IMG/VR virus record: IMGVR_UViG_2563366803_000007
Coordinates: 1 to 42,967 of that record
Strand: one strand, 5' to 3'
Length of the DNA stretch: 42,967 nt
Source of the DNA: a virus
Lineage: Duplodnaviria; Heunggongvirae; Uroviricota; Caudoviricetes
In this document: piece by piece, positions 1-42,967 of the stretch
How the letters are laid out: the number at the start of each line of letters is the position of its first letter
Numbering within the stretch: the first letter of the stretch is position 1
The notes under the pieces: model-generated
Seen by the model: only the letters and a program-made list of their open reading frames with translations
What the model was told of the DNA's origin: nothing
Databases searched by the model: none
Position numbers and translations under genes: made by a program

Positions 1-105
1 ATGATTTACATCGGTCTACCGCAATGGTCGCATCCTAAATGGGTGCGGTTGGGGATCACCAGCCTTGAAGAGTATGCCCGCCACTTTAACTGCGTGACGC
101 GGTAA
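1..105 (+). pseudogene. 5' fragment (34 codons) of a host DUF72-family gene (yecE-like), ending in a stop at the prophage junction
   Basis: ORF MIYIGLPQWSHPKWVRLGITSLEEYARHFNCVTR* is far shorter than the family; everything downstream is phage-like; resemblance to E. coli YecE N-terminus is from memory only. Confidence 0.4.
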
Positions 106-268
106 ATTTAAAAATCGACAAATATCGTCCAGGAGCGCCATTTTTAATGGCTGGAGATAGCATCCAACATAAGTTGTTTGCAATGTTTGGCGAAATTCAC
201 TGATTTCTCATGCCCCACCCATGCCCCAAGACGCCTGCCACGCGAAATCTTCCATCAATTGACAGCAA

Positions 269-586
269 CTAAACAACCGCATTGTCCTGGCGCACATCGC
301 AGATAGTAAACGTCACTACACCGATGACAGTAACATCGTCCAGGGCCTCGCCCTCGATCGCTTCACCATCTACGGTAATCAGCGACTTTCCTCTCAGCGT
401 AGCAAGTTCAGTGCCGCCGCCGTGCTGGATCAGAACCTGACTACCTTGCTTTGGCTTCAGGGAGATATCCAGCACAACGTAACCACAAGATTGCTCGAAG
501 ACGAGCGTATTTGGACCAACATTGCAGATCGAGTTAACCGTTAATCGCTGTTCCGTGTAGTCCGTCGCGGGTGATGGAAAGCCCAT
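269..586 (-). CDS. UmuD'-like protein (105 aa) beginning at the position of the UmuD cleavage site; no SGDSM-type catalytic motif seen
   Basis: Translation starts MGFPSPATDYTEQR, matching the UmuD/MucA region GFPSPAADYVEQR; C-terminal DDVTVIGVVTFTI resembles the UmuD C-terminal strands; ATG overlaps upstream stop (TAATG) with GGGAGGG RBS. Confidence 0.5.
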   Translation of the reverse strand: MGFPSPATDYTEQRLTVNSICNVGPNTLVFEQSCGYVVLDISLKPKQGSQVLIQHGGGTELATLRGKSLITVDGEAIEGEALDDVTVIGVVTFTICDVRQDNAVV

Positions 587-825
587 TACAGAACCCTCCC
601 CATGTTGGCCATCATCCACAGCCGGTTTTCGCTATGGTCGGTGGTTTTGTCGATGAAATACGTTTGTTCCCGCGCGATCCAGGAGTTCGCCTCAACCTCG
701 GAAAAGTGGATGCCGTGCCGGCGCAGTGCGGTAACGAAGTCTCTGGTATGAAGGTACTGGAATCCCTTGGAGCTGCGCAAAATGGACTCGCGGAAAGCCG
801 CGGCGATGTCTGACTGTCGAAGCAT
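586..825 (-). CDS. Small basic hypothetical protein (79 aa), first gene of a LexA-box-controlled bicistron
   Basis: ATG at 823..825 preceded by GGAGGG RBS; LexA box about 20 bp upstream; stop overlaps start of the UmuD'-like gene. Confidence 0.5.
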   Translation of the reverse strand: MLRQSDIAAAFRESILRSSKGFQYLHTRDFVTALRRHGIHFSEVEANSWIAREQTYFIDKTTDHSENRLWMMANMGRVL

Positions 826-845
826 GACCTGCCCTCCGATAAACA

Positions 846-861
846 CTGTATTTATATACAG
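846..861 (-). promoter_or_regulatory. LexA (SOS) box CTGTATTTATATACAG overlapping the putative promoter of the 586..825 / 269..586 operon
   Basis: Matches CTGT-N8-ACAG; extended sequence ACTGTATTTATATACAGTA is close to the E. coli consensus TACTGTATATATATACAGTA. Confidence 0.6.
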
Positions 862-896
862 TATTGTTTTCGAGAGAACATATCAAGCAGCAGGTG

Positions 897-1658
897 TTAA
901 AGGACTGCCACCCCCCGATCTGACATGCGCGCTTTAACACGCGAGTAGATGCCGTCCAGATCAGATTGCGATTTCGCTGTCGCATGAATCCCATGTGATG
1001 CGTGTTCAATCGTAGCACTATAGAAATTGCTCCCCGCGTGGTAACAATCCCCGACTCCGTGATACTTTGTCGTCGTTGGCGCTGTATATGTCCCGGTAAC
1101 TGATACAACGTCAGAGCTTCCGATATAAATCAGCATGCCTGTAGTGCTCACAGCCAGAGCAACAAATATCCAGTCGCCATCAGAAACGCCTGTCGGCACT
1201 TTAGCAATACCGGAACTGAATCCCCTGACAGTGGATACCAGCTGTCCATTTGTTGGATTAATCCATAATGCTGCACCGCCGTTCGCTGCGGCACCGTCTG
1301 CGGTACCAAACAGGTAGCCACCTGTAGCCTTATATTGTACTACAGCCCAGTGAGTCCACGGGCCACCCACATCGGCAATATTGCTCACCAGTCCATATAA
1401 GCCGCCCACAACCGGCTTGAGGTAGTTTGTGCCATATGTCGGAGGATTGCCGGCACTGAGAGGCGTCAACGTCCTGCCATTAACCAGATCTATCAGACTG
1501 GAAGAATCCGGGCCAAATTCCCATTGACCAAGAGCATCGGATTCAGGAGCAGGGGTAGGCTGAGGAAATAGTGGTGTTAATTTTGATGTATCAACATACT
1601 CCGCTCCAGTAAATGGAACCGAGTAACTTAATTGCTGCAGTGTATAGGACATTACCAT
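897..1658 (-). CDS. Hypothetical protein, distal tail-fibre-associated (253 aa)
   Basis: Last gene of the late operon, overlaps the stop of the upstream spike gene; Gly/Thr/Ser-rich composition. Confidence 0.45.
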   Translation of the reverse strand: MVMSYTLQQLSYSVPFTGAEYVDTSKLTPLFPQPTPAPESDALGQWEFGPDSSSLIDLVNGRTLTPLSAGNPPTYGTNYLKPVVGGLYGLVSNIADVGGPWTHWAVVQYKATGGYLFGTADGAAANGGAALWINPTNGQLVSTVRGFSSGIAKVPTGVSDGDWIFVALAVSTTGMLIYIGSSDVVSVTGTYTAPTTTKYHGVGDCYHAGSNFYSATIEHASHGIHATAKSQSDLDGIYSRVKARMSDRGVAVL

Positions 1659-3376
1659 CCTCTCCTTATTACTTGTTCATACATCCAGTTTGCTAAGTGG
1701 GTCTGGAGTGCTGTACCCCAGTGGACGTTAGTATCATTGGCTGGGGTGTCGGCGGTCCTTAAGCTGCGGGGGACGATCCCTAATGAAACATCGGAAATAT
1801 CATCAGCGCTGGCGCTGGCATACTGAAAAGACCATGGCACACAATCCAGTACTAAATCCCCCCACTTGTCCTTCATCCAGACTGAAATTTCGCGCGAAAA
1901 ATTATTAGGCAATGTCCCTGTAACCTCTCCGGTAGCCACAACACCCGGCGTAATTGGACCACCTACTGGAGGAGTGACAAATAAAACTCTCTTTTCTTGC
2001 GTCAGCTGATAGTTATAAATGCGGGTTAATCTGTCTTTCAGATTTGCTACACGCTCAGAATAATTCGCTGATGTCAGGCCTGAAATGTCATTCCTGCCAA
2101 CCCATATCGTCATCAGATTAAAATTGAGGTCAGCAAAATCACGCTCAAAGGGTGAGCCAGGAGCGCAGTATACTGCAGAACCTGATGCTACCCTGGTAAA
2201 GGTAAATGTGCCGCCAGAAACCCTTGCAAATGCGCCATACACACCACATAGCCACCCGTTCATTGTCTGGTAGCCATTACTGGTTAGTGGCTGGCAATCT
2301 ACCAATTGACCGGTAGATGACAATATCTGGCATACTGTGACATTAACGGAGCCCGATGCAGGAATTGAGTTTCCCTCCACGGTTACCTGCGGAGGTTGAG
2401 CGCCAATTCTCGGCGCTATCATGGACGAATTCTGACCGGAAATTGCCTCTAAATTGAAAGTCCTGCCTGGCAAAAGCCCAGCCAGCGTCGTCCTCCATGC
2501 CGTAGCGCCATTTACCGTCCCCACAGATAAAGAGTCCCCAATGATAGTGAAATCTTTTGTAGGTGATATGTATGGAGAGTTTGCTCCGACTGGTTTCCCA
2601 TACGCCTTCAACTGCAGGTTTGCATGATCAAGGACCAGCAATTTTCGGCCTGCACTATCAACCTGCAAAACCTGTTCTGTTTGGTCAGTTGACGCATACT
2701 GGTACTGATCGGAGAATTTAGGTTGCAGAGTTGTATTAAGCGAACCGGAAGAAAGCATTTCAGTCCCGTAGGCTTTTATGACTTTTCCCGCATGATCTGC
2801 AACAATTAATTTTCTCCCTTCGCTATCAATTAATAAAACAGTCTCAGATTCACTATCTAATAATAGTCTTTTAAAATCAGAAAGCGCCTCAAATACATTA
2901 TCATTTGTATTGTATAGCTCTAAAAACACCGAGGAAATAAGTTGCTGCAAATATTCCTGAGACGGCATTTTTCGTCCGGTAGGCTGCAGCGTCCCGCCAA
3001 CGTTCATGACTTCGATTGCAAGCGCGCTGTCGTCCGGGCTGCGGTAATACGTGGTGCTCCCCGCCGGGATATTCGCGATGTCCGCCTGCGCCGCTGCCAG
3101 TGTCATATACTGGCGGCTGAGTGGAATCAGGTTCTGCCTGGTTTCCTCAACTACAGCATCCCTTTCTTCTTGCGATGTTTCAAAGTCTGCTTGCTGCTGC
3201 GTTAGCTGGTTGCCAGCCTTAACATTAACGCCATGCAAAGTATCTAACTGTTCGCCAGTGCGTGTGGTAATGGTTTCATCGCTGCTATTAACGAACTTAT
3301 CAATAGACTGCATATTATCCCATGCATCAAGCATTGATGCAGACGGCACAGGATTGCCGGTATCGTATTCACTCAT
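1652..3376 (-). CDS. Tail fibre/tail spike protein (574 aa) with GDSL/SGNH-hydrolase-like motif
   Basis: Motif TIIGDSLSVGT (GDS-L block) in the central region; position in the tail-fibre cluster; GGGG RBS before ATG. Confidence 0.55.
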   Translation of the reverse strand: MSEYDTGNPVPSASMLDAWDNMQSIDKFVNSSDETITTRTGEQLDTLHGVNVKAGNQLTQQQADFETSQEERDAVVEETRQNLIPLSRQYMTLAAAQADIANIPAGSTTYYRSPDDSALAIEVMNVGGTLQPTGRKMPSQEYLQQLISSVFLELYNTNDNVFEALSDFKRLLLDSESETVLLIDSEGRKLIVADHAGKVIKAYGTEMLSSGSLNTTLQPKFSDQYQYASTDQTEQVLQVDSAGRKLLVLDHANLQLKAYGKPVGANSPYISPTKDFTIIGDSLSVGTVNGATAWRTTLAGLLPGRTFNLEAISGQNSSMIAPRIGAQPPQVTVEGNSIPASGSVNVTVCQILSSTGQLVDCQPLTSNGYQTMNGWLCGVYGAFARVSGGTFTFTRVASGSAVYCAPGSPFERDFADLNFNLMTIWVGRNDISGLTSANYSERVANLKDRLTRIYNYQLTQEKRVLFVTPPVGGPITPGVVATGEVTGTLPNNFSREISVWMKDKWGDLVLDCVPWSFQYASASADDISDVSLGIVPRSLRTADTPANDTNVHWGTALQTHLANWMYEQVIRRGW

Positions 3377-3388
3377 GGTCGCCCCAAT

Positions 3389-3410
3389 AAAAAACCGACC
3401 ATAAGGTCAG
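3389..3410 (-). terminator. Putative rho-independent terminator between the 65-aa gene and the spike gene
   Basis: Minus-strand hairpin CTGACC-TTAT-GGTCGG followed by TTTTTT. Confidence 0.45.
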
Positions 3411-3434
3411 TTTGCTTTCTGGTAATTTAGTGAC

Positions 3435-3632
3435 TTAATTCTTGCTATTTATTTTTGAATATTCTTTATCATCGTAAAATAGCCCGTCTGCCTTGTTATA
3501 AAACATCCCTGGCTGGCAAAATACACTTTCAGGATATTCGATAAGTTCAGCACCATCATATTCATAACCGCTTTCCGCAATTATGATGTTTTTAACTATT
3601 CCACTTTCAATGACTGCGTAATTACCTGCCAT
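3435..3632 (-). CDS. Small acidic hypothetical protein (65 aa), possible fibre assembly factor
   Basis: ORF start overlaps stop of the upstream fibre gene; function unknown. Confidence 0.4.
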   Translation of the reverse strand: MAGNYAVIESGIVKNIIIAESGYEYDGAELIEYPESVFCQPGMFYNKADGLFYDDKEYSKINSKN

Positions 3633-4501
3633 TATGCGTACTCCTCAATGATGACATAGCCGTTAGCGCCCTTCCCTGATGCCCTGGCGATTGAGTCATA
3701 TGATGCGCCAGCACCACCTCCACCAGGGAAAAATCCATCATCACCGGATGAACTAACGTGTGGAAGGCCACCATAACTACTGTGCGATGCGCCACCTACA
3801 CCACCCAGGCTTACACCTGATCCTCCCTGTCCTCCCTGACCAGCCACTGAGAATATTGTCCCAACAGATGGAGCTCCCGGAATTCCGCCAGCAGAATTAC
3901 CAGCAGACTTTCCCCCCTTACCACCGCCAGCAGAGATACCCAACGCGGTAATGGTAGTGTCTCCCCCATCACCGCCATCCCCTGCATTCCCTGCTGCAAC
4001 TGCCGCGCCACCAGCGCCAATAACGATATTCGCCCCATTAATGGTGCTTACGTCATATAATCCCTCAACATATGCACCACCCGCCCCACTAGGTGCACCA
4101 GTCCCTGCGACGTCTGTTCCCTTACCCCCACCGCCTGCACCCCATGCTTTAATTCTGACTTTTTTAGTGCCAGCAGTTTTTACCCATGCTCCGCTAGCGG
4201 TAAAAACCTGAATGCGGAGCAGGCGTCCTTCTGCCTGATTATTAAGTGCGGACTTGAGAATATTTAGTAACGTGGCAATGTTCCCATTATCCAGGACATC
4301 GCTTCCTGTGCTATCCGCCATGAATTGTGCAAGGACGGCAGCAATTGTAGAGGATTGCCGTAGTGCTTTATTTACTTGTGCTGACGAGGCTTTGCCGGAA
4401 AGAAAACCAGATGCCAGTACAGATAGCGCTTCATAATCAGCCTGTGATAATACGTTTGCCCCGCTACCAGTAGCGAAGGGTTTAAAATCGTTAGTCGCCA
4501 T
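3632..4501 (-). CDS. Tail fibre protein with glycine-rich repeat region (289 aa from ATG at 4499..4501)
   Basis: N-terminus MATNDFKPFATGSGANVLSQADYEAL; long Gly-rich GAGGGGKG/GGDGGDGG tracts; TAATG overlap with upstream gene. Confidence 0.55.
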   Translation of the reverse strand: MATNDFKPFATGSGANVLSQADYEALSVLASGFLSGKASSAQVNKALRQSSTIAAVLAQFMADSTGSDVLDNGNIATLLNILKSALNNQAEGRLLRIQVFTASGAWVKTAGTKKVRIKAWGAGGGGKGTDVAGTGAPSGAGGAYVEGLYDVSTINGANIVIGAGGAAVAAGNAGDGGDGGDTTITALGISAGGGKGGKSAGNSAGGIPGAPSVGTIFSVAGQGGQGGSGVSLGGVGGASHSSYGGLPHVSSSGDDGFFPGGGGAGASYDSIARASGKGANGYVIIEEYA

Positions 4502-5274
4502 TAAAATCTCTCTCCCCATGACCCGCGGTCGAAGCCAGCGATATAGTCATTTTCGATATCGAAGCCAAAAAACTGATAACCATCACTGACGGTCTCTATT
4601 TCACGGACACGAACCCCTGCGGCTTTAACCGTCATATAACCGTTCCGAATCGCCCACCATAGCTCGCTGTTAACCTGGTCAATCGGGTTAATGTCATAGC
4701 GCGATGGTACGTAACCTGCCGGTAATGCGATAAAGGGGCCTTTATTGACGGCGCTATCCAGAATTAACCGGTCTATTTCACTTAGAGCTACCGATGGGTC
4801 ACCGAGTATCCAGATAGAAATCGACATATCCTGGTTGTCGACAATAGCCATGCGGATCCCAGACCCGGCAAGGGCGGCATCAAGAATTGAAGGCAGCGAA
4901 TCGTTCTGACCATCCCAGTTGTTTATCGCCACTTTCACCTTCAGCATTAGCCGATATATTTCATCGCTTAGATCGATAAAACCGTCGTTTGGGTCATATG
5001 GTCCCTGCCAGACCCCCTGATCCCAGCCAACCCGTTCGGTGTCCCACGAAAAATAAATCCCGGTTACCGGTGTAGCCACGCGACGGGAACGACCAACCCA
5101 TTCGCCCACAACGTCGAGTTGCACGCCAATGGCGGTATCAATATCAAAATCGGGTATTAGCCGTGACATGGCATCGGAAACATCGCTCAGTGGCCTGGTG
5201 GACAGGTCAACGTGTGCAAAGAACTTTGGTTTACCGGCGTGGTAGTTGGTTATGCGGTCAGTGTATCTGCTCAT
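4501..5274 (-). CDS. Tail/baseplate protein (257 aa)
   Basis: Translationally coupled between baseplate J-like gene and tail fibre. Confidence 0.5.
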   Translation of the reverse strand: MSRYTDRITNYHAGKPKFFAHVDLSTRPLSDVSDAMSRLIPDFDIDTAIGVQLDVVGEWVGRSRRVATPVTGIYFSWDTERVGWDQGVWQGPYDPNDGFIDLSDEIYRLMLKVKVAINNWDGQNDSLPSILDAALAGSGIRMAIVDNQDMSISIWILGDPSVALSEIDRLILDSAVNKGPFIALPAGYVPSRYDINPIDQVNSELWWAIRNGYMTVKAAGVRVREIETVSDGYQFFGFDIENDYIAGFDRGSWGERF

Positions 5275-6467
5275 GAGACCACCAGATTAATATTGCTGAC
5301 GGCGCAGGATGCTGACTGGTCAAAGGCAATATCCACGTTTGCCGCGGCTACGCCACCGGCAGACGTCCCGATCAGCAACTCGGTAATGTCGTAATACCTG
5401 GCATTACCACCACTGACAACACCAAGGTTAGCCGGTGAGTAAACGCGACTGAGAAGAACGCTGGCGCCGATTGCCAGTGAGTTAATGTAGGCAGATACAG
5501 CCGCCTTTATCTCTTCGCCGACCTGGGATGTGTAGCCCGTAAGGGGTTCGATAGTGATTTTGACGTAAATGGGTACATCGACCGGCCTTGAAAAACCTAC
5601 CGGGTGAGGGTTTCCGTACTTATCAGGCACAACAATCACCGTACTACCGTAGGGTGTTACGCCCTGCCCTTTCACACCACGAATGCTGTTTGCAATGACC
5701 GTCGCATCACCACCTTCTACAATGGCGGCGATTGAGTGCGGCGGCAGGCCATTTGCATCAGTGTTATCTGTATCGTTCTCATACAGCTTGTGACGGGTTA
5801 CGCCGCTGATATTTGCTATCGCACCATCTACCGCCTCAAACGGCGTCAGAGATGGTAAAGCAACGCTCTGTGATTGCCGGACACGCAATTCAGCATTTGT
5901 TTCGGCAGCAACGCCAACGGTAGCCGCTTGAGGGTTAGTTACTGATACCCAGCCACGTGTCGGGGTGTTTATCTTATTGACTGACCCGGCAGGGGCCGCC
6001 ACAGCGCCAGCAACAGAACACGTCGCTGTAGCAATAACCGTCCCATCAATACCAATTGTCACCTGAGCAGGAAGATTCCAGATGATGCCGTTGGCATCTT
6101 TCACAGAGCCGTTTGTGATTAACGTTCCGGCCTCACCTTCGATCAGCTCATCGACCGTAGAATTTGTCGCAGCCCGGCGAGCGATGCCGTTAATTTTGAC
6201 GTTACTGGTTAATGCATCGTCCAGCGCCGTCGACGGAGAAAATGACCGGTAAACAGAAATAGCCGTGTTGTTGGCATCATGAATGGCCAGAGCCACCAGA
6301 GCGACCATCTGGCCGTCTTTGCTGTCCGGGTCGAGATAGGCATCACTGCCATAAATCTGCTGAAAATAGCTAATCAGGGTGCTGAGTATCGTCTGATAAT
6401 CAGGCGCACTTATCCCCTCAGCGGTTACCGTTGCCGATAAGCCGAGTGTGTCGAGGTCCAGAGCCAT
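5271..6467 (-). CDS. Baseplate J-like protein (398 aa)
   Basis: Size and position in the baseplate cluster; call from memory of the family. Confidence 0.55.
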   Translation of the reverse strand: MALDLDTLGLSATVTAEGISAPDYQTILSTLISYFQQIYGSDAYLDPDSKDGQMVALVALAIHDANNTAISVYRSFSPSTALDDALTSNVKINGIARRAATNSTVDELIEGEAGTLITNGSVKDANGIIWNLPAQVTIGIDGTVIATATCSVAGAVAAPAGSVNKINTPTRGWVSVTNPQAATVGVAAETNAELRVRQSQSVALPSLTPFEAVDGAIANISGVTRHKLYENDTDNTDANGLPPHSIAAIVEGGDATVIANSIRGVKGQGVTPYGSTVIVVPDKYGNPHPVGFSRPVDVPIYVKITIEPLTGYTSQVGEEIKAAVSAYINSLAIGASVLLSRVYSPANLGVVSGGNARYYDITELLIGTSAGGVAAANVDIAFDQSASCAVSNINLVVS

Positions 6468-6820
6468 TACGCCTCCGAAGTTACTGTGGTTGTCCCGTAG
6501 ATGGTTTCCACCGTTGCTGTGAACGTTACACGGCGCGTGGTACCGTCAACGGTAGTGTTAAATGCAGTGATTGAGCTAACCCCCTGCGTTTCGAGGATCC
6601 GCTTACGGATAGCGAGGTTGTAGGTATCCGGTTTTTGCTTACCCAGAACGGACTGAATCCACGGGGTTCCCTCCGTGGTATCGAGGAACCACTGCCCGTA
6701 CCAAAGCAGAAAGCGCGTTTTTATGGCCTGCGCGACAGCCTCTGGGGAGTTAACCAGCCACGTATCATCGCCCTGACCGAAGGTGTAATCCCCATCGTCA
6801 TCTTCTCGACGGTATCGCAT
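6467..6820 (-). CDS. Baseplate W/gp25-like protein (117 aa from ATG at 6818..6820)
   Basis: GGAGGA RBS 5 nt before the internal ATG; ATG overlaps stop of upstream gene; the track ORF extends further upstream. Confidence 0.5.
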   Translation of the reverse strand: MRYRREDDDGDYTFGQGDDTWLVNSPEAVAQAIKTRFLLWYGQWFLDTTEGTPWIQSVLGKQKPDTYNLAIRKRILETQGVSSITAFNTTVDGTTRRVTFTATVETIYGTTTVTSEA

Positions 6821-6821
6821 A

Positions 6822-7475
6822 TCATCCTCCGAGTGGTGCTGTACTGCTGCTACCAGGCTCAACGCCACCATGCGTATGCTTATCAACGACTGAGCCATCC
6901 ACCAGCTGCAGGCGGCCGTCAGAAAGAATTTTAAGCCCGTTCAGGTTAAAACCTCCCGGCGCCGTGCCGTTGATAGCTCCACTGGCAGGATTAAGGCTCA
7001 ACTTTGTTTCCCCGTCATCACTGCGCAGCTCTACCGCACTGGTGCTGATACCGCCGATTTTCTTCGCCTGCGACTGCGGGCCGACAATGCAGAAGGCATC
7101 GGATAAATCATGCATGCGCTCGTCTACCGGCTCCTGAATACCCCCACTCTGCCACCAGAAATCAATACAGCGGTCCGCAAAGATAACAAGGCATTCATCA
7201 CCAGCTTTAACAGGAAAAGTCAGCGTGCAACCTCCGCCGCGAGGGAAGATGACAGGAACATCTACCAGTAGCGGGAGGTTTACCGATACCTCGGCGCCGG
7301 ATTCGTCCTGCTCTGCGCCTTTAATGGCTGGCTGAACAACAGCGGTGACGGCGTCCGGATCAAACGACTGAATGATGCCAGGCATGGCTACGCGCATTGC
7401 AGACATGATCGCCTGCGCCAGCTGTGCGTCTGCCTGCTCTTTACTGCCGAGCTGGGAGTTTAGTGCTACGGGCAT
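6822..7475 (-). CDS. Baseplate spike/assembly protein V-like (217 aa from ATG at 7473..7475)
   Basis: Position upstream of W/J-like genes; GGAG RBS before second ATG; first ATG at 7493 directly follows a terminator T-run with no RBS. Confidence 0.5.
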   Translation of the reverse strand: MPVALNSQLGSKEQADAQLAQAIMSAMRVAMPGIIQSFDPDAVTAVVQPAIKGAEQDESGAEVSVNLPLLVDVPVIFPRGGGCTLTFPVKAGDECLVIFADRCIDFWWQSGGIQEPVDERMHDLSDAFCIVGPQSQAKKIGGISTSAVELRSDDGETKLSLNPASGAINGTAPGGFNLNGLKILSDGRLQLVDGSVVDKHTHGGVEPGSSSTAPLGG

Positions 7476-7494
7476 TTGGGTTACTCCGGGCATT

Positions 7495-7514
7495 AAAAAA
7501 CCCGCCGGAGCGGG
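7495..7514 (-). terminator. Rho-independent terminator downstream of the Doc gene
   Basis: Minus-strand hairpin CCCGC-TCCG-GCGGG followed by TTTTTT. Confidence 0.55.
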
Positions 7515-7543
7515 TTGCGATTAGAAGGGATAAACAAGGCCTG

Positions 7544-7951
7544 TCAGTATCCATAAATCGTATCAGCTAAGAGGTCGTTTTTATAATTTGATAGCAGCTT
7601 CAAGGCCAGTGCTGTGCTATCACAATCAGCCTCTCCCGTTGCTGCAAAAACTGTCAATTTTACTAACTCTATGGATGTATTAAGCTCATATCCATTCATA
7701 AGCAAAAACACACTCGCGGCCTGAAACGCGGTCCTCTTATTTGCATCATTAAAAGCATGAGATTTCGCTATAGATACCATATACATCGCAGCAAACTTGA
7801 ATAAGTCTTCACACCCTTCATACATACGCAAATTGTGGACTCTGTTAAGGGCGCCCTCCAACTTCCCTCGATCAGGTTCTCCGCTCTTCGGAAGGGTTGT
7901 TTTCTGGATGGTAATTACCTCTTCGACTGAAAGAAATACAATCTCATCCAT
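7544..7951 (-). CDS. doc: Doc/Fic-family toxin (135 aa)
   Basis: Fic motif HAFNDANKRTA; overall similarity to P1 Doc; start overlaps antitoxin stop. Confidence 0.8.
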   Translation of the reverse strand: MDEIVFLSVEEVITIQKTTLPKSGEPDRGKLEGALNRVHNLRMYEGCEDLFKFAAMYMVSIAKSHAFNDANKRTAFQAASVFLLMNGYELNTSIELVKLTVFAATGEADCDSTALALKLLSNYKNDLLADTIYGY

Positions 7952-8364
7952 TATTTATCTTCCAGTTTTTTAATGATATCTGCATGCCGTGTCTGAGTAT
8001 GTTGCAAAGCCTTGATAAACGATTCAGAAACACCCTGAAGAGCAATTGCCGTATTGGCTACCTTCGTTAAAGCTTGGCGAGCCTCATCAGACCTGAGAAG
8101 GTCATCTAATTGCTTAGTAAGCCGCATAATGCCCTCCCGCGTCTGTGGTGATATATTCGATGTAATCAACTGCGCAAGCTGCGTATCCAGTTTCTTGGAT
8201 GTAGGCTTAATTTCCTTAGCTATCAACTGACAATTGTCAGGCTCTCCACGAAGAATGAGATCAGGCTTACCCCGCTGAGTGACAGTTACACTTTCACCAG
8301 AACGCAGCAGCTCTAGCGTTGCAGATAAATCGGTTCTCATTTGTGTGTAAGTAATAGTTTTCAT
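7951..8364 (-). CDS. Phd/YefM-like antitoxin with long helical C-terminal extension (138 aa from ATG at 8362..8364)
   Basis: N-terminus MKTITYTQMRTDLSATLELLRSGESVTVTQRGKPDLIL is Phd/YefM-like; AGAGGGGG RBS; immediately upstream of Doc. Confidence 0.65.
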   Translation of the reverse strand: MKTITYTQMRTDLSATLELLRSGESVTVTQRGKPDLILRGEPDNCQLIAKEIKPTSKKLDTQLAQLITSNISPQTREGIMRLTKQLDDLLRSDEARQALTKVANTAIALQGVSESFIKALQHTQTRHADIIKKLEDK

Positions 8365-8374
8365 TATGCCCCCT

Positions 8375-8388
8375 CTGTACATGTACAG
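8375..8388. promoter_or_regulatory. Perfect 14-bp palindrome CTGTACATGTACAG overlapping the antitoxin RBS (putative TA operator); -35-like TTGACT about 20 bp upstream
   Basis: Palindrome read directly from the sequence; location typical for TA autoregulation. Confidence 0.4.
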
Positions 8389-8451
8389 ATTAGCGCATAA
8401 TTAGAAGTCAAGAGCAATGAGGCTCTATAGAAAAGTCGGGGGCTGCCGTCT

Positions 8452-8793
8452 CTACTTAACTCTCTGACAGTCGTACGTCCAGAACTCTCTGGGCTCGTCC
8501 ATGTTCTTGCGGATCACTTCGACGTTGAGGATGGCCTTATTGTTGCGCTTAACGTAGTCGAGACCTAGCCAACGCCCTGTTTTGGCGTCTGGGAGCATCC
8601 ATTGCATCATGACGTTATCGAAGTCGTCTTTTTGCTTGAGGAAGGTCATTTTCTGCGTTTCAGGGGCTTGTCCGTTGATATGCATCAACCCATCGCTTTC
8701 GCCCTTTAAGAAAAAAGGTCCGCATTGAGTGGCAGAAAAAGCTCCGCAGGAATAAAACAACCCAAAGACCAAAAATATTCCTAATTTTTTCAT
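8452..8793 (-). CDS. Small secreted hypothetical protein with N-terminal signal peptide (113 aa)
   Basis: N-terminus MKKLGIFLVFGLFYSCGAFSA is signal-peptide-like; ATG overlaps the stop of the upstream baseplate gene. Confidence 0.5.
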   Translation of the reverse strand: MKKLGIFLVFGLFYSCGAFSATQCGPFFLKGESDGLMHINGQAPETQKMTFLKQKDDFDNVMMQWMLPDAKTGRWLGLDYVKRNNKAILNVEVIRKNMDEPREFWTYDCQRVK

Positions 8794-9815
8794 CAGCCAA
8801 CCTTGTTTAAAGTGCTCAGGCTTTGCAGTTCTCTAGCCCCTTTCGCCAGACACAGCAGGTCCATATACCACGCCTGCCCGCGAGTATCGCCAGTATAGTC
8901 AATGCTGCCGACAATGTAATCACCGTCGGTATTGATTGCCGCCAGCTGCGACCCGGGAAGCCCATCGACATAGATGTTACCGTCTGTGGTACTTTCGCCT
9001 AAGATACCTGGTGACTGGCCAACCTGGTCATTACCGAGAGCCTGACGATATACAGAGGCCTGATCCAGCCTGATAAGCCCACCAAGCTTAATATTCGGGT
9101 TTATCAGACAGCGCACATTTACCCCGGCGCCCATCGTCTGCTGAGGCATACCGATCAGGCCCGTATTGGCGTTCAGTACAATCGCTTCCTGTATGTACTT
9201 ATCATCAGGAACAATATGCACCTGGTTGTTTTCGTACCACCAGTTAGCCTTACATTGCCCTGCAAGGCTGTACATCAGGCGTCCAGTGTTCTGATAAATA
9301 GTGCGGCCGCGGGGGAATACAGTTGGACCAAAATCCGGCCTGCTTCCCTCTGTAATGCCATAAGGGCTAAGGGACTGCATACCCAAATCAAACAGGTCAG
9401 CATGCTTCCAGCCTGCCGATACTGTCGTTTTCACGCTGGCGTTGAGATGCCCCTCCCAGCCATCAATACACTGGATGAGCACCCAACTATCGGTGACGTT
9501 ATCTTTTCCGGTAACGGTAAAGCGAATATCACCGTTAAAGATGATCCCCACATTTTTATCAGGATAGTTACCACTGCTGTCTGCTGTGCCGTTATACCCG
9601 GCAATAGCCCTTACACGAGTAAACTCTTTACCCATGATCCGGTTTTGTGTCTCCGGCGACAGATTGTAGATTTTGAAGTTACCCACGAATCCGTTAAAGA
9701 TAGTCGCGGGCATCTTCTGGATATTAAACGTCACCTTAAAATCCGACAGCGAAACCCCATCACCCTTGTCGTCAATAAGCTGCAGCTCAAAGTGCCGCAT
9801 CCAGTTCTGAGACAT
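8793..9815 (-). CDS. Baseplate hub/tail protein (340 aa from ATG at 9813..9815)
   Basis: GGAG RBS before ATG; track ORF begins at an upstream GTG; position between tape measure and baseplate genes. Confidence 0.5.
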   Translation of the reverse strand: MSQNWMRHFELQLIDDKGDGVSLSDFKVTFNIQKMPATIFNGFVGNFKIYNLSPETQNRIMGKEFTRVRAIAGYNGTADSSGNYPDKNVGIIFNGDIRFTVTGKDNVTDSWVLIQCIDGWEGHLNASVKTTVSAGWKHADLFDLGMQSLSPYGITEGSRPDFGPTVFPRGRTIYQNTGRLMYSLAGQCKANWWYENNQVHIVPDDKYIQEAIVLNANTGLIGMPQQTMGAGVNVRCLINPNIKLGGLIRLDQASVYRQALGNDQVGQSPGILGESTTDGNIYVDGLPGSQLAAINTDGDYIVGSIDYTGDTRGQAWYMDLLCLAKGARELQSLSTLNKVG

Positions 9816-9817
9816 AA

Positions 9818-10120
9818 TCACTCCGTTACTGCGTAGAGATGGCTTTTAATGCCGAGGTCGGTTTGGGTTGGATTATCATTTGCCGGGTCGTCGCAATTGA
9901 CATAGAGCGAAAAGCCAAGCCCGAGATAGCGATACTGCGCCAGCAGGTTGGCGCCGGTGATAAGCGGGATCCCCTTTATCAGGTCGGCCCCGGTACTGTC
10001 CATAATATCCAGACACCAGAAAGCAGCACGCCAGGTGACAGCCATTTGCAGGCTTTGACCTGCAACAGATATGGAGAATCGCTGGTTTTCTGGTGATAGA
10101 GGGATTTCTGAAACAGCCAT
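9818..10120 (-). CDS. Tail protein (100 aa)
   Basis: Tightly packed in the tail operon downstream of the tape measure gene. Confidence 0.45.
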   Translation of the reverse strand: MAVSEIPLSPENQRFSISVAGQSLQMAVTWRAAFWCLDIMDSTGADLIKGIPLITGANLLAQYRYLGLGFSLYVNCDDPANDNPTQTDLGIKSHLYAVTE

Positions 10121-10720
10121 TTAACCTCCCGAGATGAAACCGACAAACCGGCTTATTAGCGACTCATCTTTCGGAGTCGGTGTCTTTACTCCTGAATTTT
10201 GCACCGCTGACGTGTTCACTCCCTCTTTCATGTTTTCCTTCGCTGCCACGCTGACTGTCTGCGTCTGGCTGGTGATTATTTCCCTGAGCGTAACTGTCGC
10301 CATCAGTACGTTTTCGCTGGTACGTTCGGTCGTCACATCCAGAGAGCGGATCACCATATTGGTATAAAGACGTTTCCCGGTAGTCACATCAAGCAACTGC
10401 CTTTCCTGCTGCATTTTGAGCAGCTCAGCATAGACTTCCTTAGGCCCCATGTTGTTAAGGGGCGTAGACAGCCCGATGCCTGCTGTATCATAAAAATCCA
10501 GCAAGGAACCACCACCAGCAAAGCCTATCTCCATAACGACTTCTGACGGGCGCCGATATGCATGGTCTGCAATGAACCCTGTTCCTGCGCTTGTAGGCCT
10601 TTCAACTGGATGCTCTGTCACCTCCAGAGCATCGCTATGACGCTCTGAAACCACCACATCGGGTATCATCAGACCAATACGGCGGCTCCGCTGCTGGAAA
10701 AGGGTTGAAAGAATATCCAT
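10121..10720 (-). CDS. Tail protein (199 aa)
   Basis: Start overlaps the tape measure stop; tail operon context. Confidence 0.45.
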   Translation of the reverse strand: MDILSTLFQQRSRRIGLMIPDVVVSERHSDALEVTEHPVERPTSAGTGFIADHAYRRPSEVVMEIGFAGGGSLLDFYDTAGIGLSTPLNNMGPKEVYAELLKMQQERQLLDVTTGKRLYTNMVIRSLDVTTERTSENVLMATVTLREIITSQTQTVSVAAKENMKEGVNTSAVQNSGVKTPTPKDESLISRFVGFISGG

Positions 10721-12720
10721 CAGCTCGGCCCCCTGGTTAGTTGCTGGGTAGCGCGTGCATTAACGTTGCCCTGGCTTTCAGAGACGATTTTCCCCGCCTC
10801 TCTCGGATCGCTGACACCAGAAATGTTGATAACGGTATTCTGGTTCAATGTCGCGCCAGCCCCCGGCATATTGCTCAACACCTTCGGGATATATTGCCTG
10901 GTTTCCTGCGGCATCAGCGCCATGCCGTATTTCTGCACGTTACCGATCCCCCAGTTATACGAGGCCAGAGCTTTACCCAGATCTCCGCCGTTCTTCTGCA
11001 GGAGCATCGATAGATATCGCGCCGCCGCTTCCGCTGACTTGATCGGGTCGAAGACATCATTCCCGCGTAGCCCCATATCCCGAGCGGTGCCAGGCATAAA
11101 CTGGAACATTCCCTGTGCGCCGGCACCGGATACAGCGAACTGATTCCCCCCTGATTCAGTGATAGCGACACTTCGCAGAAGACCAGAAGGAAGGTTATAC
11201 ATAGCCTCCAGCTTACCCATCATCGGGGCCATCCATCCAAGCAACTGAGCGCCAGCTTTTGAAGGTGACGGTCGTTTCACTGATTGTCCGTACTGCGTGG
11301 CATCACCATTCCACCAGTCAACAGCCTTATCCCATAACCCCTGCCCGACAGAGGCGGCACCCTGAATAATCGGGCTATCACTCCACGCTGCGGCTGCGCC
11401 TTTAAGCGAATCCCATGCGCCGGAGAAATCGCCACTAATAACCTTACGCAGAGCGTCCACCAGCGAACCAAGGATTTTGATTGAACTGCGGACGCTTTCG
11501 ATAATCTGGTCAAACAGCCATTTGCCATTAAATTTCGACGTATCGATATTAATGAATTCAAGGAATCGCTTACCCAGATCGACGATGGCAGAGCCAAGGT
11601 CTTTAACCTTCAGATAGATGCCACCAAAGTCCTTACTCAGGCTGGCAAAAGCCTTTTGGGCATATTTGATACCCGGCTCCCATTTCCCCCAGTCTATGAG
11701 CGACTGGCCGCCTTCTTTCCACGTACGATAATCGTCGTAGAGACCTATCAGCGCGGCTCCCAGCATAAAGACACGGCCAATGGGCGACATCGCAAAGGCG
11801 GTATTCAGAAGGCGCCAGGCAACCATCAATGCGCCAAATACCTCAATAACTTGTCTGGTTTCGGTACCGAGTGATTTCCACCAGTTGATAATGTCCCCGG
11901 TGAGCTGTATCAACCGATAAACCACCCGGCCAATGATTTCACCAAACCACAGGACACCTTTGACACCAGCAGTGATAGCCCCTTCAATTTTCGGGAAATT
12001 CTCCATGACCTGACGGCGCAGGCGGTCCAGCGAGCCCGTCAGACCATCGGCCAGACTGGAACCGATTTTGTCCCGCGCCATACCGGCCATTTCGCCGAGG
12101 GAACGGAGTGAGGTCATAAACCTGTTAGACGCAGCAGCAGCCTGTTCAGGATTGAACCCGATGGCCTTTTTCATCGCGTTGTACTGGCCCATGTACTCAC
12201 CAATACCACGGCGCATTGCCATCAGGGTGTTTTCATCCAGACCCAGCATCTGAGCGTACTGGTTAGCTCGGTAATACGGCATGCTGCTAAGACGCTGGCC
12301 GACGCCGGTAAAGATCGTCGCCATATCCCGCATGTTACCGCTGGCATCACGCGTTTGAACCCCCAGCCGGTTCAGAAAACCCTCAGCGCCGGGATTGTTA
12401 CGCATGAACCTGGCAAGATTTTCGAGAGAGCCGCGGGCCCCGTCGACACTGCCGCCAACCTGACTAACCGCATACCCAATCTGCTTAATGCCCTCCACCG
12501 TCGCGCCTGTGCGCTGAGAGGCCCAGTACAGGTCGTCGAGACCGCTGGCAATTTTCGCGGTGAATGCAACGACGGAAAGTGCCGCCGCCTCAACTTTGAC
12601 GCCCAGTTCAATCGCTTTAAGCGTTGTCCCGGCAACGACGGCATCGAATTTTCTGGCGCCAGCCTCATCAACTTTGAACCCAAGCGAGATCAGAAAGTCC
12701 TTGAGCGTTTCAGCGTTCAT
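10720..12720 (-). CDS. Tail tape measure protein with lytic transglycosylase (SLT) domain (666 aa)
   Basis: Predicted membrane/coiled-coil N-terminal part; C-terminal SLT-like block VAITESGGNQFAVSGAGAQGMFQFMPGTARDMGL. Confidence 0.8.
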   Translation of the reverse strand: MNAETLKDFLISLGFKVDEAGARKFDAVVAGTTLKAIELGVKVEAAALSVVAFTAKIASGLDDLYWASQRTGATVEGIKQIGYAVSQVGGSVDGARGSLENLARFMRNNPGAEGFLNRLGVQTRDASGNMRDMATIFTGVGQRLSSMPYYRANQYAQMLGLDENTLMAMRRGIGEYMGQYNAMKKAIGFNPEQAAAASNRFMTSLRSLGEMAGMARDKIGSSLADGLTGSLDRLRRQVMENFPKIEGAITAGVKGVLWFGEIIGRVVYRLIQLTGDIINWWKSLGTETRQVIEVFGALMVAWRLLNTAFAMSPIGRVFMLGAALIGLYDDYRTWKEGGQSLIDWGKWEPGIKYAQKAFASLSKDFGGIYLKVKDLGSAIVDLGKRFLEFINIDTSKFNGKWLFDQIIESVRSSIKILGSLVDALRKVISGDFSGAWDSLKGAAAAWSDSPIIQGAASVGQGLWDKAVDWWNGDATQYGQSVKRPSPSKAGAQLLGWMAPMMGKLEAMYNLPSGLLRSVAITESGGNQFAVSGAGAQGMFQFMPGTARDMGLRGNDVFDPIKSAEAAARYLSMLLQKNGGDLGKALASYNWGIGNVQKYGMALMPQETRQYIPKVLSNMPGAGATLNQNTVINISGVSDPREAGKIVSESQGNVNARATQQLTRGPS

Positions 12721-12903
12721 TAGCCTCTCTCCATTTCGCTATACGGTTTTCGTTATCGGCTTTCAGGTCCAGCCAGTCATTCATACGGGCAATATCAGCC
12801 AGGTCTACTGATCCATCTTTCAGGGCGGTGTAAGGGATAAGCCCGGCATCCACCGGGCGCATCAGGAAATCCTCGCCTTCTGGCATGGATTCCAGGACAG
12901 GAC

Positions 12904-13323
12904 CTATGGCTGGGTAGGCGTCCCGCTGGCGGGGAGTTCTTTCAAAAAATTTCCCAGACTATCGGCGACCACCCGCGCCACCAGCTGCAGCATGGTAAAC
13001 AGGTCCGTATCGTCGAACATCAGTACGCCCTGATCGAACACCTTCGTCCAGCCCTTTTCGTGCTGGCGGGAAACGACGCTCAGGCACGGATAAATCACCG
13101 CGTTAACGTCCTCATCCGGCAGCGCGGCCAGCGTATCGGCAATTTTCGGCAGTACGCTTTCCAGCACTGCACCAGAGTTACCCGCAGCGGCCTGCGCTTT
13201 CAGCGTGGAAAATTCACTAACGAGCCCGGCCAGCACCGGCAGCAGCTTACGGCTGACCTTCAGTTGCTGGAATACGTCAAGTTTGGCGGTTCGGTAATTA
13301 ACCCCTTTGATTTCAAATTCCAT
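12904..13323 (-). CDS. Tail assembly chaperone (G-like, 139 aa); frameshift extends product to 12710
   Basis: Position immediately upstream of tape measure gene; -1 frame stays open for 64 codons beyond the slippery site. Confidence 0.6.
   Translation of the reverse strand: MEFEIKGVNYRTAKLDVFQQLKVSRKLLPVLAGLVSEFSTLKAQAAAGNSGAVLESVLPKIADTLAALPDEDVNAVIYPCLSVVSRQHEKGWTKVFDQGVLMFDDTDLFTMLQLVARVVADSLGNFLKELPASGTPTQP
12943..12951 (-). other. Putative programmed -1 frameshift site (AAT TTT TTG) giving a G-T fusion chaperone ending at 12710
   Basis: Slippery T-run 13 codons before the zero-frame stop; -1 frame open to TGA at 12710..12712, 4 nt past the tape measure ATG. Confidence 0.55.
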
Positions 13324-13326
13324 CCG

Positions 13327-13770
13327 TTAAAACTCCCCAAGCAGCTGATCAATCTTGCCGCAGTCAAAGACCCAGGAAACCGTATTGCCGACTTTGGCGT
13401 TAGCGTGATCGGGTTGCTTCTGGAAAGCACAAGAACGCGCTGTAGTGGTATCACCTGATACTTTGTTGCGAATGACGATGACGTTATTGCCCCACGTCGC
13501 CGAGGACAGGCTCTGTGCGTTGTACATCAGCGAGAGCTTTTTGTTTACCGGGGAGGTTTTCAGCAAAGTTACCGTGATAGTGCCGCTCTTACCGGCGTGC
13601 AGGCTGTGCATCACCTCACCATCGGCGCCGACGGTCATGGTGTTTTTTGCCTCGGTCATCGCAACCGTAATACCTTCTTCGGAGTTCGCCGAGCCGTAGC
13701 CCAGATCGATGCTACCGGTTGGGCCCGTCAGGGATGCCGAGACGTCAATAAAACTATAGGTTCCGCTCAT
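13327..13770 (-). CDS. Tail tube-like protein (147 aa)
   Basis: Size and position between sheath-like gene and chaperone. Confidence 0.5.
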   Translation of the reverse strand: MSGTYSFIDVSASLTGPTGSIDLGYGSANSEEGITVAMTEAKNTMTVGADGEVMHSLHAGKSGTITVTLLKTSPVNKKLSLMYNAQSLSSATWGNNVIVIRNKVSGDTTTARSCAFQKQPDHANAKVGNTVSWVFDCGKIDQLLGEF

Positions 13771-13779
13771 GGTCGCTCC

Positions 13780-14925
13780 TTATCGCACCACATTGATCTG
13801 CACGTCAGCATAGTGAATGGCACCCGCCAGTTTGATCGCCGCCTGAATCACCGGCGACTTACGCGCTTCCCTGTCGGACTGCGCCTGGTTTTCTACTGAA
13901 TCGGCGTGGACGTAGTAACCCTTGGTCAGTGTGTCACCTGATTCAATCTGGCCGATCGGGCCGCCATTCCATACACCCGGAGCCACCAGGCCGTTATTAA
14001 CCGCCTGGTCGAGTGACGCTTCGACGTTGGTCATTAACCGGGTAACGCCCGCGTCGGTTTGCGGAATTTTGGTAGTCGAGGTGTACAGCAGGTTGTAAAG
14101 GTTGGTCTGCACGTAGTTCTGCAACCAGTCCAGGCCGTGGCGTTCATCAAAGAAATCGCCGTTAGCCATCACTCCCTGCTGGAGGATAGCCGTATCATTC
14201 TGGTAGTGCACGAATACATTGCAGTTTTTTGCATCAAGTGCCGATGCCTGGCTGACTGTCAGTGTTTCATACCCGACGCCCGGCTCCTGCTTAAACTTGA
14301 GCGTAATCGCGGTATTACTGCCATTGAAATTAACCGTGAATGCCCGGCCAAATGCAGATAACGCAGCGTATTTATTACCCGATGAATACTGAATAAAACT
14401 GCGTGAATATCCGGCGGTTTTCAGTTTTGATGCCAAATCATCGCTGGATGCAGTCTGCAGGCATTTCTCATCGCTTGTCGTAATCGCCAGAATACGGCTT
14501 ACAGAAGAGGATTCGATCGCCGCAGCCACTTTCAGCCAGTCTGCATCCGGAATATCTGCATCGTCTGCAATCCCCAGCCCATACCATGAAGTATAATCGA
14601 GCATGGCATTCACAGCCTGCTCCAGCGTCTCAGGCGTGGCCTGTTCGCTGTCTCCCTTCGTTTTCACCCAACGACCAACAAAAACCTCCTGAGGTTTCGG
14701 TGATTGAGAGAAAAACACCTGCGCAGCCTTATATTCTGGTGATTCCACGCCAAAATCTTTTCCAATATCTTCCGCGGCAGAATAACGGCGAATGCGCTCA
14801 CTTACCGGAATGATTGTGGACGGGCCGAGAATGAGTAATGCACCAAAATTTCGCCCTGATGCTGCACGCGGCGACATGATCACATCAACATTAACAACGT
14901 TTGATACAGGCAAGCCCTGTGCCAT
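13780..14925 (-). CDS. Tail sheath-like protein (381 aa)
   Basis: Size and position upstream of tube, chaperone and tape measure genes. Confidence 0.5.
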
Positions 14926-14928
14926 AGC

Positions 14929-15495
14929 TTAATCTCCGAAAAAGATGACTGGTGCTTCCACCAGCGATTTAATACCGTACTCGCGCACAACCTTCCGGCG
15001 CAGACGCACCGTCATATCGTAGCGGCGGACCCATTGCTGATTAATAAGTTCAGGGAAGGGAGTCAGACCTGTGTAATCGCCAAGAGACAGCCCAAGCGCA
15101 TTCAGTGCTGCATTGTTCTGCGGCACAGATATACCGTCACGAAACCGGGACGCATACACCATCCCCGCCGGTCCATAAAACGAAGCCATACACTCAATCG
15201 TTTCATGCCGCCAGAGCTGAGAGCCATCATCGGTCTGTCTGGTGAATGCCGGGCTGTCATCACCTGACCATCCGATAACCCCAAACGCACACCAGTTCGT
15301 TTCAGCCGGTAGCAGTGGCGGCTGCTCTTTCTGCCAGCGCGGACGAACCATCCCGGCAGACAGACCGGAAACGTTACGCATCCACTGGCTTAACAGCCTG
15401 TCGAGCGCTTCGTCATAATCCGGATCGCCACTGATTGGTATTAACCATCCGCGCTCTGTACTGGTGTTATTGCTCAACCGGAGTTCCCCCATCAA
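14929..15495 (-). CDS. Neck/tail completion protein (188 aa)
   Basis: Late operon context between head and tail genes. Confidence 0.4.
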   Translation of the reverse strand: MMGELRLSNNTSTERGWLIPISGDPDYDEALDRLLSQWMRNVSGLSAGMVRPRWQKEQPPLLPAETNWCAFGVIGWSGDDSPAFTRQTDDGSQLWRHETIECMASFYGPAGMVYASRFRDGISVPQNNAALNALGLSLGDYTGLTPFPELINQQWVRRYDMTVRLRRKVVREYGIKSLVEAPVIFFGD

Positions 15496-15856
15496 ACGGC
15501 ATCAACTCACAATGCGCCTGAACGAATCCGGCCCCATAAGCTGTATACGGGTCGACGAAGGTCACACGATAATCACGGCCCTGATACGTCACGATATCGG
15601 CATCACGACCAGTCTGTCCCTGCGTCAGTCGCTCAGTCGTCACAATCAGAATTGCACCGCTGATCACCTGCCCTGCCTGCATACGGCGGTTTTCCAGAGA
15701 GCGATCAACAGTTACGACTCCGGCAAACTGCTTTTTAACTTCTCTGTCGCTGCCGATCCCATCCTCATCCACCGTTTGCACACGGCGTGTTACCCACAAA
15801 TTGAAGTCGCAAAAATCGGGGTCAAAAAGCACATCTGTTACATCAAGAGTCGGCAT
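15467..15856 (-). CDS. Head-tail joining protein (129 aa)
   Basis: Late operon context. Confidence 0.4.
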   Translation of the reverse strand: MPTLDVTDVLFDPDFCDFNLWVTRRVQTVDEDGIGSDREVKKQFAGVVTVDRSLENRRMQAGQVISGAILIVTTERLTQGQTGRDADIVTYQGRDYRVTFVDPYTAYGAGFVQAHCELMPFDGGTPVEQ

Positions 15857-16397
15857 CTTTATCTCTCACAATATGGGTAATAGCTCTGCGATATTGCCCG
15901 GTGTCGATTAGCGGTTTCACCAGATCGGTTCCAGGAGACTCACCAGCAGCGCGCCGCGCAAGTTCCTCTTTTGCCCCTTTGCGCCCACGGCGTGCGCGTG
16001 CTTCAACGGTGCTATCAGCAAGCGGTGTAAAGCCGGTAATGGTCATGTAACGCCTGACGCCATTCGCGGCCAGCGTTCCGGCGCGGTTAAGCGCTCTTTC
16101 CGCACCCGCCGCATTTCCATCAAGCGCAGCCTGCGCCGCTGCTTTGAGCTGCGGCACCGTCTGTTCCTCTACCGATTTAACGCCTGGGATCAGGTGCGGG
16201 CGTGGGGGGATGTTTTGCGCTGGTGAGCCGTATTCGTTGACGTAACCGATCCCGGCATTACCAAACGGAACATCCTCACGCTCGCTGTCTTCTTCCGGGA
16301 TGCCCACCAGCACTTCTTTTTTACCGATGGATTTGAGCGCATCCAGAATGGCCTGAGCGTTATCCACCCTCGTTGTCACACCGCTTTTGAAACTCAT
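15843..16397 (-). CDS. Head-tail connector/neck protein (184 aa)
   Basis: Late operon context. Confidence 0.4.
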
Positions 16398-16837
16398 AGC
16401 TGGCGACCACCTGCACCGAACATCGTGATCAGCTGATAAAATTCAGCGCCATATCGGGTGTTATTCCAGAAGCCTGCGTCAGGGTTTAGCGTCGCGCTGG
16501 TGTCATAGCTGATGCTTACCTTGTCAACGGACTTAGAGGACTGAACACCATTGGTTGAACCGCCCGGGCCGCCAACCAGCATCGCCCGGCTATCTGCCGC
16601 CCAAAGCGTCATGTAGTGCGCAACGAACAACTCGGCAAAATACGGAAACAACTTTTTGCCGGTGACCTTTTCGCTTAGCAGCACATCGGCCAGATTCAGA
16701 CGAAACTCGATTTGCGCTTCGGGATATTTGGCAGGGTCAGCAAACTGCGGGAAGTCGCGGCGAAAATCACTTACTGTTGGCAGGCTTTGATTCTTTGGCA
16801 TCTTTCGCCCCATTACCGCCAGTCTGGGCGGCAGCAA
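16394..16837 (-). CDS. Head completion protein (147 aa; start uncertain)
   Basis: Late operon context; overlaps upstream ORF, several candidate starts. Confidence 0.4.
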
Positions 16838-17156
16838 TCTGCGCTTGCAGGCTGTCGTTCTGCTCTTGCAGCTTGAGCAGCGCTTCTTTCAGATCGGCAA
16901 TCAACTGATCTTTATCGACAATCTGCTTATCTTTGTCGGCAATCTGCGCTTGCAGGCTGTCGATAATGGGTTGCAGATCATCGGTGTCGCTAATCACGCT
17001 TTCGGAAAGCTCAGAGTGCGCCTGGGTGAACCAGTGAGACGCGACCTCTTCCGGTACGTTATGCCGCCCCCGGCCAAACTCCTGTTTTGACTGATCGCCG
17101 AGCGTCAGCGTAAACGGAGTGTGAACATGGATGGTAACCAGCTTTTCTTTCGCCAT
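16767..17156 (-). CDS. Hypothetical head-associated protein with C-terminal coiled coil (129 aa)
   Basis: Immediately downstream of capsid gene. Confidence 0.4.
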
Positions 17157-17197
17157 TTTCAGTTTCCTTCTGGCCCCTTTCGGGGCCGTTCTGGTTA

Positions 17198-18139
17198 TCA
17201 GATACCGTCCACGTAGGACAGGGTTTCTTTGTACACTGGCTCAACCGCACCGAGCTTGCCGTAGTAGGTCGCAATCTGGTACAGACCGCGATACTGGATA
17301 GGAACGCTCTGCAACGGCACCAGCGGATAGCGCACGTATTTCTTGTCGTTGGTGTAGGCGATCATACGGTCTTTACCGCCAACCCCACGCCCTTTCAGCC
17401 ATTTGACCGCTTTGATTTCAAGCGGAACGCCGTTCTGGTGGAAAGCGATAGTGTTCACAGCCAGATAGGTCAGCAGTGACTGGTTACCCGCTTCGGAAAC
17501 CTTACGGCTCGCCAGCAGTGAATACTGCTCTGGCGGAATGCGCAGATCAGAAGGCACGATGGAATAACCGGATGCTGCCCAGGAATTCGACAGAATGCTG
17601 TTCACGCTATCGAGAATCTCGTCGTTGGTGGAGTTCGCCCAGGTCTTCGGCGCATTGTTCAGCGTCACACCGACAAGGTTTGCCAGCCCTTTCAGGCCGA
17701 GCGCATCATCGCCAATGTAAACCTGCTCGTCGTTGTCCATCTGCCATTTGAGCTGCATCCCGTCGTACTTCTGGGTATCAATCGGGCGACCTACCTGCTG
17801 AGCTGCTGCCAGCTCTACAACGGTCCAGCCCAGTTCCATGCCCCAGAGATTCAGCGGGTTACCGGATTTGCCGATATCCACGTTTACGCCAGCAATAGCG
17901 GTTGAGTCTTTGCCTACCCAGTTTTTGCCATTCGGATTTGCACCAGTACCCGCAGCGGCGAAGCTGGTATTCGTCCAGCTGGAAATGTCATCTGCGATAG
18001 AGACATCTTCACGCAACTGAATATCGCGGGTCCAGGTGTACCCCACCAGTGGAAGGTTCAGCGTCTGGTCGAGTCGCTCCAGCTCCCCGATGAGAAAGGC
18101 ACCAGATCTATCAACGGTTGCCTGATCAAAAGTAATCAT
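17198..18139 (-). CDS. Major capsid protein (313 aa)
   Basis: Size and position after scaffold and decoration-like genes. Confidence 0.6.
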   Translation of the reverse strand: MITFDQATVDRSGAFLIGELERLDQTLNLPLVGYTWTRDIQLREDVSIADDISSWTNTSFAAAGTGANPNGKNWVGKDSTAIAGVNVDIGKSGNPLNLWGMELGWTVVELAAAQQVGRPIDTQKYDGMQLKWQMDNDEQVYIGDDALGLKGLANLVGVTLNNAPKTWANSTNDEILDSVNSILSNSWAASGYSIVPSDLRIPPEQYSLLASRKVSEAGNQSLLTYLAVNTIAFHQNGVPLEIKAVKWLKGRGVGGKDRMIAYTNDKKYVRYPLVPLQSVPIQYRGLYQIATYYGKLGAVEPVYKETLSYVDGI

Positions 18140-18150
18140 TCGTCTGTTCC

Positions 18151-18654
18151 TTAAATCTTCCAGGAGATTTCTGCATTGCCGTTAGCGTCACCGGCCCCTG
18201 TGAATTCGGCGTTGGTCAGCGCCACGTTTTTGCCACTGACGGACGTGGACATGAAACCGCCCAGCGGCACTTTGATGGATTCATCAGTGGAGACGACAAC
18301 GTATACCGGGGCGCCTTTTTTGATGGTGCTGGCATCAAAATCAGAACCGAGATTAACGGTCATGTAGCCACGCTTCATGGCGTCACCCGGGAAGTTCTTA
18401 TCCGTCCCCACCTGGCGAACCATGTCTGGCTGCGATGTGGTCGGATACGGACGAACGTAGATCCCCTTCACCTTGTCGACGGTGTCACCGTCCGCCAGCG
18501 GCACGAAAAAGCCGTCAGCGTCATATTTGCCAGCCAGACCATAGGCAGCGAAGGCGTTAGCGGATTTAAGGATCACCGGTTCGACGGTTAAGTCCTGCGG
18601 GCGAGAGATAGCCCCGGCAATGCCAACAGGCATCCGGTACAGATATGCAGTCAT
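18151..18654 (-). CDS. Head decoration/structural protein (167 aa)
   Basis: Between scaffold and capsid genes. Confidence 0.4.
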   Translation of the reverse strand: MTAYLYRMPVGIAGAISRPQDLTVEPVILKSANAFAAYGLAGKYDADGFFVPLADGDTVDKVKGIYVRPYPTTSQPDMVRQVGTDKNFPGDAMKRGYMTVNLGSDFDASTIKKGAPVYVVVSTDESIKVPLGGFMSTSVSGKNVALTNAEFTGAGDANGNAEISWKI

Positions 18655-18658
18655 TGGA

Positions 18659-19879
18659 TTATCCTTTGCGGTTAGACCAGAAGTCGGCGTTTTGTTTGTT
18701 CAGGGAAGCGATGCTGGTCATGCCCATATTTGGACGTTGTGCATCGCCCGTGGTGCTGCGGGTGTTTCGCCCTTTGGCAATCTCAGACACGGCGTTAAAC
18801 GCCATATCGACCGATTGCTTGGGCAATTTGCGTATATCCGCATCACCGACAACCTGGCGAACCAGTGTTTTGTCAGCGGCAGCCAGCACATCACGTTTGA
18901 ACGCGGTCGGTTTCACCTTACGGCTCAGATCGATACCCGGCATGATAACTTCGGCACGCCAGGCTGAGTCACCAGTAATCGTGGTTTCCTCTTCATCGTC
19001 CTCGCCGTCACCGGTCGGATTATCGTCAGGCTTATTGTCGTTATCGCCCGTCGCATTTCCTTCCAGCTTAGCCAGCAGGGCTTTCAGTAATGTTTTGAGG
19101 TCATCATCACTGTCGCCGGTTGGACCTCCGCCCATCTCTGGTGCTTTATCCGGTAGTGGTTGCTGCGGGGACAGGTTGATGTTGAGATTAACGCCCTGCG
19201 GCAAATCCCCCTCATCTCCTGTAACTGATGCGGGAGCCGACTCCACCAGTTCGTTCATGGTGTCAGCGTCACCCGTTTTGATGGCCGTGCGCATGCGGGT
19301 CCACCAGCTTTTCTTTTGATTTGCCATTGTGTCTCTGTCTCCAATTGCACAACGATTTCCGGCTCTGCCTTTAGGGACAAGAGCCACATGGTTTCCGGTA
19401 ATATCGACCTGCTCGGCTTTACCTGGCTCGGTCTGCTCGTACTCCGCGTCATAGCCGCACGACACTTCGCGCAGACCATCTTCGATAAGCTGAATGGCGC
19501 TTTCGTCTTTGACGATAAGGTCTGCCAGCATCAAATCAGACTGGTCACCAGTCCCGCGCCGCACGTTCTGAAGATGCCCGACAGCAAGCTCTTTCCAGTT
19601 CTCGGGATTTACCAGCCCCACATTCCCGTTTTCATCTTCAGGATGCAGGATCGTGATGCTCATCCCTTCGAATGAGGCGAGCGTGGCCGGATGGAATACC
19701 TGCTCAGGAGAGCGCGTTACGACTATCTCACCGAGCTTGTCTGGTTTGAGGTTTGGCAGATCGGCAGCGCCGTAGAGCTGTTTACCCGTTCGACCTATCG
19801 GCACGTCTTTGCACAACAGAGAGCCGTCAGCCAGCTGATAGCGGGTTTCCCCCAGCCGGGTATTGAAAAAATATTTCAT
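18659..19879 (-). CDS. Scaffold-like head protein with acidic low-complexity central region (406 aa)
   Basis: Position between head morphogenesis and capsid genes; D/E-rich linker. Confidence 0.5.
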   Translation of the reverse strand: MKYFFNTRLGETRYQLADGSLLCKDVPIGRTGKQLYGAADLPNLKPDKLGEIVVTRSPEQVFHPATLASFEGMSITILHPEDENGNVGLVNPENWKELAVGHLQNVRRGTGDQSDLMLADLIVKDESAIQLIEDGLREVSCGYDAEYEQTEPGKAEQVDITGNHVALVPKGRAGNRCAIGDRDTMANQKKSWWTRMRTAIKTGDADTMNELVESAPASVTGDEGDLPQGVNLNINLSPQQPLPDKAPEMGGGPTGDSDDDLKTLLKALLAKLEGNATGDNDNKPDDNPTGDGEDDEEETTITGDSAWRAEVIMPGIDLSRKVKPTAFKRDVLAAADKTLVRQVVGDADIRKLPKQSVDMAFNAVSEIAKGRNTRSTTGDAQRPNMGMTSIASLNKQNADFWSNRKG

Positions 19880-19893
19880 GGTTTACCTGCGAT

Positions 19894-20667
19894 TCAGGCG
19901 AGATAAGAATGAGGGTTGGGGAAGACGATCTCTTTGTAACAGCGACAGTTCGGGAGCTCGCCAGCATGACCGGTCATGCCGTCAAGCGTAGGGGGTCGGC
20001 CCCATTCGACAAACTTGCCCTCCATCTCACGATGAGAGTGCCGGACGTCGCCATCTTCGGCTGTACGCCAGATATAACCATTCGAGCCGATTGACAGCGC
20101 ACGCGCCTGATCCAGCGCGCCGGTTGCGCGTCCAAGCTCGGTACGGGCGATAAGGTTCGCTCGTGAGCGTGACACGTCACCGGACGCAGCTATCTCTTTC
20201 GCGAATGGCTCAGCGCGGCCACCAGTCACAACGGCCTCGATGGCTTTGTTCTGAATGTCATACACCCGATCGGCGGCCTCAAGAGGCAGCGATTTGATGT
20301 ACTTAATTTGCTCAGCGACGATGGATTTCATCACCTGGCCTACCGGGGCGCGGTCGACCATGTTGCGCAGCTCTGAACTGATGTTCCGGCTGTGCTGACG
20401 CCACTGCTTTTCATTCTGGCGTGCAATGTCGGCGGTAAAGTTCTCAGCTACCTTCGTCGCCCAGGGGGTGATGATTTCACTGTAGCGTTCCAGCGCCTCA
20501 ATAATTTCCGTGATACTGTCATTTGAACCATCGTAGCGACCATTTACGATGTCCCCGACCGCCCGCGCTATCCTGCGTAGACTGGTTCGATACCGGATTT
20601 CCGCCTGACGGTTCCTGCGGTTCGTCATCAGGTTCGCCGATGCCGGGCGGCGCTTCGTCTTCGGCAT
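19894..20667 (-). CDS. Head morphogenesis protein (Mu F / SPP1 gp7 family; 257 aa, start uncertain)
   Basis: C-terminal block GHAGELPNCRC typical of this family; follows the portal gene. Confidence 0.65.
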   Translation of the reverse strand: MPKTKRRPASANLMTNRRNRQAEIRYRTSLRRIARAVGDIVNGRYDGSNDSITEIIEALERYSEIITPWATKVAENFTADIARQNEKQWRQHSRNISSELRNMVDRAPVGQVMKSIVAEQIKYIKSLPLEAADRVYDIQNKAIEAVVTGGRAEPFAKEIAASGDVSRSRANLIARTELGRATGALDQARALSIGSNGYIWRTAEDGDVRHSHREMEGKFVEWGRPPTLDGMTGHAGELPNCRCYKEIVFPNPHSYLA

Positions 20668-21985
20668 TCTCTATGTCCTCGTCGGTAATGGATGCCCCGA
20701 TGCCGGTTACGTCAGAATTTTCGCGCAAATCGGTCATAGCGGCTTTCAGTGTCATCAGACCATCACCCAGCGCCGTACTGATTGCGTTGGTAGTGTTTAA
20801 CGCCACCGTTGAGCGATCGACATCAGACATTTGCCAGAGCGGGTTAAACTCAAACGTGAAATCGTCCGGCAGCGGCTTGCCAAGTTCCGAGCGGTGCATG
20901 ATGTCCAGTATCCGCCGCACCGGAAGACGTAAACGTCTCTCCTGCAACGAACTGATGCGGTCGTAATAGTTGGCAAGGTCTGCATCGCCGGTAGAAAATC
21001 CCTTCGGGGACTGTCCGAACAACCGCACCAGTGGGATACCAACAGCGCCACTAATCTGTTCTGCAAACTGTGAAAGGATGTCATCCAGACCACTGAAGCT
21101 GTACTGATGCGTTTCAAACTTATCCCGCGAGTCCATGAGCGTCATGCCTTCATTGCTCTGGAACTGTCGAATCAGGTCGATATTCTTCAGCAACGCTTCA
21201 TACGCAGGACCACCAAGTGCGATAAGCTCGCGTAGCTTCTCCACGCTGTAGGTACGCAAATGCGCCTTGTAGACCAGCTGCGCCGCGCCGACAGTGGCGC
21301 TATCGAACGCAGTAAGCCGATCCCAGATACGCTCTACAACCGACATTCCCCATTCGTTTTCGGTCATCTTCTGCTGGAATGGCAGCGTCACCCCGTCGAA
21401 GCGAATCAGGCGGCTGTGATGGATGCGCCAGGCCGGGATGCCCGTTGCAGTGGTCACCACGTCGTAAAACTCAGGTTTACCCAGGTCCGGCCCCATCTCT
21501 TTAATGCGGCGGGTCAGCACCGGGTTAATCATCCAGCGGTCGAGCGGGAGAATACCCTTAAACTTGCCTTCTCCAATGGTTTCGAGCCGCAACGGGGTCA
21601 TTGGTGCCTGCCCCTCAATCATGATGAAGCCAACCGCGCCGCCGTAGAGACGCGACCATTTCAGCACGTCGTTCAGCGCATCCCAGATCTGCAACTCATC
21701 CAGCTGCGCTTCCAGGGTGCCACGGTCTTTGGCGTCAATCTCCGAAGTGATGCGAATGCCTTTCCGGGTCATATCGTCCGGGATAGCGTCGACCGCTTCG
21801 CCGATGATCCAGGACGAACGATAGGACCATTCCACCAGCATGCGGTTGCGGCTGGTGAAGTTAGCCCGGTAGGTCGATGCTGAGTGCTGGTTAGGCGTCT
21901 GCATCCCCACGCGGGCGACAAAGTTCTCATAGCCATCAGCGGTGGCCTGTGCCGTTCGCTGAGAGGCTTGCTTGTTTCGCGCCAT
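20519..21985 (-). CDS. Portal protein (488 aa)
   Basis: Size and position immediately after terminase large subunit; start overlaps terminase stop. Confidence 0.7.
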   Translation of the reverse strand: MARNKQASQRTAQATADGYENFVARVGMQTPNQHSASTYRANFTSRNRMLVEWSYRSSWIIGEAVDAIPDDMTRKGIRITSEIDAKDRGTLEAQLDELQIWDALNDVLKWSRLYGGAVGFIMIEGQAPMTPLRLETIGEGKFKGILPLDRWMINPVLTRRIKEMGPDLGKPEFYDVVTTATGIPAWRIHHSRLIRFDGVTLPFQQKMTENEWGMSVVERIWDRLTAFDSATVGAAQLVYKAHLRTYSVEKLRELIALGGPAYEALLKNIDLIRQFQSNEGMTLMDSRDKFETHQYSFSGLDDILSQFAEQISGAVGIPLVRLFGQSPKGFSTGDADLANYYDRISSLQERRLRLPVRRILDIMHRSELGKPLPDDFTFEFNPLWQMSDVDRSTVALNTTNAISTALGDGLMTLKAAMTDLRENSDVTGIGASITDEDIENAEDEAPPGIGEPDDEPQEPSGGNPVSNQSTQDSAGGRGHRKWSLRWFK

Positions 21986-23607
21986 CAGGCCTGTCTCCCT
22001 AGCAGCTCCCAGATGTTCAGGGCTGAATTCATTGGTGCGTAGCTGATCATCACCGAGTCGGCGAGGTTCGGCGACTTGGTGCCGTCAGGCTGTTTATCAA
22101 TAACGATTTTCCCCACTCCGTTAATGGAGTAGGTCGGCTGCGACAGCTCGATGATGAGTTTGTCTTTGCTCGCCATGGCGCTGCTGATTGAGATGATTTC
22201 GTCCGGGTTGTAGGCCATGCCCTCAACCACGGCACGGTAGGTGTTCTGGAAAAGTTTACGTAACCGCCACCAGCTCTGGGCTTTGGCGTTAGCGAAGAAG
22301 TCCTTGTTCAGACGTGCGGCTTGCCCGTTGTCCCCGCGAACAGCTTCATCATCCGGATCAAATACCGCGCCACTACCTCGAAACGGTGTGGCGAGTATTG
22401 ACGGTCGACGCGCAGCGTTACGCAGTTCGTTGATAGCGCGTGCATCGCCGCGAACGCCAGCGCCCAGCCCGTCCTCGTCAAAGCGAAACTCTTCGAGGTT
22501 GTCCTGTTCGCAAAAGCCGAAGACCTTCTCAACGGACTGGTAAATGTCGCTGCCCACGCCGGACCATTCCCGCACGTTCTCCAGGAGGAAGCCGTGACGG
22601 GTCGAAAAGGCGTTTTTGTCCCGGCCTTCGTCGGCGACGTCCATCGCGCCCAGTCGCTTGCCTGTTGGCTGGATGCCCAGCTTGATATGCGCGTCGACAG
22701 CAGCCTGTACCCAGTCGGATGGGATCAGGACGCCTTCCGCTGATGCGCTGTAGTTCAGATCAAGTTCCTGTGCCACCACCACCGGATTATCGATTTTCTC
22801 GCATTCCCTGCGATACCACTCTTCATCCTTGCGAGGATCATCCCGCCAGTGGAATGTGAATACCGGTATCTTCCCGCCATGACGCTTCTGAGCGAACGGG
22901 TTCGCCATGCCGTTAACTGAACTCAGGTCAATACGGCAACGCGTCGTTTGTGACAACGCCGCATCAATCAGCAGAGGACGCTGAAGGAATGCAGCCTCAT
23001 CAACCAGATAAAGCGTGGTACGGTCACCACGACCAATATTATCGCCAGCCTCGCCTTTGATAACGGCACCAGTTTCAGGAAACTCAACACGCATATATGG
23101 CGCGTGCTTCTTCTCGCTCCACGAACCGCGAAACTCTACAGGTAGTGTTTCCACGAACTTGCGCGCCTTCCAGAACAATGCTTTCGGGTCACCGGTGCTG
23201 TCGACGTATTCCTCTTTACGGGAGCCGAAACCGATAACCATTTCTTTGTTGAAGAGACAAAGCGAGCAGGCCAGTCCGATCGCGGTCCAACTGAGCCCCA
23301 TTTCACGGGATTTTTCGGTAATACCATTCTCCCGATTGCCCCAGCGTTCCATAATCCAGTGGATCCACTCCTCCTGCTTAGGGAAGAGTAAAAACGGAAT
23401 GGTCACCGGCAGGCCATAATCAATATTACGCGGGTCCGTTGTCATGCCCCAGTCGATGATGAACTGAGCCGGATTGGTTCGGTAAAACTGTTTTAGTGCA
23501 GGCAATATTTCAGGATTCTGGCGAATGCGTTGTAGGCGTTCCATCCGCCATTCAAAAACCATCTGGTAATCAGGATGTTTAAAATCGAAGGGAAATGGTA
23601 ACGGCAT
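21985..23607 (-). CDS. Terminase large subunit (540 aa)
   Basis: Size, position after small subunit, ATPase-like region LYLVDEAAF. Confidence 0.85.
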
Positions 23608-23609
23608 AC

Positions 23610-24179
23610 TTAGCCCATCATTTTTCTATACGCCTCTGCAGCCTGCTCCGGCGTTAAGTTGGTAATTTCTGTTCTGACTGGTCCTCCATCGGCGCCAGTC
23701 ACTTCATTTTTGACGTTGTCTTTAAACGCCTGAACAGAAACATGGCGCCCAAGCAACTCAAGGTTTTTAACCTTATCAGGCCATTTAATCTTCTTCAGGA
23801 TGCCAACCATCTCTCGGTCATCGCCGCGTCCTTCGAACATTTCCGCAAGATCAAATCCACTGAGGTAGCGCCGCCATGATGCAGGCCACTCAGAGACAGG
23901 CTTCAGACTCATGTCATCAGTCATGATGTCGAGCACGTCCATTTGGTCTATCTCAACCAAGCGTCGCAGAACATAGGCGGCATCGATACCAGTCTGCTCA
24001 ATGCGGGCTGCCTTAAGTTCGGCGACAAAGTTTTGGACATTAACATTTGCTAACAGGCGTGATGCTTGTTCATTGGCAGTCTTCTCGCTGTAACCCGCCC
24101 TGATAGCTGCCTGTGTGGCGTTTAAATCTTTCAGGTACTCACGGGCAAACAGCTCTTGTTTGTCTGTGAGCTTTGCCAT
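23610..24179 (-). CDS. Terminase small subunit (189 aa)
   Basis: N-terminus [31 protein letters not shown] typical of small terminase subunits. Confidence 0.75.
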
Positions 24180-24404
24180 TATTGGCTCCGTTTATCCGTT
24201 AAAAGGGATATCAGTTAAGTTATCCCGTAGGGTATAAGCCATTGTCGAGACCACTCATTGAATGGCCTCTGCAATAACCGATGTCTTTCCATCAGTCCGC
24301 CACCACAAAGAATCTTTTTTGCCATAAGGCTGGAGGTTCATCTTTCAGTGGCTGCCAGTGTTATTTCCCCACTTTCTGGCTTGGGTTGTTTCGCTGTACT
24401 GCCG

Positions 24405-24947
24405 TTAATTGGTGAGTCCGGGGATTACGGTTTGCCCGTGCTGTTCAAGGCGTTCAATTCTCGCCAGTAGCTGAGGCTTCTTAATTTTTCCCCAGCGATT
24501 AAGCAGGCGGCCTGACATGCTGGCAACATCCTTCTCTTTCATGTACTCCAGCATTACGGCATTTCTCTCTTCTTCAAATTGACGATGACCAACCTGAAGC
24601 ATGGCGTACATCCAGTTGAATGCGTTGATGTAAGCAATTTTGATACGCATTGCTTCTTTTTTGGTGTAGGACATAACCAAAAGCATCAACCCATCCTTGC
24701 GGAGACGGTAGAATTTTTGCGGCTTACCATTCTGTAACTCATTGTTTTTATAGCAAAGCTCAAAGTTGAGCTTTGTATCAAACTCAGGAGGGCAAGCTTC
24801 TATGGTTCGCTCAATGTCACGGACTACGTTCTTCGGCAGCTTTCCAAATGCTTTTGCCACCATAAAAGAATCTGTAACCGGATCGTTGTTTGCTACAAAA
24901 ATTAGGTCTCTGAAATCTATATCGTTAACAACGGTTGGGTAGTTCAT
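24405..24947 (-). CDS. Rha-family phage regulatory protein (180 aa from ATG at 24945..24947)
   Basis: N-terminal block VTDSFMVAKAFGKLPKNVVRDIERTIE resembles the Rha domain; track ORF starts at an upstream GTG. Confidence 0.65.
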   Translation of the reverse strand: MNYPTVVNDIDFRDLIFVANNDPVTDSFMVAKAFGKLPKNVVRDIERTIEACPPEFDTKLNFELCYKNNELQNGKPQKFYRLRKDGLMLLVMSYTKKEAMRIKIAYINAFNWMYAMLQVGHRQFEEERNAVMLEYMKEKDVASMSGRLLNRWGKIKKPQLLARIERLEQHGQTVIPGLTN

Positions 24948-25090
24948 AGCGTCTTTACCTTTTAGAAAGTGAGCCTGTCTCACAGAAAAGCCGCCCGAGA
25001 GAGGTCGCCACCTATAACGGCATTTCTCAGGCTCGCTTACTGAAAGGCTCTCGTTAATATGCGCGTGAGATGCGCGTTTACTGCGGACAT

Positions 25091-25113
25091 AAAAAAGCCC
25101 CGCATCGCGAGGC
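25091..25113 (-). terminator. Putative rho-independent terminator downstream of Rz
   Basis: Minus-strand hairpin GCCTCGC-GAT-GCGGGGC followed by TTTTTT. Confidence 0.45.
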
Positions 25114-25145
25114 TCATTAAATGGACTTTGTGATTTGCAAAAAAA

Positions 25146-25604
25146 TTATTTCAGGCATTGCGTCCTGATGTATTCCTGCAGGTAGTTGACCTGTGCGGTT
25201 ATCTTGTCGATTCCACTTCGGAGACGGTAATAATTGAGTTCAGCATCTGCTGTAAGTCCTGGGCTTTCTCCATCGCCCATGCCGCTGGCTCCGGTCGTTG
25301 ACTTTGCACAGGTGGCGGCGACTTGCAGGCGCTTACGCCCAGCAGAAACATCAGCACGGAGACTTTCGATAGTCGCGTTAGCATCAGCAAGCTCCTTTAT
25401 GTATCTTGCGTCGAGTTCTGCTACATCACGTTGACGCTTCCGCATGTCAGCGATGGTGGCGTTCGCCTTCTCCAGTTCACTGGCCTTGTTATCGCGCTGC
25501 TCTTTGTAGGCGATTGCGTTATCACGGTAATGATTAACAGCCCATGACAGGCAAACGATGATGCAGATAACCAGAGCGGAGATAATCGCGGTTACTCTGC
25601 TCAT
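25146..25604 (-). CDS. Rz: Spanin inner-membrane subunit Rz (152 aa)
   Basis: N-terminus [31 protein letters not shown] as remembered for lambda Rz. Confidence 0.9.
25199..25390 (-). CDS. Rz1: Spanin outer-membrane lipoprotein Rz1, embedded in Rz in another frame (start uncertain)
   Basis: Embedded ORF with lipobox-like LLGVSAC followed by Pro-rich segment. Confidence 0.55.
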
Positions 25605-26077
25605 ACCTCAATCTCTCTGACCGTTCCGCCAGCTTCTTTGAATTTTGCAATCAGGCTGTCAGCCTTATGCTCGAACTGACCATAACCAGCCCCCGGCAGT
25701 GAAGCCCAGATATTGCTGCAACGGTCGATTGCCTGACGAATATCACCGTGGTCAATCATCGGTAAAGCGCCACGCTCTTTAATCTGTTGCAGTGCCACAG
25801 CGTCCTGGCTTTTCGGAGAGAAGTCTTTCAGGCCAAGCTGCTTACGATAGGCATCCCACCAACGGGAAAGAAGCTGGTAGCGTCCGGCGGCTGTTGATTT
25901 GAGTTTGGGGTTTAGCGTGACAAGTTTGCGAGGGTGATCGGAGTAATCAGTGAATAGCTCTCCTCCTACAATGACGTCATAACCATGATTTCTGGTTTTC
26001 TGACGTCCGTTATCAGTTCCCTCTGACCACGCCAGCATATCGAGGAACGCCTTACGTTGATTATTGATTTCCACCAT
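25601..26077 (-). CDS. R: Endolysin R (lambda-type lytic transglycosylase, 158 aa)
   Basis: Matches lambda R from memory ([24 protein letters not shown]...). Confidence 0.95.
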
Positions 26078-26384
26078 CTTCTATTCCGGCTTTTTTAGCA
26101 GCGAAGCGTTTGATAAGCGAACCAATCGAGTCAGTACCGATGTAGCCGATGAACACGCTCGTTATATAAGCGAGATTGCTACTTAGTCCGGCGAAGTCGA
26201 GAAGGTCACGAATGAACCAGGCGATAATGGCGCACATCGTTGCGTCGATTACTGTTTTTGTAAACGCACCGCCATTATATCTGCCGCGAAGGTACGCCAT
26301 TGCAAACGCAAGGATTGCCCCGATGCCTTGTTCCTTTGCCGCGAGAATGGCGGCTAACAGGTCATGTTTTTCTGGCATCTTCAT
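26061..26384 (-). CDS. S: Holin S (107 aa)
   Basis: Matches lambda S from memory ([22 protein letters not shown]...); dual-start motif MKM. Confidence 0.95.
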
Positions 26385-26626
26385 GTCTTAGCCCCAATAA
26401 GGGGATTTGCTCTATTTAATTAGGAATAAGGTCGATTACTGATAGAACAAATCCAGACTACTGTGTTTAGTAATCAGATTTGTTCGTGACCGATATGCAC
26501 GGGCAAAACGGCATGAGGTTGTTAGCGCAACCTCCTGCCACCCTCTTTCACGAAGGTCATGTGTAGAAGGCCGCAGCGTAACTATCACTGATGAGTTCAG
26601 GATAGCCAGTGGCTACGGCTCAGTTA

Positions 26627-26702
26627 TGGTGCTGGTTAACGGACTTGAACCGCTACCCATTCGCTTACAAGGCGACTGCTCTACCATTGGAGCTAAACCA
26701 GC
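26627..26702 (-). tRNA. tRNA-Thr (anticodon UGU), phage-encoded
   Basis: Manual cloverleaf: 7-bp acceptor stem GCTGGTT/AACCAGC, D stem GCTC/GAGC, anticodon loop CTTGTAA, T loop TTCAAGT, 3' ACCA encoded. Confidence 0.6.
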
Positions 26703-26707
26703 ATATT

Positions 26708-26782
26708 TGGCGGGACAGCGTGGACTCGAACCACGATAAGAAGGTTAACAGCCTTCCGTAATGACCTTTATACGACTGACCC
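26708..26782 (-). tRNA. tRNA-Asn-like (anticodon GUU), possibly degenerate
   Basis: Manual cloverleaf: anticodon stem GAAGG/CCTTC, loop CTGTTAA, T arm CGTGG-TTCGAGT-CCACG, CCA encoded; one mismatch each in acceptor and D stems. Confidence 0.45.
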
Positions 26783-26873
26783 AAATAAAAAAAGCCACCG
26801 TTGCAACTTAAGAGTCACTAACGGCAGCTTATGCGAATAGTGTTGCTCATTTGCTCAATGATGTCAACACGTT

Positions 26874-27362
26874 CTATGCTACATGTTTAATTTTCTCTAC
26901 ACGTTTCCGGTTTTTAAACGCACTATCCAGAACCGGGTAAATCATAAACAACGAGGCATTGAGGATTTCGTCAACTTCCCGTCGACAGGTTGCGAGCGAT
27001 GGTTTTTGAATGCGCCCGCCGCCCCGGCATAACATCTTGCGAGGTCTTGCGACGCGATGATAGTAAGATGCAATGGCGTGCTTGGAAGAGCCGTGGGCGT
27101 AGTAGCTGAGGAGGATGCCAAAGGCTTTCTTGTCAATGTACATGACGGAATCGACGACCTGAGAAATCAACATTCCATCATCATCATTACACATTGGCCT
27201 TGTCATAACTCTTCCCGGCTCTACGCTCTCCATGAACTTCGCTATTACGCTGCTCATGCGCTTTTCCAGGCGGCCTGAATAAACCCATGCGCCCCACAGT
27301 TCAAGCCAGCCATTCAGCCACTCATGCTGTTCTTTGGTGAGGTTTAGTTCTCTTATGCCCAT
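26874..27362 (-). CDS. Late-gene antiterminator Q-like protein (162 aa from ATG at 27360..27362); not lambda Q
   Basis: Position between ninG and the lysis cassette; GGGAGAAGG RBS; Cys-containing C-terminal region. Confidence 0.6.
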   Translation of the reverse strand: MGIRELNLTKEQHEWLNGWLELWGAWVYSGRLEKRMSSVIAKFMESVEPGRVMTRPMCNDDDGMLISQVVDSVMYIDKKAFGILLSYYAHGSSKHAIASYYHRVARPRKMLCRGGGRIQKPSLATCRREVDEILNASLFMIYPVLDSAFKNRKRVEKIKHVA

Positions 27363-27405
27363 GCGCCTTCTCCCTTGTGATCTGGAATGGTTTTTACTGA
27401 GAACG

Positions 27406-28011
27406 TCATGCGGCCTCACTTCTGCTGTTTCGCAGGTCTTTGAGTTTCTGCTGATACTCCGCCTTGATGGCCCTGCACTCTTCGACAGTCCAGCGATGGC
27501 GGTTATGGTTTGATTCGATTTCGTCTACTGCTTCCTGCCCGATGCGGTTAATCAGTTCGACGCGATACGGAACGAGATTTCCGCTTTTGTGCTGGTTGCA
27601 CACCACGCATTGCTTGTGAATATTGCGTTCATCAAATCGGAGTTGAGGTGCCGCAGCAGTTGTCCGGTAATGCCCGGCATCCCACTGAGCAGACGTGAGC
27701 GTTCCGCACGAGATACATGGTAAGTCGCGGTCTCTTTCTCTGATGAAGGCGTTTACGGCTTGTTGGGCTTGTTTAATCCAGTAACTGCGGGGCTTTAAGG
27801 CGAGTTTTCGAATCTTAAGTTTATCTTTCTGTTTCTGCTCCTCTCGTCGTCGTTTCTTCTCTGCTGCTTTTTCCGCTTTTTTTCGCTGTTTACTTTGTAG
27901 TTTGAGTGCTAACTGAGTTCCGTGTTCCGGGCAGCACCACCACTGATTTGAGAATGCCGGGTGAAACCATTCCTTGCATATTTTGCATTTCCTTCGCGCT
28001 GGTTTAGCCAT
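27406..28011 (-). CDS. ninG: NinG/Rap recombination-promoting nuclease (201 aa)
   Basis: Near-identical to lambda NinG as remembered (MAKPARR...[44 protein letters not shown]). Confidence 0.9.
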
Positions 28012-28180
28012 CGTCTTCTTCCTCGTGCATCGAGCTATTCGGATCGCTCATCAGTTCTGCGCAGCAGTGCTCACACACGTGAACTTCCAGCACATGCAGC
28101 TTCTGACCGCAGTTAGCGCACGTTAAAGCCCGCTCGACGCTTTCTTTCTGGTATTGAATGGATTGGGATGGGCTAAGCAT
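28004..28180 (-). CDS. ninF: NinF (58 aa from internal ATG)
   Basis: [40 protein letters not shown] matches lambda NinF from memory. Confidence 0.75.
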
Positions 28181-28580
28181 GGCTTTCACCATTAAAAAGT
28201 CGCTTGTAAGCATCAATGTCTCGTTTTGCTTCACCGAGCTTTCGTCTTAATTCCATGTTTTCTGATTCAAGCTTTTCCATGTCTTGTTGGTATCGATCGC
28301 GGTGTTCTTTCCATGCTTTTCGATACGCCTTCATGTATGTCGTATTGGCCTTTCTCTTTGCCTGACGAACCGCATGGTGGTTTTTCACAAACCAGTCAGG
28401 GTCGTTAAATGCTGCTCTGGCGCAGGTATACCAATAATTTGTTGCCTCCCTGTTTAGCCAATAAATACTGATAAATGGCAACCGGATAGACACTATTTTT
28501 CGTTGATACTCTTTCTCGCCGAACATGTGCCCTTTTTTGATGCTAAGGCCAAATCCAGGTTGAATTAAAAGCATTGTCAT
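28173..28580 (-). CDS. Hypothetical nin-region protein (135 aa), basic coiled-coil C-terminus
   Basis: ATG overlaps the ninE stop (ATGA); no recognised family. Confidence 0.45.
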
Positions 28581-28753
28581 TTCCTCGCACGATGTCTTAG
28601 CCACCGGATATCCCACAGGTGAGCCGTGTAGTTGAAGGTTTTTACGTCAGATTCTTTTGGGATTGGCTTGCGTTTATTTCTGGAGCGTTTCGTTGGAAGG
28701 TATTTGCAGTTTTCGCAGATGATGTCGGTGATGCTTCGTCGCTGTCGTCTCAT
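28577..28753 (-). CDS. ninE: NinE (58 aa)
   Basis: [58 protein letters not shown] matches lambda NinE from memory; ATGA overlap with ninB. Confidence 0.8.
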
Positions 28754-29160
28754 TCGTACCTCCTGTCGGTAAATCTGACACCCTGACCAATAGCCCATGC
28801 TGTCGTGTACTCAATCAGGCTTGCCATGCGCTTCACGCTCATCTGCGCGCTACTTTCGCGAATGTTGACGTATTCGCCTTCAAGCCCGGGCAAAACATCA
28901 GCTTCCTGCTTTGTTGCCACTGCATGACCGCTGATCAACAAAACCTTCCATTGTTCCGGTTTTAACCATTTTCCGCACCATTGAACCTGACGAGCGATAT
29001 CCGCCAGCATCGCGTGAAATTTTGCGTTCTGGTCAAGATTTCGCTTGTAGTCAGTAATGCGGATCGTGACTGGCTTGTCTTTATCGAGAGGAGTTGAGAG
29101 GATGGCATTTATTGCGGCTTGCTGTTGTTGCTTACTTCGGAGGAAGATTGTCTGCTTCAT
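28750..29160 (-). CDS. ninB: NinB-family recombination mediator (136 aa)
   Basis: Shared blocks with lambda NinB (RSLDQN, QWCGKWL region) and position at the head of the nin region. Confidence 0.6.
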
Positions 29161-29162
29161 CG

Positions 29163-29483
29163 TTACTCCTTCACTTTGACTCCAGCAGCGCGGATGTTTT
29201 CCTCATAAGCATCCATTCCATCGCCGAAGCCATTGGAATAATCAACAGTAAACCCTTTGGCTAATGCTTCTCTGCTGTCGATAAACTTTGGCGCGGTTAT
29301 TTCAATAGCTGATCGCGATGCCTGCCACGTTTGCCAGTGGCCTTGAACATCGTCCATCACGTATTGACCACCAATATTACCACTGCCAATTTCATGGTGA
29401 TTTTCAGGGTAACGGATAAGGTCTGAGGATTCGCCTCCACGTCGCAACCAACTTTCTTCAAACTGCTTTCTTGATTCGTCCAT
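29163..29483 (-). CDS. Hypothetical protein (106 aa)
   Basis: ORF between helicase and ninB; no recognised family. Confidence 0.45.
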   Translation of the reverse strand: MDESRKQFEESWLRRGGESSDLIRYPENHHEIGSGNIGGQYVMDDVQGHWQTWQASRSAIEITAPKFIDSREALAKGFTVDYSNGFGDGMDAYEENIRAAGVKVKE

Positions 29484-29500
29484 CGATACTTACCCTCAGT

Positions 29501-29707
29501 TCAACTCACAAAACGCCACGCCATTTTTGCTACAGCGACAGGCATAACACCGATAATCACCCACAGGAAAATGCTACCGAAAAGCACACCCACCAGGTCT
29601 TTACCTTCGCCTACCAACCGGACAAAACTGCTGGCAACAACAATGAACGTCGCCACCATCCACATAGCACCGAGAATCCTCAATGCAGAGAAAATTAACT
29701 CAGCCAC
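29501..29707 (-). CDS. Small membrane protein, two predicted transmembrane helices (68 aa)
   Basis: Hydrophobic segments ILGAMWMVATFIVVASSFV and LVGVLFGSIFLWVIIGVMPVAVA. Confidence 0.4.
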   Translation of the reverse strand: MAELIFSALRILGAMWMVATFIVVASSFVRLVGEGKDLVGVLFGSIFLWVIIGVMPVAVAKMAWRFVS

Positions 29708-29779
29708 GATTTACCCTCCCCCAAATAAAAAGGCCTGCGATTACCAGCAGGCCTGTTATTAGCTCAGTGATGTAGATGG

Positions 29780-31156
29780 TCATACGTCAGCCCCTTGTGC
29801 ATATCGTCTGCCACGCGCAGCAGGTGCATTTGATGCTGTGCAAATCTGTCTGGCTTCATCCTGGTCACATGCAACAAAGTGTCCGTTACAGAACCGCTGG
29901 TAAACCGTACCAAGCGAGCCAAAACGGTTTTTCGTCACGATGATTTCAGCAAATGGCGCGGCGCTACTGTTCTCGTCATATACCGCTTCCCGATAGAGCA
30001 TGATGATTGAGTCTGCGTCCTGCTCAATGCTTCCTGAATCACGCAAATCTGCGTTTGTCGGGCGTTTGTTTGGTCGCTTCTCAACATCGCGCGAAAGCTG
30101 ACTCAGGGAGATAACCGGTGTTTTCAGGTCTTTCGCCATCGCCTTCAGGCTTCCGGAGATGTGAGCAATTGCGAGGTCGTTGCGATCTGCTTTCGGCTTC
30201 TCAATCAGGCCAAGATAATCCGCCATGATGAGTGACAGGTTTGGATTTTCCTGTTTGTGCCGTTCTGCGATTGAGCGTATTTCTTCGACCGATAACCGCG
30301 AGGCATCGACTACCCATACATCCAAATCTGCAAGCTGACTCATGCCGTTAGCAACGCGCGCCCAGCCTTCGTCATCCATCGATGCAGGATTTCGCAGCAC
30401 GCTAACCGACATCCTCCCGGCGTTGGCAATGCTTCGCTCTGCAATCTGCAATGCGCTCATTTCCATTGAGAAAATCAATACTCCGCGCCGGACGTCAGAA
30501 CCAGGAATAACGCGGCTTGCAACGCCTTCGGCAATCTTCAGCGCCAGTTCGGTTTTCCCCATGCCAGGACGGGCAGCGATTATCACCAGGTCTTCCGCGT
30601 TCATCCCTCCGGTGATGACATCAAGTTCTTCGATTCCGGTCTTCAGGGTATCTGACTCTTCTCCGTTCCTCAGACGCCTGTCAAGCGTGTCAGTGTAGTC
30701 AGTGATGATTTCCCCTAACCGTACAGGTTTAACCTCGTCACGGGGCTTTCTGATGGCTGAAAGACGTTTTACAAGCTCGTCCATCGCCTGACTCGATGCG
30801 TCGATGGTTCCGCTCTGAATTGGTTCACGCATTTCATCCATGATTTCCAGCACCAGACGGCGGTGATAGTTATCCGCGACCATTCCGGCATATCCCTTCA
30901 GGTTTGCGGCGCTCGGGCAGTTTTTGCTGGTCATCAGGATTGACGTGAAATGCTCCTCTCCGCACGCCTCGGCAACCATCAGCGCGTCGATTAGGTTTCT
31001 GTTTCTCGCCTGCTTGCGGATAACCTCGAAGGCTTTCCGGTAGAGCGGAATTGAAAACGCTTCCGGCTCTAGCGTTGCCAGAACGTCGCTGGCGGTTGGT
31101 GTTAATCCACCAATCAGCAGGCCACCGATAACGCTCGCTTCGATATCCTGTCTCAT
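29780..31156 (-). CDS. DnaB-type replicative helicase (P22 gene 12-like, 458 aa)
   Basis: Walker A GMGKT in [17 protein letters not shown]; DnaB-like C-terminal region. Confidence 0.85.
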
Positions 31157-32100
31157 GCAATCCCCCTGTCTGCAAACTTCCCTTCCCGAACTCCCGTTAA
31201 CGAGTCTTCTCTCAGCAGGTAATCAAAATCAGCCGTCCAGCCCGTGTCGTTGTCTCCGAAGTAAAACGGCTTGGCCTGATGCACAAACGCCCTGACATAC
31301 GCTCTGAAACCGTCCACGTTTGGCGTTTTCAGTTGCGGGATGATTTTCTTCAGGCGGCGTTTGCGTTTCTCGTTGACCGCAACAGCGTGTGGAAGTCTGT
31401 CACCGACTTCGGTGTTGTAGGCGTTCAGGAAGGATTCGTAGTCGATTCGTTCTGCCTTTCGACGTTCAGGTTTAACCTGCCCATCGCCTCCCCCATTGGG
31501 GGGTAGGGGGGTATTATTTATATTCTTGTTAATACCTTCTTGTTCATGATGTGCGGTTGTTTGTGCGGCTTCATGTGCGCTTTCATGTGCGGCATGCACT
31601 CTGAAAGCCGCGCCATTGCTGGCTTCGTCATGTGCGGCATCATGTGCGGTTGTTTGTGCGGCTTCATGTGCGGGTGAATCGTCCATTTTTTGAGCATATT
31701 CATGGTAATTTGTGATGGTAATCACACGACCTTTTTGCTTCTCTCCATCAATGGTGATCATCCCCTCTTTCACAAAAACCTGAAGCATCCGCTCAACCTG
31801 ATCACGGCTTGCTGGCTTGCCATGCCTGTCGCATAACTGAAGACCTAAATCAGCTGCTGTCACAACCAGTTGACCGGGTTGCAGATGCCATTCATGACCT
31901 TTGAAATTCGCTTTGTATGGCTTTCTGGCGGCATTCAGGAGAAGGTTTTCCCACAGGGTACGAAGATAAACATCTTTCGCCCATGACTGTTTCAGAATGC
32001 TCCGGTACAACGGAATGTAACCAGTTTTCTGGTTCTCCATCCTGTTGCTCCTGCGCTCGTGTGCGGCGCTGAAATCGTAGATTTTTGCTGTATTGCTCAT
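31153..32100 (-). CDS. Replication initiator (O / P22 gene 18-like, 315 aa) containing the origin iterons
   Basis: N-terminus [10 protein letters not shown] resembles lambda O (MTNTAKILNF); internal repeated HEAAQTTAH peptides encoded by iterons; upstream of helicase. Confidence 0.7.
31548..31673. repeat. Origin iterons: about eight copies of (C/T)ATGTGCGG at 12-bp spacing inside the O-like gene, next to a G-rich/AT-rich tract (31501..31540)
   Basis: Direct repeats read from sequence, arranged as two near-identical ~35-bp blocks. Confidence 0.7.
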
Positions 32101-32102
32101 AA

Positions 32103-32375
32103 CTACCTGCCTTGACGAAAGACCTTAAGAACATCGTTAAACTGACTTACGGATATGTCTTCTTTGAGCAGCTTTTCCAGAAATGCATTTGGAATGAACG
32201 TATATCCCTCCTCTTTTGGTAGAGACGGGAGCAACGTCCTTGCCTCAGCCTTCAGAAGCTCAGTTCTGGCAACTTTCACAAAAGAGATTTGAGTTCTTTC
32301 ATCAATGGAACGAAGGAAGCGCAAACGCTTAACTTCTTTGTGTGTATCAGGTGGATTAAAGCCTTTGTTTCGCAT
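32103..32375 (-). CDS. Hypothetical protein (90 aa) inserted between cII and the O-like gene
   Basis: ATG at 32373..32375 with GAGG RBS; in lambda, cII and O are separated by only about 30 bp. Confidence 0.5.
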   Translation of the reverse strand: MRNKGFNPPDTHKEVKRLRFLRSIDERTQISFVKVARTELLKAEARTLLPSLPKEEGYTFIPNAFLEKLLKEDISVSQFNDVLKVFRQGR

Positions 32376-32386
32376 ATAATTACCTC

Positions 32387-32456
32387 GCTGGATGTTGTTA
32401 AAATTCCATTTGTATTTGATCAGAACGCTCGGTCTTGCACACCGGGCGTTTTTTAT
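32387..32456 (+). ncRNA. oop: oop-like antisense RNA overlapping the 3' end of cII, with intrinsic terminator
   Basis: 3' region GATCAGAACGCTCGG...CCGGGCGTTTTTTATT resembles lambda oop from memory; perfect TATAAT at 32375..32380; 5' end approximate. Confidence 0.5.
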
Positions 32457-32694
32457 TGGTGAGAATCGAAGCAACTTGTCGTGCCAATCGAGCCATATCG
32501 TCGTCAACGACGCCCCATTCAAGAACAGCAAGCAGCATTGAGAACTTTGGAATCCAATCCCTCTTCCACCTGCTGATCTGCGACTTATCAACTCCCACAG
32601 CTTCCGCTGTCTTCTCAGTTCCAAGCATTGCGATTTTGTTAAGCAACGCACTCTCGATTCGTAGTGCCTCGTTGCGTTTGTTTGCACGAACCAT
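32398..32694 (-). CDS. cII: Transcriptional activator CII (98 aa)
   Basis: MVRANKRNEALRIESALLNKIAMLGTEKTAEAVGVDKSQISRWKRDWIPKFSMLLAVLEWGVVDDDMARLARQV matches lambda CII from memory. Confidence 0.9.
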   Translation of the reverse strand: MVRANKRNEALRIESALLNKIAMLGTEKTAEAVGVDKSQISRWKRDWIPKFSMLLAVLEWGVVDDDMARLARQVASILTNKKRPVCKTERSDQIQMEF

Positions 32695-32773
32695 ATGTAA
32701 GTATTTCCTTAGATAACAATTGATTGAATGTATGCAAATAAATGCATACACCATAGGTGTGGTTTAATTTGAT

Positions 32774-32788
32774 GCCCTTTTTCAGGGC
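32774..32788 (-). promoter_or_regulatory. nutR boxB-like hairpin (GCCCTGAAAAAGGGC on the minus strand)
   Basis: Palindromic hairpin between cro and cII as in lambda. Confidence 0.6.
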
Positions 32789-32812
32789 TGGAATGTGTAA
32801 GAGCGGGGTTAT

Positions 32813-33022
<210 letters not shown>

Positions 33023-33039
33023 TTAGTACATGCAACCAT

Positions 33040-33103
33040 TATCACCGCCAGAGGTAAAATAGTCAACACGCACGGTGTTAGATATTTATCCCTTGCGGTG
33101 ATA
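33040..33103. promoter_or_regulatory. Right operator OR1-OR2-OR3 with divergent PR and PRM promoters
   Basis: OR1 TATCACCGCCAGAGGTA (33040..33056), OR2 CAACACGCACGGTGTTA (33064..33080), OR3 TATCCCTTGCGGTGATA (33087..33103), all lambda operator sequences. Confidence 0.9.
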
Positions 33104-33110
33104 GATTTAA

Positions 33111-33827
<717 letters not shown>

Positions 33828-33939
33828 TCGGCAAGGTGTTCTGGTCGGCGCATAGCTGATAACAATTGAGCAAGAATCTTCATCGAATTAGGGGAATTTT
33901 CACTCCCCTCAGAACATAACATAGTAAATGGATTGAATT

Positions 33940-34779
33940 ATGAAGAATGGTTTTTATGCGACTTACCGCAGCAAAAATAAAGGGAAAGATAAGCGCTCAA
34001 TAAACCTGTCTGTTTTCCTTAATTCTCTGCTGGCTGATAATCATCACCTGCAGGTTGGCTCCAATTATTTGTATATTCATAAAATCGATGGAAAAACTTT
34101 TCTCTTTACCAAAACAAATGACAAGAGTCTGGTTCAGAAGATAAATCGCTCTAAAGCTTCAGTTGAAGATATTAAGAACAGCCTCGCAGATGACGAATCA
34201 TTGGGATTCCCATCTTTTTTGTTTGTTGAAGGCGACACCATTGGTTTTGCCAGAACTGTTTTCGGGCCGACCACATCCGATCTGACAGATTTTTTAATCG
34301 GGAAAGGAATGTCATTAAGCAGTGGAGAGCGCGTTCAGATAGAGCCACTGATGAGGGGAACCACCAAAGACGATGTTATGCATATGCATTTCATCGGCCG
34401 AACAACGGTGAAGGTAGAAGCCAAGCTACCTGTATTTGGCGATATATTAAAGGTCTTAGGGGCAACAGATATTGAAGGGGAGCTTTTTGACTCATTGGAT
34501 ATAGTCATTAAGCCAAAATTTAAAAGGGATATAAAAAAGGTTGCCAAGGATATTATTTTTAACCCGTCACCTCAATTTTCAGACATTAGCCTGCGGGCAA
34601 AAGATGAGGCCGGAGATATTTTAACAGAACATTATCTATCAGAAAAAGGCCATCTCTCAGCGCCTCTGAACAAGGTCACCAATGCTGAGATAGCTGAAGA
34701 GATGGCATATTGCTACGCAAGAATGAAAAGTGATATACTGGAATGTTTTAAAAGGCAGGTGGGCAAAGTTAAGGATTAA
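33940..34779 (+). CDS. rexA: RexA exclusion protein (279 aa)
   Basis: Length and position immediately downstream of cI as in lambda. Confidence 0.85.
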   Translation: MKNGFYATYRSKNKGKDKRSINLSVFLNSLLADNHHLQVGSNYLYIHKIDGKTFLFTKTNDKSLVQKINRSKASVEDIKNSLADDESLGFPSFLFVEGDTIGFARTVFGPTTSDLTDFLIGKGMSLSSGERVQIEPLMRGTTKDDVMHMHFIGRTTVKVEAKLPVFGDILKVLGATDIEGELFDSLDIVIKPKFKRDIKKVAKDIIFNPSPQFSDISLRAKDEAGDILTEHYLSEKGHLSAPLNKVTNAEIAEEMAYCYARMKSDILECFKRQVGKVKD

Positions 34780-34794
34780 TTATCAGGAGTAATT

Positions 34795-35229
34795 ATGCGG
34801 AACAGAATCATGCCTGGTGTTTACATAGTAATAATTCCTTACGTTATCGTAAGCATTTGCTATCTCCTTTTCCGCCACTACATTCCTGGTGTTTCTTTTT
34901 CAGCTCATAGAGATGGTCTTGGGGCGACATTGTCATCATATGCAGGAACCATGATTGCAATCCTGATTGCTGCCTTGACGTTTCTAATCGGAAGCAGAAC
35001 GCGCCGACTGGCCAAGATTAGAGAGTATGGGTATATGACATCGGTAGTTATTGTCTATGCCCTTAGTTTTGTTGAGCTTGGAGCTTTGTTTTTCTGCGGG
35101 TTATTGCTTCTTTCCAGCATAAGCGGCTACATGATACCCACTATCGCCATCGGCATTGCCTCTGCATCGTTCATTCATATATGCATCCTTGTTTTCCAAC
35201 TATATAATTTGACCAGAGAACAAGAATAA
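34795..35229 (+). CDS. rexB: RexB membrane protein (144 aa)
   Basis: Multi-pass hydrophobic protein, length and position as lambda RexB. Confidence 0.85.
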   Translation: MRNRIMPGVYIVIIPYVIVSICYLLFRHYIPGVSFSAHRDGLGATLSSYAGTMIAILIAALTFLIGSRTRRLAKIREYGYMTSVVIVYALSFVELGALFFCGLLLLSSISGYMIPTIAIGIASASFIHICILVFQLYNLTREQE

Positions 35230-35402
35230 CCCGGCCTCAGCGCCGGGTTTTCTTTGCCTCACGATCGCCCCCAAAACACATAACCAATTGTATTTATTGA
35301 AAAATAAATAGATACAACTCACTAAACATAGCAATTCAGATCTCTCACCTACCAAACAATGCCCCCCTGCAAAAAATAAATTCATATAAAAAACATACAG
35401 AT

Positions 35403-35465
35403 AACCATCTGCGGTGATAAATTATCTCTGGCGGTGTTGACATAAATACCACTGGCGGTGATACT
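35403..35465 (+). promoter_or_regulatory. Left operator OL3-OL2-OL1 with PL promoter (-35 TTGACA, -10 GATACT)
   Basis: Three 17-bp lambda operator sequences: AACCATCTGCGGTGATA, TATCTCTGGCGGTGTTG, TACCACTGGCGGTGATA. Confidence 0.9.
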
Positions 35466-35504
35466 GAGCACATCAGCAGGACGCACTGACCACCATGAAG
35501 GTGA

Positions 35505-35535
35505 CGCTCTTAAAAATTAAGCCCTGAAGAAGGGC
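35505..35535 (+). promoter_or_regulatory. nutL (boxA CGCTCTTA, boxB GCCCTGAAGAAGGGC)
   Basis: Lambda nutL sequence between PL and N. Confidence 0.75.
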
Positions 35536-35733
35536 AGCATTCAAAGCAGAAGGCTTTGGGATTGGATGAATGAGCAGGCTGATGCTCGACCAATGTATAA
35601 ACAGCGCTCATGGCAAGCAGTAACCAATCTGCGCCTCAAGACAGCGTCACTGGTAGTGCGGGCGCTCTAACCAGTAAGCCGGGGTTCAGCGCCGGCCATC
35701 CAATCACCAAAGCTAACTGACAGGAGAATCCAG

Positions 35734-36060
35734 ATGGATGCACAAACACGCCGCCGCGAACGTCGCGCAGAGAAACAGGCTCAATGGAAAGCAGCAAATC
35801 CCCTGTTGGTTGGGGTAAGCGCAAAACCAGTTAACCGCCCTATTCTCTCGCTGAATCGCAAACCGAAATCACGAGTAGAAAGCGCACTGAATCCGATAGA
35901 CCTTACGGTGCTGGCTGAATACCACGAACAGATTGAAAGCAACCTGCAACGTATTGAGCGCAAGAATCAGCGCACATGGTACAGCAAGCCACGCAGTGAA
36001 ATGGGTGTGACTTGTGTTGGTCGCCAGAAAATGAAATTAGGCAGCAAACCACTTATTTGA
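35734..36060 (+). CDS. N: Antiterminator N (108 aa)
   Basis: MDAQTRRRERRAEKQAQWKAANPLLVGVSAKPVNRPILSLNRKPKSRVESALNPIDLTVLAEYHEQIESNLQRIERKNQRTWYSKPRSEMGVTCVGRQKMKLGSKPLI matches lambda N from memory. Confidence 0.95.
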   Translation: MDAQTRRRERRAEKQAQWKAANPLLVGVSAKPVNRPILSLNRKPKSRVESALNPIDLTVLAEYHEQIESNLQRIERKNQRTWYSKPRSEMGVTCVGRQKMKLGSKPLI

Positions 36061-36068
36061 GGTGATAT

Positions 36069-36344
36069 ATGGAATTTCATGAAAGTGCGATTTGTGATTT
36101 TCGCGCTAACGCAAATTCAGTAAAACCACAGCCAATTGCAGTTCTTTTTAAAACAATGGGTGCGTGGGCTGTTTTATGCTTCGCCGCTGATGACACTGAC
36201 GCAAGAATGGCAATAGGCCAAGAGATGGAGATGGACCCGACAAACGATGAATTCATAATTTATGGCGCTCCATCTAATTACTTACTTGATACCTGCAACA
36301 TTTACAACAAGGCTGCCTTATGGTGGCCTTTATTTTTGGCATAA
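36069..36344 (+). CDS. Hypothetical protein (91 aa)
   Basis: ORF immediately downstream of N; no recognised family. Confidence 0.45.
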   Translation: MEFHESAICDFRANANSVKPQPIAVLFKTMGAWAVLCFAADDTDARMAIGQEMEMDPTNDEFIIYGAPSNYLLDTCNIYNKAALWWPLFLA

Positions 36345-36456
36345 ACAACAGAATAAACACTGCACTGTGTATTCATTCCAACGAGTGAATACACGGAGCA
36401 ATGTCGCTCGTAACTAAACAGGAGCCGACTTGTTCTGATTATTGGAAATCTTCTTT

Positions 36457-36485
36457 GCCCTCCAGTGCGTGAGGGCGATTTTTTT
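36457..36485 (+). terminator. Rho-independent terminator (tL1-like): GCCCTC-CAGTGCGT-GAGGGC followed by a T-run
   Basis: Hairpin and seven T residues read from sequence, ending 4 nt before the downstream RBS. Confidence 0.55.
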
Positions 36486-36497
36486 GATGGAGGATAT

Positions 36498-37466
36498 ATG
36501 AGTGAAGTAACAGATTTAGTTGTTATTGAAAAAGCAAATGCAATGACTGTATTTCAGTCTGCCGACCAGATTGAAGAAATCCTTCAAAAGGTTGAACGTG
36601 AAGTTATGTCCTTTGTGCCTGATATCACAACGGCAAAGGGCAGAAAGGAGATCGCTTCTCTGGCGTATAAAGTTGCGCAGACGAAAACATATCTCGATGG
36701 TCTTGGCAAAGACCTTGTTGCTGAACTGAAGGAAATTCCAAAGCTAATTGATGCCAACCGCAAGACAGTGCGTGATCGCCTTGATGAGCTGAAAGCCAAG
36801 GCACGCCAGCCTCTTACTGATTATGAGGAAGAACGGGCGCGGATTAAAGCCGAAGAAGAAGCTAAGGCAGCAGCTGAAGCTCTCGCAAAGCAAATTGAGT
36901 CTGACCATGAAATAGCGATTTTGATGGATCGCGAATTTGACCGCCAAAGAGAAGAGGCAAGACTCAAAGCGGAGCAGGAAAAGCGAGAGCATGAAGAACG
37001 CTTAAAAAAAGAAGCTGAAGAGAAAGCCAGAGCTGAAGCCGAAGCAAAGGCAAAAGCCGAAATTGAAGCAGCAGCAAGGCGAGAAGCAGAAGCTAAGGCC
37101 GCAGCGGAACGTGCAGAGCGTGAACGCATTGAAGCCGAGCAACGAGCACAGCGCGAAGCAAAAGAGGCAGCAGAACGAGCTGAAAGAGAAAAGCAGGCGG
37201 CAATTGAAGCAGAACGCCGAAAAGCACAGGAGGAGGCTGAACGAATCCGGCGCGAGGCTGAAGCAAAAGAGCAAGCCAGAATAGCAGAAGAAAAAAGAAT
37301 CAAGGACGAAGAAGAGCGTAGAGCAAAGGATAAAGCTCACCGGAAAGAAGTAAATAACAAAATACTTGCTGACCTTATCAAGGTTGGCGCATCAGAAGAT
37401 GTTGCTAAAAATATCATAACAGCCATCGTAAAAGGCGAAGTATTCGCAACAAAAATAACCTACTAA
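36498..37466 (+). CDS. Hypothetical protein (322 aa) with structured N-terminal domain and about 200-aa Ala/Glu/Lys/Arg-rich coiled-coil (TolA-like) region
   Basis: GGAGGA RBS then ATG at 36498; long EAKAKAEAEA-type repeat tract; track ORF starts at an upstream GTG. Confidence 0.5.
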   Translation: MSEVTDLVVIEKANAMTVFQSADQIEEILQKVEREVMSFVPDITTAKGRKEIASLAYKVAQTKTYLDGLGKDLVAELKEIPKLIDANRKTVRDRLDELKAKARQPLTDYEEERARIKAEEEAKAAAEALAKQIESDHEIAILMDREFDRQREEARLKAEQEKREHEERLKKEAEEKARAEAEAKAKAEIEAAARREAEAKAAAERAERERIEAEQRAQREAKEAAERAEREKQAAIEAERRKAQEEAERIRREAEAKEQARIAEEKRIKDEEERRAKDKAHRKEVNNKILADLIKVGASEDVAKNIITAIVKGEVFATKITY

Positions 37467-37490
37467 TAAAACCAACATAAGGAACCACCC

Positions 37491-37622
37491 ATGATTTACG
37501 CAATCGCGGGAGGCGCTCGCATGGGTGCCTTCCAATTAAATGAATCTTTACTTGAACGAATCACCCGTAAATTACGTGACGGATGGAAAAGAGTTGAGGT
37601 CTTATTATGCGCAATGAAATAG
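37491..37622 (+). CDS. cIII: CIII-like protease inhibitor (43 aa)
   Basis: Shares ESLLERITRKLRDGWKR core with lambda CIII from memory. Confidence 0.8.
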   Translation: MIYAIAGGARMGAFQLNESLLERITRKLRDGWKRVEVLLCAMK

Positions 37623-37759
37623 CCATCAATCACCAGATGCTTCGTGCGGCACAAAACAAAGCAGTAATAGCCCGATTTATTGGTGATTCGAAAATGTGGC
37701 TTGAAGCAAATAAAGCGATGAAATCAGCTATCAACCTTCCGTGGTATCGCAGGAAATGA
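37607..37759 (+). CDS. kil: Kil-like host division inhibitor (50 aa)
   Basis: Overlaps the cIII 3' end as in lambda; FIGD-KM block recalled from lambda Kil. Confidence 0.5.
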   Translation: MRNEIAINHQMLRAAQNKAVIARFIGDSKMWLEANKAMKSAINLPWYRRK

Positions 37760-37914
37760 GTTTTACAGATAACTGGTCAGACGAAGAATTCATTCGTCAG
37801 ATGAAAGAATTAATCGGTAACGAAGGAGATATTCATGTCACTTGCAACCACAGTGAAGGAGAGCAAGTTACAGAGACGCATGTACACGCAGAAAGCTCTC
37901 TGGTATCGCCATAA
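37756..37914 (+). CDS. Small hypothetical protein (52 aa), possibly Arf-like
   Basis: ATGA-coupled to kil; position upstream of erf. Confidence 0.3.
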   Translation: MSFTDNWSDEEFIRQMKELIGNEGDIHVTCNHSEGEQVTETHVHAESSLVSP

Positions 37915-38015
37915 TGGCGACCGCGAAGGAATGCGGGTATGCCTTAATTTGTCCCGAGTCGAAGTATTAAATCAGCGTTATTTCCTTGGGTCGTGTCCAT
38001 TCTGAGAACAATCAT

Positions 38016-38621
38016 ATGAGCAAAGAATTTTACGCAAGACTGGCAGCTATTCAGGAGAATCTGAACGCGCCAAAGAATCAGTACAACTCATTCGGTAAAT
38101 ATAAATACAGAAGCTGCGAAGATATTCTTGAAGGCGTTAAGCCGTTACTGAATGGTCTGTTTTTATCAATCAGCGATGAAGTTGTGTTGATTGGTGATCG
38201 GTATTACGTGAAAGCCACGGCAACTATTACCGATGGCGAAAACAGCCATACAGCAACCGCTCTTGCACGAGAGGAAGAAAGCAAGAAAGGAATGGATTCT
38301 GCACAAGTTACGGGAGCTACAAGCTCTTATGCACGCAAGTATTGCCTCAATGGTTTGTTCGGCATTGATGATGCGAAAGATGCAGATACAGACGAGCATA
38401 AACATCAGCAGAACGCAGCAGCAAAGCAATCAAAACCATCACCTACACCTGAACAGGTTCTAAAAGCATTCACTGACGCAGCAATGCAGAAAAACACCGT
38501 AGAAGAGCTTAAACAGGCGTTCGCCAAAGCGTGGAAGATGCTCGAAGGCACACCTGAGCAGCACAAAGCGCAGGACGTTTACAACATCAGACGAGACGAA
38601 TTAGAAGGAGCTGCTGCTTAA
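38016..38621 (+). CDS. erf: Erf single-strand annealing recombinase (201 aa from internal ATG)
   Basis: MSKEFYARLAAIQENLNAPKNQYNSFGKYKYRSCEDILEGVKP matches P22 Erf N-terminus from memory. Confidence 0.85.
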   Translation: MSKEFYARLAAIQENLNAPKNQYNSFGKYKYRSCEDILEGVKPLLNGLFLSISDEVVLIGDRYYVKATATITDGENSHTATALAREEESKKGMDSAQVTGATSSYARKYCLNGLFGIDDAKDADTDEHKHQQNAAAKQSKPSPTPEQVLKAFTDAAMQKNTVEELKQAFAKAWKMLEGTPEQHKAQDVYNIRRDELEGAAA

Positions 38622-39004
38622 TGGCACATTCGATTACTGTAAGACTAAACAAGCCCGCAAGAGAGTTTCAGGCCGGGGAAAATATCGGATTCAACATCCG
38701 TGCTGGCGTTCAGTATTACGATCGCCAGACAAAAAAGAAAGAATGGACAAACTACAGCGCCGTTGTATTTGCCAAGCCGGGAGCGCAAGCGGATTACTAC
38801 CGTAGTGTTCTTGTTGAAGGTGGCATTGTTGAAATTACCGGAGAAAACATCAGGGTTGATGTTTATCAGGGGCAAAATGGTCAATCAATCACTCTTGAAT
38901 TACTGAATGCAAAGATTGGATTTGCAACTTCAGGAAACAGCCAACAGCAGCAAAGTAGCAATCATCAAAATCATCCTGAATACGACGATTCAATTCCCTT
39001 CTAG
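38621..39004 (+). CDS. Short SSB-like single-stranded DNA-binding protein (127 aa)
   Basis: C-terminal acidic tail DDSIPF (SSB tail is DDDIPF) after a Gln-rich linker; coupled to erf. Confidence 0.55.
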   Translation: MAHSITVRLNKPAREFQAGENIGFNIRAGVQYYDRQTKKKEWTNYSAVVFAKPGAQADYYRSVLVEGGIVEITGENIRVDVYQGQNGQSITLELLNAKIGFATSGNSQQQQSSNHQNHPEYDDSIPF

Positions 39005-39027
39005 ATTAGCAAAATAAGGATTCCATT

Positions 39028-39321
39028 ATGCCAGCGCCTCTGTATGGTGCGGATGACCCGCGCCGCTGTTCCGGCAATTCCGTATCGGAGGTGCTGGATA
39101 AATTCAGAAAAAACTACGATCGAATAATGTCTCTACCGCAGGAAACGAAAGAGGAAAAGGAATTTCGCCACTGCATATGGCTTGCAGAGAAAGAAGAGCG
39201 CGAGCGAATTTACCAGACATCAATCCGACCATTCCGCAAAGCCACATATACCCACTTCCCTGAAATTGACCCGCGCCTGCGTCATTACCGCTCACGCTAT
39301 GGCGCTATCAGTAATGACTGA
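39028..39321 (+). CDS. Hypothetical protein (97 aa), tentatively Abc2-like anti-RecBCD
   Basis: Size and position after erf as in P22; identity not verifiable here. Confidence 0.4.
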   Translation: MPAPLYGADDPRRCSGNSVSEVLDKFRKNYDRIMSLPQETKEEKEFRHCIWLAEKEERERIYQTSIRPFRKATYTHFPEIDPRLRHYRSRYGAISND

Positions 39322-39331
39322 GGAATTAACA

Positions 39332-39622
39332 ATGAAAACAATGAAGCTAAACATCGACCTCGGCAAATACGTTATTACCGGAACCAAACACGATCTGATT
39401 CTTAGCGAAAGAGGAATTATCAAAGAAGGCGAGAATGCAGGGAAAGAAACACTAAGTCGTATCGGTTATTACAGCAAGTTTGAGCATCTGGTTAAAGAGT
39501 TATGCAACCGTGAAATCCTGTTATCTCAGGCGCAGACACTACAGGATATTCAGCAGCATATCGAAACTTTAGGTATGTCACTTAGCATGGCTATTGACCA
39601 GTTCATGGAGAGTAAATCATGA
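39332..39622 (+). CDS. Hypothetical protein (96 aa)
   Basis: GAGGA RBS before ATG at 39332; early-left accessory region. Confidence 0.4.
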
Positions 39623-39783
39623 GAGGACTTGCATACAATCCCGGCATTCTTCCGGCAGAAATGATTATTCGCCAACGCGTAAAGCCAATGCCATCGAGAG
39701 AGGAATTGCTTAAAAGAAATAGTTTCGGTTCTGTTAATGACAACAAATATCTGAATGCGATGTGGCGGAGTGGGAAGAAATGA
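39619..39783 (+). CDS. Small hypothetical protein (54 aa)
   Basis: ATG overlaps upstream stop (ATGA); coupled to the next gene. Confidence 0.3.
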
Positions 39784-40376
39784 AACAAATGACACTAATT
39801 GAGATGGATGGATTTCTGAAAGGTAAATGCATACCACGAGATTTAAAGGTTAACGAAACAAACGCTGAATATCTGGTGCGTAAATTTGCTGAAGCGGAGG
39901 CCAAGATTTCGGCTCTGTCCGAAGACCACCAGAAAGCGATTGAGTCAATTAAGCAGGCTGATGCGGCTGTTAAGTTGGCACACGAGAAGTTTTCGGCGCT
40001 GGCGGCGGAGAATGCGAGGCTTAAGGCCTTCAAAACCGCCGTTTATCAGCAGATGGGCGTCGGATGTGATGCTCCTGAATTCTCCATTACGGTAGGTTTG
40101 AGTAACTTACGTCGTTTTGCTGACACACTCCACGTCATTGAGCGTGAGTTCTTTACCAAAGAGCTACCTGATGAAGAGCACGAAGGCGAAACATTCAATG
40201 AATGTCCACTTAGCTGGGGAATGAGCGTCGAACAGTACGTTTCCGAGTTTCGCAAATGCCTGGCTGAAGTACGTGCGCAGGGCGTGGAGATGTTTGCTGA
40301 GTGTGCATACACACTTGAACATCATGATCACGCAGTAGCCTTCGCCGCTGAGCTTCGCAAAGGAGGCAACCAGTGA
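39780..40376 (+). CDS. Hypothetical protein (198 aa from ATG at 39780)
   Basis: GGAG RBS; ATGA overlap with the preceding small ORF. Confidence 0.4.
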
Positions 40377-40924
40377 GCAAGATTGACTATCAGGCACTGC
40401 GTGAAAAGGCAGAGAAAGCAACGTGTGGCGAGTGGTCGCTCGAATATGGAGAGGGCCGATTTGATGGTGATGATGCACTAATTCATCGCGAGGCTGCTGG
40501 ATATATTCCCATTTGCAGAATTGAAGGAGCGCATCCTGAAAGCGGTTTCGATGAAGATTTCCAAATAGAACAGCAGGCCAATGCTGAATTCATCGCCGCA
40601 GCCAATCCAGCTACCGTCTTGGCGCTGCTGGATGAGCTGGAAAGAAACCAGCAATACATCAAACGCCGCGACCAGGAGAACGAGGATATTGCGTTAACGG
40701 TAGGGAAGTTGCGCGTTGAGCTTGAGGCAGAAAAACAGCGGGCAAAGGATCTGTTTATGGAAAATGCCCGGCTTAAGTCAGGCATAGCCGGTCTGATACA
40801 CCTCGGTATTCGATATGCAGATGTTGAGGTCATGAAAATTGCTGGAGATGCCCAGCTTTCTACCCCATGCACTGACAGCATCATAAACAGCATTGCAACA
40901 GGCATTCGCATCAAAGGAGAGTGA
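40373..40924 (+). CDS. Ead/Ea22-like protein (183 aa)
   Basis: N-terminus [21 protein letters not shown] typical of Ead/Ea22-like prophage proteins. Confidence 0.55.
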   Translation: MSKIDYQALREKAEKATCGEWSLEYGEGRFDGDDALIHREAAGYIPICRIEGAHPESGFDEDFQIEQQANAEFIAAANPATVLALLDELERNQQYIKRRDQENEDIALTVGKLRVELEAEKQRAKDLFMENARLKSGIAGLIHLGIRYADVEVMKIAGDAQLSTPCTDSIINSIATGIRIKGE

Positions 40925-40925
40925 G

Positions 40926-41171
40926 ATGAACGCTATAACCAAAGAACGTATCAAATTATTCATTAAAAATCCGCTTGATAACGGACTTACTCGTGGCGAA
41001 CAAATGGAACTGGCACGAATTGCACTGGCATCACTGGAACGCGAACAGATTCGCCACGAGCATGCCAAATGGTCTGACTCCACATTTGGCTGCGTTGGCC
41101 CCATTGGTCCACTGAAACACCTCTCAAAAGAGGCACTGGAAGCCGCAGCCGAACCTGACGATCTCAGCTAG
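40926..41171 (+). CDS. Hypothetical protein (81 aa)
   Basis: AAGGAGAG RBS; start just after upstream stop. Confidence 0.4.
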   Translation: MNAITKERIKLFIKNPLDNGLTRGEQMELARIALASLEREQIRHEHAKWSDSTFGCVGPIGPLKHLSKEALEAAAEPDDLS

Positions 41172-41272
41172 TGTGCTGATATGCAGTTCCTGTTGTGGGA
41201 TGCCAGCGCTGTGCTGATTGCCAAGAAGAGTTTGAAGAACGTGGTAAGCACCTAAGGTGATGTATGTGGGTA

Positions 41273-41398
41273 ATGATGAAGCTTAAACGTACTGGGCAGG
41301 AGATGTATTTCCAGTGTTACGACAGCAGGGAAAAGGCTGAAATGGCGATTAAGGTTATGAATTCCGTCGCCAGTAGCTGGGAATTCTATATCAGTTAA
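41273..41398 (+). CDS. Small hypothetical protein (41 aa)
   Basis: Short ORF MMKLKRTGQEMYFQCYDSREK upstream of xis; below the 60-aa track cutoff. Confidence 0.25.
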   Translation: MMKLKRTGQEMYFQCYDSREKAEMAIKVMNSVASSWEFYIS

Positions 41399-41419
41399 AG
41401 AGTGCGGCAGAGGTGATGC

Positions 41420-41665
41420 ATGCAGACAATAATCCAGATCGAGCCAAACGAATGGGTTTCAGAGGACTTGCTGATGGCAGTCACAGGGATGAAACGTGGA
41501 ACCATTACACGGGCCCGCAAATCATCCTGGCTGCTTGGGCGTGAGTATAAGCACGTTTCCCCTGAAGGTGACCCAAAGCCAACCAGCGAATGCATGTACA
41601 ACCGCAAAGCGGTAGACGCATGGATTCAGGCGCAAAAGCAACCATTGGGTGATCGGGCGGTATGA
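41420..41665 (+). CDS. xis: Excisionase-like protein (81 aa)
   Basis: Small DNA-binding-like protein immediately upstream of int. Confidence 0.55.
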   Translation: MQTIIQIEPNEWVSEDLLMAVTGMKRGTITRARKSSWLLGREYKHVSPEGDPKPTSECMYNRKAVDAWIQAQKQPLGDRAV

Positions 41666-41707
41666 AACAGGTAAACTTGCAACGCTCCTGGACGTCGGGA
41701 GGGATAA

Positions 41708-42967
41708 ATGAGTAAAGAATCATACCCAACGGGCGTTGAGAACCACGGAAAGTCACTCCGCATATGGTTCATTTTTAAAGGTAAGCGTGTCAGGGAAAAC
41801 CTCGGTGTCCCTGACACCGCTAAAAACAGGAAGGTGGCCGGGGAGCTGAGAACGTCAGTTTGTTTCGCTATCCGCATGGGGACCTTTGACTATGCGGCCC
41901 AATTCCCCAACTCGCCAAATCTGAAAACTTTCGGCATCGGGAAGAAAGATATCACCGTAAAAGATCTGTCTGAAAAATGGCTTGAGCTTAAACGGATGGA
42001 GATCTGCGCTAATGCCATAAACAGGTATGAATCGGTGGTGAGAAGCATGCTGCCGAGGGTTGGCGCGAATAAGCTGGTTTCGTCTGTGACAAGAGAAGAG
42101 CTTCTCTATATCAGGAAGGATATGCTGGCGGGGGATAAAGGGTTGAGTGTGGTGACGGTAAACTACTACATGACCACGATCGCGGGTATGTTTCAGTTCG
42201 CTGTTGATAATGGCTATGTGAGTGAAAACCCGTTTAACGGCATCAAGCCGCTAAAGAGGGCCAGGATAGAACCAGATCCGCTCACACGTGATGAATTCGT
42301 TCGCTTCATAGATGCCTGCAAGCATCAGCAAACGAAAAACCTGTGGTCAATTGCGGTATACACAGGATTACGTCACGGTGAGTTGGTATCCCTCGCATGG
42401 GAAGACATAGATCTGAAAACTGGAACGATGACCATACGCCGGAATTATACGAAACTCGGTGATTTCACTCTACCAAAAACCGAAGCCGGTACCGACAGGG
42501 TCGTTCACCTGATCAAGCCAGCCATTGACGCTTTGAGGAACCAGGCGGAAATGACCAGGTTAGGCAGGCAGTATCAGGTTGAGGTACAACTGCGGGAGTA
42601 TGGCCGAACGGTCATTCACGACTGTACATTTGTGTTCAATCCTCAGTTGGTTAAAAAAAGTGGCAGCGTAGGTTACCTGTACAAAGCCGATTCAGTTGGT
42701 GACTCATGGGATGCGGCGCTTAAACGGTCAGGTTTAAGGCACCGCAAGGCGTATCAGTCGAGACACACTTACGCCTGCTGGTCGCTGTCTGCCGGGGCCA
42801 ATCCGAGTTTCATTGCCAGCCAGATGGGACACTCCAGCGCCCAGATGGTTTTCAATGTTTACGGCGCCTGGATGGCCGACAGCAGCAGCGATCAGATTGC
42901 TATGTTGAACCAGAAATTATCGGACTTTGCCCCATCCATGCCCCACGGCATGGCGATAGGAATATGA
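41708..42967 (+). CDS. int: Tyrosine integrase (Rac IntR-like family, 419 aa)
   Basis: C-terminal catalytic region with YTGLRHGE, HTYACWSLSAGANPSFIASQMGHSSAQMVFNVY blocks; strong resemblance to Rac IntR from memory. Confidence 0.9.
   Translation: MSKESYPTGVENHGKSLRIWFIFKGKRVRENLGVPDTAKNRKVAGELRTSVCFAIRMGTFDYAAQFPNSPNLKTFGIGKKDITVKDLSEKWLELKRMEICANAINRYESVVRSMLPRVGANKLVSSVTREELLYIRKDMLAGDKGLSVVTVNYYMTTIAGMFQFAVDNGYVSENPFNGIKPLKRARIEPDPLTRDEFVRFIDACKHQQTKNLWSIAVYTGLRHGELVSLAWEDIDLKTGTMTIRRNYTKLGDFTLPKTEAGTDRVVHLIKPAIDALRNQAEMTRLGRQYQVEVQLREYGRTVIHDCTFVFNPQLVKKSGSVGYLYKADSVGDSWDAALKRSGLRHRKAYQSRHTYACWSLSAGANPSFIASQMGHSSAQMVFNVYGAWMADSSSDQIAMLNQKLSDFAPSMPHGMAIGI

Follow-up and report, generated by a model that had tools for sequence, protein, structure and literature searches.

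The yecE gene of Escherichia coli is a long-established, classical integration site of both Stx and non-Stx lambdoid phages, and two of the closest known groups of relatives of the prophage analyzed here are integrated there. The Stx2e phage phiP27 (AJ298298) is integrated in yecE and carries an annotated 11-bp attL/attR, TTAACTGCGTG, with attL placed next to int in the GenBank record. In E. coli O145:H28, 21-bp attL/attR sequences have been described for yecE prophages such as Stx2_12E129_yecE and PPyecE_EH1910 (CCGTCACTTTAACTGCATGAC / CCGTCACATTAACTGCGTGGA; Nakamura et al., 2021; PMC8112680). The same study describes, inside ompW prophages, a secondary attB of 21 bp with almost the same sequence (GTCATGCAGTTAAAGTGGCGG, which reads CCGCCACTTTAACTGCATGAC on the opposite strand). 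A third group of relatives consists of the Klebsiella phages Mulock, RothC and RothD, which have been sequenced as free virions and encode near-identical integrases. As for the target gene itself, a literature search on the function of YecE and the DUF72 family found it mentioned only as a marker of integration sites.

The stretch of viral DNA analyzed in the present work (hereafter, the window) spans 42,967 nucleotides. We consider it very nearly certain that its positions 1–268 represent one of the two recombinant junctions formed when a temperate phage equipped with a tyrosine integrase of the phiP27 family inserted into codons 26–32 of E. coli yecE. The host gene and the crossover region are the same as in the O145:H28 yecE prophages, in which int likewise lies at the other end and reads towards yecE; the 21-bp att sequences of those prophages, as well as the secondary attB within the ompW prophages, overlap window positions 78–98 (PMC8112680). 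The attP/attB identity of the window, however, is a perfect 21 bp and is shifted by 2 bp relative to theirs. Similarly, the 11-bp phiP27 repeat corresponds to window positions 86–96 and falls within the 21-bp core described below, whereas the attP/attB identity of phiP27 itself is limited to these 11 bp. A yecE::prophage junction is thus already known, the core and layout found here agree with the published descriptions, and the locus reveals no new biology; the exact boundary and core can nevertheless be used to delimit and type the prophage and to design attB/attP PCR assays.

The host–phage boundary

The window opens with an ATG-started open reading frame of 34 codons (positions 1–105, TAA at 103–105 in the ORF listing). 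Its first 96 bases are identical to bases 1–96 of E. coli K-12 yecE (b1868, 272 aa; 96/96), the first mismatch is at base 97, and from there on the alignment shows the window and K-12 yecE to be unrelated. The encoded peptide consists of YecE residues 1–32 followed by Thr-Arg-stop. Positions 1–96 (plus strand) are the 5′ end of yecE, codons 1–32, and belong to the host, whereas the triplets ACG CGG TAA at positions 97–105 (plus strand), which supply the stop codon, differ from yecE, equal the sequence that follows the core in the attP of phage Mulock, and are derived from the phage. The true left boundary of the prophage is therefore base 97, the first 96 bases of the window being host DNA.

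The genomic context is that of yecE as well. The ATG of the ORF overlaps the end of yecD (ATGA) exactly as in the wild-type gene, the order in K-12 being yecD-yecE-yecN-cmoA-cmoB. In a related lysogen, RefSeq labels the same fragment, located right after yecD, as a pseudogene ('incomplete; missing C-terminus'), and the missing 240 yecE codons are found directly after the integrase gene in relatives, where this remainder matches PF01904 (2.9e-48). The 34-aa peptide itself has no Pfam match, as expected for a sequence too short for such a search, and the case made by the DNA is unaffected: the assignment to yecE relies on the 96/96 identity and the yecD synteny rather than on a domain match. The first-pass annotation had taken this ORF for the N-terminus of a much longer host DUF72 (yecE-like) protein, and the identity with K-12 yecE bears this out.

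Downstream of the ORF, the 163 bases at positions 106–268 contain no convincing gene, in agreement with the earlier description of about 160 bp of non-coding DNA preceding genes of phage type. The genes that follow are indeed those of a phage: a UmuD-like protein (phrog_3469), tail-fiber and tail-fiber-assembly genes and, further on, baseplate, TerL and others. The window is cut at gene boundaries, from the first base of the host gene fragment to the last base of the int stop codon (42967).

The att core and the probable strand-exchange region

The comparison with an uninterrupted host locus and with the sequence past the integrase, which had been suggested along with the initial reading of the locus, yielded a 21-bp direct repeat. 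We aligned four sequences: K-12 yecE, the window junction, the junction on the integrase side in related prophages, and attP as it stands uninterrupted in Mulock, a free phage of Klebsiella. The 21-mer GCCCGCCACTTTAACTGCGTG, at window positions 76–96 (plus strand), is common to attB, attP and both prophage junctions. Around this core, attB of K-12 reads ...GAGTAT-core-GAGGGC..., the window junction ...GAGTAT-core-ACGCGG..., the int-side junction (strain KFu024) ...CATCAC-core-GAGGGC... and attP ...CATCAC-core-ACGCGG..., with both phage flanks matching Mulock. Mulock differs from the window prophage by one substitution in the core (TTTAATTGCGTG), by its Klebsiella host and by the structural genes next to the att arm.

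An exact-match scan located GCCCGCCACTTTAACTGCGTG once in the window, once in K-12 yecE and once in a related lysogen (L002), at the junction on the yecE side, distal to int. The same 21-mer occurs once, 32 nt past the int stop codon, in seven related loci (L001 and L006–L011), among which L006–L011 encode the identical integrase protein and L001 has an int gene with 99.7% DNA identity. In all seven, the int stop is followed by 32 bases, the core, yecE from codon 33 onward, yecN and cmoA. The window goes no further than the int stop codon, and the other copy of the core in this prophage has to be deduced from these relatives. By analogy with every one of them, it should start 33 bases past the window; that is, we predict that position 42967 is followed by 32 phage bases matching GAATGATAAAAATCAGTAAGTTAGTGCATCAC, then by GCCCGCCACTTTAACTGCGTG, which would mark the other prophage boundary, and then by GAGGGCAAC... 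(yecE codon 33 onward). Under the naming used in the phiP27 record, the window junction is the int-distal one, 'attR'.

The first-pass annotation had placed the att core within positions 1–268, which holds, and more specifically within the non-coding spacer, which does not, the core being located in the 3′ end of the truncated ORF. For the core to lie at positions 106–268, the 34-codon ORF would have to end for some other reason. The spacer is indeed non-coding and separates host-like from phage-like genes, but base 96, rather than 105 or a later position, is the last that matches yecE. Moreover, the free phages Mulock and RCIP0034 have the whole of 97–268 joined directly to the core and int, and the 76–96 21-mer, rather than any part of 106–268, is what is repeated past the integrase in relatives. 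We regard a core in the spacer as highly improbable.

With respect to the point of strand exchange, the 21-bp identity in the window does not reveal it, and two homologous phages were used instead. The two annotated 21-bp junction repeats of Stx2_12E129_yecE differ at the positions that match window 85 and 94; at each junction, the base towards the phage is of phage type and the one towards the host is of host type. Furthermore, the attP/attB identity of phiP27 is confined to TTAACTGCGTG (window 86–96). Given this segregation of bases and the 11-bp limit in phiP27, the crossover probably takes place within TTAACTGC, at window positions 86–93 (plus strand). A length of approximately 8 bp is typical of the overlap region of tyrosine recombinases.

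The core of this attP is also flanked by the inverted repeats TCACGC/GCGTGA; we rejected these as defining features of core-type sites because the pattern is not conserved in phiP27 or the Stx2 phage.

The integrase and the arms of attP

The last gene of the window (41708–42967, plus strand) encodes a tyrosine integrase of 419 aa with an N-terminal arm-DNA-binding domain (PF12167 Arm-DNA-bind_2, 5.5e-24) and a catalytic domain (PF00589 Phage_integrase, 2.6e-17). In an alignment with the Tn1549 integrase (6en0), TGLR(222), RHT(352-354), GH(375)S and NVY(385) are each paired with matching residues; these we take to be the catalytic motifs of the tyrosine recombinases. Directly upstream of int, an 81-aa excisionase is encoded at 41420–41665 (plus strand; PF06806, 2.8e-34; phrog_539). 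The integrase is 76.8% identical to that of phiP27 (over 99% of the protein), 75.5% identical to those of the yecE-integrated Stx phages of O145:H28, and 98.8–99.3% identical to those of Mulock, RothC and RothD (98.8% for Mulock). These values place it in a diverged branch of the phiP27/yecE family that is nearly identical to the Klebsiella phage integrases.

The non-coding phage DNA at positions 97–268 (plus strand) forms the arm of attP distal to the integrase: its homologue, approximately 90% conserved, adjoins the core and int without a break in the genomes of the free phages Mulock and RCIP0034. In Mulock, the int 3′ end is followed by the same 32 bases, the core and then the 97–268 homologue, with the same arm motifs and spacing. 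Searches of window positions 1–1000 detected no RNA family in Rfam (E up to 1) and no promoter-like site, and of the two terminator-like sites in this interval neither is inside 1–268. What the arm does contain is a tandem pair of candidate arm-type integrase sites, two copies of CATGCCCCA spaced 11 bp apart (209–217 and 220–228, together 209–228; plus strand), singled out by their repetition and conservation. A matching, near-identical candidate pair, TGCCCCATCCATGCCCCA, is embedded in the 3′ end of int, on the int-proximal arm (42928–42945, plus strand). The 18-mer TGCCCCAYCCATGCCCCA, which includes two TGCCCCA units, is found exactly twice in the 43-kb window, at 211–228 and 42928–42945, where 0 occurrences are expected.

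To place these repeats in an evolutionary context, attP was rebuilt for five phages (this prophage, Mulock, RCIP0034, Stx2_12E129_yecE and phiP27) whose integrases are 75–99% identical. All five contain TGYCCCA pairs on both arms and in the same orientation, at −82/−71 from the core center on the int-proximal arm (−81/−70 in Stx2_12E129) and at +125/+136 on the distal arm (+128/+139 in phiP27, where the proximal pair is again at −82/−71), so that the yecE prophages of O145:H28 share these core distances with the window. Extra copies of TGYCCCA are present on the distal arm of the Stx2 phage and of phiP27, those of phiP27 forming a further motif pair. On account of their position, repetition and conservation, we interpret the TGCCCCA repeats as candidate arm-type Int-binding sites. 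A match to the IHF consensus, WATCARNNNNTTR, falls beyond the end of the window at −32, on the arm next to int, in the rebuilt attP, in Mulock and in P27; the same scan gave no match in window positions 97–268.

This organization resembles that of phage lambda in several respects: the integrase has a separate arm-binding domain at its N-terminus, its gene is preceded by that of an excisionase and points towards att, the core is short, and each arm bears tandem repeats, whose distance from the core is approximately 70–80 bp on the side of int and 125–135 bp on the far side. We take this repeat layout to be close to that of the lambda P′ and P arms. In contrast, there is no detectable DNA similarity to lambda, the core and arm motifs differ, lambda Int is matched only weakly and over part of the sequence (E about 1e-3, query residues 127–234), and the target is inside a protein-coding gene whereas that of lambda is intergenic.

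Two variants of this arrangement were encountered. In the Klebsiella phage RCIP0034 (L004, 1280–1800), the integrase is 88.6% identical to that of the window and the arm motifs are the same and at the same distances, with a different core and a different core-proximal arm on the int side (TCTCGTCATATCACCACGGTG); directly past the core, the two sequences are homologous again. These differences look like a switch of target specificity within a single integrase lineage. The second variant is seen at positions 4293–4360 of L006 and L010, one of them in a 5.36-Mb chromosome, where the identical integrase is encoded beside a yecE allele whose downstream sequence is clearly distinct (GAGGGCAACACCACCCTGTATGCGCTACCG...). 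This divergent allele, together with the 99% identity of the Klebsiella phage integrases, suggests that the same integrase and att are shared across bacterial genera.

Recurrence of the junction in other genomes

A 201-base probe across the junction (window 30–230) was covered over at least 80% of its length in 91 of 5426 complete E. coli genomes. The integrase gene was detected in 92 of the same 5426 genomes, 81 of which match at least 80% of the probe at 95–99.7% DNA identity, the remaining eleven being distant matches of 60–80% identity; the junction count matches that of the integrase carriers. In strain KFu024, both junctions are present in one chromosome, approximately 42.7 kb apart, a distance near the window length. 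In the assembly collection, 1000 indexed blocks contain the identical integrase protein. Megablast searches with window segments 1–1200, 1–25000 and the int region against the complete E. coli genomes, along with an exact-protein lookup of the integrase, returned no record that matched the entire window; the best match (79% coverage, 97.7% identity) is integrated elsewhere.

The recurrence of the junction bears on an origin by some event other than site-specific recombination, for example by deletion, by an IS-mediated rearrangement or through homologous recombination of two prophages. The phage arm from window base 92 onward is also present within another prophage in CFS3313 and at least 12 other genomes, which implies that this module moves by additional routes. 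Such an event is nonetheless a very improbable source of the window junction: the same base-exact junction is found in 91 genomes, the two reciprocal junctions, taken with attP and attB as the parents, agree with a clean and conservative exchange inside the 21-bp identity, and phiP27 and the yecE Stx phages use the same crossover point. Least probable of all, to the point of being negligible, is that the 34-codon ORF is a complete small gene and marks no integration junction, as its ATG, its stop and its ATGA overlap with yecD might suggest, given that its 32 first codons are identical in DNA to those of a 272-codon gene that is intact in K-12, that the missing 240 codons follow the integrase in relatives and that RefSeq treats the fragment as a partial pseudogene. 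The four-way alignment and the base-exact recurrence thus contradict this account no less than the placement of the core in the spacer and an origin by a non-site-specific event.

In the E. coli genome CFS3313 (L012, 1949–2777), homology covering the att arm and the operon of the UmuD-like gene starts at window base 92, that is, with the last 5 bp of the core. This copy is inside another prophage, beside a tail-fiber-assembly gene and a truncated ORF, and could be either the relic of an insertion at a secondary site or the end point of a recombination event. A prophage-in-prophage integration comparable to that at the attB within PP_1 (PMC8112680) was considered and found unsupported, as the left flank has no yecE-like sequence.

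Proposed course of integration and excision

Site-specific insertion into yecE accounts for the features of the window junction as follows. Host DNA extends to base 96, its last 21 bases being the core shared by attB and attP, and the phage DNA that begins at base 97 immediately closes the yecE frame, leaving the 34-codon stump. By analogy with lambda-type integrases, the C-terminal domains of the integrase would bind the core, whereas the N-terminal arm-binding domain would contact the TGCCCCA pairs at 209–228 and in the int 3′ end. The strands would then be exchanged within the approximately 8 bp of TTAACTGC (86–93). During excision, the window junction would recombine with the int-proximal junction predicted 33 bases past the window, with the assistance of the excisionase (41420–41665), and the prophage may still be able to excise.

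The int-side junction and the fate of yecE

At the int-side junction of relatives, an ATG shares bases with the int stop codon (ATGA), and the 12 phage codons after it lead in frame into yecE from codon 26 onward. The resulting hybrid ORF is annotated as a 259-aa DUF72 protein (L001, 3765–4544; L006–L010, 4257–5036) and is kept in all relatives examined. In Mulock, where the phage is free, an ORF of 21 codons starts from the same ATG and runs across attP. It can be imagined that the prophage places yecE under int-linked expression with a remodeled N-terminus, the stump at 1–105 being the discarded original start; should the hybrid be translated and active, yecE would be rewired by the prophage and not just inactivated. 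We consider this improbable. The residues that replace the original 25 show no similarity to those of YecE, and the Pfam match of the hybrid begins only at profile position 10, both of which make loss of yecE function more likely than an active hybrid.

Neighboring genes

Next to the att arm, two genes are encoded on the minus strand: a 79-aa protein of a family without an assigned function (825–586; phrog_3893) and the 105-aa UmuD-like protein (586–269 from the ATG in the ORF listing, or from 619 if an upstream GTG is used; phrog_3469). The two are joined by a TAATG overlap, and neither protein has a match in Pfam. Just upstream of this two-gene operon, CTGTATTTATATACAG (846–861) is the only occurrence in the window of CTGT-N8-ACAG, the LexA-box consensus. 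Judging by these features, the two genes and the box look like an SOS-controlled cargo module beside the att arm. Unlike the yecE Stx phages, the window prophage has no stx-type cargo at this end, and the LexA-box operon with its UmuD-like gene takes the slot that is occupied by dinI, with a LexA-like box, in the yecE Stx2 phage. Far from the junction, two adjacent phage tRNA genes, for tRNA-Thr(TGT) and tRNA-Asn(GTT), are located on the minus strand at 26627–26782.

What the first reader, a model, noticed from the sequence alone, without database searches (positions are those of the whole stretch)
269..861. LexA-box-controlled bicistron at the prophage edge: small protein plus UmuD'-like protein with no umuC partner
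A near-consensus SOS box (ACTGTATTTATATACAGTA, 846..861) sits about 20 bp upstream of a 79-aa basic protein whose stop overlaps (TAATG) the start of a 105-aa ORF beginning MGFPSPATDYTEQR. That start corresponds to the Cys24/Gly25 RecA-dependent cleavage site of UmuD, so the gene would make the activated (UmuD') form directly. No SGDSM-type serine motif appears in any frame and no umuC/dinB-like gene follows; only about 160 bp of non-coding DNA separates it from the truncated host gene. The arrangement recalls impC-impA of impCAB operons but is truncated by design, with its own RBS. The cassette occupies the tail-fibre-to-att slot where lambdoid phages carry morons. Possible roles are modulating host translesion synthesis or SOS/RecA signalling, or defence or anti-defence.
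Basis: partly seen in the sequence, partly recalled or inferred. Interest (0 to 1): 0.75.

Follow-up and report, generated by a model that had tools for sequence, protein, structure and literature searches.

The report
SOS-controlled phage UmuD'-like gene pair
At the edge of an E. coli prophage sits a DNA-damage-inducible two-gene cassette: a shortened relative of phage P1 HumD (a ready-made copy of the UmuD' subunit of the host's error-prone polymerase) preceded by a small, uncharacterised winged-helix protein. It is real and widespread in enterobacterial prophages, but it is a variant of a known kind.

Summary
On the minus strand, a near-consensus LexA box (844-863) overlaps a umuDC-type promoter. 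A 79-aa ORF (825-586) follows, and its stop overlaps (TAATG) the start of a 105-aa ORF (586-269) beginning MGFPSPATDY, the residue after the UmuD cleavage site.

A profile of the 105-aa family aligns with UmuD' over its whole length (E 7.5e-11). The AlphaFold model matches UmuD' (TM 0.64). An 11-residue deletion removes the Ser60 loop, and Lys97 is replaced.

No UmuC homologue lies in the window or within 3 kb of 80 related loci.

The idea is not new. P1 HumD and N15 gp26 are LexA-controlled, pre-truncated UmuD' homologues without umuC, and phages HK140 and mEp390 carry the same bicistron in the same slot. PHROGs already lists both families (3469, 3893).

Two things are undescribed in the literature I could search: the short catalytic-loop-deleted subfamily, and the small partner. 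The partner is modelled with high confidence (pLDDT 91) as a winged-helix-like fold. It is not DinI/ImpC-like.

Both genes are under purifying selection (dN/dS about 0.11).

Most likely function: an SOS-induced UmuD' surrogate acting on host UmuC/RecA*. This is inferred, not shown.

The parts
844..863 (-). LexA (SOS) operator. Reads TACTGTATATAAATACAGTG on the coding strand, 18/20 to consensus.
   Evidence: A box at the same position (mostly 18 nt before the ATG) occurs in about 70 of 80 IMG/VR loci and in HK140, mEp390, RothC, Midgardsormr38, phiES15, Kp4856-1 and Kp4882-3.
858..886 (-). Inferred sigma-70 promoter: -35 TTGATA (886-881), 17-nt spacer, -10 TACTGT (863-858) inside the LexA box.
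   Evidence: Read from the sequence. The layout matches the E. coli K-12 umuDC promoter/operator and the homologous phage cassettes. The simple promoter scan missed it because the -10 is weak. Not tested experimentally.
586..825 (-). Gene for the 79-aa small protein (phrog_3893), modelled as winged-helix-like. RBS GGAGGG at 836-831. Its last codons carry the RBS of the next gene.
   Evidence: E 4.4e-40. AlphaFold pLDDT 90.9, topology H-b-H-H-b-b. Foldseek gives only weak winged-helix hits. dN/dS 0.12.
269..586 (-). Gene for the 105-aa short HumD/UmuD'-like protein (phrog_3469). Start overlaps the upstream stop (TAATG).
   Evidence: phrog_3469 E 2.7e-46. NCBIfam HumD E 1.3e-10, below cut-off. 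Family profile vs PDB UmuD' E 7.5e-11 over residues 25-138. AlphaFold pLDDT 78, and Foldseek top hits are UmuD' at TM 0.64-0.65. dN/dS 0.11.
1..96 (+). 5' fragment of host gene yecE, interrupted by the prophage. The attL junction lies between about 96 and 268.
   Evidence: The 1-kb query that includes this fragment matches 5423 of 5426 E. coli genomes. PGAP annotates a partial CDS next to yecD.

Best explanation
This is an SOS-inducible accessory ('moron') cassette of a lambda-like prophage integrated in yecE.

Proposed sequence of events:
1. In the lysogen, host LexA binds the operator that overlaps the -10 of a umuDC-type promoter and keeps the cassette off.
2. DNA damage leads to LexA cleavage and transcription of a translationally coupled bicistron.
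3. The second product is a HumD-like, 'pre-cleaved' UmuD' surrogate. It has the flexible N-terminal arm (GFPSPAxDY) and the S24 beta-core. It lacks the propeptide and the Ser60 loop, and Lys97 is replaced, so it neither needs nor can perform RecA*-mediated self-cleavage.
4. By analogy with P1 HumD, it would dimerise and engage host UmuC and/or RecA* filaments. That would give Pol V-type lesion bypass, or modulate it, without the delay of UmuD processing. This would help replication of damaged phage or host DNA.
5. The first product is a small winged-helix-like protein. It is an optional accessory, present in about two thirds of such cassettes, and its role (regulator or adaptor) is unknown.

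Shown here: the gene structure, the homology and fold, the conserved operator, the absence of umuC, and purifying selection.

Inferred: LexA control in vivo, interaction with UmuC/RecA*, and any effect on mutagenesis.
For: - Homology to UmuD'/HumD across the full length, and a UmuD'-like predicted fold.
- The family (190 clusters at 50% identity) consists of proteins of about 105 aa, and the full-length members aligned all start at MGFPSP.
- The LexA box is unique in the window and conserved in position across genera.
- The promoter layout matches E. coli umuDC.
- P7 humD has an annotated LexA site and no umuC. N15 gp26 has the same arrangement.
- HK140 carries a bona fide HumD-family protein (NF051876, E 2e-66) behind the same small gene.
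- No UmuC lies in the window or in 80 species-level loci within 3 kb.
- The host species has umuDC.
- dN/dS is about 0.11 for both genes.
- P1 HumD is reported as a functional UmuD' homologue that facilitates SOS mutagenesis (McLenigan et al. 1999, title cited; details from my own knowledge).
Against: - The short subfamily scores far below the HumD model cut-off (41 vs 120 bits).
- It has lost an 11-residue loop, and its conserved ITxDGEAIEGE motif is absent from UmuD. Binding to UmuC or RecA* may therefore not be retained.
- No experiment on this subfamily was found.
- The role of the small protein is not explained by the HumD model. HumD and N15 gp26 work without it.
Confidence: 0.5

Rival explanations
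1. SOS/Pol V damper. The short UmuD'-like protein would act as a decoy. It would heterodimerise with host UmuD/UmuD', or occupy UmuC or RecA* filaments without forming an active polymerase. That would limit mutagenesis, recombination or RecA* co-protease activity during induction.
For: Only the N-terminal arm and the C-terminal strands are strongly conserved with UmuD'. The body is remodelled, with an 11-aa deletion and a new conserved ITxDGEAIEGE motif. In HK140 and mEp390 the cassette shares its operator region with a divergent DinI-like gene, a known RecA* modulator. 12 of 80 genome loci also have a DinI homologue nearby.
Against: The closest characterised relative, P1 HumD, is reported to promote mutagenesis rather than block it (title). 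Nothing in the sequence distinguishes a decoy from an active subunit.
Confidence: 0.25
2. Two-chain regulator. The winged-helix protein (DNA-binding module) and the UmuD'-like protein (S24 dimerisation module) would associate into a LexA/UmuDAb-like DNA-binding complex split at the position of the cleavage site. It would regulate phage or host genes late in SOS.
For: The small protein has a winged-helix-like topology at high confidence. LexA-type repressors are a winged helix followed by an S24 domain, and the second gene starts exactly at the post-cleavage residue. The two genes are translationally coupled and co-occur in 77 of 80 IMG/VR loci. Small partners that bind S24-fold regulators are known, namely DdrR-UmuDAb and GIL01 gp7-LexA (reference titles).
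Against: hhalign shows no relationship to the LexA N-terminal domain (probability 0.07). The small protein is not consistently basic (net -2 to +5). The partners are freely swapped: 33% vs 90% identity and 80% vs 35% identity in different pairs. One third of short UmuD'-like genes lack the small gene. No complex prediction could be run.
Confidence: 0.1
3. Anti-phage defence or anti-defence cargo, unrelated to translesion synthesis.
For: The cassette sits in the moron slot next to tail fibres. The prophage carries other accessory systems, RexAB and Phd/Doc.
Against: PADLOC gives no hit for either protein. Homology points specifically to UmuD'/HumD. The cassette is wired to LexA through a umuDC-type promoter.
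Confidence: 0.08
4. Non-functional remnant of a disrupted umuDC or impCAB operon.
For: The promoter/operator resembles umuDC. The catalytic residues are lost.
Against: dN/dS is about 0.11 for both genes. The length is fixed (about 105 aa) across 190 clusters at 50% identity and many genera. No UmuC fragment is found in the window or in 80 loci. The ribosome-binding sites and start/stop overlap are conserved.
Confidence: 0.03

Closest known systems
Bacteriophage P1/P7 HumD (NCBIfam NF051876, HumD family) and N15 gp26
   Same: Phage-borne. Starts at the Gly that follows the UmuD cleavage site (MGFPSPA.DY). Has a LexA box just upstream and no umuC partner. S24/UmuD' fold.
   Different: HumD is 129 aa, keeps the Ser60-region loop and Lys97, and is monocistronic. 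The window protein is 105 aa with an 11-residue deletion of that loop and Lys97 replaced by Ala. It has about 27% identity to HumD, scores below the family cut-off (41 vs 120 bits), and is preceded by a small gene.
HK140 gp27-gp28 and the mEp390 UmuD-like cassette (Hendrixvirinae); Klebsiella phages such as RothC
   Same: Same bicistron (small protein plus UmuD'-like, overlapping stop/start). Same LexA box position. Same slot between tail fibre and attP.
   Different: The HK140 second gene is the long HumD type. HK140 and mEp390 add a divergent dinI-like gene that the window lacks. Small proteins are about 52% identical to the window protein.
E. coli UmuD/UmuD' (Pol V accessory subunit; PDB 1UMU, 1AY9, 1I4V, 8GMT)
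   Same: Homologous over UmuD residues 25-138, with the same fold. The promoter/operator layout resembles umuDC.
   Different: No 24-residue propeptide, no Ser60/Lys97 dyad, no adjacent umuC. Encoded by a prophage.
impCAB / DinI-ImpC
   Same: A small gene precedes a UmuD-like gene under LexA control.
   Different: The small protein shows no DinI similarity. Its predicted topology is H-b-H-H-b-b winged-helix-like, not DinI-like. There is no impB/umuC.
Acinetobacter UmuDAb-DdrR and phage GIL01 gp7-LexA
   Same: A small protein is functionally paired with an S24-fold protein in the DNA-damage response (reference titles).
   Different: No sequence relationship was tested or found. UmuDAb carries its own DNA-binding domain and still self-cleaves. 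This is an analogy only.

Membership tests
HumD family (phage UmuD' homologues, NF051876) | Protein begins at the residue equivalent to UmuD Gly25, with no cleavable propeptide | tested here: met
   MGFPSPATDY aligns to UmuD 25-34.
HumD family (phage UmuD' homologues, NF051876) | Scores above the curated NCBIfam cut-off (120 bits) | tested here: not met
   41.3 bits, E 1.3e-10. HK140 and P7 proteins score about 220 bits.
HumD family (phage UmuD' homologues, NF051876) | LexA operator upstream and no cognate umuC | tested here: met
   A LexA site is annotated for P7 humD.
HumD family (phage UmuD' homologues, NF051876) | Dimerises, binds UmuC and RecA*, and complements UmuD' in mutagenesis | not testable with these tools
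   Needs biochemistry or genetics.
UmuD / Peptidase S24 self-cleaving proteins | S24 beta-fold | tested here: met
   AlphaFold model pLDDT 78. Foldseek top hits are UmuD', LexA C-terminal domain and lambda CI C-terminal domain, TM up to 0.65.
UmuD / Peptidase S24 self-cleaving proteins | Ser-Lys catalytic dyad (UmuD Ser60, Lys97) and a cleavage-site segment | tested here: not met
   An 11-residue deletion removes the Ser60 loop, and Lys97 aligns to Ala. Pfam Peptidase_S24 does not hit.
impCAB-type operon | DinI-like ImpC, plus a UmuD-like ImpA, plus a Y-family polymerase ImpB | tested here: not met
   No DinI or UmuC homologue in the window. The fold of the small protein is winged-helix-like.
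LexA (SOS) regulon member | High-quality CTGT-N8-ACAG operator overlapping the promoter | tested here: met
   18/20 to consensus, none expected by chance, conserved in homologous loci.
LexA (SOS) regulon member | LexA binding and damage-inducible transcription | not testable with these tools
   Needs EMSA or a reporter assay.
Winged-helix DNA-binding proteins (small protein) | H1-b-H2-H3-b-b topology | tested here: met
   AlphaFold pLDDT 90.9, pTM 0.81.
Winged-helix DNA-binding proteins (small protein) | Significant structural or sequence match to a characterised winged-helix family, and DNA binding | tested here: inconclusive
   Best PDB Foldseek E-values are 0.07 or weaker, TM 0.45-0.57, mostly winged-helix proteins. 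There are no Pfam or NCBIfam hits, and hhalign vs LexA gives nothing. Net charge is variable.
PHROG 3469 (UmuD-like) and PHROG 3893 (unknown) | Full-length HMM match | tested here: met
   E 2.7e-46 (residues 1-103 of 106 profile positions) and E 4.4e-40 (1-79 of 79).

The most novel reading that the evidence does not exclude
The small winged-helix protein and the catalytically dead UmuD'-like protein would form a two-chain LexA-like DNA-binding complex, a repressor 'split' at the cleavage site. Alternatively, the small protein would be a dedicated adaptor that clamps the invariant GFPSPAxDY arm. Either way, the phage would gain a previously unrecognised way to rewire the host SOS/Pol V pathway.
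Probability: 0.1. Interest if true: 0.75.

Novelty: new variant of a known kind. Interest (0 to 1): 0.38.

Why it matters
Prophage-borne, LexA-wired UmuD' surrogates could change how fast and how strongly lysogens become mutagenic after DNA damage, including damage from quinolone antibiotics. The cassette is common in Klebsiella prophages and present in about 2-4% of complete E. coli genomes. The short subfamily shows which parts of UmuD' stay conserved once self-cleavage is dispensable: the N-terminal arm and the C-terminal strands. That is a useful natural experiment for Pol V assembly. The conserved small partner is an uncharacterised protein family with a testable link to the SOS response. 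The concept itself (HumD) has been known since 1999, so this extends a known kind rather than founding a new one.

Tried and rejected
- **Small protein as DinI/ImpC homologue.** Rejected. tblastn with a phage DinI finds nothing, and the predicted topology is winged-helix-like.
- **Small protein as homologue of the LexA N-terminal domain.** hhalign probability 0.07. Rejected at the sequence level.
- **Pfam hits of the small protein.** BrnT_toxin E 0.016. WVELL and DUF7669 hit in 10-11 of 32 members at weak E-values. All are below cut-offs and uninformative.
- **Defence system.** PADLOC gives no hits.
- **Remnant of umuDC.** Rejected by dN/dS, by the fixed length, and by the absence of UmuC in 80 loci.
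- **Natural fusion of the two proteins (Rosetta stone).** The long candidates P0305, P0152 and P0253 look like frameshift artefacts.
- **Literature.** Searches found no study of this bicistron or of the small protein.
- **Locus search.** The first related-loci run with the 40-sequence alignment failed for lack of a conserved stretch. It worked with a trimmed alignment.

Full report
**1. What is in the sequence**

The window is a complete lambda-like prophage of E. coli, inserted in yecE.
- Bases 1-96 are the 5' end of yecE, and yecD lies upstream in related genomes.
- The integrase is at 41708-42967.
- CI is a full HTH_3 plus Peptidase_S24 repressor, followed by RexA and RexB.
- The tail genes are those of a contractile-tail phage.

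The finding lies at the tail-fibre end, on the minus strand.
- A 79-aa ORF runs 825..586 (MLRQSDIAAAF...).
- A 105-aa ORF runs 586..269 (MGFPSPATDYTEQR...).
- The two share the A of TAATG.
- Each has a GGAGG-type ribosome-binding site. The second site lies inside the last codons of the first gene.
- CTGTATTTATATACAG (846-861) is the only CTGT-N8-ACAG in the window.
- The 20-mer at 844-863 has 2 mismatches to the LexA consensus. No match within 3 mismatches appeared in 100 shuffles.
- The box ends 18 nt before the ATG. It overlaps a putative -10 (TACTGT) set 17 nt after TTGATA.
- This layout parallels the E. coli K-12 umuDC promoter/operator and the homologous phage cassettes.

**2. The 105-aa protein**

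It is a real UmuD' relative, not just an N-terminal motif.
- It matches phrog_3469 'UmuD-like protein' (E 2.7e-46).
- It matches the NCBIfam HumD model over residues 1-101 (E 1.3e-10), but at 41 bits against a cut-off of 120.
- An exhaustive search of 1.84 billion cluster representatives found 190 relatives. Most are about 100-110 aa, and the full-length members I aligned all begin MGFPSP.
- A profile of 40 members aligns with UmuD' (8GMT, 1UMU) across UmuD residues 25-138 at E about 1e-10.
- The AlphaFold model (pLDDT 78, arm disordered, core 80-91) retrieves UmuD', the LexA C-terminal domain and the lambda CI C-terminal domain as top PDB hits. TM to UmuD' is 0.64-0.65.
- Relative to UmuD, an 11-residue segment that includes Ser60 is deleted, and Lys97 aligns to Ala. 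The protein therefore cannot self-cleave, and has no propeptide to remove.
- The family-specific conserved features are the invariant arm and an ITxDGEAIEGE..D.V.V.GVV block.

**3. The 79-aa protein**

- It matches phrog_3893, function unknown (E 4.4e-40).
- It has no significant Pfam, NCBIfam, PADLOC or PDB sequence match.
- With a 32-sequence alignment, AlphaFold gives a confident model (pLDDT 90.9, pTM 0.81). The topology is H-b-H-H-b-b, that is, winged-helix-like.
- Foldseek finds only weak matches, mostly winged-helix proteins such as F93, FOXO, Fur, MarR and PadR. The only strong hit is its own HK-phage relative.
- It is not DinI/ImpC-like. hhalign shows no relationship to the LexA N-terminal domain.
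- Two subfamilies exist, ending ...NMGRV and ...NPNGG. In both, the end encodes the downstream Shine-Dalgarno sequence.
- Net charge varies from -2 to +5.
- PGAP labels the second subfamily 'DNA polymerase V', although no NCBIfam model hits it. The name therefore seems to rest on the neighbouring gene.

**4. Distribution and linkage**

The same bicistron, with a LexA box and in the slot between tail fibre and att, occurs in these phages:
- HK140, whose second gene is a bona fide HumD-family protein (E 2e-66)
- mEp390
- Klebsiella phages such as RothC
- Erwinia phage Midgardsormr38
- Cronobacter phage phiES15

In 80 IMG/VR loci found with the small protein:
- 77 have the UmuD'-like gene at the same 1-nt overlap.
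- About 70 have the box, mostly 18 nt before the ATG.

In 80 species-level genomes of Enterobacteriaceae and Erwiniaceae found with the UmuD'-like protein:
- 51 have the small gene directly upstream.
- Most of the rest have the LexA box 35-46 nt before the UmuD'-like ATG, as in P1/P7 humD and N15 gp26.
- None has a UmuC homologue within 3 kb.
- 12 have a DinI homologue nearby.

Other observations:
- The window itself has no UmuC or DinI homologue.
- Partner swapping is frequent. Examples are small 33% / UmuD'-like 90% identity, and small 80% / UmuD'-like 35%.
- Both genes are under purifying selection, with median dN/dS of 0.12 and 0.11.
- In complete E. coli genomes the cassette is uncommon: 218 of 5426 have any match and 92 have a nearly full one. 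It is much more frequent in Klebsiella.

**5. Mechanism**

The best-supported reading is the HumD paradigm.
- LexA represses a umuDC-type promoter.
- Upon SOS induction the prophage supplies a UmuD' surrogate that needs no RecA*-mediated processing.
- This surrogate would act on host UmuC and/or RecA*. E. coli has umuDC.
- P1 HumD has been reported as a functional UmuD' homologue that facilitates SOS mutagenesis. The title is cited.

Whether the short, loop-deleted subfamily activates or instead titrates UmuC/RecA* cannot be decided from sequence.

The small protein is an optional accessory. A regulator or adaptor role is inferred only from its fold and its tight translational coupling.

**6. 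Comparison and novelty**

It corresponds, however, to a known kind (P1 HumD, N15 gp26, HK-phage 'UmuD-like protein').

The impC analogy fails. No support was found for a defence role.

Two things appear undescribed in the literature I could search:
- The short subfamily, which fails the HumD model cut-off and lacks the catalytic loop.
- The conserved winged-helix-like partner.

I rate it a new variant of a known kind, of moderate-to-low interest. A low-probability but interesting reading remains, in which the two proteins form a split LexA-like complex or an arm-binding adaptor pair.

Noticed in passing
window 7544-8382 (minus strand): A Phd/YefM antitoxin (7951-8382) and a Fic/Doc toxin (7544-7951) sit inside the baseplate/tail gene module. 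In P1/P7, humD lies directly next to phd-doc.
   Followed up: partly
window 33114-35229: A lambda-type CI (HTH_3 plus complete Peptidase_S24) is followed by RexA and RexB homologues (E 1e-97 and 8.5e-92). The prophage therefore has a RecA*-cleavable repressor and an Abi system.
   Followed up: partly
window 26627-26782 (minus strand): Two phage-borne tRNA genes, tRNA-Thr(TGT) and tRNA-Asn(GTT), lie in the late regulatory region.
   Followed up: no
P0391 and relatives; L087 2501-2743: PGAP, UniRef and a phage record name the NPNGG-type 79-aa winged-helix protein 'DNA polymerase V'. No NCBIfam model hits it, so the name seems to come from its neighbour and is misleading.
   Followed up: partly
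L006 (mEp390) 2262-2501: The small ORF is not annotated in the mEp390 record. A 129-nt opposite-strand ORF is annotated instead.
   Followed up: no
P0126, P0203 (Klebsiella/Raoultella): In these variants the small protein is fused in frame to C-terminal fragments of a serine invertase (HTH_7/Resolvase). The UmuD'-like gene was apparently deleted next to a tail-fibre invertase gene.
   Followed up: no
P0284 (141 aa, metagenome/genome representative): A UmuD-type propeptide (FIRPAELREI...SMQC|GF) is joined to a short-type, loop-deleted body. This looks like a recombinant between a umuD gene and a phage short gene across the conserved GFPSPAADY arm.
   Followed up: no
about 10 of the IMG/VR loci L007-L086, 70 nt upstream of the small gene: The LexA box and promoter are replaced by an unrelated GC-rich sequence (…GGGTATCCCTACCGCGACATTTATCGGAGGG…). 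These copies are probably expressed by read-through rather than under SOS control.
   Followed up: partly
alignment A6 (L005, L004, L003, L006, L090, L087, L088): HumD-type and short-type phage proteins share an acidic C-terminal tail ending P(V/A)I. UmuD lacks it, and so does the window protein, which ends ...QDNAVV. Its function is unknown.
   Followed up: no
L002 (RothC) 2918-3964: In some Klebsiella phages a 348-aa glycine-rich-domain protein (Gly_rich_2) lies 12 nt downstream of the UmuD'-like gene. The window has a related Gly_rich_2 protein elsewhere, at 3632-4519.
   Followed up: partly

Follow-up and report, generated by a model that had tools for sequence, protein, structure and literature searches.

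The window, i.e. the whole stretch of 42,967 nucleotides of tailed-virus (Caudoviricetes) DNA that was analyzed, contains on its minus strand a 574-aa ORF with an ATG start (1652..3376), which encodes a putative tail-fibre/receptor-binding protein with a C-terminal SGNH esterase domain. A fibre gene of this size had been listed, with its strand left out, in a preliminary description of this DNA, and it is indeed present. The protein matches the PHROG tail-fibre families, and its best matches at the level of both DNA and protein come from Klebsiella prophages and phages. Upstream of it lie, in this order, the genes for baseplate J, a DUF2612/wedge protein, a Gly-rich fibre and a 65-aa protein (phrog_18617; 3435..3632, minus strand); in all relatives the fibre gene is contiguous and co-oriented with the baseplate and fibre genes. 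The 65-aa gene, situated between the Gly-rich fibre gene and a hairpin, is kept in P18-100, L002 and L011 and is a member of the conserved upstream block, outside the swapped part. An integrase is found within the window at 41708..42967, and the fibre gene lies near the prophage end. The arrangement corresponds to the layout of Klebsiella prophage SGNH fibres, i.e. a gene of the tail module whose product possesses an N-terminal fibre adaptor and a C-terminal SGNH domain. A 105-aa ORF at 269..586 was considered as UmuD-like and dropped, as Pfam gave no support.

The N-terminal part of the protein (2951..3376, minus strand) is composed of an anchor (aa 1–79) and a conserved connector (aa 80–142, RQNLIPLSRQY...PTGRKMPSQ), and is common to fibres with other tips. 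Residues 1–141 exhibit 92% amino acid identity to the fibres of the phages P18-100, P12620-1 and PDP110P2, the C-termini of which are unrelated to that of the query, while the connector is kept across differing N-termini. More than 2,000 proteins match the fibre, chiefly over the anchor and connector, and the N-terminal 140 aa correspond to a tail-fibre adaptor common to hundreds of fibre proteins. In the following shaft region (aa 143–270; 2567..2950, minus strand) a 29-aa repeat occurs twice (aa 176–204 at 2765..2851 and aa 232–260 at 2597..2683, both on the minus strand), and its copies are 59% identical to each other (E=2e-11). Relatives of 611–671 aa (P0003, P0008, P0016) possess an additional 62-aa segment with one more similar motif.

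The C-terminal domain (aa 271–574; 1655..2566, minus strand) is an SGNH hydrolase domain of the type represented by the 'petal' of gp20, the tailspike of Salmonella phage epsilon15, which is its closest relative with a characterized function. For the query alone, Pfam reported PF00657 below the threshold (E=0.03, 14.9 bits vs the cut-off of 23.6) and NCBIfam reported no match; as neither result is significant, membership in the family was established via profile and structure comparisons. The single query sequence matched the epsilon15 petal structure with E=0.056 only, and a profile of 7 family members matched it (9sij in the PDB) with E=4e-33, over the profile positions 22–302 of 304. The entries 9sij and 9sim were assigned to gp20(734–1070) and gp20(248–1070), respectively, from chain lengths and residue arithmetic. 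For P0001, a protein 97% identical to the query, a match to PF13472 had been precomputed. The predicted domain exhibits a three-layer α/β/α fold with a central parallel sheet, into which a β-barrel subdomain (aa ~327–412; 2141..2398, minus strand) is inserted between the SGNH blocks II and III. In the structure model the barrel strands occupy the model residues 82–164, with seven strands predicted in the stretch that separates G314 from N429, and the region aligns to the β-barrel of epsilon15 gp20 (residues 826–906), including the motif IPASGSV (aa 338–344), in which I, P, S and G are invariant in the family. Foldseek searches of the PDB, with a library that may predate the release of 9sij, did not list this entry; structural matches include Ape1 (8gld and 4k3u), PlaA (8a24) and TesA (1ivn). 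With the C-terminal domain alone, a word-indexed search returned 12 matches, and a profile query and an exhaustive search of representatives were needed, the latter of which revealed 1,026 representatives at E<=1e-3. The domain search and the structure prediction that had been proposed as a check recover the SGNH fold, Pfam by itself falling short of significance, and the SGNH esterase domain postulated in the preliminary description is borne out by the fold, the profile homology and the Ser/Gly/Asn/His signature, from which the activity is predicted.

The peptide TIIGDSLSVGT, named in the same description, is found at aa 277–287 (2516..2548), and its GDSL is no chance tetrapeptide, since block I is practically invariant across 251 aligned homologues (G280 in 251/251). 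The predicted nucleophile, Ser282 of block I (GDSL, aa 280–283; 2531..2533), is a serine in 249 of the 251 sequences and aligns to S787 of epsilon15. The two oxyanion-hole residues are Gly314 of block II (2435..2437; G in 224/251, aligned to G813) and Asn429 of block III (GRND, aa 427–430; 2090..2092; N in 250/251, aligned to N937). The predicted general base, His552, is present in all 251 homologues, aligns to H1038 and is located just ahead of the C-terminal helix of the model; all these codons are on the minus strand, and the conservation of the four residues ranges from 89 to 100%. Block V, ADTPANDTNVH (aa 542–552; 1721..1753, minus strand), carries a clade-specific insertion of 7 aa and deviates from the canonical DxxH. 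The His-3 position, which aligns to D1035 of epsilon15, is occupied by D in 221/251 family members and by T (Thr549) in 18/18 sequences of the query clade, while an Asp (Asp548) is found at His-4, after the insertion; Asp548 and Asp543 are the candidate substitutes for the missing acid. Within the domain core, the model is least confident in this loop (pLDDT about 73). It was stated beforehand that a lack of conserved catalytic residues would speak against the enzyme: the Ser and the His are conserved, and the canonical Asp is replaced by Thr in the clade. Purifying selection acts strongly on the unusual loop of block V: over the last 180 codons, loop included, the window and L003 differ with pN 0.039 and pS 0.755 (proportions are given, as saturation of synonymous sites makes dS not estimable).

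Does the tip only bind, without catalysis? Such a reading would accommodate the Thr at His-3 and the 7-aa insertion shared by the whole clade, purifying selection is expected for a binding module too, and in epsilon15 the ester of the bound sugar lies 12 Å from the Ser and the turnover is slow (bioRxiv 10.64898/2026.07.31.742079). However, the retention of the nucleophile, both oxyanion-hole residues and the His would be needless for a pure lectin, and an Asp is available one position off. Moreover, the Thr does not refute activity, since active SGNH hydrolases with a Ser-His dyad, namely the CE2 enzymes and SsEst, are documented, and the superfamily still includes enzymes of the dyad type (PMC9487903). 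We consider a tip devoid of catalysis rather improbable. Or perhaps the esterase acts on another substrate than acetyl groups of the capsule or O-antigen, e.g. O-acetylated peptidoglycan or an outer-membrane lipid ester, and aids penetration instead of recognition? SGNH folds do include peptidoglycan O-acetylesterases and lysophospholipases, and Ape1, PlaA and TesA are among the structural matches listed above; nonetheless, we find this highly improbable. We regard it as very probable that the fibre tip removes acetyl groups enzymatically from sugars of the host surface. Both the placement of the protein as a 'distal' fibre, a term of the preliminary description, and the choice of capsule or O-antigen as its substrate are what we infer.

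The gene of the 253-aa protein (phrog_4390; 897..1658, minus strand) follows the fibre gene, as claimed before, and overlaps its stop by 7 nt. The PHROG family is its only match: comparisons with Pfam, NCBIfam, PADLOC and the PDB, using the protein alone or a 5-sequence profile, revealed no match, and a profile search of the genome contigs with the family alignment found nothing. An AF2 model built from the sequence alone was too poor to be used (pLDDT 39.9); on reading the sequence, our impression is that the protein may resemble a jelly roll of the LamG/concanavalin type. Its distant homologues come after SASA-like esterase fibres. In a GpJ-type prophage, a 90%-identical esterase domain is followed by a 91%-identical copy of the 253-aa gene, the pair being located downstream of a GpJ-like gene in this other type of prophage. 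The suggestion that the locus is an exchangeable cassette agrees well with both this finding and the occurrence of the N-terminal ~140 aa with many other C-termini. In our view, the esterase part forms one unit with the 253-aa gene that overlaps it, and this pair has been grafted onto different tail adaptors. It is conceivable, if doubtful, that the clade both works with a re-built catalytic center (either a Ser-His dyad or a triad whose acid has moved to the enlarged block V loop) and needs the 253-aa protein as a dedicated partner, which would assist folding or attachment or else be a second subunit with lectin-like specificity. If true, 'esterase tip + partner' would be a portable two-gene receptor module for tails of both the baseplate type and the lambda-GpJ type.

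The fibre gene is preceded by a hairpin with a T-run that resembles an intrinsic terminator (3392..3413, minus strand), located in the gap that separates it from the 65-aa gene. This element, too, had been noted earlier, and it is present at 3413..3392, with a 9-bp stem (AAACUGACC/GGUCGGUUU; 4 G-C pairs), the loop UUAU and then UUUAUU, its end being 15 nt ahead of the ATG. The folding energy of the 58-nt intergenic RNA is -18 kcal/mol (z=-3.29 vs shuffles). P18-100 exhibits at the same position a hairpin with a different stem (AACCGGC/GCCGGUU) and U7, so the structure is kept with a changed stem in this one independent comparison. A scan of the 58-nt gap detected no promoter-like site. The hairpin with its T-run is probably a leaky terminator or an RNA-end structure that sets the dosage of the fibre genes. 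The terminator-like hairpin between the fibre gene and the tail operon and the proximity of the gene to the prophage end could also be taken as signs of an independent transcription unit for a non-virion enzyme of lysogenic conversion, which would remodel the surface polysaccharide of its own host and exclude other phages, but this is hardly credible given the gap free of promoter-like sites, a protein that begins straight with the adaptor found in hundreds of fibres, and a gene that in all relatives stays contiguous and co-oriented with the baseplate and fibre genes.

Our preferred reading, which we regard as likely, is that the gene specifies a receptor-binding tail fibre of the virion, built of an adaptor, a shaft and an SGNH carbohydrate esterase tip, and that the phage is a temperate one of Klebsiella whose tail is of the baseplate type. 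According to this tail-fibre model, the adaptor (aa 1–142) would dock the fibre to the tail, with aa 143–270 serving as a short shaft with repeats. By homology, His552 would activate Ser282 for the attack on an O-acetyl ester, Gly314 and Asn429 would stabilize the oxyanion, and acetate would be released. The acid of the triad would be non-canonical, with Asp548 at His-4 of the enlarged loop taking this role, or else a Ser-His dyad would suffice. Deacetylation may result in specific, reversible recognition and may also loosen the polysaccharide layer, giving the phage access to the membrane. The biological weight of the esterase activity is uncertain, as the epsilon15 enzyme works slowly and infection apparently does not require it (bioRxiv 10.64898/2026.07.31.742079).

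The fibre is a well-supported but ordinary case of a class that is already published, given the known high frequency of SGNH fibres in Klebsiella prophages. The conceptual gain is little; what is gained is a clear tie between the fibres of Klebsiella prophages and the solved epsilon15 petal structure. Current opinion regards esterase fibres as a main route of capsule recognition by temperate Klebsiella phages, alternative to depolymerases, and if so, each clade is of potential use in typing capsules, in host-range engineering and in relating O-acetylation to phage sensitivity and vaccine epitopes. The natural variant of block V could reveal to what extent such enzymes can do without the acid of the triad, and the recurrent partner gene, whose 253-aa product has no assigned function, is worth attention.

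Among the known systems, the epsilon15 gp20 petal (aa 734–1070) removes the 6-O-acetyl group from the O-antigen galactose, and its S787A and H1038A variants lose activity (bioRxiv 10.64898/2026.07.31.742079). It shares with the query the SGNH α/β fold, the β-barrel (six-stranded) between blocks II and III, the motifs IPASGSV, FTR and PRSLR, the C-terminal position of the module in a receptor-binding protein and the aligned S, G, N and H residues. However, the identity to the query is only ~24%, epsilon15 exhibits GHSF and the canonical DNLH where the query exhibits GDSL and DTNVH with the 7-aa insertion, and the petal hangs off the β-helix endorhamnosidase spike of a podovirus, whereas in the query, from a prophage with baseplate genes, the fibre is short and the SGNH domain is its sole recognizable enzymatic domain. 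In prophages of Klebsiella pneumoniae, tail fibres with an SGNH domain are widespread (Otwinowska et al., PLoS Biol 2026, PMC13123978; also Kolupaeva et al. 2025, PMC12115436), and two of them, 164_08-KL2 and 174_38-KL55, hydrolyse pNPA (PMC13123978). The host genus, the temperate phages, the C-terminal SGNH domain and the proposed deacetylation of the capsule are the same as for the query, which differs in its non-canonical block V; the query peptides were absent from those supplements of PMC13123978 that were searched. G7C gp63.1, a tailspike of an E. coli phage, is described as an O-antigen deacetylase (Prokhorov et al. 2017, cited by both PMC13123978 and bioRxiv 10.64898/2026.07.31.742079); in these accounts it, too, is a receptor-binding protein of the virion that carries an SGNH esterase domain, and O-antigen deacetylation is its recognition step. 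The top matches of the query, by sequence or by structure, did not include it, which suggests a more distant SGNH branch. The petal-type C-terminal module is also found in minor tail or tail fibre proteins of actinophages (Arthrobacter GurgleFerb and Arcadia, Gordonia Patos, Rhodococcus ReqiPoco6, Clavibacter CMP1), with Foldseek E from 4e-24 to 1e-18, TM about 0.7 and 26–34% identity in tblastn. These proteins differ from the query in their Gram-positive hosts and unrelated N-terminal parts, and we found no characterized one among them. The CE2 esterases and the Streptomyces scabies esterase, finally, have other accessory domains and no specific sequence relationship to the query, but they are active SGNH enzymes with the block V Asp absent or displaced (PMC9487903), and as such provide a precedent for its block V.

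The locus lies at that end of a Klebsiella prophage which encodes the tail fibres: its closest matches, in DNA and protein alike, are Klebsiella prophages and temperate phages, and the same gene order recurs in L011, a contig with an identical protein, where it is followed by the host genes for isochorismatase and aspS. All features named in the preliminary description were found, i.e. the 574-aa ORF with the TIIGDSLSVGT peptide, the hairpin with a T-run and the adjoining 253-aa gene, with the minus strand as the sole addition. The fibre gene (1652..3376, ATG start; block I peptide, aa 277–287, at 2516..2548) is preceded on the same strand by genes for a baseplate-J-like protein (5271..6467), a DUF2612/wedge protein (4501..5274; PF11041, E = 8.5e-46) and a glycine-rich fibre (3632..4519; PF21722). 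Between the two fibre genes lies a 65-aa gene (3435..3632, minus strand; phrog_18617, function unassigned), which is kept in phage P18-100 and in the related loci L002 and L011 whatever tip the fibre carries. The window ends with a tyrosine integrase (41708..42967), and inside the prophage two tRNA genes, for Thr-TGT and Asn-GTT, stand side by side (26627..26782, minus strand). After the 253-aa gene the prophage end holds two small ORFs (269–846, minus strand; 79 and 105 aa in the gene calls of L011), neither with a Pfam or PADLOC match; the longer one begins with MGFPSPATDY.

The Pfam search with the fibre sequence alone gave a sub-threshold match to PF00657 (E = 0.03). An exhaustive HMMER search with aa 254–574 (E ≤ 1e-3) matched 1,026 cluster representatives, nearly all of which carry the domain at the C-terminus of proteins of 400–900 aa. 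In the alignment of 251 full-domain homologues, the block I residues Gly280 and Ser282 (the predicted nucleophile) are conserved in 251 and 249 sequences, respectively, Gly314 of block II in 224, Asn429 of block III (GRND) in 250 and His552 of block V in all 251. In a structure search of viral models, minor tail or tail fibre proteins from phages of Arthrobacter, Gordonia, Rhodococcus, Clavibacter and Bacillus were seen to end in this module (E as low as 4e-24, TM about 0.7). A seven-sequence family profile matched, over nearly the entire domain, two PDB entries named "Tail spike protein" (9sij, E = 4e-33; 9sim, E = 2.6e-32). These were identified as Salmonella phage epsilon15 gp20(734–1070) and gp20(248–1070), since the chains comprise 371 and 857 aa and the catalytic positions 88 and 339 correspond to S787 and H1038 once a tag of 34 residues is allowed for; gp20 of NC_004775, aligned directly, gives the same assignment. 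The C-terminal "petal" of epsilon15 gp20 consists of an SGNH α/β subdomain, with residues S787, G813, N937 and H1038 and the triad S787-D1035-H1038, and a six-stranded β-barrel (residues 826–906); by NMR, it strips O-antigen galactose of its 6-O-acetyl group, and the S787A and H1038A substitutions abolish this activity (bioRxiv 10.64898/2026.07.31.742079). Ser282, Gly314, Asn429 and His552 align with S787, G813, N937 and H1038, and the strands predicted between blocks II and III (aa ~327–412, with the invariant IPASGSV) correspond to the β-barrel. The original SGNH/GDSL reading is supported: where Pfam alone is unconvincing, three independent lines settle the assignment of the C-terminal domain to the SGNH esterases.

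Of the catalytic Ser-His-Asp residues, Ser and His are conserved, but the canonical Asp is replaced. The family version of block V is D-x-x-H, with Asp three residues before the His in 221 of the 251 homologues; this position is Thr549 in our fibre and in 17 further members of its clade, with Asp548 one residue upstream and Asp543 farther back. Block V reads RTADTPANDTNVHW, as against RIDGVHW or RTDSVHW in close relatives, and its segment ADTPANDTNVH (aa 542–552, window 1721–1753, minus strand) holds a clade-specific 7-aa insertion; within the domain core of the predicted model, confidence is lowest in this loop (pLDDT about 73). Decay of the esterase is argued against by a comparison of the last 180 codons with the copy in the related locus L003, in which synonymous sites are saturated (pS 0.755, i.e. 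75% of synonymous sites) while only 3.9% of non-synonymous sites differ (pN 0.039) and the block V loop is identical, and by documented SGNH enzymes, the CE2 esterases and a Streptomyces scabies esterase, that are active without a functional block V Asp (PMC9487903). The main rival explanation, a pseudo-enzyme that only binds, is improbable, and a virion receptor-binding O-acetyl esterase fibre is the best and a probable explanation.

The first 142 residues of the fibre (window 2951–3376, minus strand) are an adaptor. Residues 1–141 share 92% identity with fibres of the Klebsiella phages P18-100, P12620-1 and PDP110P2, the remainders of which are unrelated (no Pfam domain was found in the 1,007-aa P18-100 fibre), and the DNA likeness to P18-100 ends at window ~2957, i.e. 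codon ~140. Over 2,000 proteins in the database are similar chiefly to this part and bear C-termini as different as PF13472 SGNH, PF03629 SASA, PF13229 β-helix and PF08757 CotH. Its connector (aa 80–142, RQNLIPLSRQY...PTGRKMPSQ), common to proteins that differ at the extreme N-terminus, is likely to be a recombination joint. Some adaptor-sharing fibres (P0017, P0098, P0106; KPP5665-2, ST13-OXA48phi12.5) are publicly labelled 'flagellar biosynthesis, cell-distal portion of basal-body rod', which looks like a propagated mis-annotation. The shaft (aa 143–270) contains two copies, 59% identical, of a 29-aa repeat, E[TQ]VLxxDSxGRKLxVxDHAxxxxKAYG (aa 176–204, 2765–2851; aa 232–260, 2597–2683; minus strand); relatives of 611–671 aa have a 62-aa insertion that includes one more motif of this kind, so the length of the shaft changes with the number of repeats.

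The proposal that the region is an exchangeable host-range cassette gained support from two loci. In the homologue P0013, a C-terminal domain with 90% identity to ours stands behind a different N-terminus; its gene directly follows a lambda-like tail module (a 1,024-aa GpJ-like gene, PF24801, and DUF1833) and is itself followed by a 251-aa gene 91% identical to the 253-aa gene. The downstream gene has thus accompanied the esterase tip in its transfer between two kinds of tail. In P18-100, with the same adaptor and another tip, the downstream gene is unrelated. These comparisons also place the left cassette boundary within the fibre coding sequence, near codon 140, rather than at the hairpin. 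The lambda-like prophage also encodes, convergently and directly after the 251-aa gene, another large protein with an SGNH match (PF13472; 731 or 866 aa; L003 6797–8994; L004 2882–5482; minus strand), which gives this prophage a pair of esterase receptor-binding proteins.

The hairpin itself (3413..3392, minus strand; 9-bp stem AAACUGACC/GGUCGGUUU, loop UUAU, then UUUAUU) ends 15 nt upstream of the fibre ATG in a 58-nt intergenic RNA (−18 kcal/mol, z = −3.29 against dinucleotide shuffles). It is part of a conserved upstream block, identical in L002 and L011; P18-100 has another stem at the same position (AACCGGC/GCCGGUU with U7), i.e. the structure is kept while the sequence has changed, and in the GpJ context a hairpin with a U-run likewise precedes the esterase fibre gene. 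Since no promoter-like site was found in the 58-nt gap, expression of the fibre gene probably depends on read-through. Most economically, the hairpin would act as a leaky terminator, or would stabilise transcript 3' ends, and in this way set the expression level of the last tail genes.

The 253-aa gene (897..1658, minus strand) overlaps the fibre stop by 7 nt. Its product matches solely phrog_4390 (function unassigned), with no match in Pfam, NCBIfam, PADLOC or the PDB; the single-sequence AF2 model has a pLDDT of 39.9, and by eye the protein resembles a LamG-type jelly roll. Distant homologues (25–31% identity) occur in ten further loci, some redundant with one another (KPP5665-2, ST13-OXA48phi12.5 and eight IMG/VR contigs); homologous genes lie at L003 5650–6405, L007 4504–5262 and L008 4411–5187, and also in L013–L017 and L019. 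Wherever the upstream ORF of a further locus is readable, the homologue stands immediately 3' of an esterase-type fibre gene of 612–870 aa. Fibres there that are not of the petal type show the pattern GQSL...DG[VT]H, most with a SASA (sialate-O-acetylesterase) Pfam match just below threshold (23.3–24.6 vs 24.8 bits). The SGNH fibre P0024 in L002 is followed by no such gene. As a lead from a small sample, the 253-aa protein may work as a partner specific to esterase fibres.

The class of esterase fibres is established, and our fibre is of this recognised type. The classical esterase tailspike is gp63.1 of phage G7C; Otwinowska et al. (PMC13123978) found SGNH domains to be prevalent in tail fibres of Klebsiella prophages, associated them with K-loci by GWAS and observed pNPA hydrolysis by two such fibres, and Kolupaeva et al. 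(PMC12115436) reported the same prevalence of these domains. An NCBI protein 97% identical to ours, named hypothetical protein, already carries a precomputed PF13472 match. Relative to the literature compared, what appears to be new is the recurrent 253-aa gene, with its role as partner a lead, the conserved non-canonical block V and the explicit homology of the Klebsiella clade to the epsilon15 petal.

Follow-up and report, generated by a model that had tools for sequence, protein, structure and literature searches.

The minus strand of the Klebsiella/E. coli prophage analysed here carries a genuine Phd/Doc moron, the exchangeable occupant of a fixed cargo slot between tail genes. The initial annotation described it correctly: each structural element that it listed was confirmed at the positions given, apart from the corrections set out below. 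In the reading that we consider highly probable, the cassette is an autonomous, autoregulated type II Phd/Doc toxin-antitoxin system, held as a moron in the cargo slot of the SEN34-like contractile-tail module of a lambdoid prophage. The window, by which we mean the whole 42,967-nucleotide stretch of DNA that was analysed, also encodes an antiterminator Q, a CI-like repressor, NinB/NinG and an integrase (41708-42967). The cassette is an ordinary kind of element, already named by automatic annotation: RefSeq names both proteins and PGAP calls the antitoxin 'Phd/YefM family antitoxin'. In itself it matters little, since Phd/Doc modules and toxin-antitoxin morons in prophages are well known.

Table 1. 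Features of the cassette and of the slot that holds it (positions in the window)
Feature	Position	Strand	Evidence
Baseplate spike (spike N-domain + GpV apex), downstream slot border	6822..7475	-	PF18352 (4e-45), PF18946
Intrinsic terminator AACCCGCuccgGCGGGUUUUUU, just upstream of the spike ribosome-binding site	7495..7516	-	Fold prediction; conserved in relatives with co-oriented cargo
Doc toxin, 135 aa, motif H65AFNDANKR73	7544..7951	-	Pfam Fic/DOC, TIGR01550, PDB 3k33, phrog_577
Long Phd-type antitoxin, 137 aa	7951..8364	-	PF02604, hhalign, Foldseek, AF2, family alignment, dN/dS
Shine-Dalgarno GAGGGGG of the antitoxin, 4 nt before the ATG	8369..8375	-	Sequence read; GAG(A/G)GG in slot homologues
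Putative operator, 16-bp perfect palindrome TCTGTACATGTACAGA, two abutting TGTACA hexamers	8374..8389	.	Unique in the window; conserved
Putative extended -10 TGcGCTAAT (TG 8397-8396, hexamer 8394-8389)	8389..8397	-	Alignment; predicted function
Putative -35 hexamer TTGCTC	8412..8417	-	Read from alignment
113-aa signal-peptide protein (phrog_3443; PGAP 'STY1065/STY2022 family'), upstream slot border	8452..8793	-	All relatives

A Doc toxin coupled to a long antitoxin

As read from the sequence, the antitoxin gene comes before the toxin gene and the stop codon of the one shares a single base with the start codon of the other (TAATG at 7951). The toxin had been proposed in the initial annotation to be a Doc/Fic protein with the motif HAFNDANKRTA, and this identification is borne out by: (i) Pfam Fic/DOC PF02661 (45.5 bits, cutoff 24, E=1.4e-11); (ii) NCBIfam TIGR01550 DOC_P1 (80.7 bits, cutoff 38.65) and (iii) the P1 Doc structure 3k33 (E=1.2e-19 over 113 aligned residues). 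The Doc-type catalytic loop H-x-F-x-[DN]-[AG]-N-K-R is intact, and H65-A-F-N-D-A-N-K-R73 matches HIFNDANKR of P1 Doc column for column, with an identical FNDANKRTA core. Doc toxins as a class phosphorylate EF-Tu at Thr382 and are toxic when expressed alone. Among the slot homologues pN is 0.03-0.13 and pS 0.65-0.95, with synonymous sites saturated, and dN/dS is about 0.02-0.03 over this saturated divergence; judged from these rates, Doc is under strong purifying selection. We rejected the idea that the cassette is a decayed remnant, which is contradicted by this selection together with the conserved operator and the cognate antitoxin.

The antitoxin does have the Phd/YefM-type N-terminus first ascribed to it. 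Pfam PhdYeFM PF02604 covers residues 1-48 only (31.5 bits, cutoff 29.8), hhalign aligns residues 1-43 with P1 Phd at 92% probability, and the best Foldseek match is 4zlx_A (rmsd 0.8 over 39 columns, TM(target) 0.77); with NCBIfam TIGR01552 phd_fam the protein scores 17.5 bits, under the cutoff of 20.8. Past residue 43 there is no sequence-level similarity to P1 Phd: a PDB sequence search gave only insignificant matches beyond the Phd N-domain, and neither hhalign nor that search found detectable homology to Phd in the C-terminal 90 aa. As P1 Phd is 73 aa long (sequence verified), the extension comes to 64 aa, in good agreement with the roughly 65 helical residues originally claimed, and in the AF2 model it starts as a disordered linker and continues in helices, with a confidence of 59-79 for the C-terminal helices. 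An upstream in-frame ATG at 8382, which would give a 143-aa ORF, falls on the centre of the palindrome and was rejected as the start.

A family alignment divides the antitoxin into a Phd fold (residues 1-40), a variable linker (41-62), a helical middle (63-110) and an invariant C-terminal helix (111-137), and family length is kept at about 128-157 aa. The N-domain and the C-terminal helix have dN/dS of about 0.02-0.07, the linker is near-neutral and the helical middle is moderately constrained. Within the C-terminal helix F116, A119, L120, T123, H127 and I130 are invariant, and these share the register i, +3, +4, +7, +11, +14 of the hot spots through which Phd contacts Doc (F56, I59/L59, M60/F60, H63/L63, L67 and L70; PMC9207808), a hydrophobic register that was matched by eye and has no significant alignment behind it. 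The protein differs from a Phd-type antitoxin of about 73-90 aa, where the neutralising helix follows directly on the N-domain, in that 64-70 aa, comprising the variable linker and two or three helices, intervene before the conserved helix. This inserted stretch belongs to a tiny family, with 13 representatives among 1.84 billion proteins and no detectable homologue outside.

One could imagine that residues 41-110 form a sensor or regulatory domain, such as a trigger-binding or second Doc-binding element, rather than a passive spacer, and we regard this as unlikely. If it were true, release of Doc would be coupled to phage infection or prophage induction, and the pair would be a dedicated defence/commitment switch, co-resident with the tail cargo slot across Enterobacterales. 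The long-antitoxin subfamily, with its putative DNA- and Doc-binding ends highly constrained and its inserted middle free to evolve, also offers a natural experiment on how much linker Phd-type antitoxins tolerate and on whether conditional cooperativity survives.

Signals around the two genes

The palindrome that the initial annotation placed at the antitoxin ribosome-binding site was reported as a 14-mer and is the core of the perfect 16-mer TCTGTACATGTACAGA, which sits between the extended -10 and the ribosome-binding site and overlaps the Shine-Dalgarno by 2 nt. The 16-mer occurs once in the window, where chance would yield 0.01 matches even if 2 mismatches were tolerated. Across 11 contexts, from the tail slot and post-Q slot to a chromosome and a plasmid, its core TGTACATGTACAG never changes while the surrounding DNA diverges, and it is kept down to 38% antitoxin identity. 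There is precedent for such an operator. TGTACA is the operator core of YefM (PMC1802561), and in P1 the phd gene is preceded by TATAAT-t-GTGTACAC-N5-GAGTACAC directly before the ribosome-binding site, with TGTACA inside GTGTACAC; this layout we read directly from the P1 sequence, having found no paper for the operator string. In both systems, then, the order is a -10, 1 nt and a TGTACA-core palindrome ahead of the ribosome-binding site. These comparisons strongly reinforce the proposal that the palindrome would act as an autoregulatory operator between the -10 and the ribosome-binding site.

The cassette departs from both precedents in the arrangement of the boxes, as it has one perfect palindrome whose boxes abut, 6 bp apart, whereas the two sites of P1 are 13 bp apart and the centres of the boxes in YefM 12 bp; because of this spacing the stoichiometry of antitoxin binding may differ. 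So clean and invariant an operator would allow a simple test of DNA recognition by the Phd fold. The resemblance to E. coli YefM-YoeB extends to the N-terminal fold family of the antitoxin (PF02604) and the position of the TGTACA core near the start codon (PMC1802561) but not to the toxin, as YoeB is a RelE-fold RNase and Doc a Fic-fold kinase.

A consensus sigma-70 scan of 6800-9900 found no promoter upstream of the antitoxin. That scan demands an A at position 2 of the -10, which the proposed -10, GCTAAT, does not have, and the proposed -35 agrees with the consensus in TTG only. The promoter was deduced instead from comparative alignment: TGnGCTAAT or TGnACTAAT lies directly 5' of the palindrome in 7 contexts, with TGaGTTATT at the post-Q Serratia locus, and in 8 of the 11 aligned contexts TTG(C/A)(T/C)(C/A/T) precedes the -10 by 17 bp. 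An Rfam search of the cassette returned no RNA family.

A terminator belonging to the cassette had also been claimed. The hairpin and T-run after Doc are indeed there, with a stem (7499-7516) of 7 pairs, 5 of them G-C, a loop of 4, a T-run at 7495-7500 and a predicted energy of -12.9 kcal/mol (z = -2.5), but they lie in flanking DNA common to relatives with other co-oriented cargo and are missing from those whose cargo is encoded on the other strand. Judged from this pattern of sequence conservation, the predicted terminator is a feature of the slot and is not private to the Phd/Doc cassette.

The cargo slot and the distribution of the cassette

The borders of the slot are sharp. Against Klebsiella phage ST340-VIM1phi10.1 the flanks have about 95-98% nucleotide identity and 7515-8452 is replaced; with the closest relatives homology breaks at about 7515 and resumes exactly at the stop codon of the small exported-protein gene (8452/8453). 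The spike begins at 7475, with a GGAG ribosome-binding site and in agreement with PGAP, and not at 7493 as first annotated. Cassette GC is 0.42-0.43 as against 0.50-0.56 in the adjoining tail genes, and GC3 0.39-0.42 as against 0.53-0.61, the cassette's GC3 being below that of the tail genes in every lineage.

The initial annotation saw in the cassette an insertion that interrupts a tightly coupled tail operon. Its foreign composition and its absence from close relatives agree with this, but the slot always holds some cargo: between the phrog_3443 gene and the spike, the ten phage relatives that we read have ten different cargo genes. Because the cargo of each is unrelated, we view the slot as a hotspot and not as a one-off interruption. 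The relatives' cargo is variable and AT-rich. It is sometimes encoded on the other strand, from which it follows that the slot accepts autonomous units. In Pfam and PHROGs searches most of these genes were of unknown function, the exceptions being a Zn-ribbon + tRNA_anti-like/Sie-like protein and a DUF4236 protein, and PADLOC gave no system-level match for any of them. The arrangement resembles that of classical lambdoid late-operon morons, such as the tail-operon gene product HK97 gp15 (PMC3594210, 'The moron comes of age'), in that a terminator-ended unit of deviant composition, absent from close relatives, lies between two late genes inside a Q-antiterminated late operon. It differs in that the unit is a two-gene autoregulated toxin-antitoxin system and not a single membrane or exclusion protein, and in that the site recurs as a slot which is never empty and whose cargo differs in each of the ten relatives.

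The cassette is far from being a conserved part of this tail module, since none of the 20 related phage records has it and about 99% of E. coli module copies lack it (6 of 5426 E. coli genomes have the cassette and 416 the module); among 50,697 phage records it was not found at all. Nevertheless, it recurs in the same tail slot in at least 7 deeply diverged lineages, and the same promoter-operator-genes unit is present in the tail slot, after antiterminator Q, in a Morganella chromosome and as a plasmid remnant. A scan of genome contigs with the family alignment returned only 4 loci. Co-divergence was examined with a view to separating vertical residence from transfer; with synonymous sites saturated in cassette and tail genes alike, the correlation between cassette and flanking tail genes was weak (r = 0.3-0.45), and it was no better between tail genes themselves (0.46 for hub versus spike, n = 7).

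Possible roles of the cassette in the prophage

Homology to P1 Phd/Doc, from which each of the following steps is drawn, provides a plausible scenario for how the cassette might work. Transcription of antitoxin and Doc, which would be translationally coupled, would start in the lysogen from a weak promoter of the extended -10 type (TTGCTC-17-TGcGCTAAT). Dimers of the Phd-fold N-domain would bind the TGTACA-TGTACA palindrome and, because the palindrome lies right against the -10 and spans the predicted start site, such binding would be expected to repress the operon. The invariant C-terminal helix (F116...I130) would dock on Doc and block it; were the labile antitoxin depleted, free Doc could phosphorylate EF-Tu and arrest translation. 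The terminator would keep lysogenic transcripts out of the spike and baseplate genes, and Q-antiterminated late transcription would pass it during lytic growth. The cassette itself may be swapped among tail modules by way of the conserved slot borders.

This scenario presupposes an independent unit. One could argue that the pair is no more than a part of the tail operon's transcript, the palindrome and hairpin being incidental or acting in the late transcript only: the consensus scan found no promoter, the cassette is co-oriented with the late genes in every phage context and the terminator is common to relatives with other cargo. We think this very improbable, as the block TTGnnn-17-TGnGCTAAT-palindrome-SD accompanies the genes in unrelated surroundings, a non-phage chromosomal site among them, its layout mirrors the P1 phd promoter-operator and cargo in the same slot can be on the opposite strand. 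By position alone, with its gene directly upstream of that of the membrane-puncturing spike, Doc might also be taken for a tail-associated or injected effector of the kind encoded beside spikes in contractile injection systems. Doc, however, has a cognate antitoxin with a conserved operator, is under strong purifying selection and lacks both a signal and a spike-adaptor domain; moreover, the pair is also found away from tail genes, and what relatives have in the slot is unrelated and in some cases encoded on the other strand. We therefore rejected the injected-effector idea, to which we give almost no credence.

With the cassette taken as an autonomous unit, we infer that it benefits the lysogen or prophage, either because other phages are abortively excluded or because the prophage is stabilised in the manner of an addiction module. 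The first of these is possible and we entertain it tentatively: host shut-off by an invading phage would deplete the labile antitoxin, and Doc would halt translation before the invader completes its cycle. Consistent with this idea, the cargo of the slot varies, is AT-rich and is oriented independently, as in a defence/moron hotspot, and one of the cargo proteins is Sie-like; the PHROGs category for Doc-like toxins is 'moron, auxiliary metabolic gene and host takeover'; and Doc weakly matches the PADLOC candidate families PDC-M59B, PDC-S23 and PDC-S04. Against it, neither cassette protein matches a validated defence system in PADLOC-DB v2, where the best candidate match of Doc (PDC-M59B) has E=1e-6 and the antitoxin has none, and a literature search directed at Phd/Doc in prophage tail or baseplate clusters and in Klebsiella prophages, rather than at phage defence by Doc in general, yielded nothing specific.

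Addiction by post-segregational killing as in P1, where loss or deletion of the prophage or of its tail segment would be penalised and phage defence would play no part, we consider possible but slightly less probable. In its favour, P1 phd-doc, which of all characterised systems is the closest, serves a plasmid prophage as an addiction module (PMC4803016), and Doc matches P1 Doc with E=1e-19; moreover, the cassette persists in the same slot across synonymous-saturated lineages, as expected of an element that resists deletion. However, P1 is a plasmid prophage, whereas here an integrated lambdoid prophage carries the cassette in its tail operon, and the integrase gene implies that segregational loss would be rare. 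Presence in about 1% of E. coli module copies and in 0 of 20 related phages indicates that the cassette does not prevent its own replacement, and the resemblance of another slot occupant to a superinfection-exclusion (Sie) protein suggests that the slot collects host-protective cargo. About 8% of complete E. coli genomes have the module, which makes the slot convenient for mining exclusion or defence genes expressed in lysogens.

The cassette and its two proteins

The sequence of the window is that of a lambdoid prophage in its integrated state. It has genes for an integrase, a CI-like repressor, O/DnaB replication, NinB, NinG, antiterminator Q and a small terminase subunit; the late genes, among them the SEN34-like contractile-tail module, are on the minus strand. 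The initial annotation had proposed a Phd/Doc moron among the tail genes, and this is borne out by a Doc protein and a Phd-fold antitoxin at 7544-8364(-) that are absent from phage relatives. Judged from its sequence, this cassette appears to be an autonomous, autoregulated Phd/Doc-type toxin-antitoxin (TA) moron, the two genes meeting in a one-base overlap (TAATG). Novelty is modest and lies in a narrow long-antitoxin subfamily, an invariant fused-TGTACA operator and recognition of the insertion slot as an apparent general cargo hotspot; RefSeq already has entries for both exact proteins ('Phd/YefM family antitoxin' and 'death-on-curing family toxin'). The cassette may serve in defence, addiction or selfish persistence.

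Features of the cassette and its surroundings (window positions)
Feature	Position	Strand	Remark
Spike gene	6822-7475	-	downstream neighbour of cassette
Terminator, AACCCGCuccgGCGGGUUUUUU	7495-7516		fold -12.9 kcal/mol, z = -2.5; directly precedes spike RBS
Predicted toxin gene (Doc)	7544-7951	-	135 aa
Antitoxin gene	7951-8364	-	137 aa
Palindrome, TCTGTACATGTACAGA	8374-8389		perfect 16-mer, sole copy in window
phrog_3443 signal-peptide gene	8452-8793	-	113 aa; PGAP 'STY1065/STY2022 family phage-derived protein'
Baseplate hub gene	8793-9821	-	upstream of 113-aa gene
tRNA-Thr(TGT) and tRNA-Asn(GTT)	26627-26782	-	phage-borne pair at head of late operon, just downstream of Q gene
Antiterminator Q gene	26874-27419

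The downstream protein is predicted to be a Doc toxin, with matches to Pfam Fic/DOC (1.4e-11), TIGR01550 DOC_P1 (80.7 bits, cutoff 38.65), phrog_577 'Doc-like toxin' (8e-34) and the P1 Doc crystal-structure sequences (E=1e-19), where H65AFNDANKR73 aligns on HIFNDANKR. In one E. coli lineage (locus L007, 6414-6791) Doc is called at 125 aa rather than 135 aa beside an intact antitoxin, which may be a C-terminal truncation.

The upstream protein is Phd/YefM in its N-domain only. PF02604 covers residues 1-48 with a score barely over the cutoff, the TIGR01552 score fell under its cutoff, and hhalign matched P1 Phd with 92% probability over residues 1-43 and found no match to it beyond residue 43. 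Modelled by AF2 from 23 homologues, residues 1-39 fold confidently (pLDDT about 88), residues 44-59 are disordered and four helices come after them (pLDDT 59-79); Foldseek matches the model best to the N-domain of P1 Phd (4zlx_A, 39 columns at rmsd 0.8 Å). The earlier estimate of an extension of about 65 aa holds, P1 Phd having 73 aa. In the family alignment a nearly invariant N-domain is followed by a linker that is hypervariable (41-62), a middle of moderate conservation (63-110) and an invariant C-terminus, SESFIKALQHTQT(K/R)HA(D/E)IIKKLEDK. Nei-Gojobori dN/dS agrees with this four-part division: residues 1-40 give 0.05-0.07 and residues 111-137 give 0.015-0.06, with 0.17-0.87 in the linker and 0.10-0.44 in the middle.

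Precedent for the role of the C-terminus comes from Salmonella Phd, where experimentally defined Doc-binding hot spots are F56, I59, M60, H63, L67 and L70, the first and last of them being 'gatekeepers' (PMC9207808). In the antitoxin family F116, A119, L120, T123, H127 and I130 are invariant and have the identical spacing (i, +3, +4, +7, +11, +14), and P1 Phd has F56, L59, F60, L63 and L70 at hot-spot positions. On the basis of this shared spacing, with no significant sequence alignment to Phd obtained over this region, we propose residues 113-137 as the Doc-neutralising helix, in which case the antitoxin would owe its extra length to a segment inserted between two canonical functional parts. 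Relatives of the C-terminal 93 aa are few: 1.84 billion representative proteins yielded only 13 at E<=1e-3, and three of these are giant coiled-coil proteins and probably spurious. The full-length family comprises 69 clusters of conserved length (128-157 aa), and its named members are all from Enterobacterales except one Pseudomonas record.

Predicted operator and probable promoter

A palindrome overlapping the antitoxin RBS had also been noted, and it is indeed perfect; the chance expectation is 0.01 matches even with two mismatches permitted. We aligned 11 upstream regions (seven tail-slot lineages, two sites just downstream of Q, one chromosomal site in Morganella and a plasmid remnant in Pantoea), and the sole invariant block was TGTACATGTACAG, which is kept down to 38% antitoxin identity and also amid wholly unrelated flanks. 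The established YefM operator core is TGTACA (PMC1802561). The layout of -10, palindrome and SD in the window, GCTAAT-c-TGTACATGTACA-GAGGGGG-cata-ATG, matches that of P1 phd, TATAAT-t-GTGTACAC-ataac-GAGTACAC-GAGGTG-ttt-ATG. The box spacing, however, really differs: the two TGTACA boxes of the cassette abut with centres 6 bp apart, against 12 bp for YefM and 13 bp for P1.

Upstream of the palindrome, TTG(C/A)nn-17 bp-TGn(G/A)CTAAT is common to 8 of the 11 contexts and is probably an extended -10 promoter. A consensus promoter scan did not pick it up because the hexamer has no A at position 2. The ATG at the centre of the palindrome (8380-8382) shares the antitoxin's reading frame and opens a 143-aa ORF (MYRGGIMKT...) used by some database entries (P0027, P0030); the conserved SD and predicted transcription start argue that this start is an annotation artefact.

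The slot and its terminator

All 10 phage relatives read had cargo between the phrog_3443 and spike genes (window 7476-8451; L001-L004 and L029-L033 in relatives), a different and mostly uncharacterised gene each time; two of these genes are on the opposite strand and one has a Sie-like PHROG match. In Klebsiella phages whose flanks are about 95-98% identical, the genes there are unrelated. Cargo comprises 188 aa + 61 aa proteins in ST340-VIM1phi10.1 (and, assigned by megablast coverage with slots unread, P18-100, ST11-VIM1phi8.3 and ST11-OXA48phi15.1), an opposite-strand Zn-ribbon/tRNA_anti-like protein with the 'Sie-like' match in ST405-OXA48phi1.2, and a protein of 168 aa in ST16-OXA48phi5.2. 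In more distant SEN34-like modules it is 148 aa (Mulock), 170 aa (vB_EcoM-683R1), 138 aa (SEN34), 266 aa (YP3), a 128-aa exported protein (Omnitron) or an opposite-strand DUF4236 protein (RCIP0034). The slot appears to be a general hotspot for morons or defence genes. In the 157-aa antitoxin lineage (L026, 2087-2440) an extra 117-aa ORF lies between the phrog_3443-position gene and the cassette, so there is room in the slot for more than one unit of cargo.

Every relative has the phrog_3443 gene, which is translationally coupled to the hub gene. In the E. coli AB66 prophage it is just 65% identical to the window, against 97-100% for the cassette and most neighbouring tail genes compared, so this gene, too, undergoes exchange and is a recombination unit in its own right.

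The hairpin that had been assigned to the cassette as its terminator does exist after Doc, but it is not the cassette's own. It lies within homology to the closest relatives with other cargo (reaching window 7514-7516), and a similar hairpin precedes the spike gene in each case of co-oriented cargo; relatives with opposite-strand cargo have no such hairpin there. The terminator is therefore part of the slot architecture rather than of the TA cassette, and it would shield the tail genes from any cargo expressed in the lysogen. Judging from lambda biology, late transcription would pass it via Q antitermination.

Distribution and history

The cassette was found in 0/50,697 phage records and in 6/5426 complete E. 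coli genomes, 416 of which have the SEN34-like module. Homologues, at 46-83% identity for the antitoxin and 80-94% for Doc, nevertheless fill the equivalent slot in Serratia sp. Ag1, Pectobacterium, Pantoea ananatis, two clades of E. coli and the 157-aa variant lineage. This distribution may reflect ancient residence in the slot with frequent replacement, or the cassette may have been exchanged repeatedly through the conserved slot borders. Synonymous sites are saturated in doc and likewise in the adjacent sheath-initiator gene, and cassette GC3 is below that of the tail genes in all lineages.

The position downstream of antiterminator Q is the classic stx-type moron position. Serratia and Gibbsiella prophages (L012-L015, L023) have the cassette just downstream of Q, co-oriented with late transcription; in Serratia it is followed by HNH, methyltransferase and terminase genes, and in Gibbsiella it directly precedes a methyltransferase gene and the holin/lysis genes. 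Decayed copies were also seen. On Pantoea sp. C3 plasmid pC3_1 (L019, 3900-5100) the 18-bp operator and antitoxin N-terminus are intact, the genes are disrupted and a Doc C-terminal fragment lies about 800 bp away, and Xenorhabdus budapestensis (L018, 4013-4201) keeps only the C-terminal 62 aa of the antitoxin, without Doc.

Follow-up and report, generated by a model that had tools for sequence, protein, structure and literature searches.

A small, predicted exported beta-barrel protein coupled to the baseplate hub gene in temperate Enterobacterales myophages

INTRODUCTION

Several phages carry, in or near their tail genes, a gene for a protein that acts on the envelope of the host and excludes other phages, among them Cor of phi80, N15 and T1, Llp of T5, gp15 of HK97 and Ltp of TP-J34. 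A related principle is found in phage T4, where Spackle (Sp) acts in the periplasm to inhibit gp5, the tail lysozyme. The envelope-acting accessory proteins that are known among tail genes are autonomous, prophage-expressed or early. Extra genes of this general kind have also been described as morons, and lambda lom and bor together with HK97 gene 15 are the classic cases under the definition of Hendrix.

Here, we describe a gene from a 42,967 nucleotide stretch of viral DNA (IMG/VR record IMGVR_UViG_2563366803_000007), referred to below as the window, which corresponds approximately to one temperate, lambda-like myophage genome and is most similar to Klebsiella prophages. The gene, here called gene X, is the open reading frame at 8452-8793 on the minus strand, in coordinates of the whole window. 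The original prediction for this locus regarded exported proteins as unexpected among tail genes and proposed X to be a moron that acts on the cell envelope. We do not share the first of these views: X is real, widespread and unusually wired, and the presence of an exported accessory protein among tail genes is not surprising, as envelope-acting proteins are already known there.

RESULTS

Gene X overlaps the stop codon of the baseplate hub gene

The late genes of the window lie on the minus strand in the order tape measure protein (TMP), Dit-like protein, plug, hub, X, Phd-Doc, spike, gp25-like protein, Baseplate_J and DUF2612. The TMP (10720-12720), which carries an SLT domain, is followed by the Dit-like protein (10121-10720) and by a Pam3_gp18-type plug (9818-10120). 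The gene immediately upstream of X (8793-9821), correctly recognized at the outset as a baseplate gene, encodes the baseplate hub and matches both PF22759 (E217_GP41, E = 1.9e-7) and phrog_196 (E = 7e-80). On the other side of X, the Phd-Doc pair separates it from a gpV-like baseplate spike with an Apex motif (6822-7493; PF18352, E = 4e-45, and PF18946), after which come the genes for the gp25-like protein, Baseplate_J and DUF2612.

The start codon of X had been described as overlapping the upstream stop codon, and it does so by one base: the hub stop TGA (8795-8793) and the X ATG (8793-8791) have a single A in common, and the junction reads ...GGC TGA TG AAA... on the minus strand, a strand assignment that the original prediction had not given. 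The open reading frame of 113 amino acids, with a signal peptide that passes our heuristics and cysteines at residues 16, 24 and 109, was likewise as described.

The C-termini of the TMPs in this lineage come as two alternative modules (window 10720-11320; L002, L004, L010, L028 and L041). One is the SLT transglycosylase domain; the other is unrelated, contains the motifs RNNNPGNIRP...STWAP...ARKEG and gave no Pfam match, while the last ~45 residues of the TMP are common to both types. Elsewhere in the window, two adjacent tRNA genes (26630-26782, minus strand) are located just upstream, that is 5' on the minus strand, of the putative lysis genes.

X belongs to a compact family, almost all of it from prophages of Enterobacterales

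Gene X matches PHROG 3443 (E = 6.9e-46), in an alignment that pairs its residues 7-113 with positions 8-114 of the 115-position profile, and is a member of that family, whose other members resemble it in size and carry labels such as 'putative exported protein'. Membership in itself explains nothing about X, since the family has no assigned function. A single-sequence search recovered 62 clusters and a family profile search 546 (~550). When cluster representatives were searched exhaustively, only 73 were found at the 50% identity level, indicating that the family is compact; P0161 and similar long, repetitive matches from this search were set aside as low-complexity artefacts. Every one of the best 120 of the 546 profile matches that had a source name came from Enterobacterales, and a few of them were labelled 'secreted' or 'putative exported protein'. 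The hosts of the family include Klebsiella, Salmonella, E. coli, Pantoea, Erwinia, Serratia, Yersinia and others.

The mature part of X has a dN/dS of 0.10-0.15, compared with 0.07 for the hub, 0.17 for the spike and 0.29 for the plug. X is under purifying selection, and these overall values give no sign of diversifying selection. Taken together with the ~546 family clusters and the match to PHROG 3443, this low ratio identifies X as a real gene rather than a chance open reading frame. Neither the single protein nor the family profile matched anything in Pfam, NCBIfam, PADLOC (0 families) or the PDB sequences, and our literature search revealed neither functional nor proteomic work on any member of the family, nor a virion proteome of an X-bearing phage.

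X is a predicted extracytoplasmic beta-barrel

The first 21 codons of X (8731-8793, minus strand) encode a predicted Sec-type signal peptide, MKKLGIFLVFGLFYSCGAFSA, which was recognized in alignments A1 and A2 and by a heuristic scan, and which coincides with a helix of low confidence in the AlphaFold2 (AF2) model. It begins with MKK, continues with a hydrophobic core of 16 residues (best 10-residue Kyte-Doolittle mean 2.77) and ends in GAFSA|TQC. The candidate cleavage sites are AFS|A and C-G-A|F, and cleavage is predicted to fall within residues 18-21. Our heuristics called for a positively charged n-region, an h-region of at least 10 hydrophobic residues and small residues at -3/-1; X passes them, as do 58 of 65 diverse members of the family. 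Although the sequence of the N-terminal 20-30 residues is not conserved, they always open with a K/R-rich stretch and retain a hydrophobic core as well as small residues just before an invariant 'xCG'.

Two of the three cysteines, Cys24 and Cys109, are invariant throughout, down to members of ~20% identity, whereas Cys16 is not conserved and is missing from 57 of the 65 members; a lipobox-like cysteine upstream of the invariant one is present in 8 of the 65. In X, the segment LFYSC (L-F-Y-S-C16) fits the permissive PROSITE lipobox pattern, but Phe at -3 and Tyr at -2 are atypical, and lipidation of the window allele at Cys16 is possible on this pattern, as is anchoring of some other alleles through their lipobox-like cysteines. 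Two cluster representatives are lipoproteins (lipoboxes VLSGC and LVSC) with the X domain at their C-terminus. These fused versions, P0131 (L092 8001-8879) and P0153, are 292 and 265 amino acids long, and their N-terminal domain of ~190 amino acids had no Pfam match. At its locus, P0131 takes the same post-hub position as X.

An AF2 model built from a 65-sequence alignment shows an eight-stranded up-and-down beta-barrel preceded by the low-confidence helix, with a pLDDT of 87 overall and above 93 for residues 21-113. No close known structural relative of this barrel was found, and its best structural neighbors are ligand-binding barrels of the avidin/calycin type. The barrel is closed by its first and last strands, each of which contains one of the two invariant cysteines, and we therefore infer a Cys24-Cys109 disulfide that would staple these strands together in the model. 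An eight-stranded outer-membrane barrel of the Ail/Lom/OmpX type, as would be marked by long amphipathic strands, a hydrophobic belt and a C-terminal aromatic residue, was considered and rejected. The signal-peptide character, the invariant cysteine pair and the lipoprotein-fused relatives all fit an extracytoplasmic protein, and on these sequence features X is very probably exported.

The position and coupling of X are conserved

To place X in its wider context we compared 85 related loci, comprising five annotated phages and 80 IMG/VR records. X follows the hub immediately in every one of them, down to 27% identity, and the order TMP-Dit-plug-hub-X-[variable]-spike-gp25-J is the same throughout. 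In all 79 loci with an assignable start, X begins between -7 and +4 nt relative to the final base of the hub stop codon. A large group of X alleles has no recognizable Shine-Dalgarno sequence, for example TGCGGCGCAATACACATGAAA. Promoter-like sites around X occur at chance frequency, including a single 9-of-12 match inside the hub gene that is likewise expected by chance, and no terminator was found directly after X. The hub-stop junction, the alleles lacking a Shine-Dalgarno sequence and the lack of a promoter or terminator thus suggest that X is made with the tail genes by translational coupling, and not autonomously. As far as the junction sequences tell, X is translationally coupled to the hub in every scorable relative.

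The third-position GC content (GC3) of X is 0.614, against a range of 0.53-0.62 for the tail genes and values of 0.40 and 0.42 for Phd/Doc. By this measure, and by its dN/dS and its fixed post-hub position, X appears to be a long resident and not a recent acquisition.

Two family members are found in other settings. In a distant member, P0187 (L095 5001-5330), the gene is located between plug and hub instead of after the hub. A rare orphan copy, not part of a prophage, is present on the Erwinia psidii chromosome (L096/L098 5001-5339), where it stands alone, flanked by yoaK and the gene of a LysR-type regulator, with tsx ~2 kb away. A single-protein scan with this orphan gave matches in two Erwinia species only, the E. 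mallotivora copy being 61% identical.

X alleles are exchanged independently of the tail genes

The hub matches 137 phage records and X only 20. In Providencia phage PSTCR3, Bordetella phage IFTN9 and a Rosemountvirus phage, the hub runs straight into the spike, and the literature describes the same direct junction in Pam3. X is also missing from Hafnia phage yong1, whose hub is 51% identical, and from phage EKP1, whose hub is 74% identical. In all, distant relatives and some close ones are without it.

A comparison of closer relatives separates the history of X from that of its neighbors. In prophages L044 and L056, the TMP, Dit, plug, hub, spike, gp25 and J proteins are 96-100% identical to those of the window while X is only 66-69% identical; in L012-L016, the hub is 77% and X 90% identical. 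Identity to the window allele of X tracks the adjacent hub best (rho 0.62) and other genes more weakly. The first fibre gene, to which the fibre comparison was confined because the true receptor-binding genes lie beyond the compared flanks, is 93-99% identical beside X alleles of 66-98%. Since the X allele follows neither the muralytic module of the TMP, nor the spike, nor the first fibre gene, nothing points to a cognate partner in the tail. The decoupling of allele identities and DNA break points from the tail genes marks X as an exchangeable accessory allele, and its diversity seems to stem from the swapping of old alleles.

A baseplate component should be universal with hub and spike and should diverge together with its partners, and X does neither. 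From these comparisons it is likely that X is not a component of the virion. The features that define a moron give a mixed outcome: X is patchily present at its junction, but neither a promoter nor a terminator belonging to it was found, and its base composition does not deviate. It thus fails two of the three moron-defining features, and the strict term is not supported. The proposal of a moron acting on the envelope therefore divides into two parts, of which the envelope-directed, non-structural character gains support from the signal peptides, the cysteine pair, the lipoprotein fusions, the absence from distant relatives and the allele swaps, whereas the status of a strict moron is contradicted by the lack of a promoter or terminator, the native GC3 and the fixed position.

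X forms the edge of a variable cargo slot

Between X and the spike lies a variable cargo slot (7515-8451, minus strand), which in the window holds a Phd-Doc toxin-antitoxin (TA) pair, 69-87 nt on from X. The TA cassette reported at this place is thus confirmed and can be specified by Pfam and NCBIfam matches (PF02604, PF02661 and TIGR01550) as a Phd/YefM antitoxin (phd, open reading frame 7951-8382, minus strand) and a Doc/Fic toxin (doc, 7544-7951, minus strand). Although the listed start of phd is at 8382, the Pfam match and a GAGGGGG ribosome-binding site favor the ATG at 8364 as its probable true start. Just upstream of the 8364 start lies a perfect tandem palindrome, TGTACATGTACA (8376-8387), a candidate for the operator through which the TA pair would regulate itself. 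The cassette fits the definition of a moron far better than X does, and its GC3 of 0.40-0.42 looks foreign.

DNA identity between the window and near-isogenic prophages breaks off sharply, either at 8452 or at ~8835 (~40 nt before the hub stop), and resumes at 7514-7517. In L001, X is kept and the segment 8452-7515 alone has been replaced. The length of the slot in the relatives ranges from 64 to 2914 nt, and its contents, read from sequence clustering and from representative sequences across L001-L085, include Doc/Fic-type toxins, an Arc-like protein, a HicAB-like pair, anti-repressor-like and TPR-like proteins, lipoproteins, membrane proteins and other signal-peptide proteins, as well as a weakly HEPN-like protein (PADLOC HEPN_IX, E = 0.009). 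By all of these comparisons the stretch from X to the spike is evidently a true variable (moron) slot, of which X forms the upstream edge and the spike the conserved downstream flank.

At the spike side, a terminator-like hairpin (7499-7516, minus strand; AACCCGC-UCCG-GCGGGUU followed by U6) has a 7-bp stem with five GC pairs and a UCCG loop. It ends 2 nt before the spike ATG, at the very position of the downstream recombination boundary of several relatives, and in lysogens may shield the distal tail genes from transcription of the cargo.

EKP1, SEN34, Magia and Mulock have genes for unrelated exported or membrane proteins at the corresponding junction. In place of X, EKP1 (L086, ~4030-4270 and 4299-4622) has an unannotated small open reading frame with a signal peptide (MKITILCVLMMLTLPALA...) and a second signal-peptide protein, which is homologous to the C-terminal part of the membrane-anchored SEN34_21. 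EKP1 is recorded as an Elizabethkingia phage despite 74% identity to a Klebsiella-type hub, a host assignment that looks odd. In PSTCR3 (L088 2469-2942), an unrelated signal-peptide protein is found at the plug-hub junction, the place taken by P0187 in its own locus. These neighbors give the region an envelope theme that favors a role of X at the envelope.

DISCUSSION

The conserved wiring of X and its predicted export enable us to propose a model for its action. In this model, X would be an accessory gene that has long resided in the SEN34/Mulock-type tail module of these temperate Enterobacterales myophages, and its product would not be a structural part of the tail. Translation of X on the late tail transcript would proceed by coupling to the baseplate-hub gene; the protein would then take the Sec route and, after removal of the signal peptide around residues 18-21, be released into the periplasm. 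Alternatively, the window allele may be lipid-anchored at Cys16. The mature protein, of ~11 kDa, would fold into the eight-stranded barrel, with the Cys24-Cys109 disulfide between its first and last strands. Because X is coupled to the hub on the late tail transcript, it would reach the periplasm during tail building. There, it may bind an envelope target or the tip of an incoming tail and so block phage entry or re-adsorption, serving either superinfection exclusion or the protection of progeny. We give this explanation as a whole, that of an exported, late-coupled and non-structural protein acting at the envelope, roughly even odds of being right. Its last element, the blocking of entry or re-adsorption, is drawn from precedent and from a location at the head of a slot with many conflict genes. 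It is more tentative: we favor it over the other functions considered, yet regard it as less likely than not. To our knowledge, late and coupled expression is atypical among the prophage-expressed superinfection-exclusion proteins, which counts against the model, as do the X alleles that track no tail partner and the lack of any PADLOC, Pfam, NCBIfam or PDB sequence match.

Other functions are conceivable for a small protein at this position. X might be a periplasmic inhibitor of an enzyme that degrades the cell wall, whether the transglycosylase of its own TMP, the endolysin or a lysozyme of the host or of a competitor, in the manner of MliC/PliC or T4 Spackle. The TMP modules speak against the first of these targets, as the SLT-like module is present in 39 of the 75 X-bearing loci and a different module in the other 36, and a single X allele group can be found with either module. 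An inhibitor directed generally and specifically at the TMP SLT domain was rejected on these grounds, with about half of the X loci carrying the other module and the alleles not tracking either. Furthermore, PliC structures match the model no better than do dozens of unrelated barrels, X has no Pfam match, and the MliC/PliC signature motifs are not visible in alignment A2, so that inhibition of such an enzyme in any form seems unlikely. The coupling to late genes, the small size and predicted periplasmic location of X, and purifying selection of the kind expected for a gene essential to the cycle would also suit a late periplasmic regulator of lysis that binds holin, spanin or endolysin, similar to the T4 antiholin RI. 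However, X lies ~16 kb from the putative lysis cassette (~25.1-26.4 kb, assigned by open reading frame sizes and position only), its alleles are swapped independently of the rest of the phage, relatives manage without it, and it resembles no known lysis regulator; we consider such a role improbable.

It is similarly improbable, in our view, that X is a factor of lysogenic conversion or host benefit, a calycin-like barrel that would raise the fitness of the host by binding a small ligand or a molecule of the host, either in the periplasm or at the outer membrane, and would have nothing to do with conflict between phages. Its best structural neighbors do bind ligands, a stand-alone copy is found on the E. 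psidii chromosome and X borders a slot full of host-acting cargo, but the family is otherwise confined to one position in the tail module. Moreover, the coupling to a late gene and the failure to find a separate promoter make expression of X in an uninduced lysogen doubtful. The fixed position within the hub cluster, the co-translation with the hub and the one distant member between plug and hub would be natural for a component of the tail or of ejection, carried in the cavity of hub or spike, whose N-terminus serves as a membrane-insertion segment at infection. Such a component would not be expected to show X alleles of 66-69% identity beside baseplates of 96-100% identity, nor functional relatives without X, and the lipoprotein fusions and invariant cysteine pair fit an extracytoplasmic protein; a part in the tail or in ejection is very unlikely.

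Returning to the envelope-acting model, a more far-reaching version of it can be formulated. X might found a new class of hub-co-translated periplasmic factors, made late, which neutralize contractile tails that arrive or re-adsorb, or which alert the lysis machinery to superinfection, with the conserved 3' end of X and the spike-proximal hairpin as the fixed anchors of an undescribed hotspot of defense and TA cargo in SEN34/Mulock-type temperate myophages. We regard this as speculative and put the chance of it at a small fraction.

Whatever its function, X is a landmark for the X-to-spike cargo slot, which can be mined for defense genes. The family itself is widespread, has a fold different from those of the known envelope-acting proteins and no characterized member, and is wired to the hub by translational coupling. 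If X does block entry or protect progeny, it would add a late-expressed, periplasmic mode to the known forms of interference between phages. Likewise, a role in blocking entry or protecting progeny would bear on phage therapy against Klebsiella and Salmonella lysogens.

A comparison of X with the systems already described brings out both its likeness to them and its differences. Similarly to Cor, Llp, gp15 and Ltp, X is small, bears export or membrane targeting signals, is located among tail genes, appears non-structural and is variably present. However, Cor, Llp and Ltp belong to the lipoproteins and gp15 resides in the inner membrane, whereas most members of the X family look like soluble periplasmic proteins on prediction. 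The four known proteins are early or prophage-expressed while X is coupled to a late gene, there is no relationship in sequence or fold, and an exclusion phenotype is known for them but none for X. T4 Spackle shares with X its phage origin, small size, periplasmic location and cleavable signal peptide, the last two being predicted in the case of X. Spackle, on the other hand, is a helical protein encoded by an early gene, whereas X is a predicted beta-barrel, late-coupled and unassociated with the TMP SLT module. The MliC/PliC inhibitors differ from X in the absence of any Pfam match, of their signature motifs and of a structural match better than those to avidins or Cap15. Finally, X resembles the classic morons in being an extra gene of a late operon that is missing from distant relatives, and departs from them in having no promoter or terminator of its own that we could find, a native composition at synonymous sites and a constant position throughout its clade.

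Follow-up and report, generated by a model that had tools for sequence, protein, structure and literature searches.

Frameshifting of the G/GT type in tail chaperone genes goes back to Xu, Hendrix & Duda (2004), whose criteria are summarised in PMC3091744 and PMC5009743. In this type, the short protein and the frameshifted long one are produced in a fixed, low ratio, tail assembly requires both, and neither is present in virions. In phage lambda, gpG and gpGT arise from a -1 frameshift at G_GGA_AAG, and both the ratio of the short to the long form (~30:1) and the partners of the T domain have been measured (PMC5009743). Phage P2 makes gpE and gpE+E' from its FETUD tail operon by a -1 frameshift at TTTTTTG, without a downstream structure (PMC3091744). 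The chaperone frameshift of the family studied here is also already known as an annotation: the GenBank records of Klebsiella phage Mulock (MN098327) and Burkholderia phage Magia (MT701587) each carry a joined CDS named 'tape measure chaperone frameshift product'. The frameshift is not a topic of the Mulock genome paper.

We analysed a stretch of 42,967 nt of phage DNA (IMG/VR record IMGVR_UViG_2563366803_000007), hereafter the window. An initial annotation had proposed a programmed -1 frameshift in its tail assembly chaperone gene, in the conserved G/G-T arrangement of long-tailed phages. The slippery run, its phase, the conserved protein in the -1 frame, and the annotation of relatives all agree with this proposal; the fusion protein itself is predicted from the sequence. 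Every hallmark of the G/GT arrangement that a sequence can reveal is present at the locus.

The chaperone locus and its two reading frames

All features of the locus lie on the minus strand, a point that the initial annotation had left unstated. The genes there follow the order sheath, tube, chaperone, tape measure, and then Dit-like, plug, and hub proteins:

13780..14925, minus strand: tail sheath gene (phrog_205 'tail sheath', E 4e-134; PF11863)
13327..13770, minus strand: tail tube gene, directly upstream of the chaperone gene (Pfam PF11681, E 4.7e-63)
12904..13323, minus strand: tail assembly chaperone gene ('G'), 139 aa, 0 frame (Pfam Phage_TAC_15, phrog_1688)
12959..12961, minus strand: TAG stop in the -1 frame, the upstream limit for a shift that gives open reading
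12943..12955, minus strand: slippery run GGGAAATTTTTTG, 13 nt, with three overlapping in-phase heptamers
12710..12943, minus strand: -1 frame extension ('T' part), 77 codons (12943..12713) plus TGA 12712..12710
12719..12835, minus strand: DUF6889 core, fusion residues 164–202 (Pfam PF21829)
10720..12720, minus strand: tape measure gene, 666 aa (phrog_2276, E 7e-211; PF01464, E 5.9e-25)

The chaperone ORF matched Pfam Phage_TAC_15 (PF21822) with an E-value of 1.5e-34 (119.7 bits versus a gathering cut-off of 22) and phrog_1688 'tail assembly chaperone' with an E-value of 3.4e-55. The tube family, PF11681, is also named Phage_Tube_PhiTE, and the tape measure protein carries an SLT lytic transglycosylase domain at its C-terminus. 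On a single strand, the chaperone pair is flanked by the tube gene and the tape measure gene, which is the gene position of G/GT systems.

The slippery sequence AAT TTT TTG had been placed near the stop of the 139-aa ORF, and this is where we found it. Chaperone codons 123–128 read CTG GGA AAT TTT TTG AAA; TTG is codon 127 and is followed by 12 sense codons and then the stop, TAG at 12906..12904. The run covers codons 124–127 plus the preceding G and holds the heptamers G_GGA_AAT (12955..12949), A_AAT_TTT (12952..12946), and T_TTT_TTG (12949..12943), each in X_XXY_YYZ phase. The -1 frame is open for 82 codons between its TAG at 12961..12959, two codons upstream of the run, and the TGA at 12712..12710. 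The chaperone frame and the -1 frame overlap by 55 nt, and this overlap contains all three in-phase heptamers.

Two numbers of the initial annotation, and only these, were off. Its 64 codons describe the part of the -1 frame beyond the chaperone stop, but from the slip site the frame runs for 77 codons. The TGA does lie inside the tape measure gene, as had been stated, but the extension overlaps the start of that gene (ATG at 12720..12718) by 11 nt (ATGAACGCTGA), not by 4. The expected size of about 200 aa for the fusion product is borne out by the 204 aa that we computed, which correspond to chaperone codons 1–127 plus the extension. A shift at any of the three heptamers would give a 204-aa product, differing only at residue 127 (F or L), with the junction reading ...GNFF-ERTP or ...GNFL-ERTP depending on the heptamer used. 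We propose that -1 ribosomal slippage in the chaperone gene very probably yields both the 139-aa and the 204-aa products.

The DUF6889 extension and its conservation

The -1 extension matched Pfam DUF6889 (PF21829) with 69.8 bits versus a cut-off of 23.9 (E 1.6e-19), and phrog_4364 with an E-value of 2e-27. We found no paper mentioning DUF6889. An AlphaFold model of the fusion, built from a 62-row alignment (mean pLDDT 76), showed a folded N-terminal domain (residues 1–126), a disordered linker (127–147) that begins at the slip site, and a small helical domain (148–204, pLDDT 82–87).

We compared the locus with its relatives. DNA searches recovered phages and E. coli prophages at 68–98% identity. 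The extension in the -1 frame and a slippery run in the overlap are kept in all eight annotated phage relatives (Mulock, Omnitron, EKP1, YP3, yong1, SEN34, 606R2, and PSTCR3) and in one E. coli prophage. In the same eight phages, and in 80 of 80 IMG/VR loci that a search with the extension retrieved, DUF6889 lies in the -1 frame relative to the chaperone, and the overlap contains T_TTT_TTN in phase. Of these 80 loci, 79 have an intact chaperone ORF, and the remaining one has a T8 run. When the fusion was searched against phage genomes with tblastn, all 39 matching records matched as two pieces. Nine distant phages share 33–41% identity, and their hosts include Acinetobacter, Burkholderia, Ralstonia, and Bordetella; in all nine, the chaperone is read in frame 0 and DUF6889 in the -1 frame. 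Two more scans added about 29 unique loci with this arrangement, and a scan seeded with a Providencia phage chaperone returned only five near-identical loci. The initial annotation had made its proposal depend on the conservation of the extension, and the extension is kept in close, contig, and distant relatives alike. The arrangement is conserved while the sequences diverge, down to ~33% amino-acid identity, and it was kept, with or without a change in T-run length, in every related locus that we examined in detail.

These results bear on the possibility that the open -1 frame is a chance feature without a product. Against this stand the Pfam match, the conservation across phages of Gamma- and Betaproteobacteria, and a codon-position pattern that fits the -1 frame (entropies of 0.51/0.41/1.21 at the three positions in 33 representative relatives). 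The other slippery sequences of the window also behave differently: the median -1 open run was 8.5 codons for the 48 in-phase X_XXY_YYZ heptamers in window ORFs of at least 100 aa. Besides the three heptamers of the slippery run, only TTTAAAC at 8811 has a -1 frame that passes the stop of its ORF, and there the -1 frame is the next gene. We give the chance reading a negligible probability; judged by the conservation of the sequences, it is already refuted.

Could DUF6889 be a separate small gene of 50–58 aa with its own start, at which ribosomes initiate directly or re-initiate after terminating at the chaperone stop? RefSeq/PGAP annotates a stand-alone 'DUF6889 family protein' (50 aa) in E. 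coli prophages, and the extension of the window contains two ATG codons, at 12886 and at 12862, the latter with GAGGA upstream at a plausible spacing. In relatives, however, both ATGs are CTG, TTG, TTA, or CTT, and no conserved start codon for the extension was found: the downstream frame is a conserved protein segment without a conserved start of its own. The lengths called for DUF6889 genes in databases vary between 48 and 102 aa, and gene callers have therefore found no consistent start; the names on these entries include the unrelated 'NTP pyrophosphohydrolase' and 'lytic transglycosylase'. Informative here are the 19 codons that separate the chaperone stop from the PGAP start and that contain a conserved LPxGEDxL motif. 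Their codon-position entropy (0.50/0.36/1.28, 33 representatives) is that of -1-frame coding sequence, and the stretch thus evolves as translated sequence in the -1 frame. In most relatives, only ribosomes that come from the chaperone frame could translate it. Moreover, when traced upstream, the -1 frame stays open as far as an in-phase slippery site in all examined loci (in phage vB_PL1, as far as a T_TTT tetramer only). We thus regard a separate gene as very unlikely, although some independent initiation at ATG 12862 may occur in the window's phage.

Slip sites and RNA structure across the family

The T6 run is invariant in 34 of 34 non-redundant representatives, and the sequence after it diverges fast. 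Within the run, AAT and TTT show no synonymous third-position change among the representative relatives. We also considered an upstream stimulator in the nucleotides encoding LQLVARVVAD, which were unusually conserved in the first eight relatives, and rejected it: third-position entropy was unremarkable in the 33 representatives, and the slippery codons were the only frozen codons in this comparison.

In the distant phages, an in-phase heptamer lies at or adjoining the homologous Phe codon in 8/9 cases, with vB_PL1 retaining the tetramer. The slip site of distant relatives is X_XXT_TTT at this codon, in the form A_AAT_TTT, C_CCT_TTT, or G_GGT_TTT; in Bordetella phage IFTN9, the site is instead G_GGA_AAT with ACT TTC after it. 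A TTT Phe codon preceded by T thus has the widest distribution of any element in the family, absent only in Bordetella-type relatives.

A run of six T could also act at the level of transcription, if RNA polymerase added an extra U and part of the mRNAs carried an in-frame fusion. Insertion of one U would yield exactly the fusion reading, and DNA variants with seven T (an in-frame 213-aa fusion, P0002/L104) or eight T (L027) exist in assemblies; the run is therefore prone to length change at some level. But efficient transcriptional slippage in bacteria needs runs of ~8–9 or more, and the run has six T only. Distant relatives have only four T (CCT TTT ATT, AAT TTT ATT) together with a hairpin at the spacing of ribosomal frameshifting, and ribosomal slippage is therefore most consistent with the whole family. 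Transcriptional slippage is, in our judgement, highly improbable. None of the in-frame fusions found in the protein database was counted as evidence that the fusion is made: P0001, P0035, and P0042 are deletion or frameshifted artefacts, and P0002 is the T7 variant.

We then looked for RNA structures that could stimulate ribosomal slippage. In the window, no significant structure was detected downstream (z -1.18, 0.27, and -0.15) or upstream of the run, and the window's clade has no conserved downstream structure (consensus energy -3.8 kcal/mol, 15 clade members). An Rfam scan of the window returned two tRNAs only, without a recoding element. The phage-encoded tRNA-Asn was considered as a player at the AAT codon and rejected: the tRNA-Thr/Asn module is 99–100% identical in Sf6, HK446, phage 21, and others that have different structural modules. 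The window does not have the canonical cassette of a heptamer, a 5–9 nt spacer, and a hairpin or pseudoknot.

Unconstrained folding of 19 unique sequences from distant relatives gave, in 18 of them, a hairpin of 6–8 bp whose stem begins 6 nt past the heptamer. Position 4 of the stem is C-G in 10 sequences, U-A in 5, and U-G in 3, and position 3 shows one change from G-C to A-U. Phage IFTN9 has a strong hairpin 7 nt past G_GGA_AAT (z -3.1). Because of the covarying hairpins in distant relatives and the IFTN9 hairpin, the chaperone family overall seems to have a frameshift cassette of the conventional kind. In the window's clade, a longer slippery run appears to have taken the place of the hairpin.

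It is possible, although we put it forward only tentatively, that the signal was rebuilt within the family: a single X_XXT_TTT with a 6-nt spacer and a hairpin (Acinetobacter, Burkholderia, and WC36-2 type) versus, in the enterobacterial clade of the window, which would have lost the hairpin, a triple heptamer that ends in a P2-type U6G, where adjacent chances to slip would substitute for the RNA stimulator. If this is true, the labels 'DUF6889 family protein', 'NTP pyrophosphohydrolase', or 'lytic transglycosylase' on hundreds of database entries would in fact stand for the C-terminal half of a frameshifted chaperone. The apparent swap between a hairpin-aided single heptamer and a structure-free triple heptamer is the only mildly new point of this analysis.

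As a side observation, the contrast between clades with and without the hairpin offers a small, testable point on the evolution of frameshift signals.

Proposed mechanism and comparison with lambda and P2

We suggest that a minority of ribosomes would slip back one nucleotide on G GGA AAT TTT TTG (codons 124–127) and read on in the -1 frame for 77 more codons. Two proteins sharing their first 126–127 residues would result, an abundant 139-aa chaperone and a rarer 204-aa fusion that would carry the small helical DUF6889 domain past a flexible linker. The slip most likely would involve tRNA-Phe on codon 126: this TTT occupies the A site in A_AAT_TTT and the P site in T_TTT_TTG. In E. coli, A_AA.U_UU.U belongs to the efficient H_HH.U_UU.Y class, and U_UU.U_UU.G is not among the motifs rated most efficient (PMC4066793). 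Analogy with lambda gpG/gpGT and P2 gpE/gpE+E' suggests that the N-terminal domain, which both forms share, would coat the tape measure protein, and that the long form would use its C-terminal domain to bring in tail tube protein, which would then polymerise into the tube around the tape measure. Both forms would, on the same analogy, be absent from the finished virion.

The main value of these results lies in annotation, and the understanding of frameshifting and of tail assembly is unchanged. The window's chaperone should be annotated as two products, 139 and 204 aa, with one start, and the stand-alone DUF6889 ORF of automatic pipelines is not a gene of its own. DUF6889 and phrog_4364 gain a proposed role as the 'T' domain of the tail assembly chaperone in a group of contractile-tail phages.

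How does the locus compare with the systems in which the frameshift has been described? Like P2, it belongs to a contractile tail and has its chaperone gene between the tube and tape measure genes. Its T_TTT_TTG is the annotated P2 E/E+E' site in the same phase, there is likewise no downstream stimulatory structure, and the extension reaches a few nucleotides into the tape measure gene. The P2 proteins are smaller, however (91 and 142 aa), and the window has two extra overlapping heptamers upstream of T6G. With lambda, the locus shares the gene position and, as predicted here, the logic of an abundant short and a rare long form; G has 140 aa versus 139 aa in the window, G_GGA_AAT differs from G_GGA_AAG in the last base only, and the extension abuts the tape measure gene. 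In contrast, the lambda tail is non-contractile, and the ratio of the two forms was measured in lambda.

No homology to lambda G or P2 E was detected (hhalign probabilities of 0.37% and 0.35%, respectively), and a Pfam scan with E-values up to 0.01 gave no families beyond PF21822 and PF21829 and none of the P2 families. Absence of sequence homology is usual among tail assembly chaperones. Judged by its layout, the system is one that works like lambda G and P2 E without belonging to either at the level of sequence.

The nearest counterparts are Mulock and Magia, which have the same protein families as the window and in which the frameshift exists as an annotation only. Mulock, at 88% DNA identity, shares the run GGA AAT TTT TTG with the window and likewise has an 11-nt overlap between extension and tape measure gene; Magia differs in having C_CCT_TTT and a downstream hairpin, not the T6 run. 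Taken together, these comparisons place the finding as a real and ordinary example of the chaperone slip of long-tailed phages.

Length variants of the T-run and database entries of the DUF6889 frame

Assemblies contain length variants of the T-run that carries the slip site: a T7 form (relative's contig L104, positions 1897-1910) and a T8 form (contig L027). The T7 variant encodes the chaperone-DUF6889 fusion in frame, as a 213-aa protein (P0002, with 16 member sequences listed; one Logan contig was examined). In the T8 variant, the chaperone is cut off at the T-run. Such variants are real mutants or else errors in sequencing the homopolymer.

Public databases list the DUF6889 frame (window 12710-12886, minus strand; database proteins P0121-P0239) as an independent protein 48-102 aa long, commonly under the wrong name "NTP pyrophosphohydrolase" or "lytic transglycosylase". 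Such stand-alone entries look like pieces of the frameshifted chaperone.

The phage and its modules

At ~43 kb, the window appears to be a complete temperate phage in which a contractile-tail structural module on the minus strand (~900-24200) is combined with other functions. Its chaperone region is 97.7% identical to that of an unannotated record, Wanchaivirus PDP110P2, and of prophages carried by 51 complete E. coli genomes. Three further features were located:

26627-26782, minus strand: adjoining genes for tRNA-Thr(TGT) and tRNA-Asn(GTT)
10921-11217, minus strand: SLT lytic transglycosylase domain (PF01464, E 5.9e-25), C-terminal in the 666-aa tape measure protein (residues 502-600)
8805-8811, minus strand: in-phase T_TTA_AAC heptamer, 18 nt ahead of the stop of the 342-aa baseplate hub ORF (9821..8793)

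The slippery codons of the window include Asn AAT, but copies of this tRNA pair with 99-100% identity occur in Sf6, HK446, phage 21, BTP1 and other phages whose structural modules differ, so the pair is a separate mobile module. At the heptamer in the hub ORF, the next gene (8793..8452) lies in the -1 frame, so that a slip there would join the hub ORF to it. The placement of this heptamer at the end of the hub ORF is probably a coincidence.

Elements flanking the slip site in relatives and in P2

Relatives of the Acinetobacter, Burkholderia and WC36-2 types (loci L099-L103 and L107-L147) carry a hairpin, GGGCUG(CU)...(AG)CAGCCC, which starts 6 nt past their X_XXT_TTT heptamer. Stem position 4 shows compensatory changes (C-G, U-A or U-G), and the MD-2021a hairpin, GGACUG/CAGUCC, contains a further one. 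This hairpin is absent from the window's clade.

Upstream of the slip site, phage P2 (locus L106, 1670-1678) has AAGGTGGTCGG directly before its TTTTTTG. In the window, GGGTGGTCGCC (12964-12975, minus strand) precedes the slippery run by ~15 nt and the T6 run by ~21 nt. Both motifs are similar to the 3' portion of a Shine-Dalgarno sequence, but their distance to the slip site is not the same, and the similarity is likely a coincidence.

Follow-up and report, generated by a model that had tools for sequence, protein, structure and literature searches.

Between the lysis and packaging modules of the prophage analysed here lies an rha accessory-gene cassette, the equivalent of the P22 rha gene (ORF201) found between gene 15 (Rz) and gene 3 of that phage. 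The rha gene belongs to the late operon, downstream of Q, holin, lysozyme and Rz, and between it and its neighbours on either side stand two non-coding flanks, a leader and a trailer. The window, by which we mean the whole 42,967-nt stretch of DNA that was analysed, presents this lambdoid prophage read backwards, and everything in this part of it lies on the minus strand. The features are as follows.

26874-27419, minus strand: Q-like open reading frame (ORF)
26627-26782, minus strand: tRNA-Asn and tRNA-Thr
26061-26384, minus strand: holin
25601-26077, minus strand: lysozyme
25146-25604, minus strand: Rz (i-spanin), the last lysis gene and 5′ neighbour of the cassette (Pfam PF03245, E = 1.9 × 10−38)
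25199-25390, minus strand: Rz1 lipoprotein ORF embedded within Rz (ORF list)
24405-25113, minus strand: the feature under study, at the boundary of the lysis and packaging modules
25089-25115, minus strand: predicted intrinsic terminator, GAGCCUCGCGAUGCGGGGCUU followed by UUUUUU (hairpin 25115-25095; terminator scan)
Between the terminator and the rha ATG, minus strand: leader, 147 nt
25059-25076, minus strand: GCGC-N7-GCGC hairpin motif, CGCGCAUCUCACGCGCAU, in the interval between the terminator and the long hairpin (all leader types and minimum free energy (MFE) fold)
24957-25048, minus strand: rod-like leader hairpin of ~92-95 nt, homologue of the P22 small RNA P22F (folds and covariance model)
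24984-24970, minus strand: small inverted repeat GTGAG-ACAGG-CTCAC
24947-24405, minus strand: rha coding sequence, 180 amino acids plus stop, counterpart of P22 rha/ORF201
24180-24404, minus strand: non-coding trailer of 225 nt, from the rha stop to the terS start
23610-24179, minus strand: terminase small subunit terS (Terminase_2), the 3′ neighbour (Pfam PF03592, E = 5 × 10−38)
21985-23607, minus strand: large terminase
20519-21985, minus strand: portal

The original prediction placed a Rha-family protein in the Rz-to-terminase gap, and this was borne out by the Rz and Terminase_2 neighbours and by the protein itself. The ORF at 24405..24983 matches Phage_pRha (Pfam PF09669) with 77.1 bits against a gathering score of 29.9, the domain covering amino acids 25-113 (nt 24609-24875), and carries a C-terminal ORF11CD3 domain (PF10549, 91.2 bits against a cut-off of 25) at amino acids 125-176 (nt 24420-24575). 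It also matches PHROG 518, 'Rha-like transcriptional regulator' (E = 1.5 × 10−81). We place the start of rha at the ATG at 24947, which yields the 180-amino-acid form also used by RefSeq for Sf101 and by NCBI cluster P0002 (705 members). A GTG at 24983 was rejected as the start, because no more than 5 of the 63 leader variants keep it in frame with no stop before the ATG.

Compared by BLASTP, the window Rha and P22 Rha share 56% identity over their full length (E = 3 × 10−66). The identity is unevenly spread: the C-terminal ~55 amino acids, about one third of the protein, are nearly identical, the N-terminal Rha domain is much more diverged, and homology between the two phages at the DNA level is picked up again only at 24576, where one domain gives way to the other. 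Homologues of the protein are common across Enterobacterales; we found 294, most of which are ~180 amino acids long and share the two-domain architecture. The region itself has matches in 230 phage records, with a Rha annotation in many; Sf101, CUS-3, POCJ13, Stx phages and relatives of P22 are among them. An AlphaFold model (mean pLDDT of 73) shows a mixed α/β N-terminal domain and two long helices (97-143 and 146-171); neither sequence search nor fold search returned a significant relative among solved structures. The Rha family has been described as winged helix-turn-helix (PMC8951638), and on the strength of this literature and of the Pfam family description a putative DNA-binding role is the most likely one. 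Both the gene and its slot position are already known from P22, the window copy being another allele, and Rha is poorly understood functionally though it has been known in P22 and φ80 since the 1980s-90s. The sole experimental phenotype that we traced, through later papers citing the work, is growth inhibition in IHF-deficient (himA/hip) hosts, for P22 and φ80 rha (Henthorn & Friedman 1995, J Bacteriol 177:3185, as cited in PMC4936722 and PMC8951638). No exact match to the IHF consensus, WATCARNNNNTTR, was found near rha and none in the leader, and a single site with one mismatch falls inside the rha ORF; no consensus site was thus found through which the leader could be linked to the classical Rha phenotype.

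We examined how transcription might enter and leave the cassette. Beginning 30 nt past the Rz stop, the terminator scan identified a hairpin (25115-25095) of nine pairs, six of them G-C, with a 3-nt loop and a TTTTTT tail. By itself such a hit is near chance, the scan finding five in 3 kb versus 3.1 expected. Among homologous leaders, a terminator-like hairpin followed by a T-run was present no more than 100 nt upstream in 53 of 63 cases, versus 1 of 63 control windows, and these 53 terminators comprise 43 distinct, often non-homologous, stem-loops. The terminator is therefore more than a chance hit, and the association of terminator and leader is itself conserved. Phage HK106, whose leader is 100% identical to that of the window, has the same hairpin annotated as a rho-independent terminator. 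We conclude that the leader is preceded by a predicted intrinsic terminator whose predicted activity is kept in function by unlike sequences. On the minus strand from 25145 to 24947, a scan limited to the σ70 consensus found no σ70-like promoter, and inspection by eye found no −35/−10 elements conserved across leader types. Downstream of rha (24404-24180, minus strand) no terminator-like site was detected, leaving the upstream terminator as the sole one.

The flanks of rha turned out to be shared with phages that carry other genes in the same slot. Pairwise comparison with four such phages revealed sharp mosaic joints, at 24943, just inside the rha ORF, and at 24171, just inside terS. The stretch 25114..24943, which begins at the terminator and extends 4-5 nt into the ORF, is common to HK620 and HK106; the same leader, up to the ATG, precedes hkbK (KilA-N plus ORF11CD3) in HK620 and a T5orf172/GIY-YIG protein in HK106. 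On the other side, the stretch 24414..24171, which begins 10 nt ahead of the rha stop and reaches 8 nt into terS, is common to HK620, HK106 and Louie, the last of which holds a Tad2-like (anti-Thoeris) protein in the slot. Across phages, the slot contains Rha, KilA-N, T5orf172/GIY-YIG, Tad2-like, HNH or membrane proteins, or is empty. Phage vB_EcoM-689R2 has the same packaging module with only 61 nt between Rz and terS and no cassette, from which it follows that the cassette is dispensable; its Rz/terS junction, at ~70%, is too diverged for setting the insertion boundaries.

A search with the leader only retrieved 255 phage records, down to 68% identity, from phages of Escherichia, Salmonella, Klebsiella, Enterobacter, Hafnia and Edwardsiella. 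The cargo that follows the leader in these matches includes Rha, KilA-N, a membrane protein and a φ80-like protein of unknown function. A pattern scan of IMG/VR yielded at least 122 sites with at least 55 cargo clusters. Among the matches listed, the cargo comprises several Rha types, KilA-N, T5orf172 and HNH proteins, a Dp-1-type holin-like protein, a large family related to mEp237 gp62, a 485-amino-acid protein with a weak, below-threshold glycosyltransferase match, and many small ORFs. A recognisable Rz lay upstream at no fewer than 43 of 107 sites, a lower bound obtained with eight Rz queries. Because terminator and leader are common to unrelated cargo, we assign them to the slot rather than to Rha. 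Where the original prediction gave Rha an upstream terminator of its own, the terminator is thus present and conserved (in those 53 of 63 leaders), but the ownership has to be reassigned.

The leader folds into a long hairpin that takes in the ribosome-binding site of the cargo gene. Folded singly, 15 of 15 diverged leader variants gave the same rod-like hairpin of ~95 nt, in which a basal helix pairs an anti-Shine-Dalgarno strand, GCCUUU (25048-25043), with the Shine-Dalgarno (SD) sequence AAAGGU (24962-24957). Above the basal helix follow two more helices, a conserved internal loop on the 3′ side, CUGUGNGAC, two inner helices and a variable tip. A separate GCGC-N7-GCGC hairpin is present in all leader types and is paired in the MFE fold. 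Aligning 13 leaders with MAFFT and RNAalifold mis-registered the outer helices, since MAFFT failed to place the compensating indels; this alignment was discarded, and single folds and a covariance-model alignment were used instead.

The covariance model, R1, was built from only two window-type sequences, and it gave one forward hit each in 63 of the 64 loci searched, recovering P22-type, 'C'-type and mEp237-type leaders that are only ~60-70% identical. It has a single forward-strand match in the whole 43-kb window (24945-25053) and one match in the whole P22 genome (39537-39641), and it found none in three loci that lack the leader. Standard pairs are formed in 94.9% of the cells of the R1 alignment, with compensatory changes on both sides at 25 of 28 pairs. 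The covariation score was 0.528, compared to 0.206 ± 0.008 in shuffled alignments (reached in 0 of 500 shuffles) and to 0.03-0.10 when the partners were slid by 1-3 columns. Covariation extends to the SD pairs, with UA replaced by CG or AU (columns 9/130, 10/127 and 11/126). This alignment was fitted to the model structure, which biases these figures in the structure's favour; we nonetheless regard the structure as secure, since the independent single folds agree with it and the effect is large. As judged from this covariation, the leader is a conserved structured RNA. A search of Rfam over 24100-25250 (E up to 1) gave no family, its two matches being at chance level (21.6 and 19 bits against gathering scores of 70 and 86).

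The hairpin also accounts for the small inverted repeat GTGAG-ACAGG-CTCAC, which had been noted just before the ribosome-binding site. The repeat is there, and it consists of the internal loop CUGUGNGAC together with the 3′ arm of helix 3 of the larger rod. As a signal in its own right it does not hold up: 39 repeats of its kind, with 5-bp arms and a 5-nt loop, were found in the window versus ~42 expected, and it is kept in 6 of the 63 leader variants and broken in Sf101.

In the predicted fold, the SD is almost fully occluded. At 37 °C, the first A of AAAGGU had an unpaired probability of 0.13, and each of the other bases one of 0.05 or less. Occlusion persisted from 30 to 42 °C, with all unpaired values at or below 0.21 at 42 °C, and we rejected an RNA thermometer on the ground that the SD stays paired at that temperature. 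Among 20 genes, the rha ribosome-binding site was the least accessible, but marginally so (0.34 versus 0.36-0.79) and not as an outlier, the measure being a crude average over positions −15 to −6 that does not discriminate. From the predicted pairing and its covariation, the most likely role of the leader hairpin is to restrain translation of the cargo.

Both flanks of the cassette have counterparts among small RNAs described in P22. Ten small RNAs have been reported in P22-infected Salmonella (Naaz et al. 2026, PMC13397905), among them P22F, a discrete RNA of 89 nt, and P22G, of 204 nt, to neither of which the authors assign a function. In P22-infected cells and in vesicles, each reached read counts in the hundreds to thousands per million (PMC13397905). 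P22F maps to NC_002371 positions 39550-39638, inside the R1 match to that genome; its 5′ end falls downstream of the anti-SD strand, and it ends 6 nt before the P22 rha ATG. P22G starts in the 3′ end of P22 rha and is 96% identical to window positions 24463..24262, so that the window homologue (24262-24463) overlaps the last 59 nt of rha. The trailer to which P22G corresponds (24180-24404) has a fold z-score of −3.16, keeps an identity of 90% or more in most of 200 phage records irrespective of the cargo, and loses homology 8 nt into the terS ORF. Both cassette flanks thus accumulate as stable RNAs in P22, the best-studied relative. The conserved fold, the SD pairing, the link to the terminator and the independence from cargo do not appear in the P22 study (PMC13397905) and are added here.

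These RNAs raise the question of whether the leader hairpin, and with it the trailer, are primarily genes for trans-acting small RNAs, homologues of P22F and P22G, and not elements of translational control in cis. Their abundance during P22 infection (PMC13397905), the high conservation of the leader across phages and the report of P22F as a discrete species, alternatively a stable decay fragment, would all fit. Against this, the σ70 scan found no promoter for such a gene, the element invariably stops a few nucleotides short of an ORF start, its basal helix takes in the SD, the SD pairs covary, and small-RNA libraries readily capture stable structured pieces of abundant mRNAs. We therefore think it unlikely that production of trans-acting RNAs is the primary role of the flanks.

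Taking these observations together, we consider it likely that the locus is a known rha cassette, expressed late and under Q, with a leader that throttles translation independently of the cargo. Since no promoter of its own was found, rha would be transcribed only by Q-modified RNA polymerase that starts at pR′ and reads through the terminator. Otherwise, for example in the lysogen, the terminator would shield both the cassette and the packaging genes against transcription by unmodified polymerase. The late mRNA is abundant, and on it the leader hairpin would hold translation of the cargo, probably often toxic or harmful, at a low level or make it dependent on processing or on a host factor. 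Because the cargo varies, the factor that opens this gate would have to be one that all these phages, or their hosts, share. A candidate, by analogy with the λ N leader, is an RNase III-type processing step acting on the long imperfect stem, and it may be speculated that the P22F 5′ end, lying past the anti-SD strand, would fit a processing event that frees the SD. Rha itself would be a dispensable, putative DNA-binding protein of the 'Bro network' that probably oligomerises through its helical ORF11CD3 domain. Most likely, then, Rha is a late, Q-dependent, translationally throttled, putative DNA-binding accessory protein.

A more far-reaching version of this reading can be offered only tentatively, and we would put it at rather less than even chances. 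The terminator, the GCGC hairpin and the SD-sequestering rod might together make up a portable control module for any cargo, one that lambdoid phages of Enterobacterales place before often toxic accessory genes of the late operon. The RNA gate might be opened by a factor shared among hosts or phages, for example through RNase III-type processing or through an IHF-linked step, which might explain why Rha is harmful in IHF-deficient hosts. Such a module would represent an undescribed class of cis-regulatory RNA.

Rha might also serve in conflict, as an agent of superinfection exclusion, abortive infection or anti-defence, and not as a regulator of the programme of its own phage. The company it keeps in the slot is suggestive, with the Tad2-like protein of Louie and nucleases and membrane proteins elsewhere, and the title of Mozola et al. 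1985, as cited, gives the classical Rha phenotype as abortive infection in IHF-deficient hosts. Defence, however, needs expression from the prophage, and both the place in the late operon and the failure of the scan to find a promoter argue against it. We consider a conflict role improbable, at about the same level as that of trans-acting RNAs.

Less probable still is the suggestion that leader and trailer are recombination 'linkers' for cassette swapping with no function as RNA. The mosaic joints do coincide exactly with the ends of the flanks, and the trailer is near-identical among otherwise diverged phages. Linkers of this kind would not account for compensatory changes at nearly all pairs, nor for 94.9% pairing maintained across leader types that are ~60-70% identical, nor for the replacement of the terminator by non-homologous terminators at the same place. 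RNA function and a linker role are compatible, and the flanks probably also provide homology for cassette exchange.

We give a similarly small chance to the proposal closest to the original prediction, in which the cassette is an autonomous moron with signals of its own and Rha an antirepressor or regulator of lysogeny and induction. The description as a classic moron site captures the hypervariable accessory slot, which is polymorphic as moron sites are, with the cassette present in some phages, replaced by other cargo elsewhere and absent from the close relative vB_EcoM-689R2. It fails for a moron in the strict sense: neither a promoter of its own (σ70 consensus scan) nor a downstream terminator of its own (terminator scan) was found, the terminator standing upstream instead, and terminator and leader being common to unrelated cargo. 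An antirepressor role draws on the RefSeq label of P22 rha, 'anti-repressor', and on several weaker PHROG matches of the window Rha that bear the same name, but these labels are annotation transfers, and the experiments, as cited by later papers, concern IHF-dependent growth inhibition. Pfam gives only Phage_pRha and ORF11CD3 for the protein, with no ANT/KilAC (PF03374) or P22_AR domain. With Rz on one side and terS on the other, the gene is part of the late operon and not of an immunity region, a position that implies expression after the lytic decision, and in the P22 record the true ant lies in immI, separate from rha. The antirepressor role is consequently left unsupported.

The Rha gene itself adds little to what is known; what matters is the correction, by which the signals once attributed to it become a conserved leader module. 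At least 255 phage records contain that module, which stands before dozens of accessory genes unrelated to one another; Rfam has no family for it, and until now it was known only through P22F, an RNA left unexplained. Gating of translation by the module, if real, would explain how toxic cargo can reside inside the most strongly transcribed lambdoid operon, would give P22F a function and would offer a sequence by which accessory, defence and anti-defence genes could be found in prophages.

Several known systems can be set beside the cassette. Classical morons are expressed from the prophage, each from its own promoter and with a terminator behind it; λ bor, downstream of Rz, is a lambdoid example. 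Morons of the bor type occupy the same genomic neighbourhood as the window cassette (bor is listed after Rz in PMC10695390) and are likewise present or absent among relatives. They differ from the cassette, in which no promoter was detected and the terminator lies upstream. The λ N leader is a phage mRNA leader that sequesters a ribosome-binding site and is processed by RNase III; as in the window leader, the Shine-Dalgarno of the gene that follows is part of a long imperfect hairpin, and there is no sequence relationship between the two.

Closer to the cassette are HK620 hkbK and SPN3UB gp71, KilA-N proteins that occupy the same slot behind the same leader up to the ATG. Their N-terminal DNA-binding domain is KilA-N in place of Rha, and hkbK shares the C-terminal ORF11CD3 domain of the window Rha. 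Domain shuffling of this kind among phage regulators has been termed the 'Bro network' (Iyer, Koonin & Aravind 2002, as cited in PMC8951638; PMC10111431).

The closest counterparts are the rha genes of P22 (ORF201) and φ80, which have the two-domain architecture of the window Rha and lie in the same slot, in the order Rz/Rz1, rha, small ORFs and terminase small subunit; the P22 map reads 15 (Rz)/Rz1, rha, orf25, orf80, orf59c and gene 3. Unlike P22, the window has a different allele of the N-terminal Rha domain and of the leader, and its downstream neighbour is a Terminase_2 terS, part of another virion module, instead of orf80, orf59c and gene 3. The P22 cassette has a homologous terminator upstream and a leader and trailer structurally homologous to those of the window, and its two small RNAs have their counterparts here, P22F in the leader hairpin and P22G in the trailer.

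Within rha, a gene of the cassette between Rz and terS, DNA homology to the P22 rha gene stops at the boundary between the two protein domains.

24576: mosaic joint at the Phage_pRha/ORF11CD3 domain boundary inside rha

From 24576 to 24221 the window matches P22 rha at 93% DNA identity, and no DNA homology to P22 rha was detectable for the N-terminal domain. The Phage_pRha and ORF11CD3 domains therefore have separate histories. The same ORF11CD3 domain is also found in the KilA-N protein of HK620, whose gene (hkbK) occupies the equivalent slot.

Beyond rha, the cassette continues into a non-coding trailer that overlaps the homologue of P22G, the P22 sncRNA (PMC13397905).

24180-24404, minus strand: rha-terS trailer, 225 nt, non-coding
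24262-24463, minus strand: P22G homologue

Most of roughly 200 phage records share the trailer at 90% identity or more, irrespective of which cargo gene precedes it, and its fold is more stable than that of shuffled sequence (24180-24404, z = -3.16). Its homology ends 8 nt inside the next ORF; in other phages the gene directly after it is not terS but a DUF2560 gene (hkbM/orf80). Tiny ORFs annotated within the trailer differ between annotators, at 24, 25 or 36 aa.

We found two recurrent elements in the leader upstream of rha.

25059-25076, minus strand: GCGC-N7-GCGC element (small hairpin or motif) separating the terminator from the long hairpin
24976-24984, minus strand: internal loop CUGUGNGAC on the 3' side of the leader hairpin (columns 98-105 of leader alignment A6)

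The GCGC-N7-GCGC element is found in all leader types, including the P22, C and mEp237 types, and the internal-loop sequence is kept across most of them, a conservation that suggests a candidate binding or tertiary-contact site.

Two other loci, L364 and L411, contain duplicate leader 3' ends.

2747-2780 and 3245-3276: leader 3'-end copies in L364
12052-12085 and 12550-12581: leader 3'-end copies in L411

At both loci the copies lie approximately 500 nt apart, with a 75-aa ORF behind one and a KilA-N gene behind the other, indicating that cassettes can be stacked, one leader apiece. Phage vB_EcoM-689R2 carries the same terS/terL/portal module as the window, and its Rz-terS gap (L332, 1167-1229) is just 61 nt and holds no cassette. 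Elsewhere in the window, two tRNA genes lie in the late-operon leader, flanked by a Q-like gene and the holin.

26627-26782, minus strand: tRNA-Thr (TGT) and tRNA-Asn (GTT) genes

A large cargo family related to mEp237 gp62 and a phi80 ORF lies behind the same leader (L381, L336, L404 and others). Its members have a conserved N-terminus (…ITLSGAATDVLYALFFRGAL…), a highly variable middle part (155-330 aa) and a conserved C-terminal motif (…ALKPGG…); one scores 35 bits with the Phage_Tail_Tip profile (PF09327; cut-off 22 bits, E = 1.3e-8). Escherichia phage Louie, which shares the window's terminator but lacks its long leader, carries a different gene in the post-Rz slot.

1634-2104 of the Louie locus (L004): post-Rz slot gene, Pfam Tad2-like

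This gene is annotated in its record as 'anti-CRISPR', and its Pfam match is to Tad2-like (Thoeris anti-defence 2, E = 9e-27).

Follow-up and report, generated by a model that had tools for sequence, protein, structure and literature searches.

In many temperate enterobacterial phages a tRNA-Asn(GUU) gene is retained that codon usage does not explain, and the question is why: does this tRNA, like tRNA-Thr, replace a host tRNA destroyed by nucleases that prophages or satellites encode? The question is raised by a locus in the window, i.e., the whole 42,967-nt stretch of DNA that was analysed, which is a mosaic lambdoid prophage. A preliminary description had placed two tandem tRNA genes, Thr-UGU and Asn-GUU, on its late strand between Q and the holin. 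ARAGORN called these two and no other tRNA gene in the window, placing both on the minus (late) strand, and Rfam agreed at both loci.

26627-26702, minus strand: tRNA-Thr(UGU), anticodon tgt, 76 nt; ARAGORN and Rfam RF00005
26703-26707, minus strand: inter-tRNA spacer, 5 nt, AAUAU on the RNA strand
26708-26782, minus strand: tRNA-Asn(GUU), anticodon gtt, 75 nt; ARAGORN and Rfam RF00005

Both genes matched Rfam RF00005 over the full model (positions 1-71 of 71), tRNA-Thr with 61.5 bits (E = 4.7e-11) and tRNA-Asn with 55.3 bits (E = 2.3e-9). These scores are about twice the gathering score of 29 bits, and ARAGORN, one of the predictors that the preliminary description had named as a check, calls both loci. 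The 5-nt gap and the 3' CCA encoded in both genes (tgg on the plus strand at 26627-26629 and 26708-26710) are read directly from the sequence, and the coordinates, anticodons, strand, spacing and CCA ends are all confirmed as earlier claimed. In the transcript tRNA-Asn(GUU) comes first and tRNA-Thr(UGU) follows, on the strand that also carries Q, the holin, the endolysin and Rz. The anticodon loops, CUUGUAA in tRNA-Thr and CUGUUAA in tRNA-Asn, are each of 7 nt with U33 and a purine at position 37, and the T-loops of the two tRNAs, GGTTCAAGTCC and GGTTCGAGTCC, conform to the pattern GTTCRA. The identity elements of E. coli ThrRS are G1-C72, C2-G71, G35 and U36, and those of E. coli AsnRS are G34, U35, U36 and G73. 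All of the former were read in tRNA-Thr, which also has A73, and all of the latter, with G73 as the discriminator, in tRNA-Asn. The anticodon stem of tRNA-Thr is GUCGC/GCGAA, with G27 and A43 mismatched, and that of tRNA-Asn is GAAGG/CCUUC. A permissive Rfam scan of 26000-27500 yielded only the two tRNAs and a chance snoRNA-like match (E = 0.34), with no third or relic tRNA in this interval and no known sRNA in the 242-nt trailer that follows the pair. We conclude that the pair very probably consists of two intact, genuine and functional tRNA genes that are a standing part of the phage-21-type late-control module of this prophage.

The late region of phage 21 (GenBank OL657228; Guo, Kainz and Roberts 1991, PMID 1704887, as cited in that record; PMC9119081) has the same order, spacing and sequence as the window from the end of Q through the late promoter pR', the Q-binding element (QBE), the leader terminator tR' and both tRNAs, with one spacer base differing, and over 26565-27000 the identity is 99.3%. 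Because agreement with phage 21 extends from the end of Q to about 26565, broken only by that base, the phage 21 annotation could be transferred without gaps, with an offset of window = L001 + 25064. The coordinates of Q were likewise transferred from record OL657228 (CDS 'antiterminator') by gap-free alignment, which gave the following features.

26874-27362, minus strand: Q antiterminator, phage-21 type, 162 aa from ATG; Pfam Phage_antitermQ, E = 1.1e-24
26839-26867, minus strand: late promoter pR' with embedded QBE, identical to phage 21; presumed function from the annotation
26862-26867, minus strand: pR' -35 element, TTGACA; phage 21 annotation
26844-26859, minus strand: QBE, ATTGAGCAAATGAGCA; phage 21 annotation
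26839-26844, minus strand: pR' -10 element; phage 21 annotation
26832, minus strand: late transcription start, transferred from the identical phage 21 sequence
26825-26831, minus strand: sigma-dependent pause element (SDPE), transferred from the identical phage 21 sequence
26783-26830, minus strand: tR', intrinsic terminator of the late leader RNA, 17-pair hairpin and U7 tract, ending 1 nt before tRNA-Asn

With a Q21-family antiterminator, the promoter-embedded direct-repeat QBE (ATTGAGCA/AATGAGCA) as in phage 21, a pause element and a leader terminator all present, the pair marks the late-control module of the window as phage-21 type. The mechanical list of open reading frames extends Q to a GTG at 27419. 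The placement of pR' and tR' came from identity to the annotated phage 21 record together with direct folding, and a simple promoter/terminator scanner flagged neither of them on the minus strand. The tR' sequence, annotated as a terminator in both phage 21 and Sf6, folds with -20.2 kcal/mol (z = -4.56), and none of 200 shuffles was as stable.

A three-way alignment located the downstream limit of the module. Phage 21 departs from the window at about 26565, whereas Sf6 keeps matching up to the start of the holin, which indicates that the tRNAs travel with the Q/pR'/tR' module and that a mosaic junction lies about 60 nt past tRNA-Thr.

26566-26626, minus strand: trailer of about 60 nt, moves with the tRNA module; shared with phage 21 and Sf6 up to the mosaic junction
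26385-26565, minus strand: untranslated holin leader, common to Sf6 and not phage 21 by alignment
26061-26384, minus strand: holin S, lambda-S type; Pfam Phage_holin_3_1, E = 2.4e-30
25601-26077, minus strand: endolysin, from its position and the annotation of the syntenic Sf6 gene 62; no Pfam match
25146-25604, minus strand: Rz; Pfam Phage_lysis, E = 1.9e-38

The lysis cassette (25146-26384) lies downstream of the tRNAs on the same strand and was assigned to the same late transcript. Phage 21 itself has the S21 pinholin and a SAR endolysin, in contrast to the lambda-S-type holin leader and lysis cassette of the window, and elsewhere the window is a mosaic of other make-up, which combines HK97/HK544-like early genes with a contractile-tail module like those of SEN34 and SfI. 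The early genes comprise cI, cII, rexA/rexB, N, Erf and Abc2, with an integrase at the right end; for the structural genes the similarity is to SEN34 and to Escherichia and Klebsiella phages that have tail sheath and baseplate proteins among their annotated products. The idea of a toxin or another cargo gene in the interval from Q to S was rejected: over the 242 nt from tRNA-Thr to the holin, at a floor of 40 aa, the only reading frame is a spurious-looking GTG frame of 50 aa, in agreement with the earlier statement that the interval holds no toxin genes.

The preliminary description had missed that the pair is a well-known module of phage 21 and Sf6. The same two tRNAs, 99-100% identical, occur in Sf6, SfI, BTP1, SPN9CC, vB_SosS_Oslo, Kapi1 and CurroJimenez, and in Sf6 and its relatives they likewise stand after a Q-like gene and tR' and before the holin (PMC3636060, PMC8022706). 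Sf6 shares the holin leader of the window and differs from it in promoter, Q-binding region and Q specificity; the relatives of the Sf6 group are mostly P22-like podophages. A 601-nt query around the tRNAs matched 177 phage records, and in Sf6, SfI, SPN9CC, Oslo, CurroJimenez and phage 21 the annotation at the match names antiterminator Q, tRNA-Thr and tRNA-Asn. Of 5426 complete E. coli genomes, 837 were matched by a 271-nt query (26600-26870, tRNAs plus pR'-tR'), in 266 cases over 80% or more of the query, and among the E. coli matches listed RefSeq annotates tRNA-Thr and tRNA-Asn where these are present. The tRNA-Asn is identical in phage 21, Sf6 and ST160. The pair is thus real, ordinary and already known, being annotated in phages 21, Sf6, SfI and others; as a finding it adds little, since the genes are annotated in GenBank and one of the two tRNAs has a published mechanism.

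For a wider comparison, IMG/VR was searched with an exact 18-nt pattern from the D arm of tRNA-Asn; the 120 contigs found, the loci obtained separately and the window made up 126 segments, a homologue set biased to close relatives. Asn-Thr arrays were present in 100 of the 126 segments; among the others were Asn-Phe-Thr-Arg(UCU), in some cases extended by Gly(UCC), and Asn-Gly, or tRNA-Asn stood by itself. In 102 related Asn-Thr arrays the two genes are likewise 5 nt apart. The run of T residues of the terminator ends within 6 nt of the start of tRNA-Asn in 112 of the 126 loci, and at least two different terminator stems are found there.

The preliminary description had also regarded the Q-to-S interval as the place where Stx phages carry tRNAs and toxin genes, and this is borne out by O157:H7 Stx2c prophages, which use the same Q21-type pR'-tR' and fill the same slot between Q/pR'/tR' and the lysis genes. 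One such prophage, whose Q is of the Q21 type as well, has only the first 24 nt of tRNA-Asn, followed by tRNA-Ile, two tRNA-Arg genes and stx2cAB. The Asn-Thr pair and the Stx cassette are thus alternative occupants of one slot, and the pair marks a recombination hotspot that holds a toxin cassette in O157:H7 Stx2c prophages. The window has the Asn and Thr tRNAs only, without stx, and is not classed with the Stx cassettes.

The expression of the tRNAs should depend on Q antitermination. Since tRNA-Asn starts 1 nt after tR' and no separate promoter is evident, the tRNAs would be made mainly when RNA polymerase modified by Q21 reads through tR', probably at the very start of the late transcript, from which host RNase P and 3' processing enzymes would presumably release them. 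For this class of phages the source of tRNA transcription, from the late transcript or from another promoter, has been described as unsettled (PMC8022706), and we found no usable expression data on these tRNAs for BTP1 or Sf6 in the literature.

The account that we favour, and regard as probable, is that the tRNAs, once made, provide the phage with its own decoders for ACA and AAC/AAU in late protein synthesis. For tRNA-Thr a benefit against a nuclease has been demonstrated in published experiments on the identical phage 21 molecule, and it probably also aids the reading of ACA codons, rare in the host and used about twice as often by this phage. A bolder reading is that the whole Asn-Thr pair serves temperate lambdoid phages, under the control of Q, as a counter-defence cassette directed against the anticodon-stem-cutting Toprim nucleases (P2 OLD and PARIS AriB) of rival mobile elements; this is possible, and we do not put it higher. 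The OLD nuclease of prophage P2 cuts host tRNA-Thr(UGU) and thereby kills lambda-infected cells, and the tRNA-Thr of phage 21 (tRNAThr21) was found in 2025 to protect and rescue cells against P2 OLD (PMC12445682). In that work tRNAThr21 was not cut without ATP and was cut poorly at 150 mM (physiological) K+, and it has a shorter anticodon stem together with the changes C28U/G42A (PMC12445682). The resistance was partial, and rescue was obtained by plasmid expression and not by phage 21 infection (PMC12445682). The tRNA-Thr of the window is identical to tRNAThr21 at 76 of 76 positions, including the G27.A43 mismatch and U28-A42 in place of C28-G42. Its anticodon stem contrasts with ACUGA/UCAGU in the host, and positions 28-30/40-42 are UCG/CGA versus host CUG/CAG with G27.A43 unpaired, so the sequence features of a P2-OLD-resistant phage tRNA-Thr(UGU) are present. 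The stem shortened by G27.A43, combined with C28U/G42A, makes this molecule resistant to P2 OLD, and the function of tRNA-Thr is thereby grounded in experiment, although protection by this prophage itself is a prediction. The tRNAs tested in the published experiments were plasmid expressed or transcribed in vitro. The prophage of the window carries Erf and Abc2 instead of lambda Red/Gam and would not necessarily trigger OLD.

[quoted passage not shown] The window pair has the anticodons of two of these three targets, and relative to the host tRNAs both of its members differ at 39 and 41, flanking the cut between 40 and 41: positions 36-41 are UAAGCG in tRNA-Thr and UAACCU in tRNA-Asn, compared with UAAUCA and UAAUCC in the host. 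The T5 tRNA sets that rescued PARIS toxicity or infection all contained tRNA-Lys(UUU), and full rescue needs the T5 versions of all three tRNAs (PMC12409363). ARAGORN found no tRNA-Lys(UUU), the prime AriB target, in the window, and for this reason the pair is not classed as a complete PARIS-evasion set; its resemblance to such a set is at most partial. Evaders of the T5 kind are also virulent phages with about 20 tRNAs, in contrast to this temperate lambdoid prophage.

In tRNA-Asn, positions 28-30/40-42 are AAG/CUU versus host CGG/CCG, without the paired CNG motif. Because its stem lacks both this motif (P2 OLD) and the U36-A-A-U39 motif (AriB), a replacement role parallel to that of tRNA-Thr is the one that we infer as most likely from its sequence, and a cleavage-resistant replacement role for tRNA-Asn is plausible. 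Some related Klebsiella-type arrays have C28-G42 in tRNA-Asn, restoring the CNG motif. If the counter-defence reading of the whole pair is true, G27.A43 in tRNA-Thr and A28-U42 with C39 in tRNA-Asn would be adaptations and not defects, and tRNA-Asn would resist cleavage and contribute measurably to escape.

A rather unlikely sole explanation, though one with some evidence behind it, is pure codon supplementation, in which the tRNAs only boost phage-favoured codons, mainly ACA, and have no role against nucleases. The preliminary description had called for a comparison of codon usage at ACA and AAC/AAU, which we made for the whole window against a 49-kb K-12 sample: the threonine codon is enriched and the asparagine codons are not. 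Per 1000 codons the window has 13.8 ACA (24% of its Thr codons), compared with 7.2 (13%) for the K-12 sample as a whole and 3.6-4.6 for its ribosomal and ordinary (core) genes, an enrichment of about 2-fold and 3-4-fold, respectively. The excess is concentrated in tail-fibre-like late genes, with ACA at 27 of 75 Thr codons in 897-3376. SfI shows the same ACA bias, 17.3 versus 7.1 (PMC3636060), and other tRNAs of the related arrays, Arg-UCU and Gly-UCC, read rare A-ending codons. A pure codon-supply role is weakened by the likely capsid gene, in which ACA makes up none of the 19 Thr codons. The Asn codons stay near the host sample (AAC 24.9 and AAU 19.7 per 1000, 56% AAC), the authors of the SfI study found no explanation for tRNA-Asn (PMC3636060), and both Asn-GUU and the Phe-GAA of related arrays decode common codons. 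Codon supplementation also does not predict G27.A43, which is unpaired in all 20 tRNA-Thr variants and is one of the two alterations common to the phage 21 tRNA-Thr and the T-even rescue tRNA; in the latter, stem shortening and an altered CNG motif are jointly required for resistance to P2 OLD (PMC12445682).

It is improbable that the tRNAs are neutral passengers, i.e., host tRNA genes caught by illegitimate recombination that confer no advantage and simply ride with the Q module. Host tRNA operons do take part in recombination, as seen in one IMG/VR relative (L115) that has a chimeric tRNA-Thr, its 3' part being host thrU, followed by a glyT-like tRNA, and the slot is a recombination hotspot, with the breakpoint of the Stx2c prophage inside tRNA-Asn. 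Against this account stand the age of the genes, whose identity to their K-12 counterparts is only 53 of 77 positions for tRNA-Thr (thrU) and 44 of 76 for tRNA-Asn (asnT), values that mark them as old and diverged and on which we rejected a recent capture from the host; the retention of the pair, with compensatory changes, across phages of E. coli, Shigella, Salmonella and Klebsiella; its frequency in complete E. coli genomes, given above; and the experimental phenotype of the phage 21 tRNA-Thr (PMC12445682).

Very doubtful is the reading that tRNA-Asn is a decaying pseudo-tRNA and tRNA-Thr alone is functional. The mismatches that the preliminary description had noted in the acceptor and D stems of its second gene are present: alignment to the Rfam covariance model showed U4.U69 in the acceptor stem and U13.U22 in the D stem. 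The lower score of tRNA-Asn relative to tRNA-Thr and the lack of an evident rationale in codon usage would also fit decay. The suspicion of degeneracy drawn from the mismatches is not upheld by the score, almost twice the Rfam threshold, by the identical copies in phage 21, Sf6 and ST160, or by the undamaged anticodon loop, T-loop, AsnRS identity bases including G73, and CCA. Because single-sequence minimum free energy (MFE) folding also fails on genuine K-12 tRNAs (it gave a cloverleaf for tRNA-Thr and none for tRNA-Asn, K-12 asnT or K-12 thrU, with z-scores of about -1.7 to -2 for all four), covariation was used to judge degeneracy. Six stem pairs of tRNA-Asn showed compensatory double changes (19 cells) among 18 distinct variants, e.g., A6-U67 to G-C, G7-C66 to A-U, A28-U42 to C-G, A29-U41 to U-A and C5-G68 to A-U. 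The cells were paired in 90% of cases versus 33-53% in slid controls, and none of 500 shuffles reached the covariation score, a count that applies to close relatives in the set retrieved by the D-arm pattern and is not a probability. For tRNA-Thr, 20 variants gave four compensatory pairs (12 cells) with 94.5% paired. U4.U69 recurs in 16 of the 18 tRNA-Asn variants, the other two having a G.U wobble, which marks it as conserved and not as random damage; U13.U22 is found in all 18, a count fixed by construction since the retrieval pattern holds tRNA-Asn positions 10-27 invariant. As judged from these alignments the two mismatches are family traits and not damage, the U13.U22 count being subject to that construction, and tRNA-Asn as a pseudogene was rejected on covariation. 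A truly damaged gene looks different: the second tRNA-like gene of ST160, a Salmonella phage, has an anticodon arm shorter by 4 nt and is not called by ARAGORN.

Equally hard to credit is that the tRNAs serve as RNA-processing punctuation, an RNase P cut freeing the late mRNA of its pR' leader and terminator hairpin with decoding incidental, an idea suggested by the adjacency of tRNA-Asn to tR' within 1 nt, by the keeping of this juxtaposition in the 112 of 126 related loci despite different terminator stems and by the strongly structured trailer after the tRNAs, since lambda, P22 and others have the same kind of late operon without tRNAs here (PMC8022706), the conserved anticodons and identity elements are not needed for processing alone, and protection is decoding dependent, anticodon mutants of a rescue tRNA having lost it (PMC12445682). 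The 242-nt trailer itself (26385-26626), which matched no Rfam family, folds with -89.8 kcal/mol (z = -6.92).

The Asn-Thr pair of the window, tRNA-Asn(GUU) followed by tRNA-Thr(UGU), occupies the interval behind Q, pR' and tR' and ahead of the lysis genes, and the following loci were compared for the contents of this slot.

L129:2200-2620, Stx2c prophage of E. coli O157:H7 N8B7-2 (NZ_CP038333.1), compared to window 26759-26875
L005:776-860, second tRNA-like gene of Salmonella phage ST160, 3' of its tRNA-Asn
L006:901-1220, expanded tRNA array of Klebsiella phage Mulock; such arrays likewise fill the slot in several IMG/VR loci

The Stx2c prophage and the window have in common a pR'-QBE-tR' region of Q21 type (QBE, Q-binding element), directly after which the tRNA-Asn of the prophage is reduced to its first 24 nt. 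Beyond this remnant the prophage no longer resembles the window and continues with tRNA-Ile, two copies of tRNA-Arg, and stx2cAB. Sequence comparison places the recombination breakpoint within the D arm of tRNA-Asn; therefore, one and the same slot can be filled either by the stx2c toxin cassette or by the Asn-Thr pair.

Related loci carry further variants of these tRNAs. A tRNA array downstream of a Q21-type terminator on an IMG/VR contig (L115) includes a chimeric tRNA-Thr that matches the phage gene at positions 1-25 and is identical to the host gene thrU over the remainder, with a glyT-like tRNA-Gly(UCC) located 3 nt past it. It looks as if the phage tRNA-Thr had recombined with the thrU-tyrU-glyT-thrT operon of the host. 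The second tRNA-like gene of ST160 has the acceptor, D, and T arms of the phage tRNA-Thr but an anticodon arm that is 4 nt shorter, and it received no tRNA call from ARAGORN; at the matching position in phage L, a "Leu-UAA" tRNA has been reported (PMC8022706). The ST160 gene may be a derivative that was damaged or recoded. Mulock-type arrays read Asn-Phe(GAA)-Thr-Arg(UCU), in some cases with an additional Gly(UCC), and have spacers of 5-6 nt. Their tRNA-Asn has C28-G42 in place of A28-U42, and this pair restores a CNG motif; the P2 OLD nuclease reads a paired motif of this kind in the anticodon stem.

ACA codons are spread very unevenly among the window genes: two tail-fibre-like genes (897-3376, minus strand) use ACA for 27 of their 75 Thr codons, and the probable major capsid gene (17198-18139, minus strand) uses it for 0 of its 19. 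If tRNA-Thr(UGU) does improve codon supply, the tail-fibre and early genes would gain from it, not the most abundant protein.

Three further parts of the window were characterized.

26385-26626, minus strand, untranslated stretch of 242 nt from tRNA-Thr to the holin start
33940-35229 and 38016-39321, plus strand, rexA/rexB and recombination gene regions
24405-24983, minus strand, Rha-family regulatory protein gene with an ORF11CD3 domain

RNA folding indicated an unusually high degree of structure in the untranslated stretch (-89.8 kcal/mol, z = -6.9, with 0 of 200 shuffles equally stable), which contains several long hairpins; an Rfam search of it matched no family. A mosaic junction at ∼26565 divides the stretch into two parts, one traveling with the tRNAs and the other with the lambda-type S gene.

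Lambda-type rexA/rexB adjoin cI in the prophage, and the recombination genes encode Erf and Abc2, a P22-type anti-RecBCD protein, instead of lambda Red/Gam. P2 OLD is a RecBCD-guarding system. The Rha-family gene lies inside the late operon, with the lysis cassette on one side and the small terminase gene on the other.
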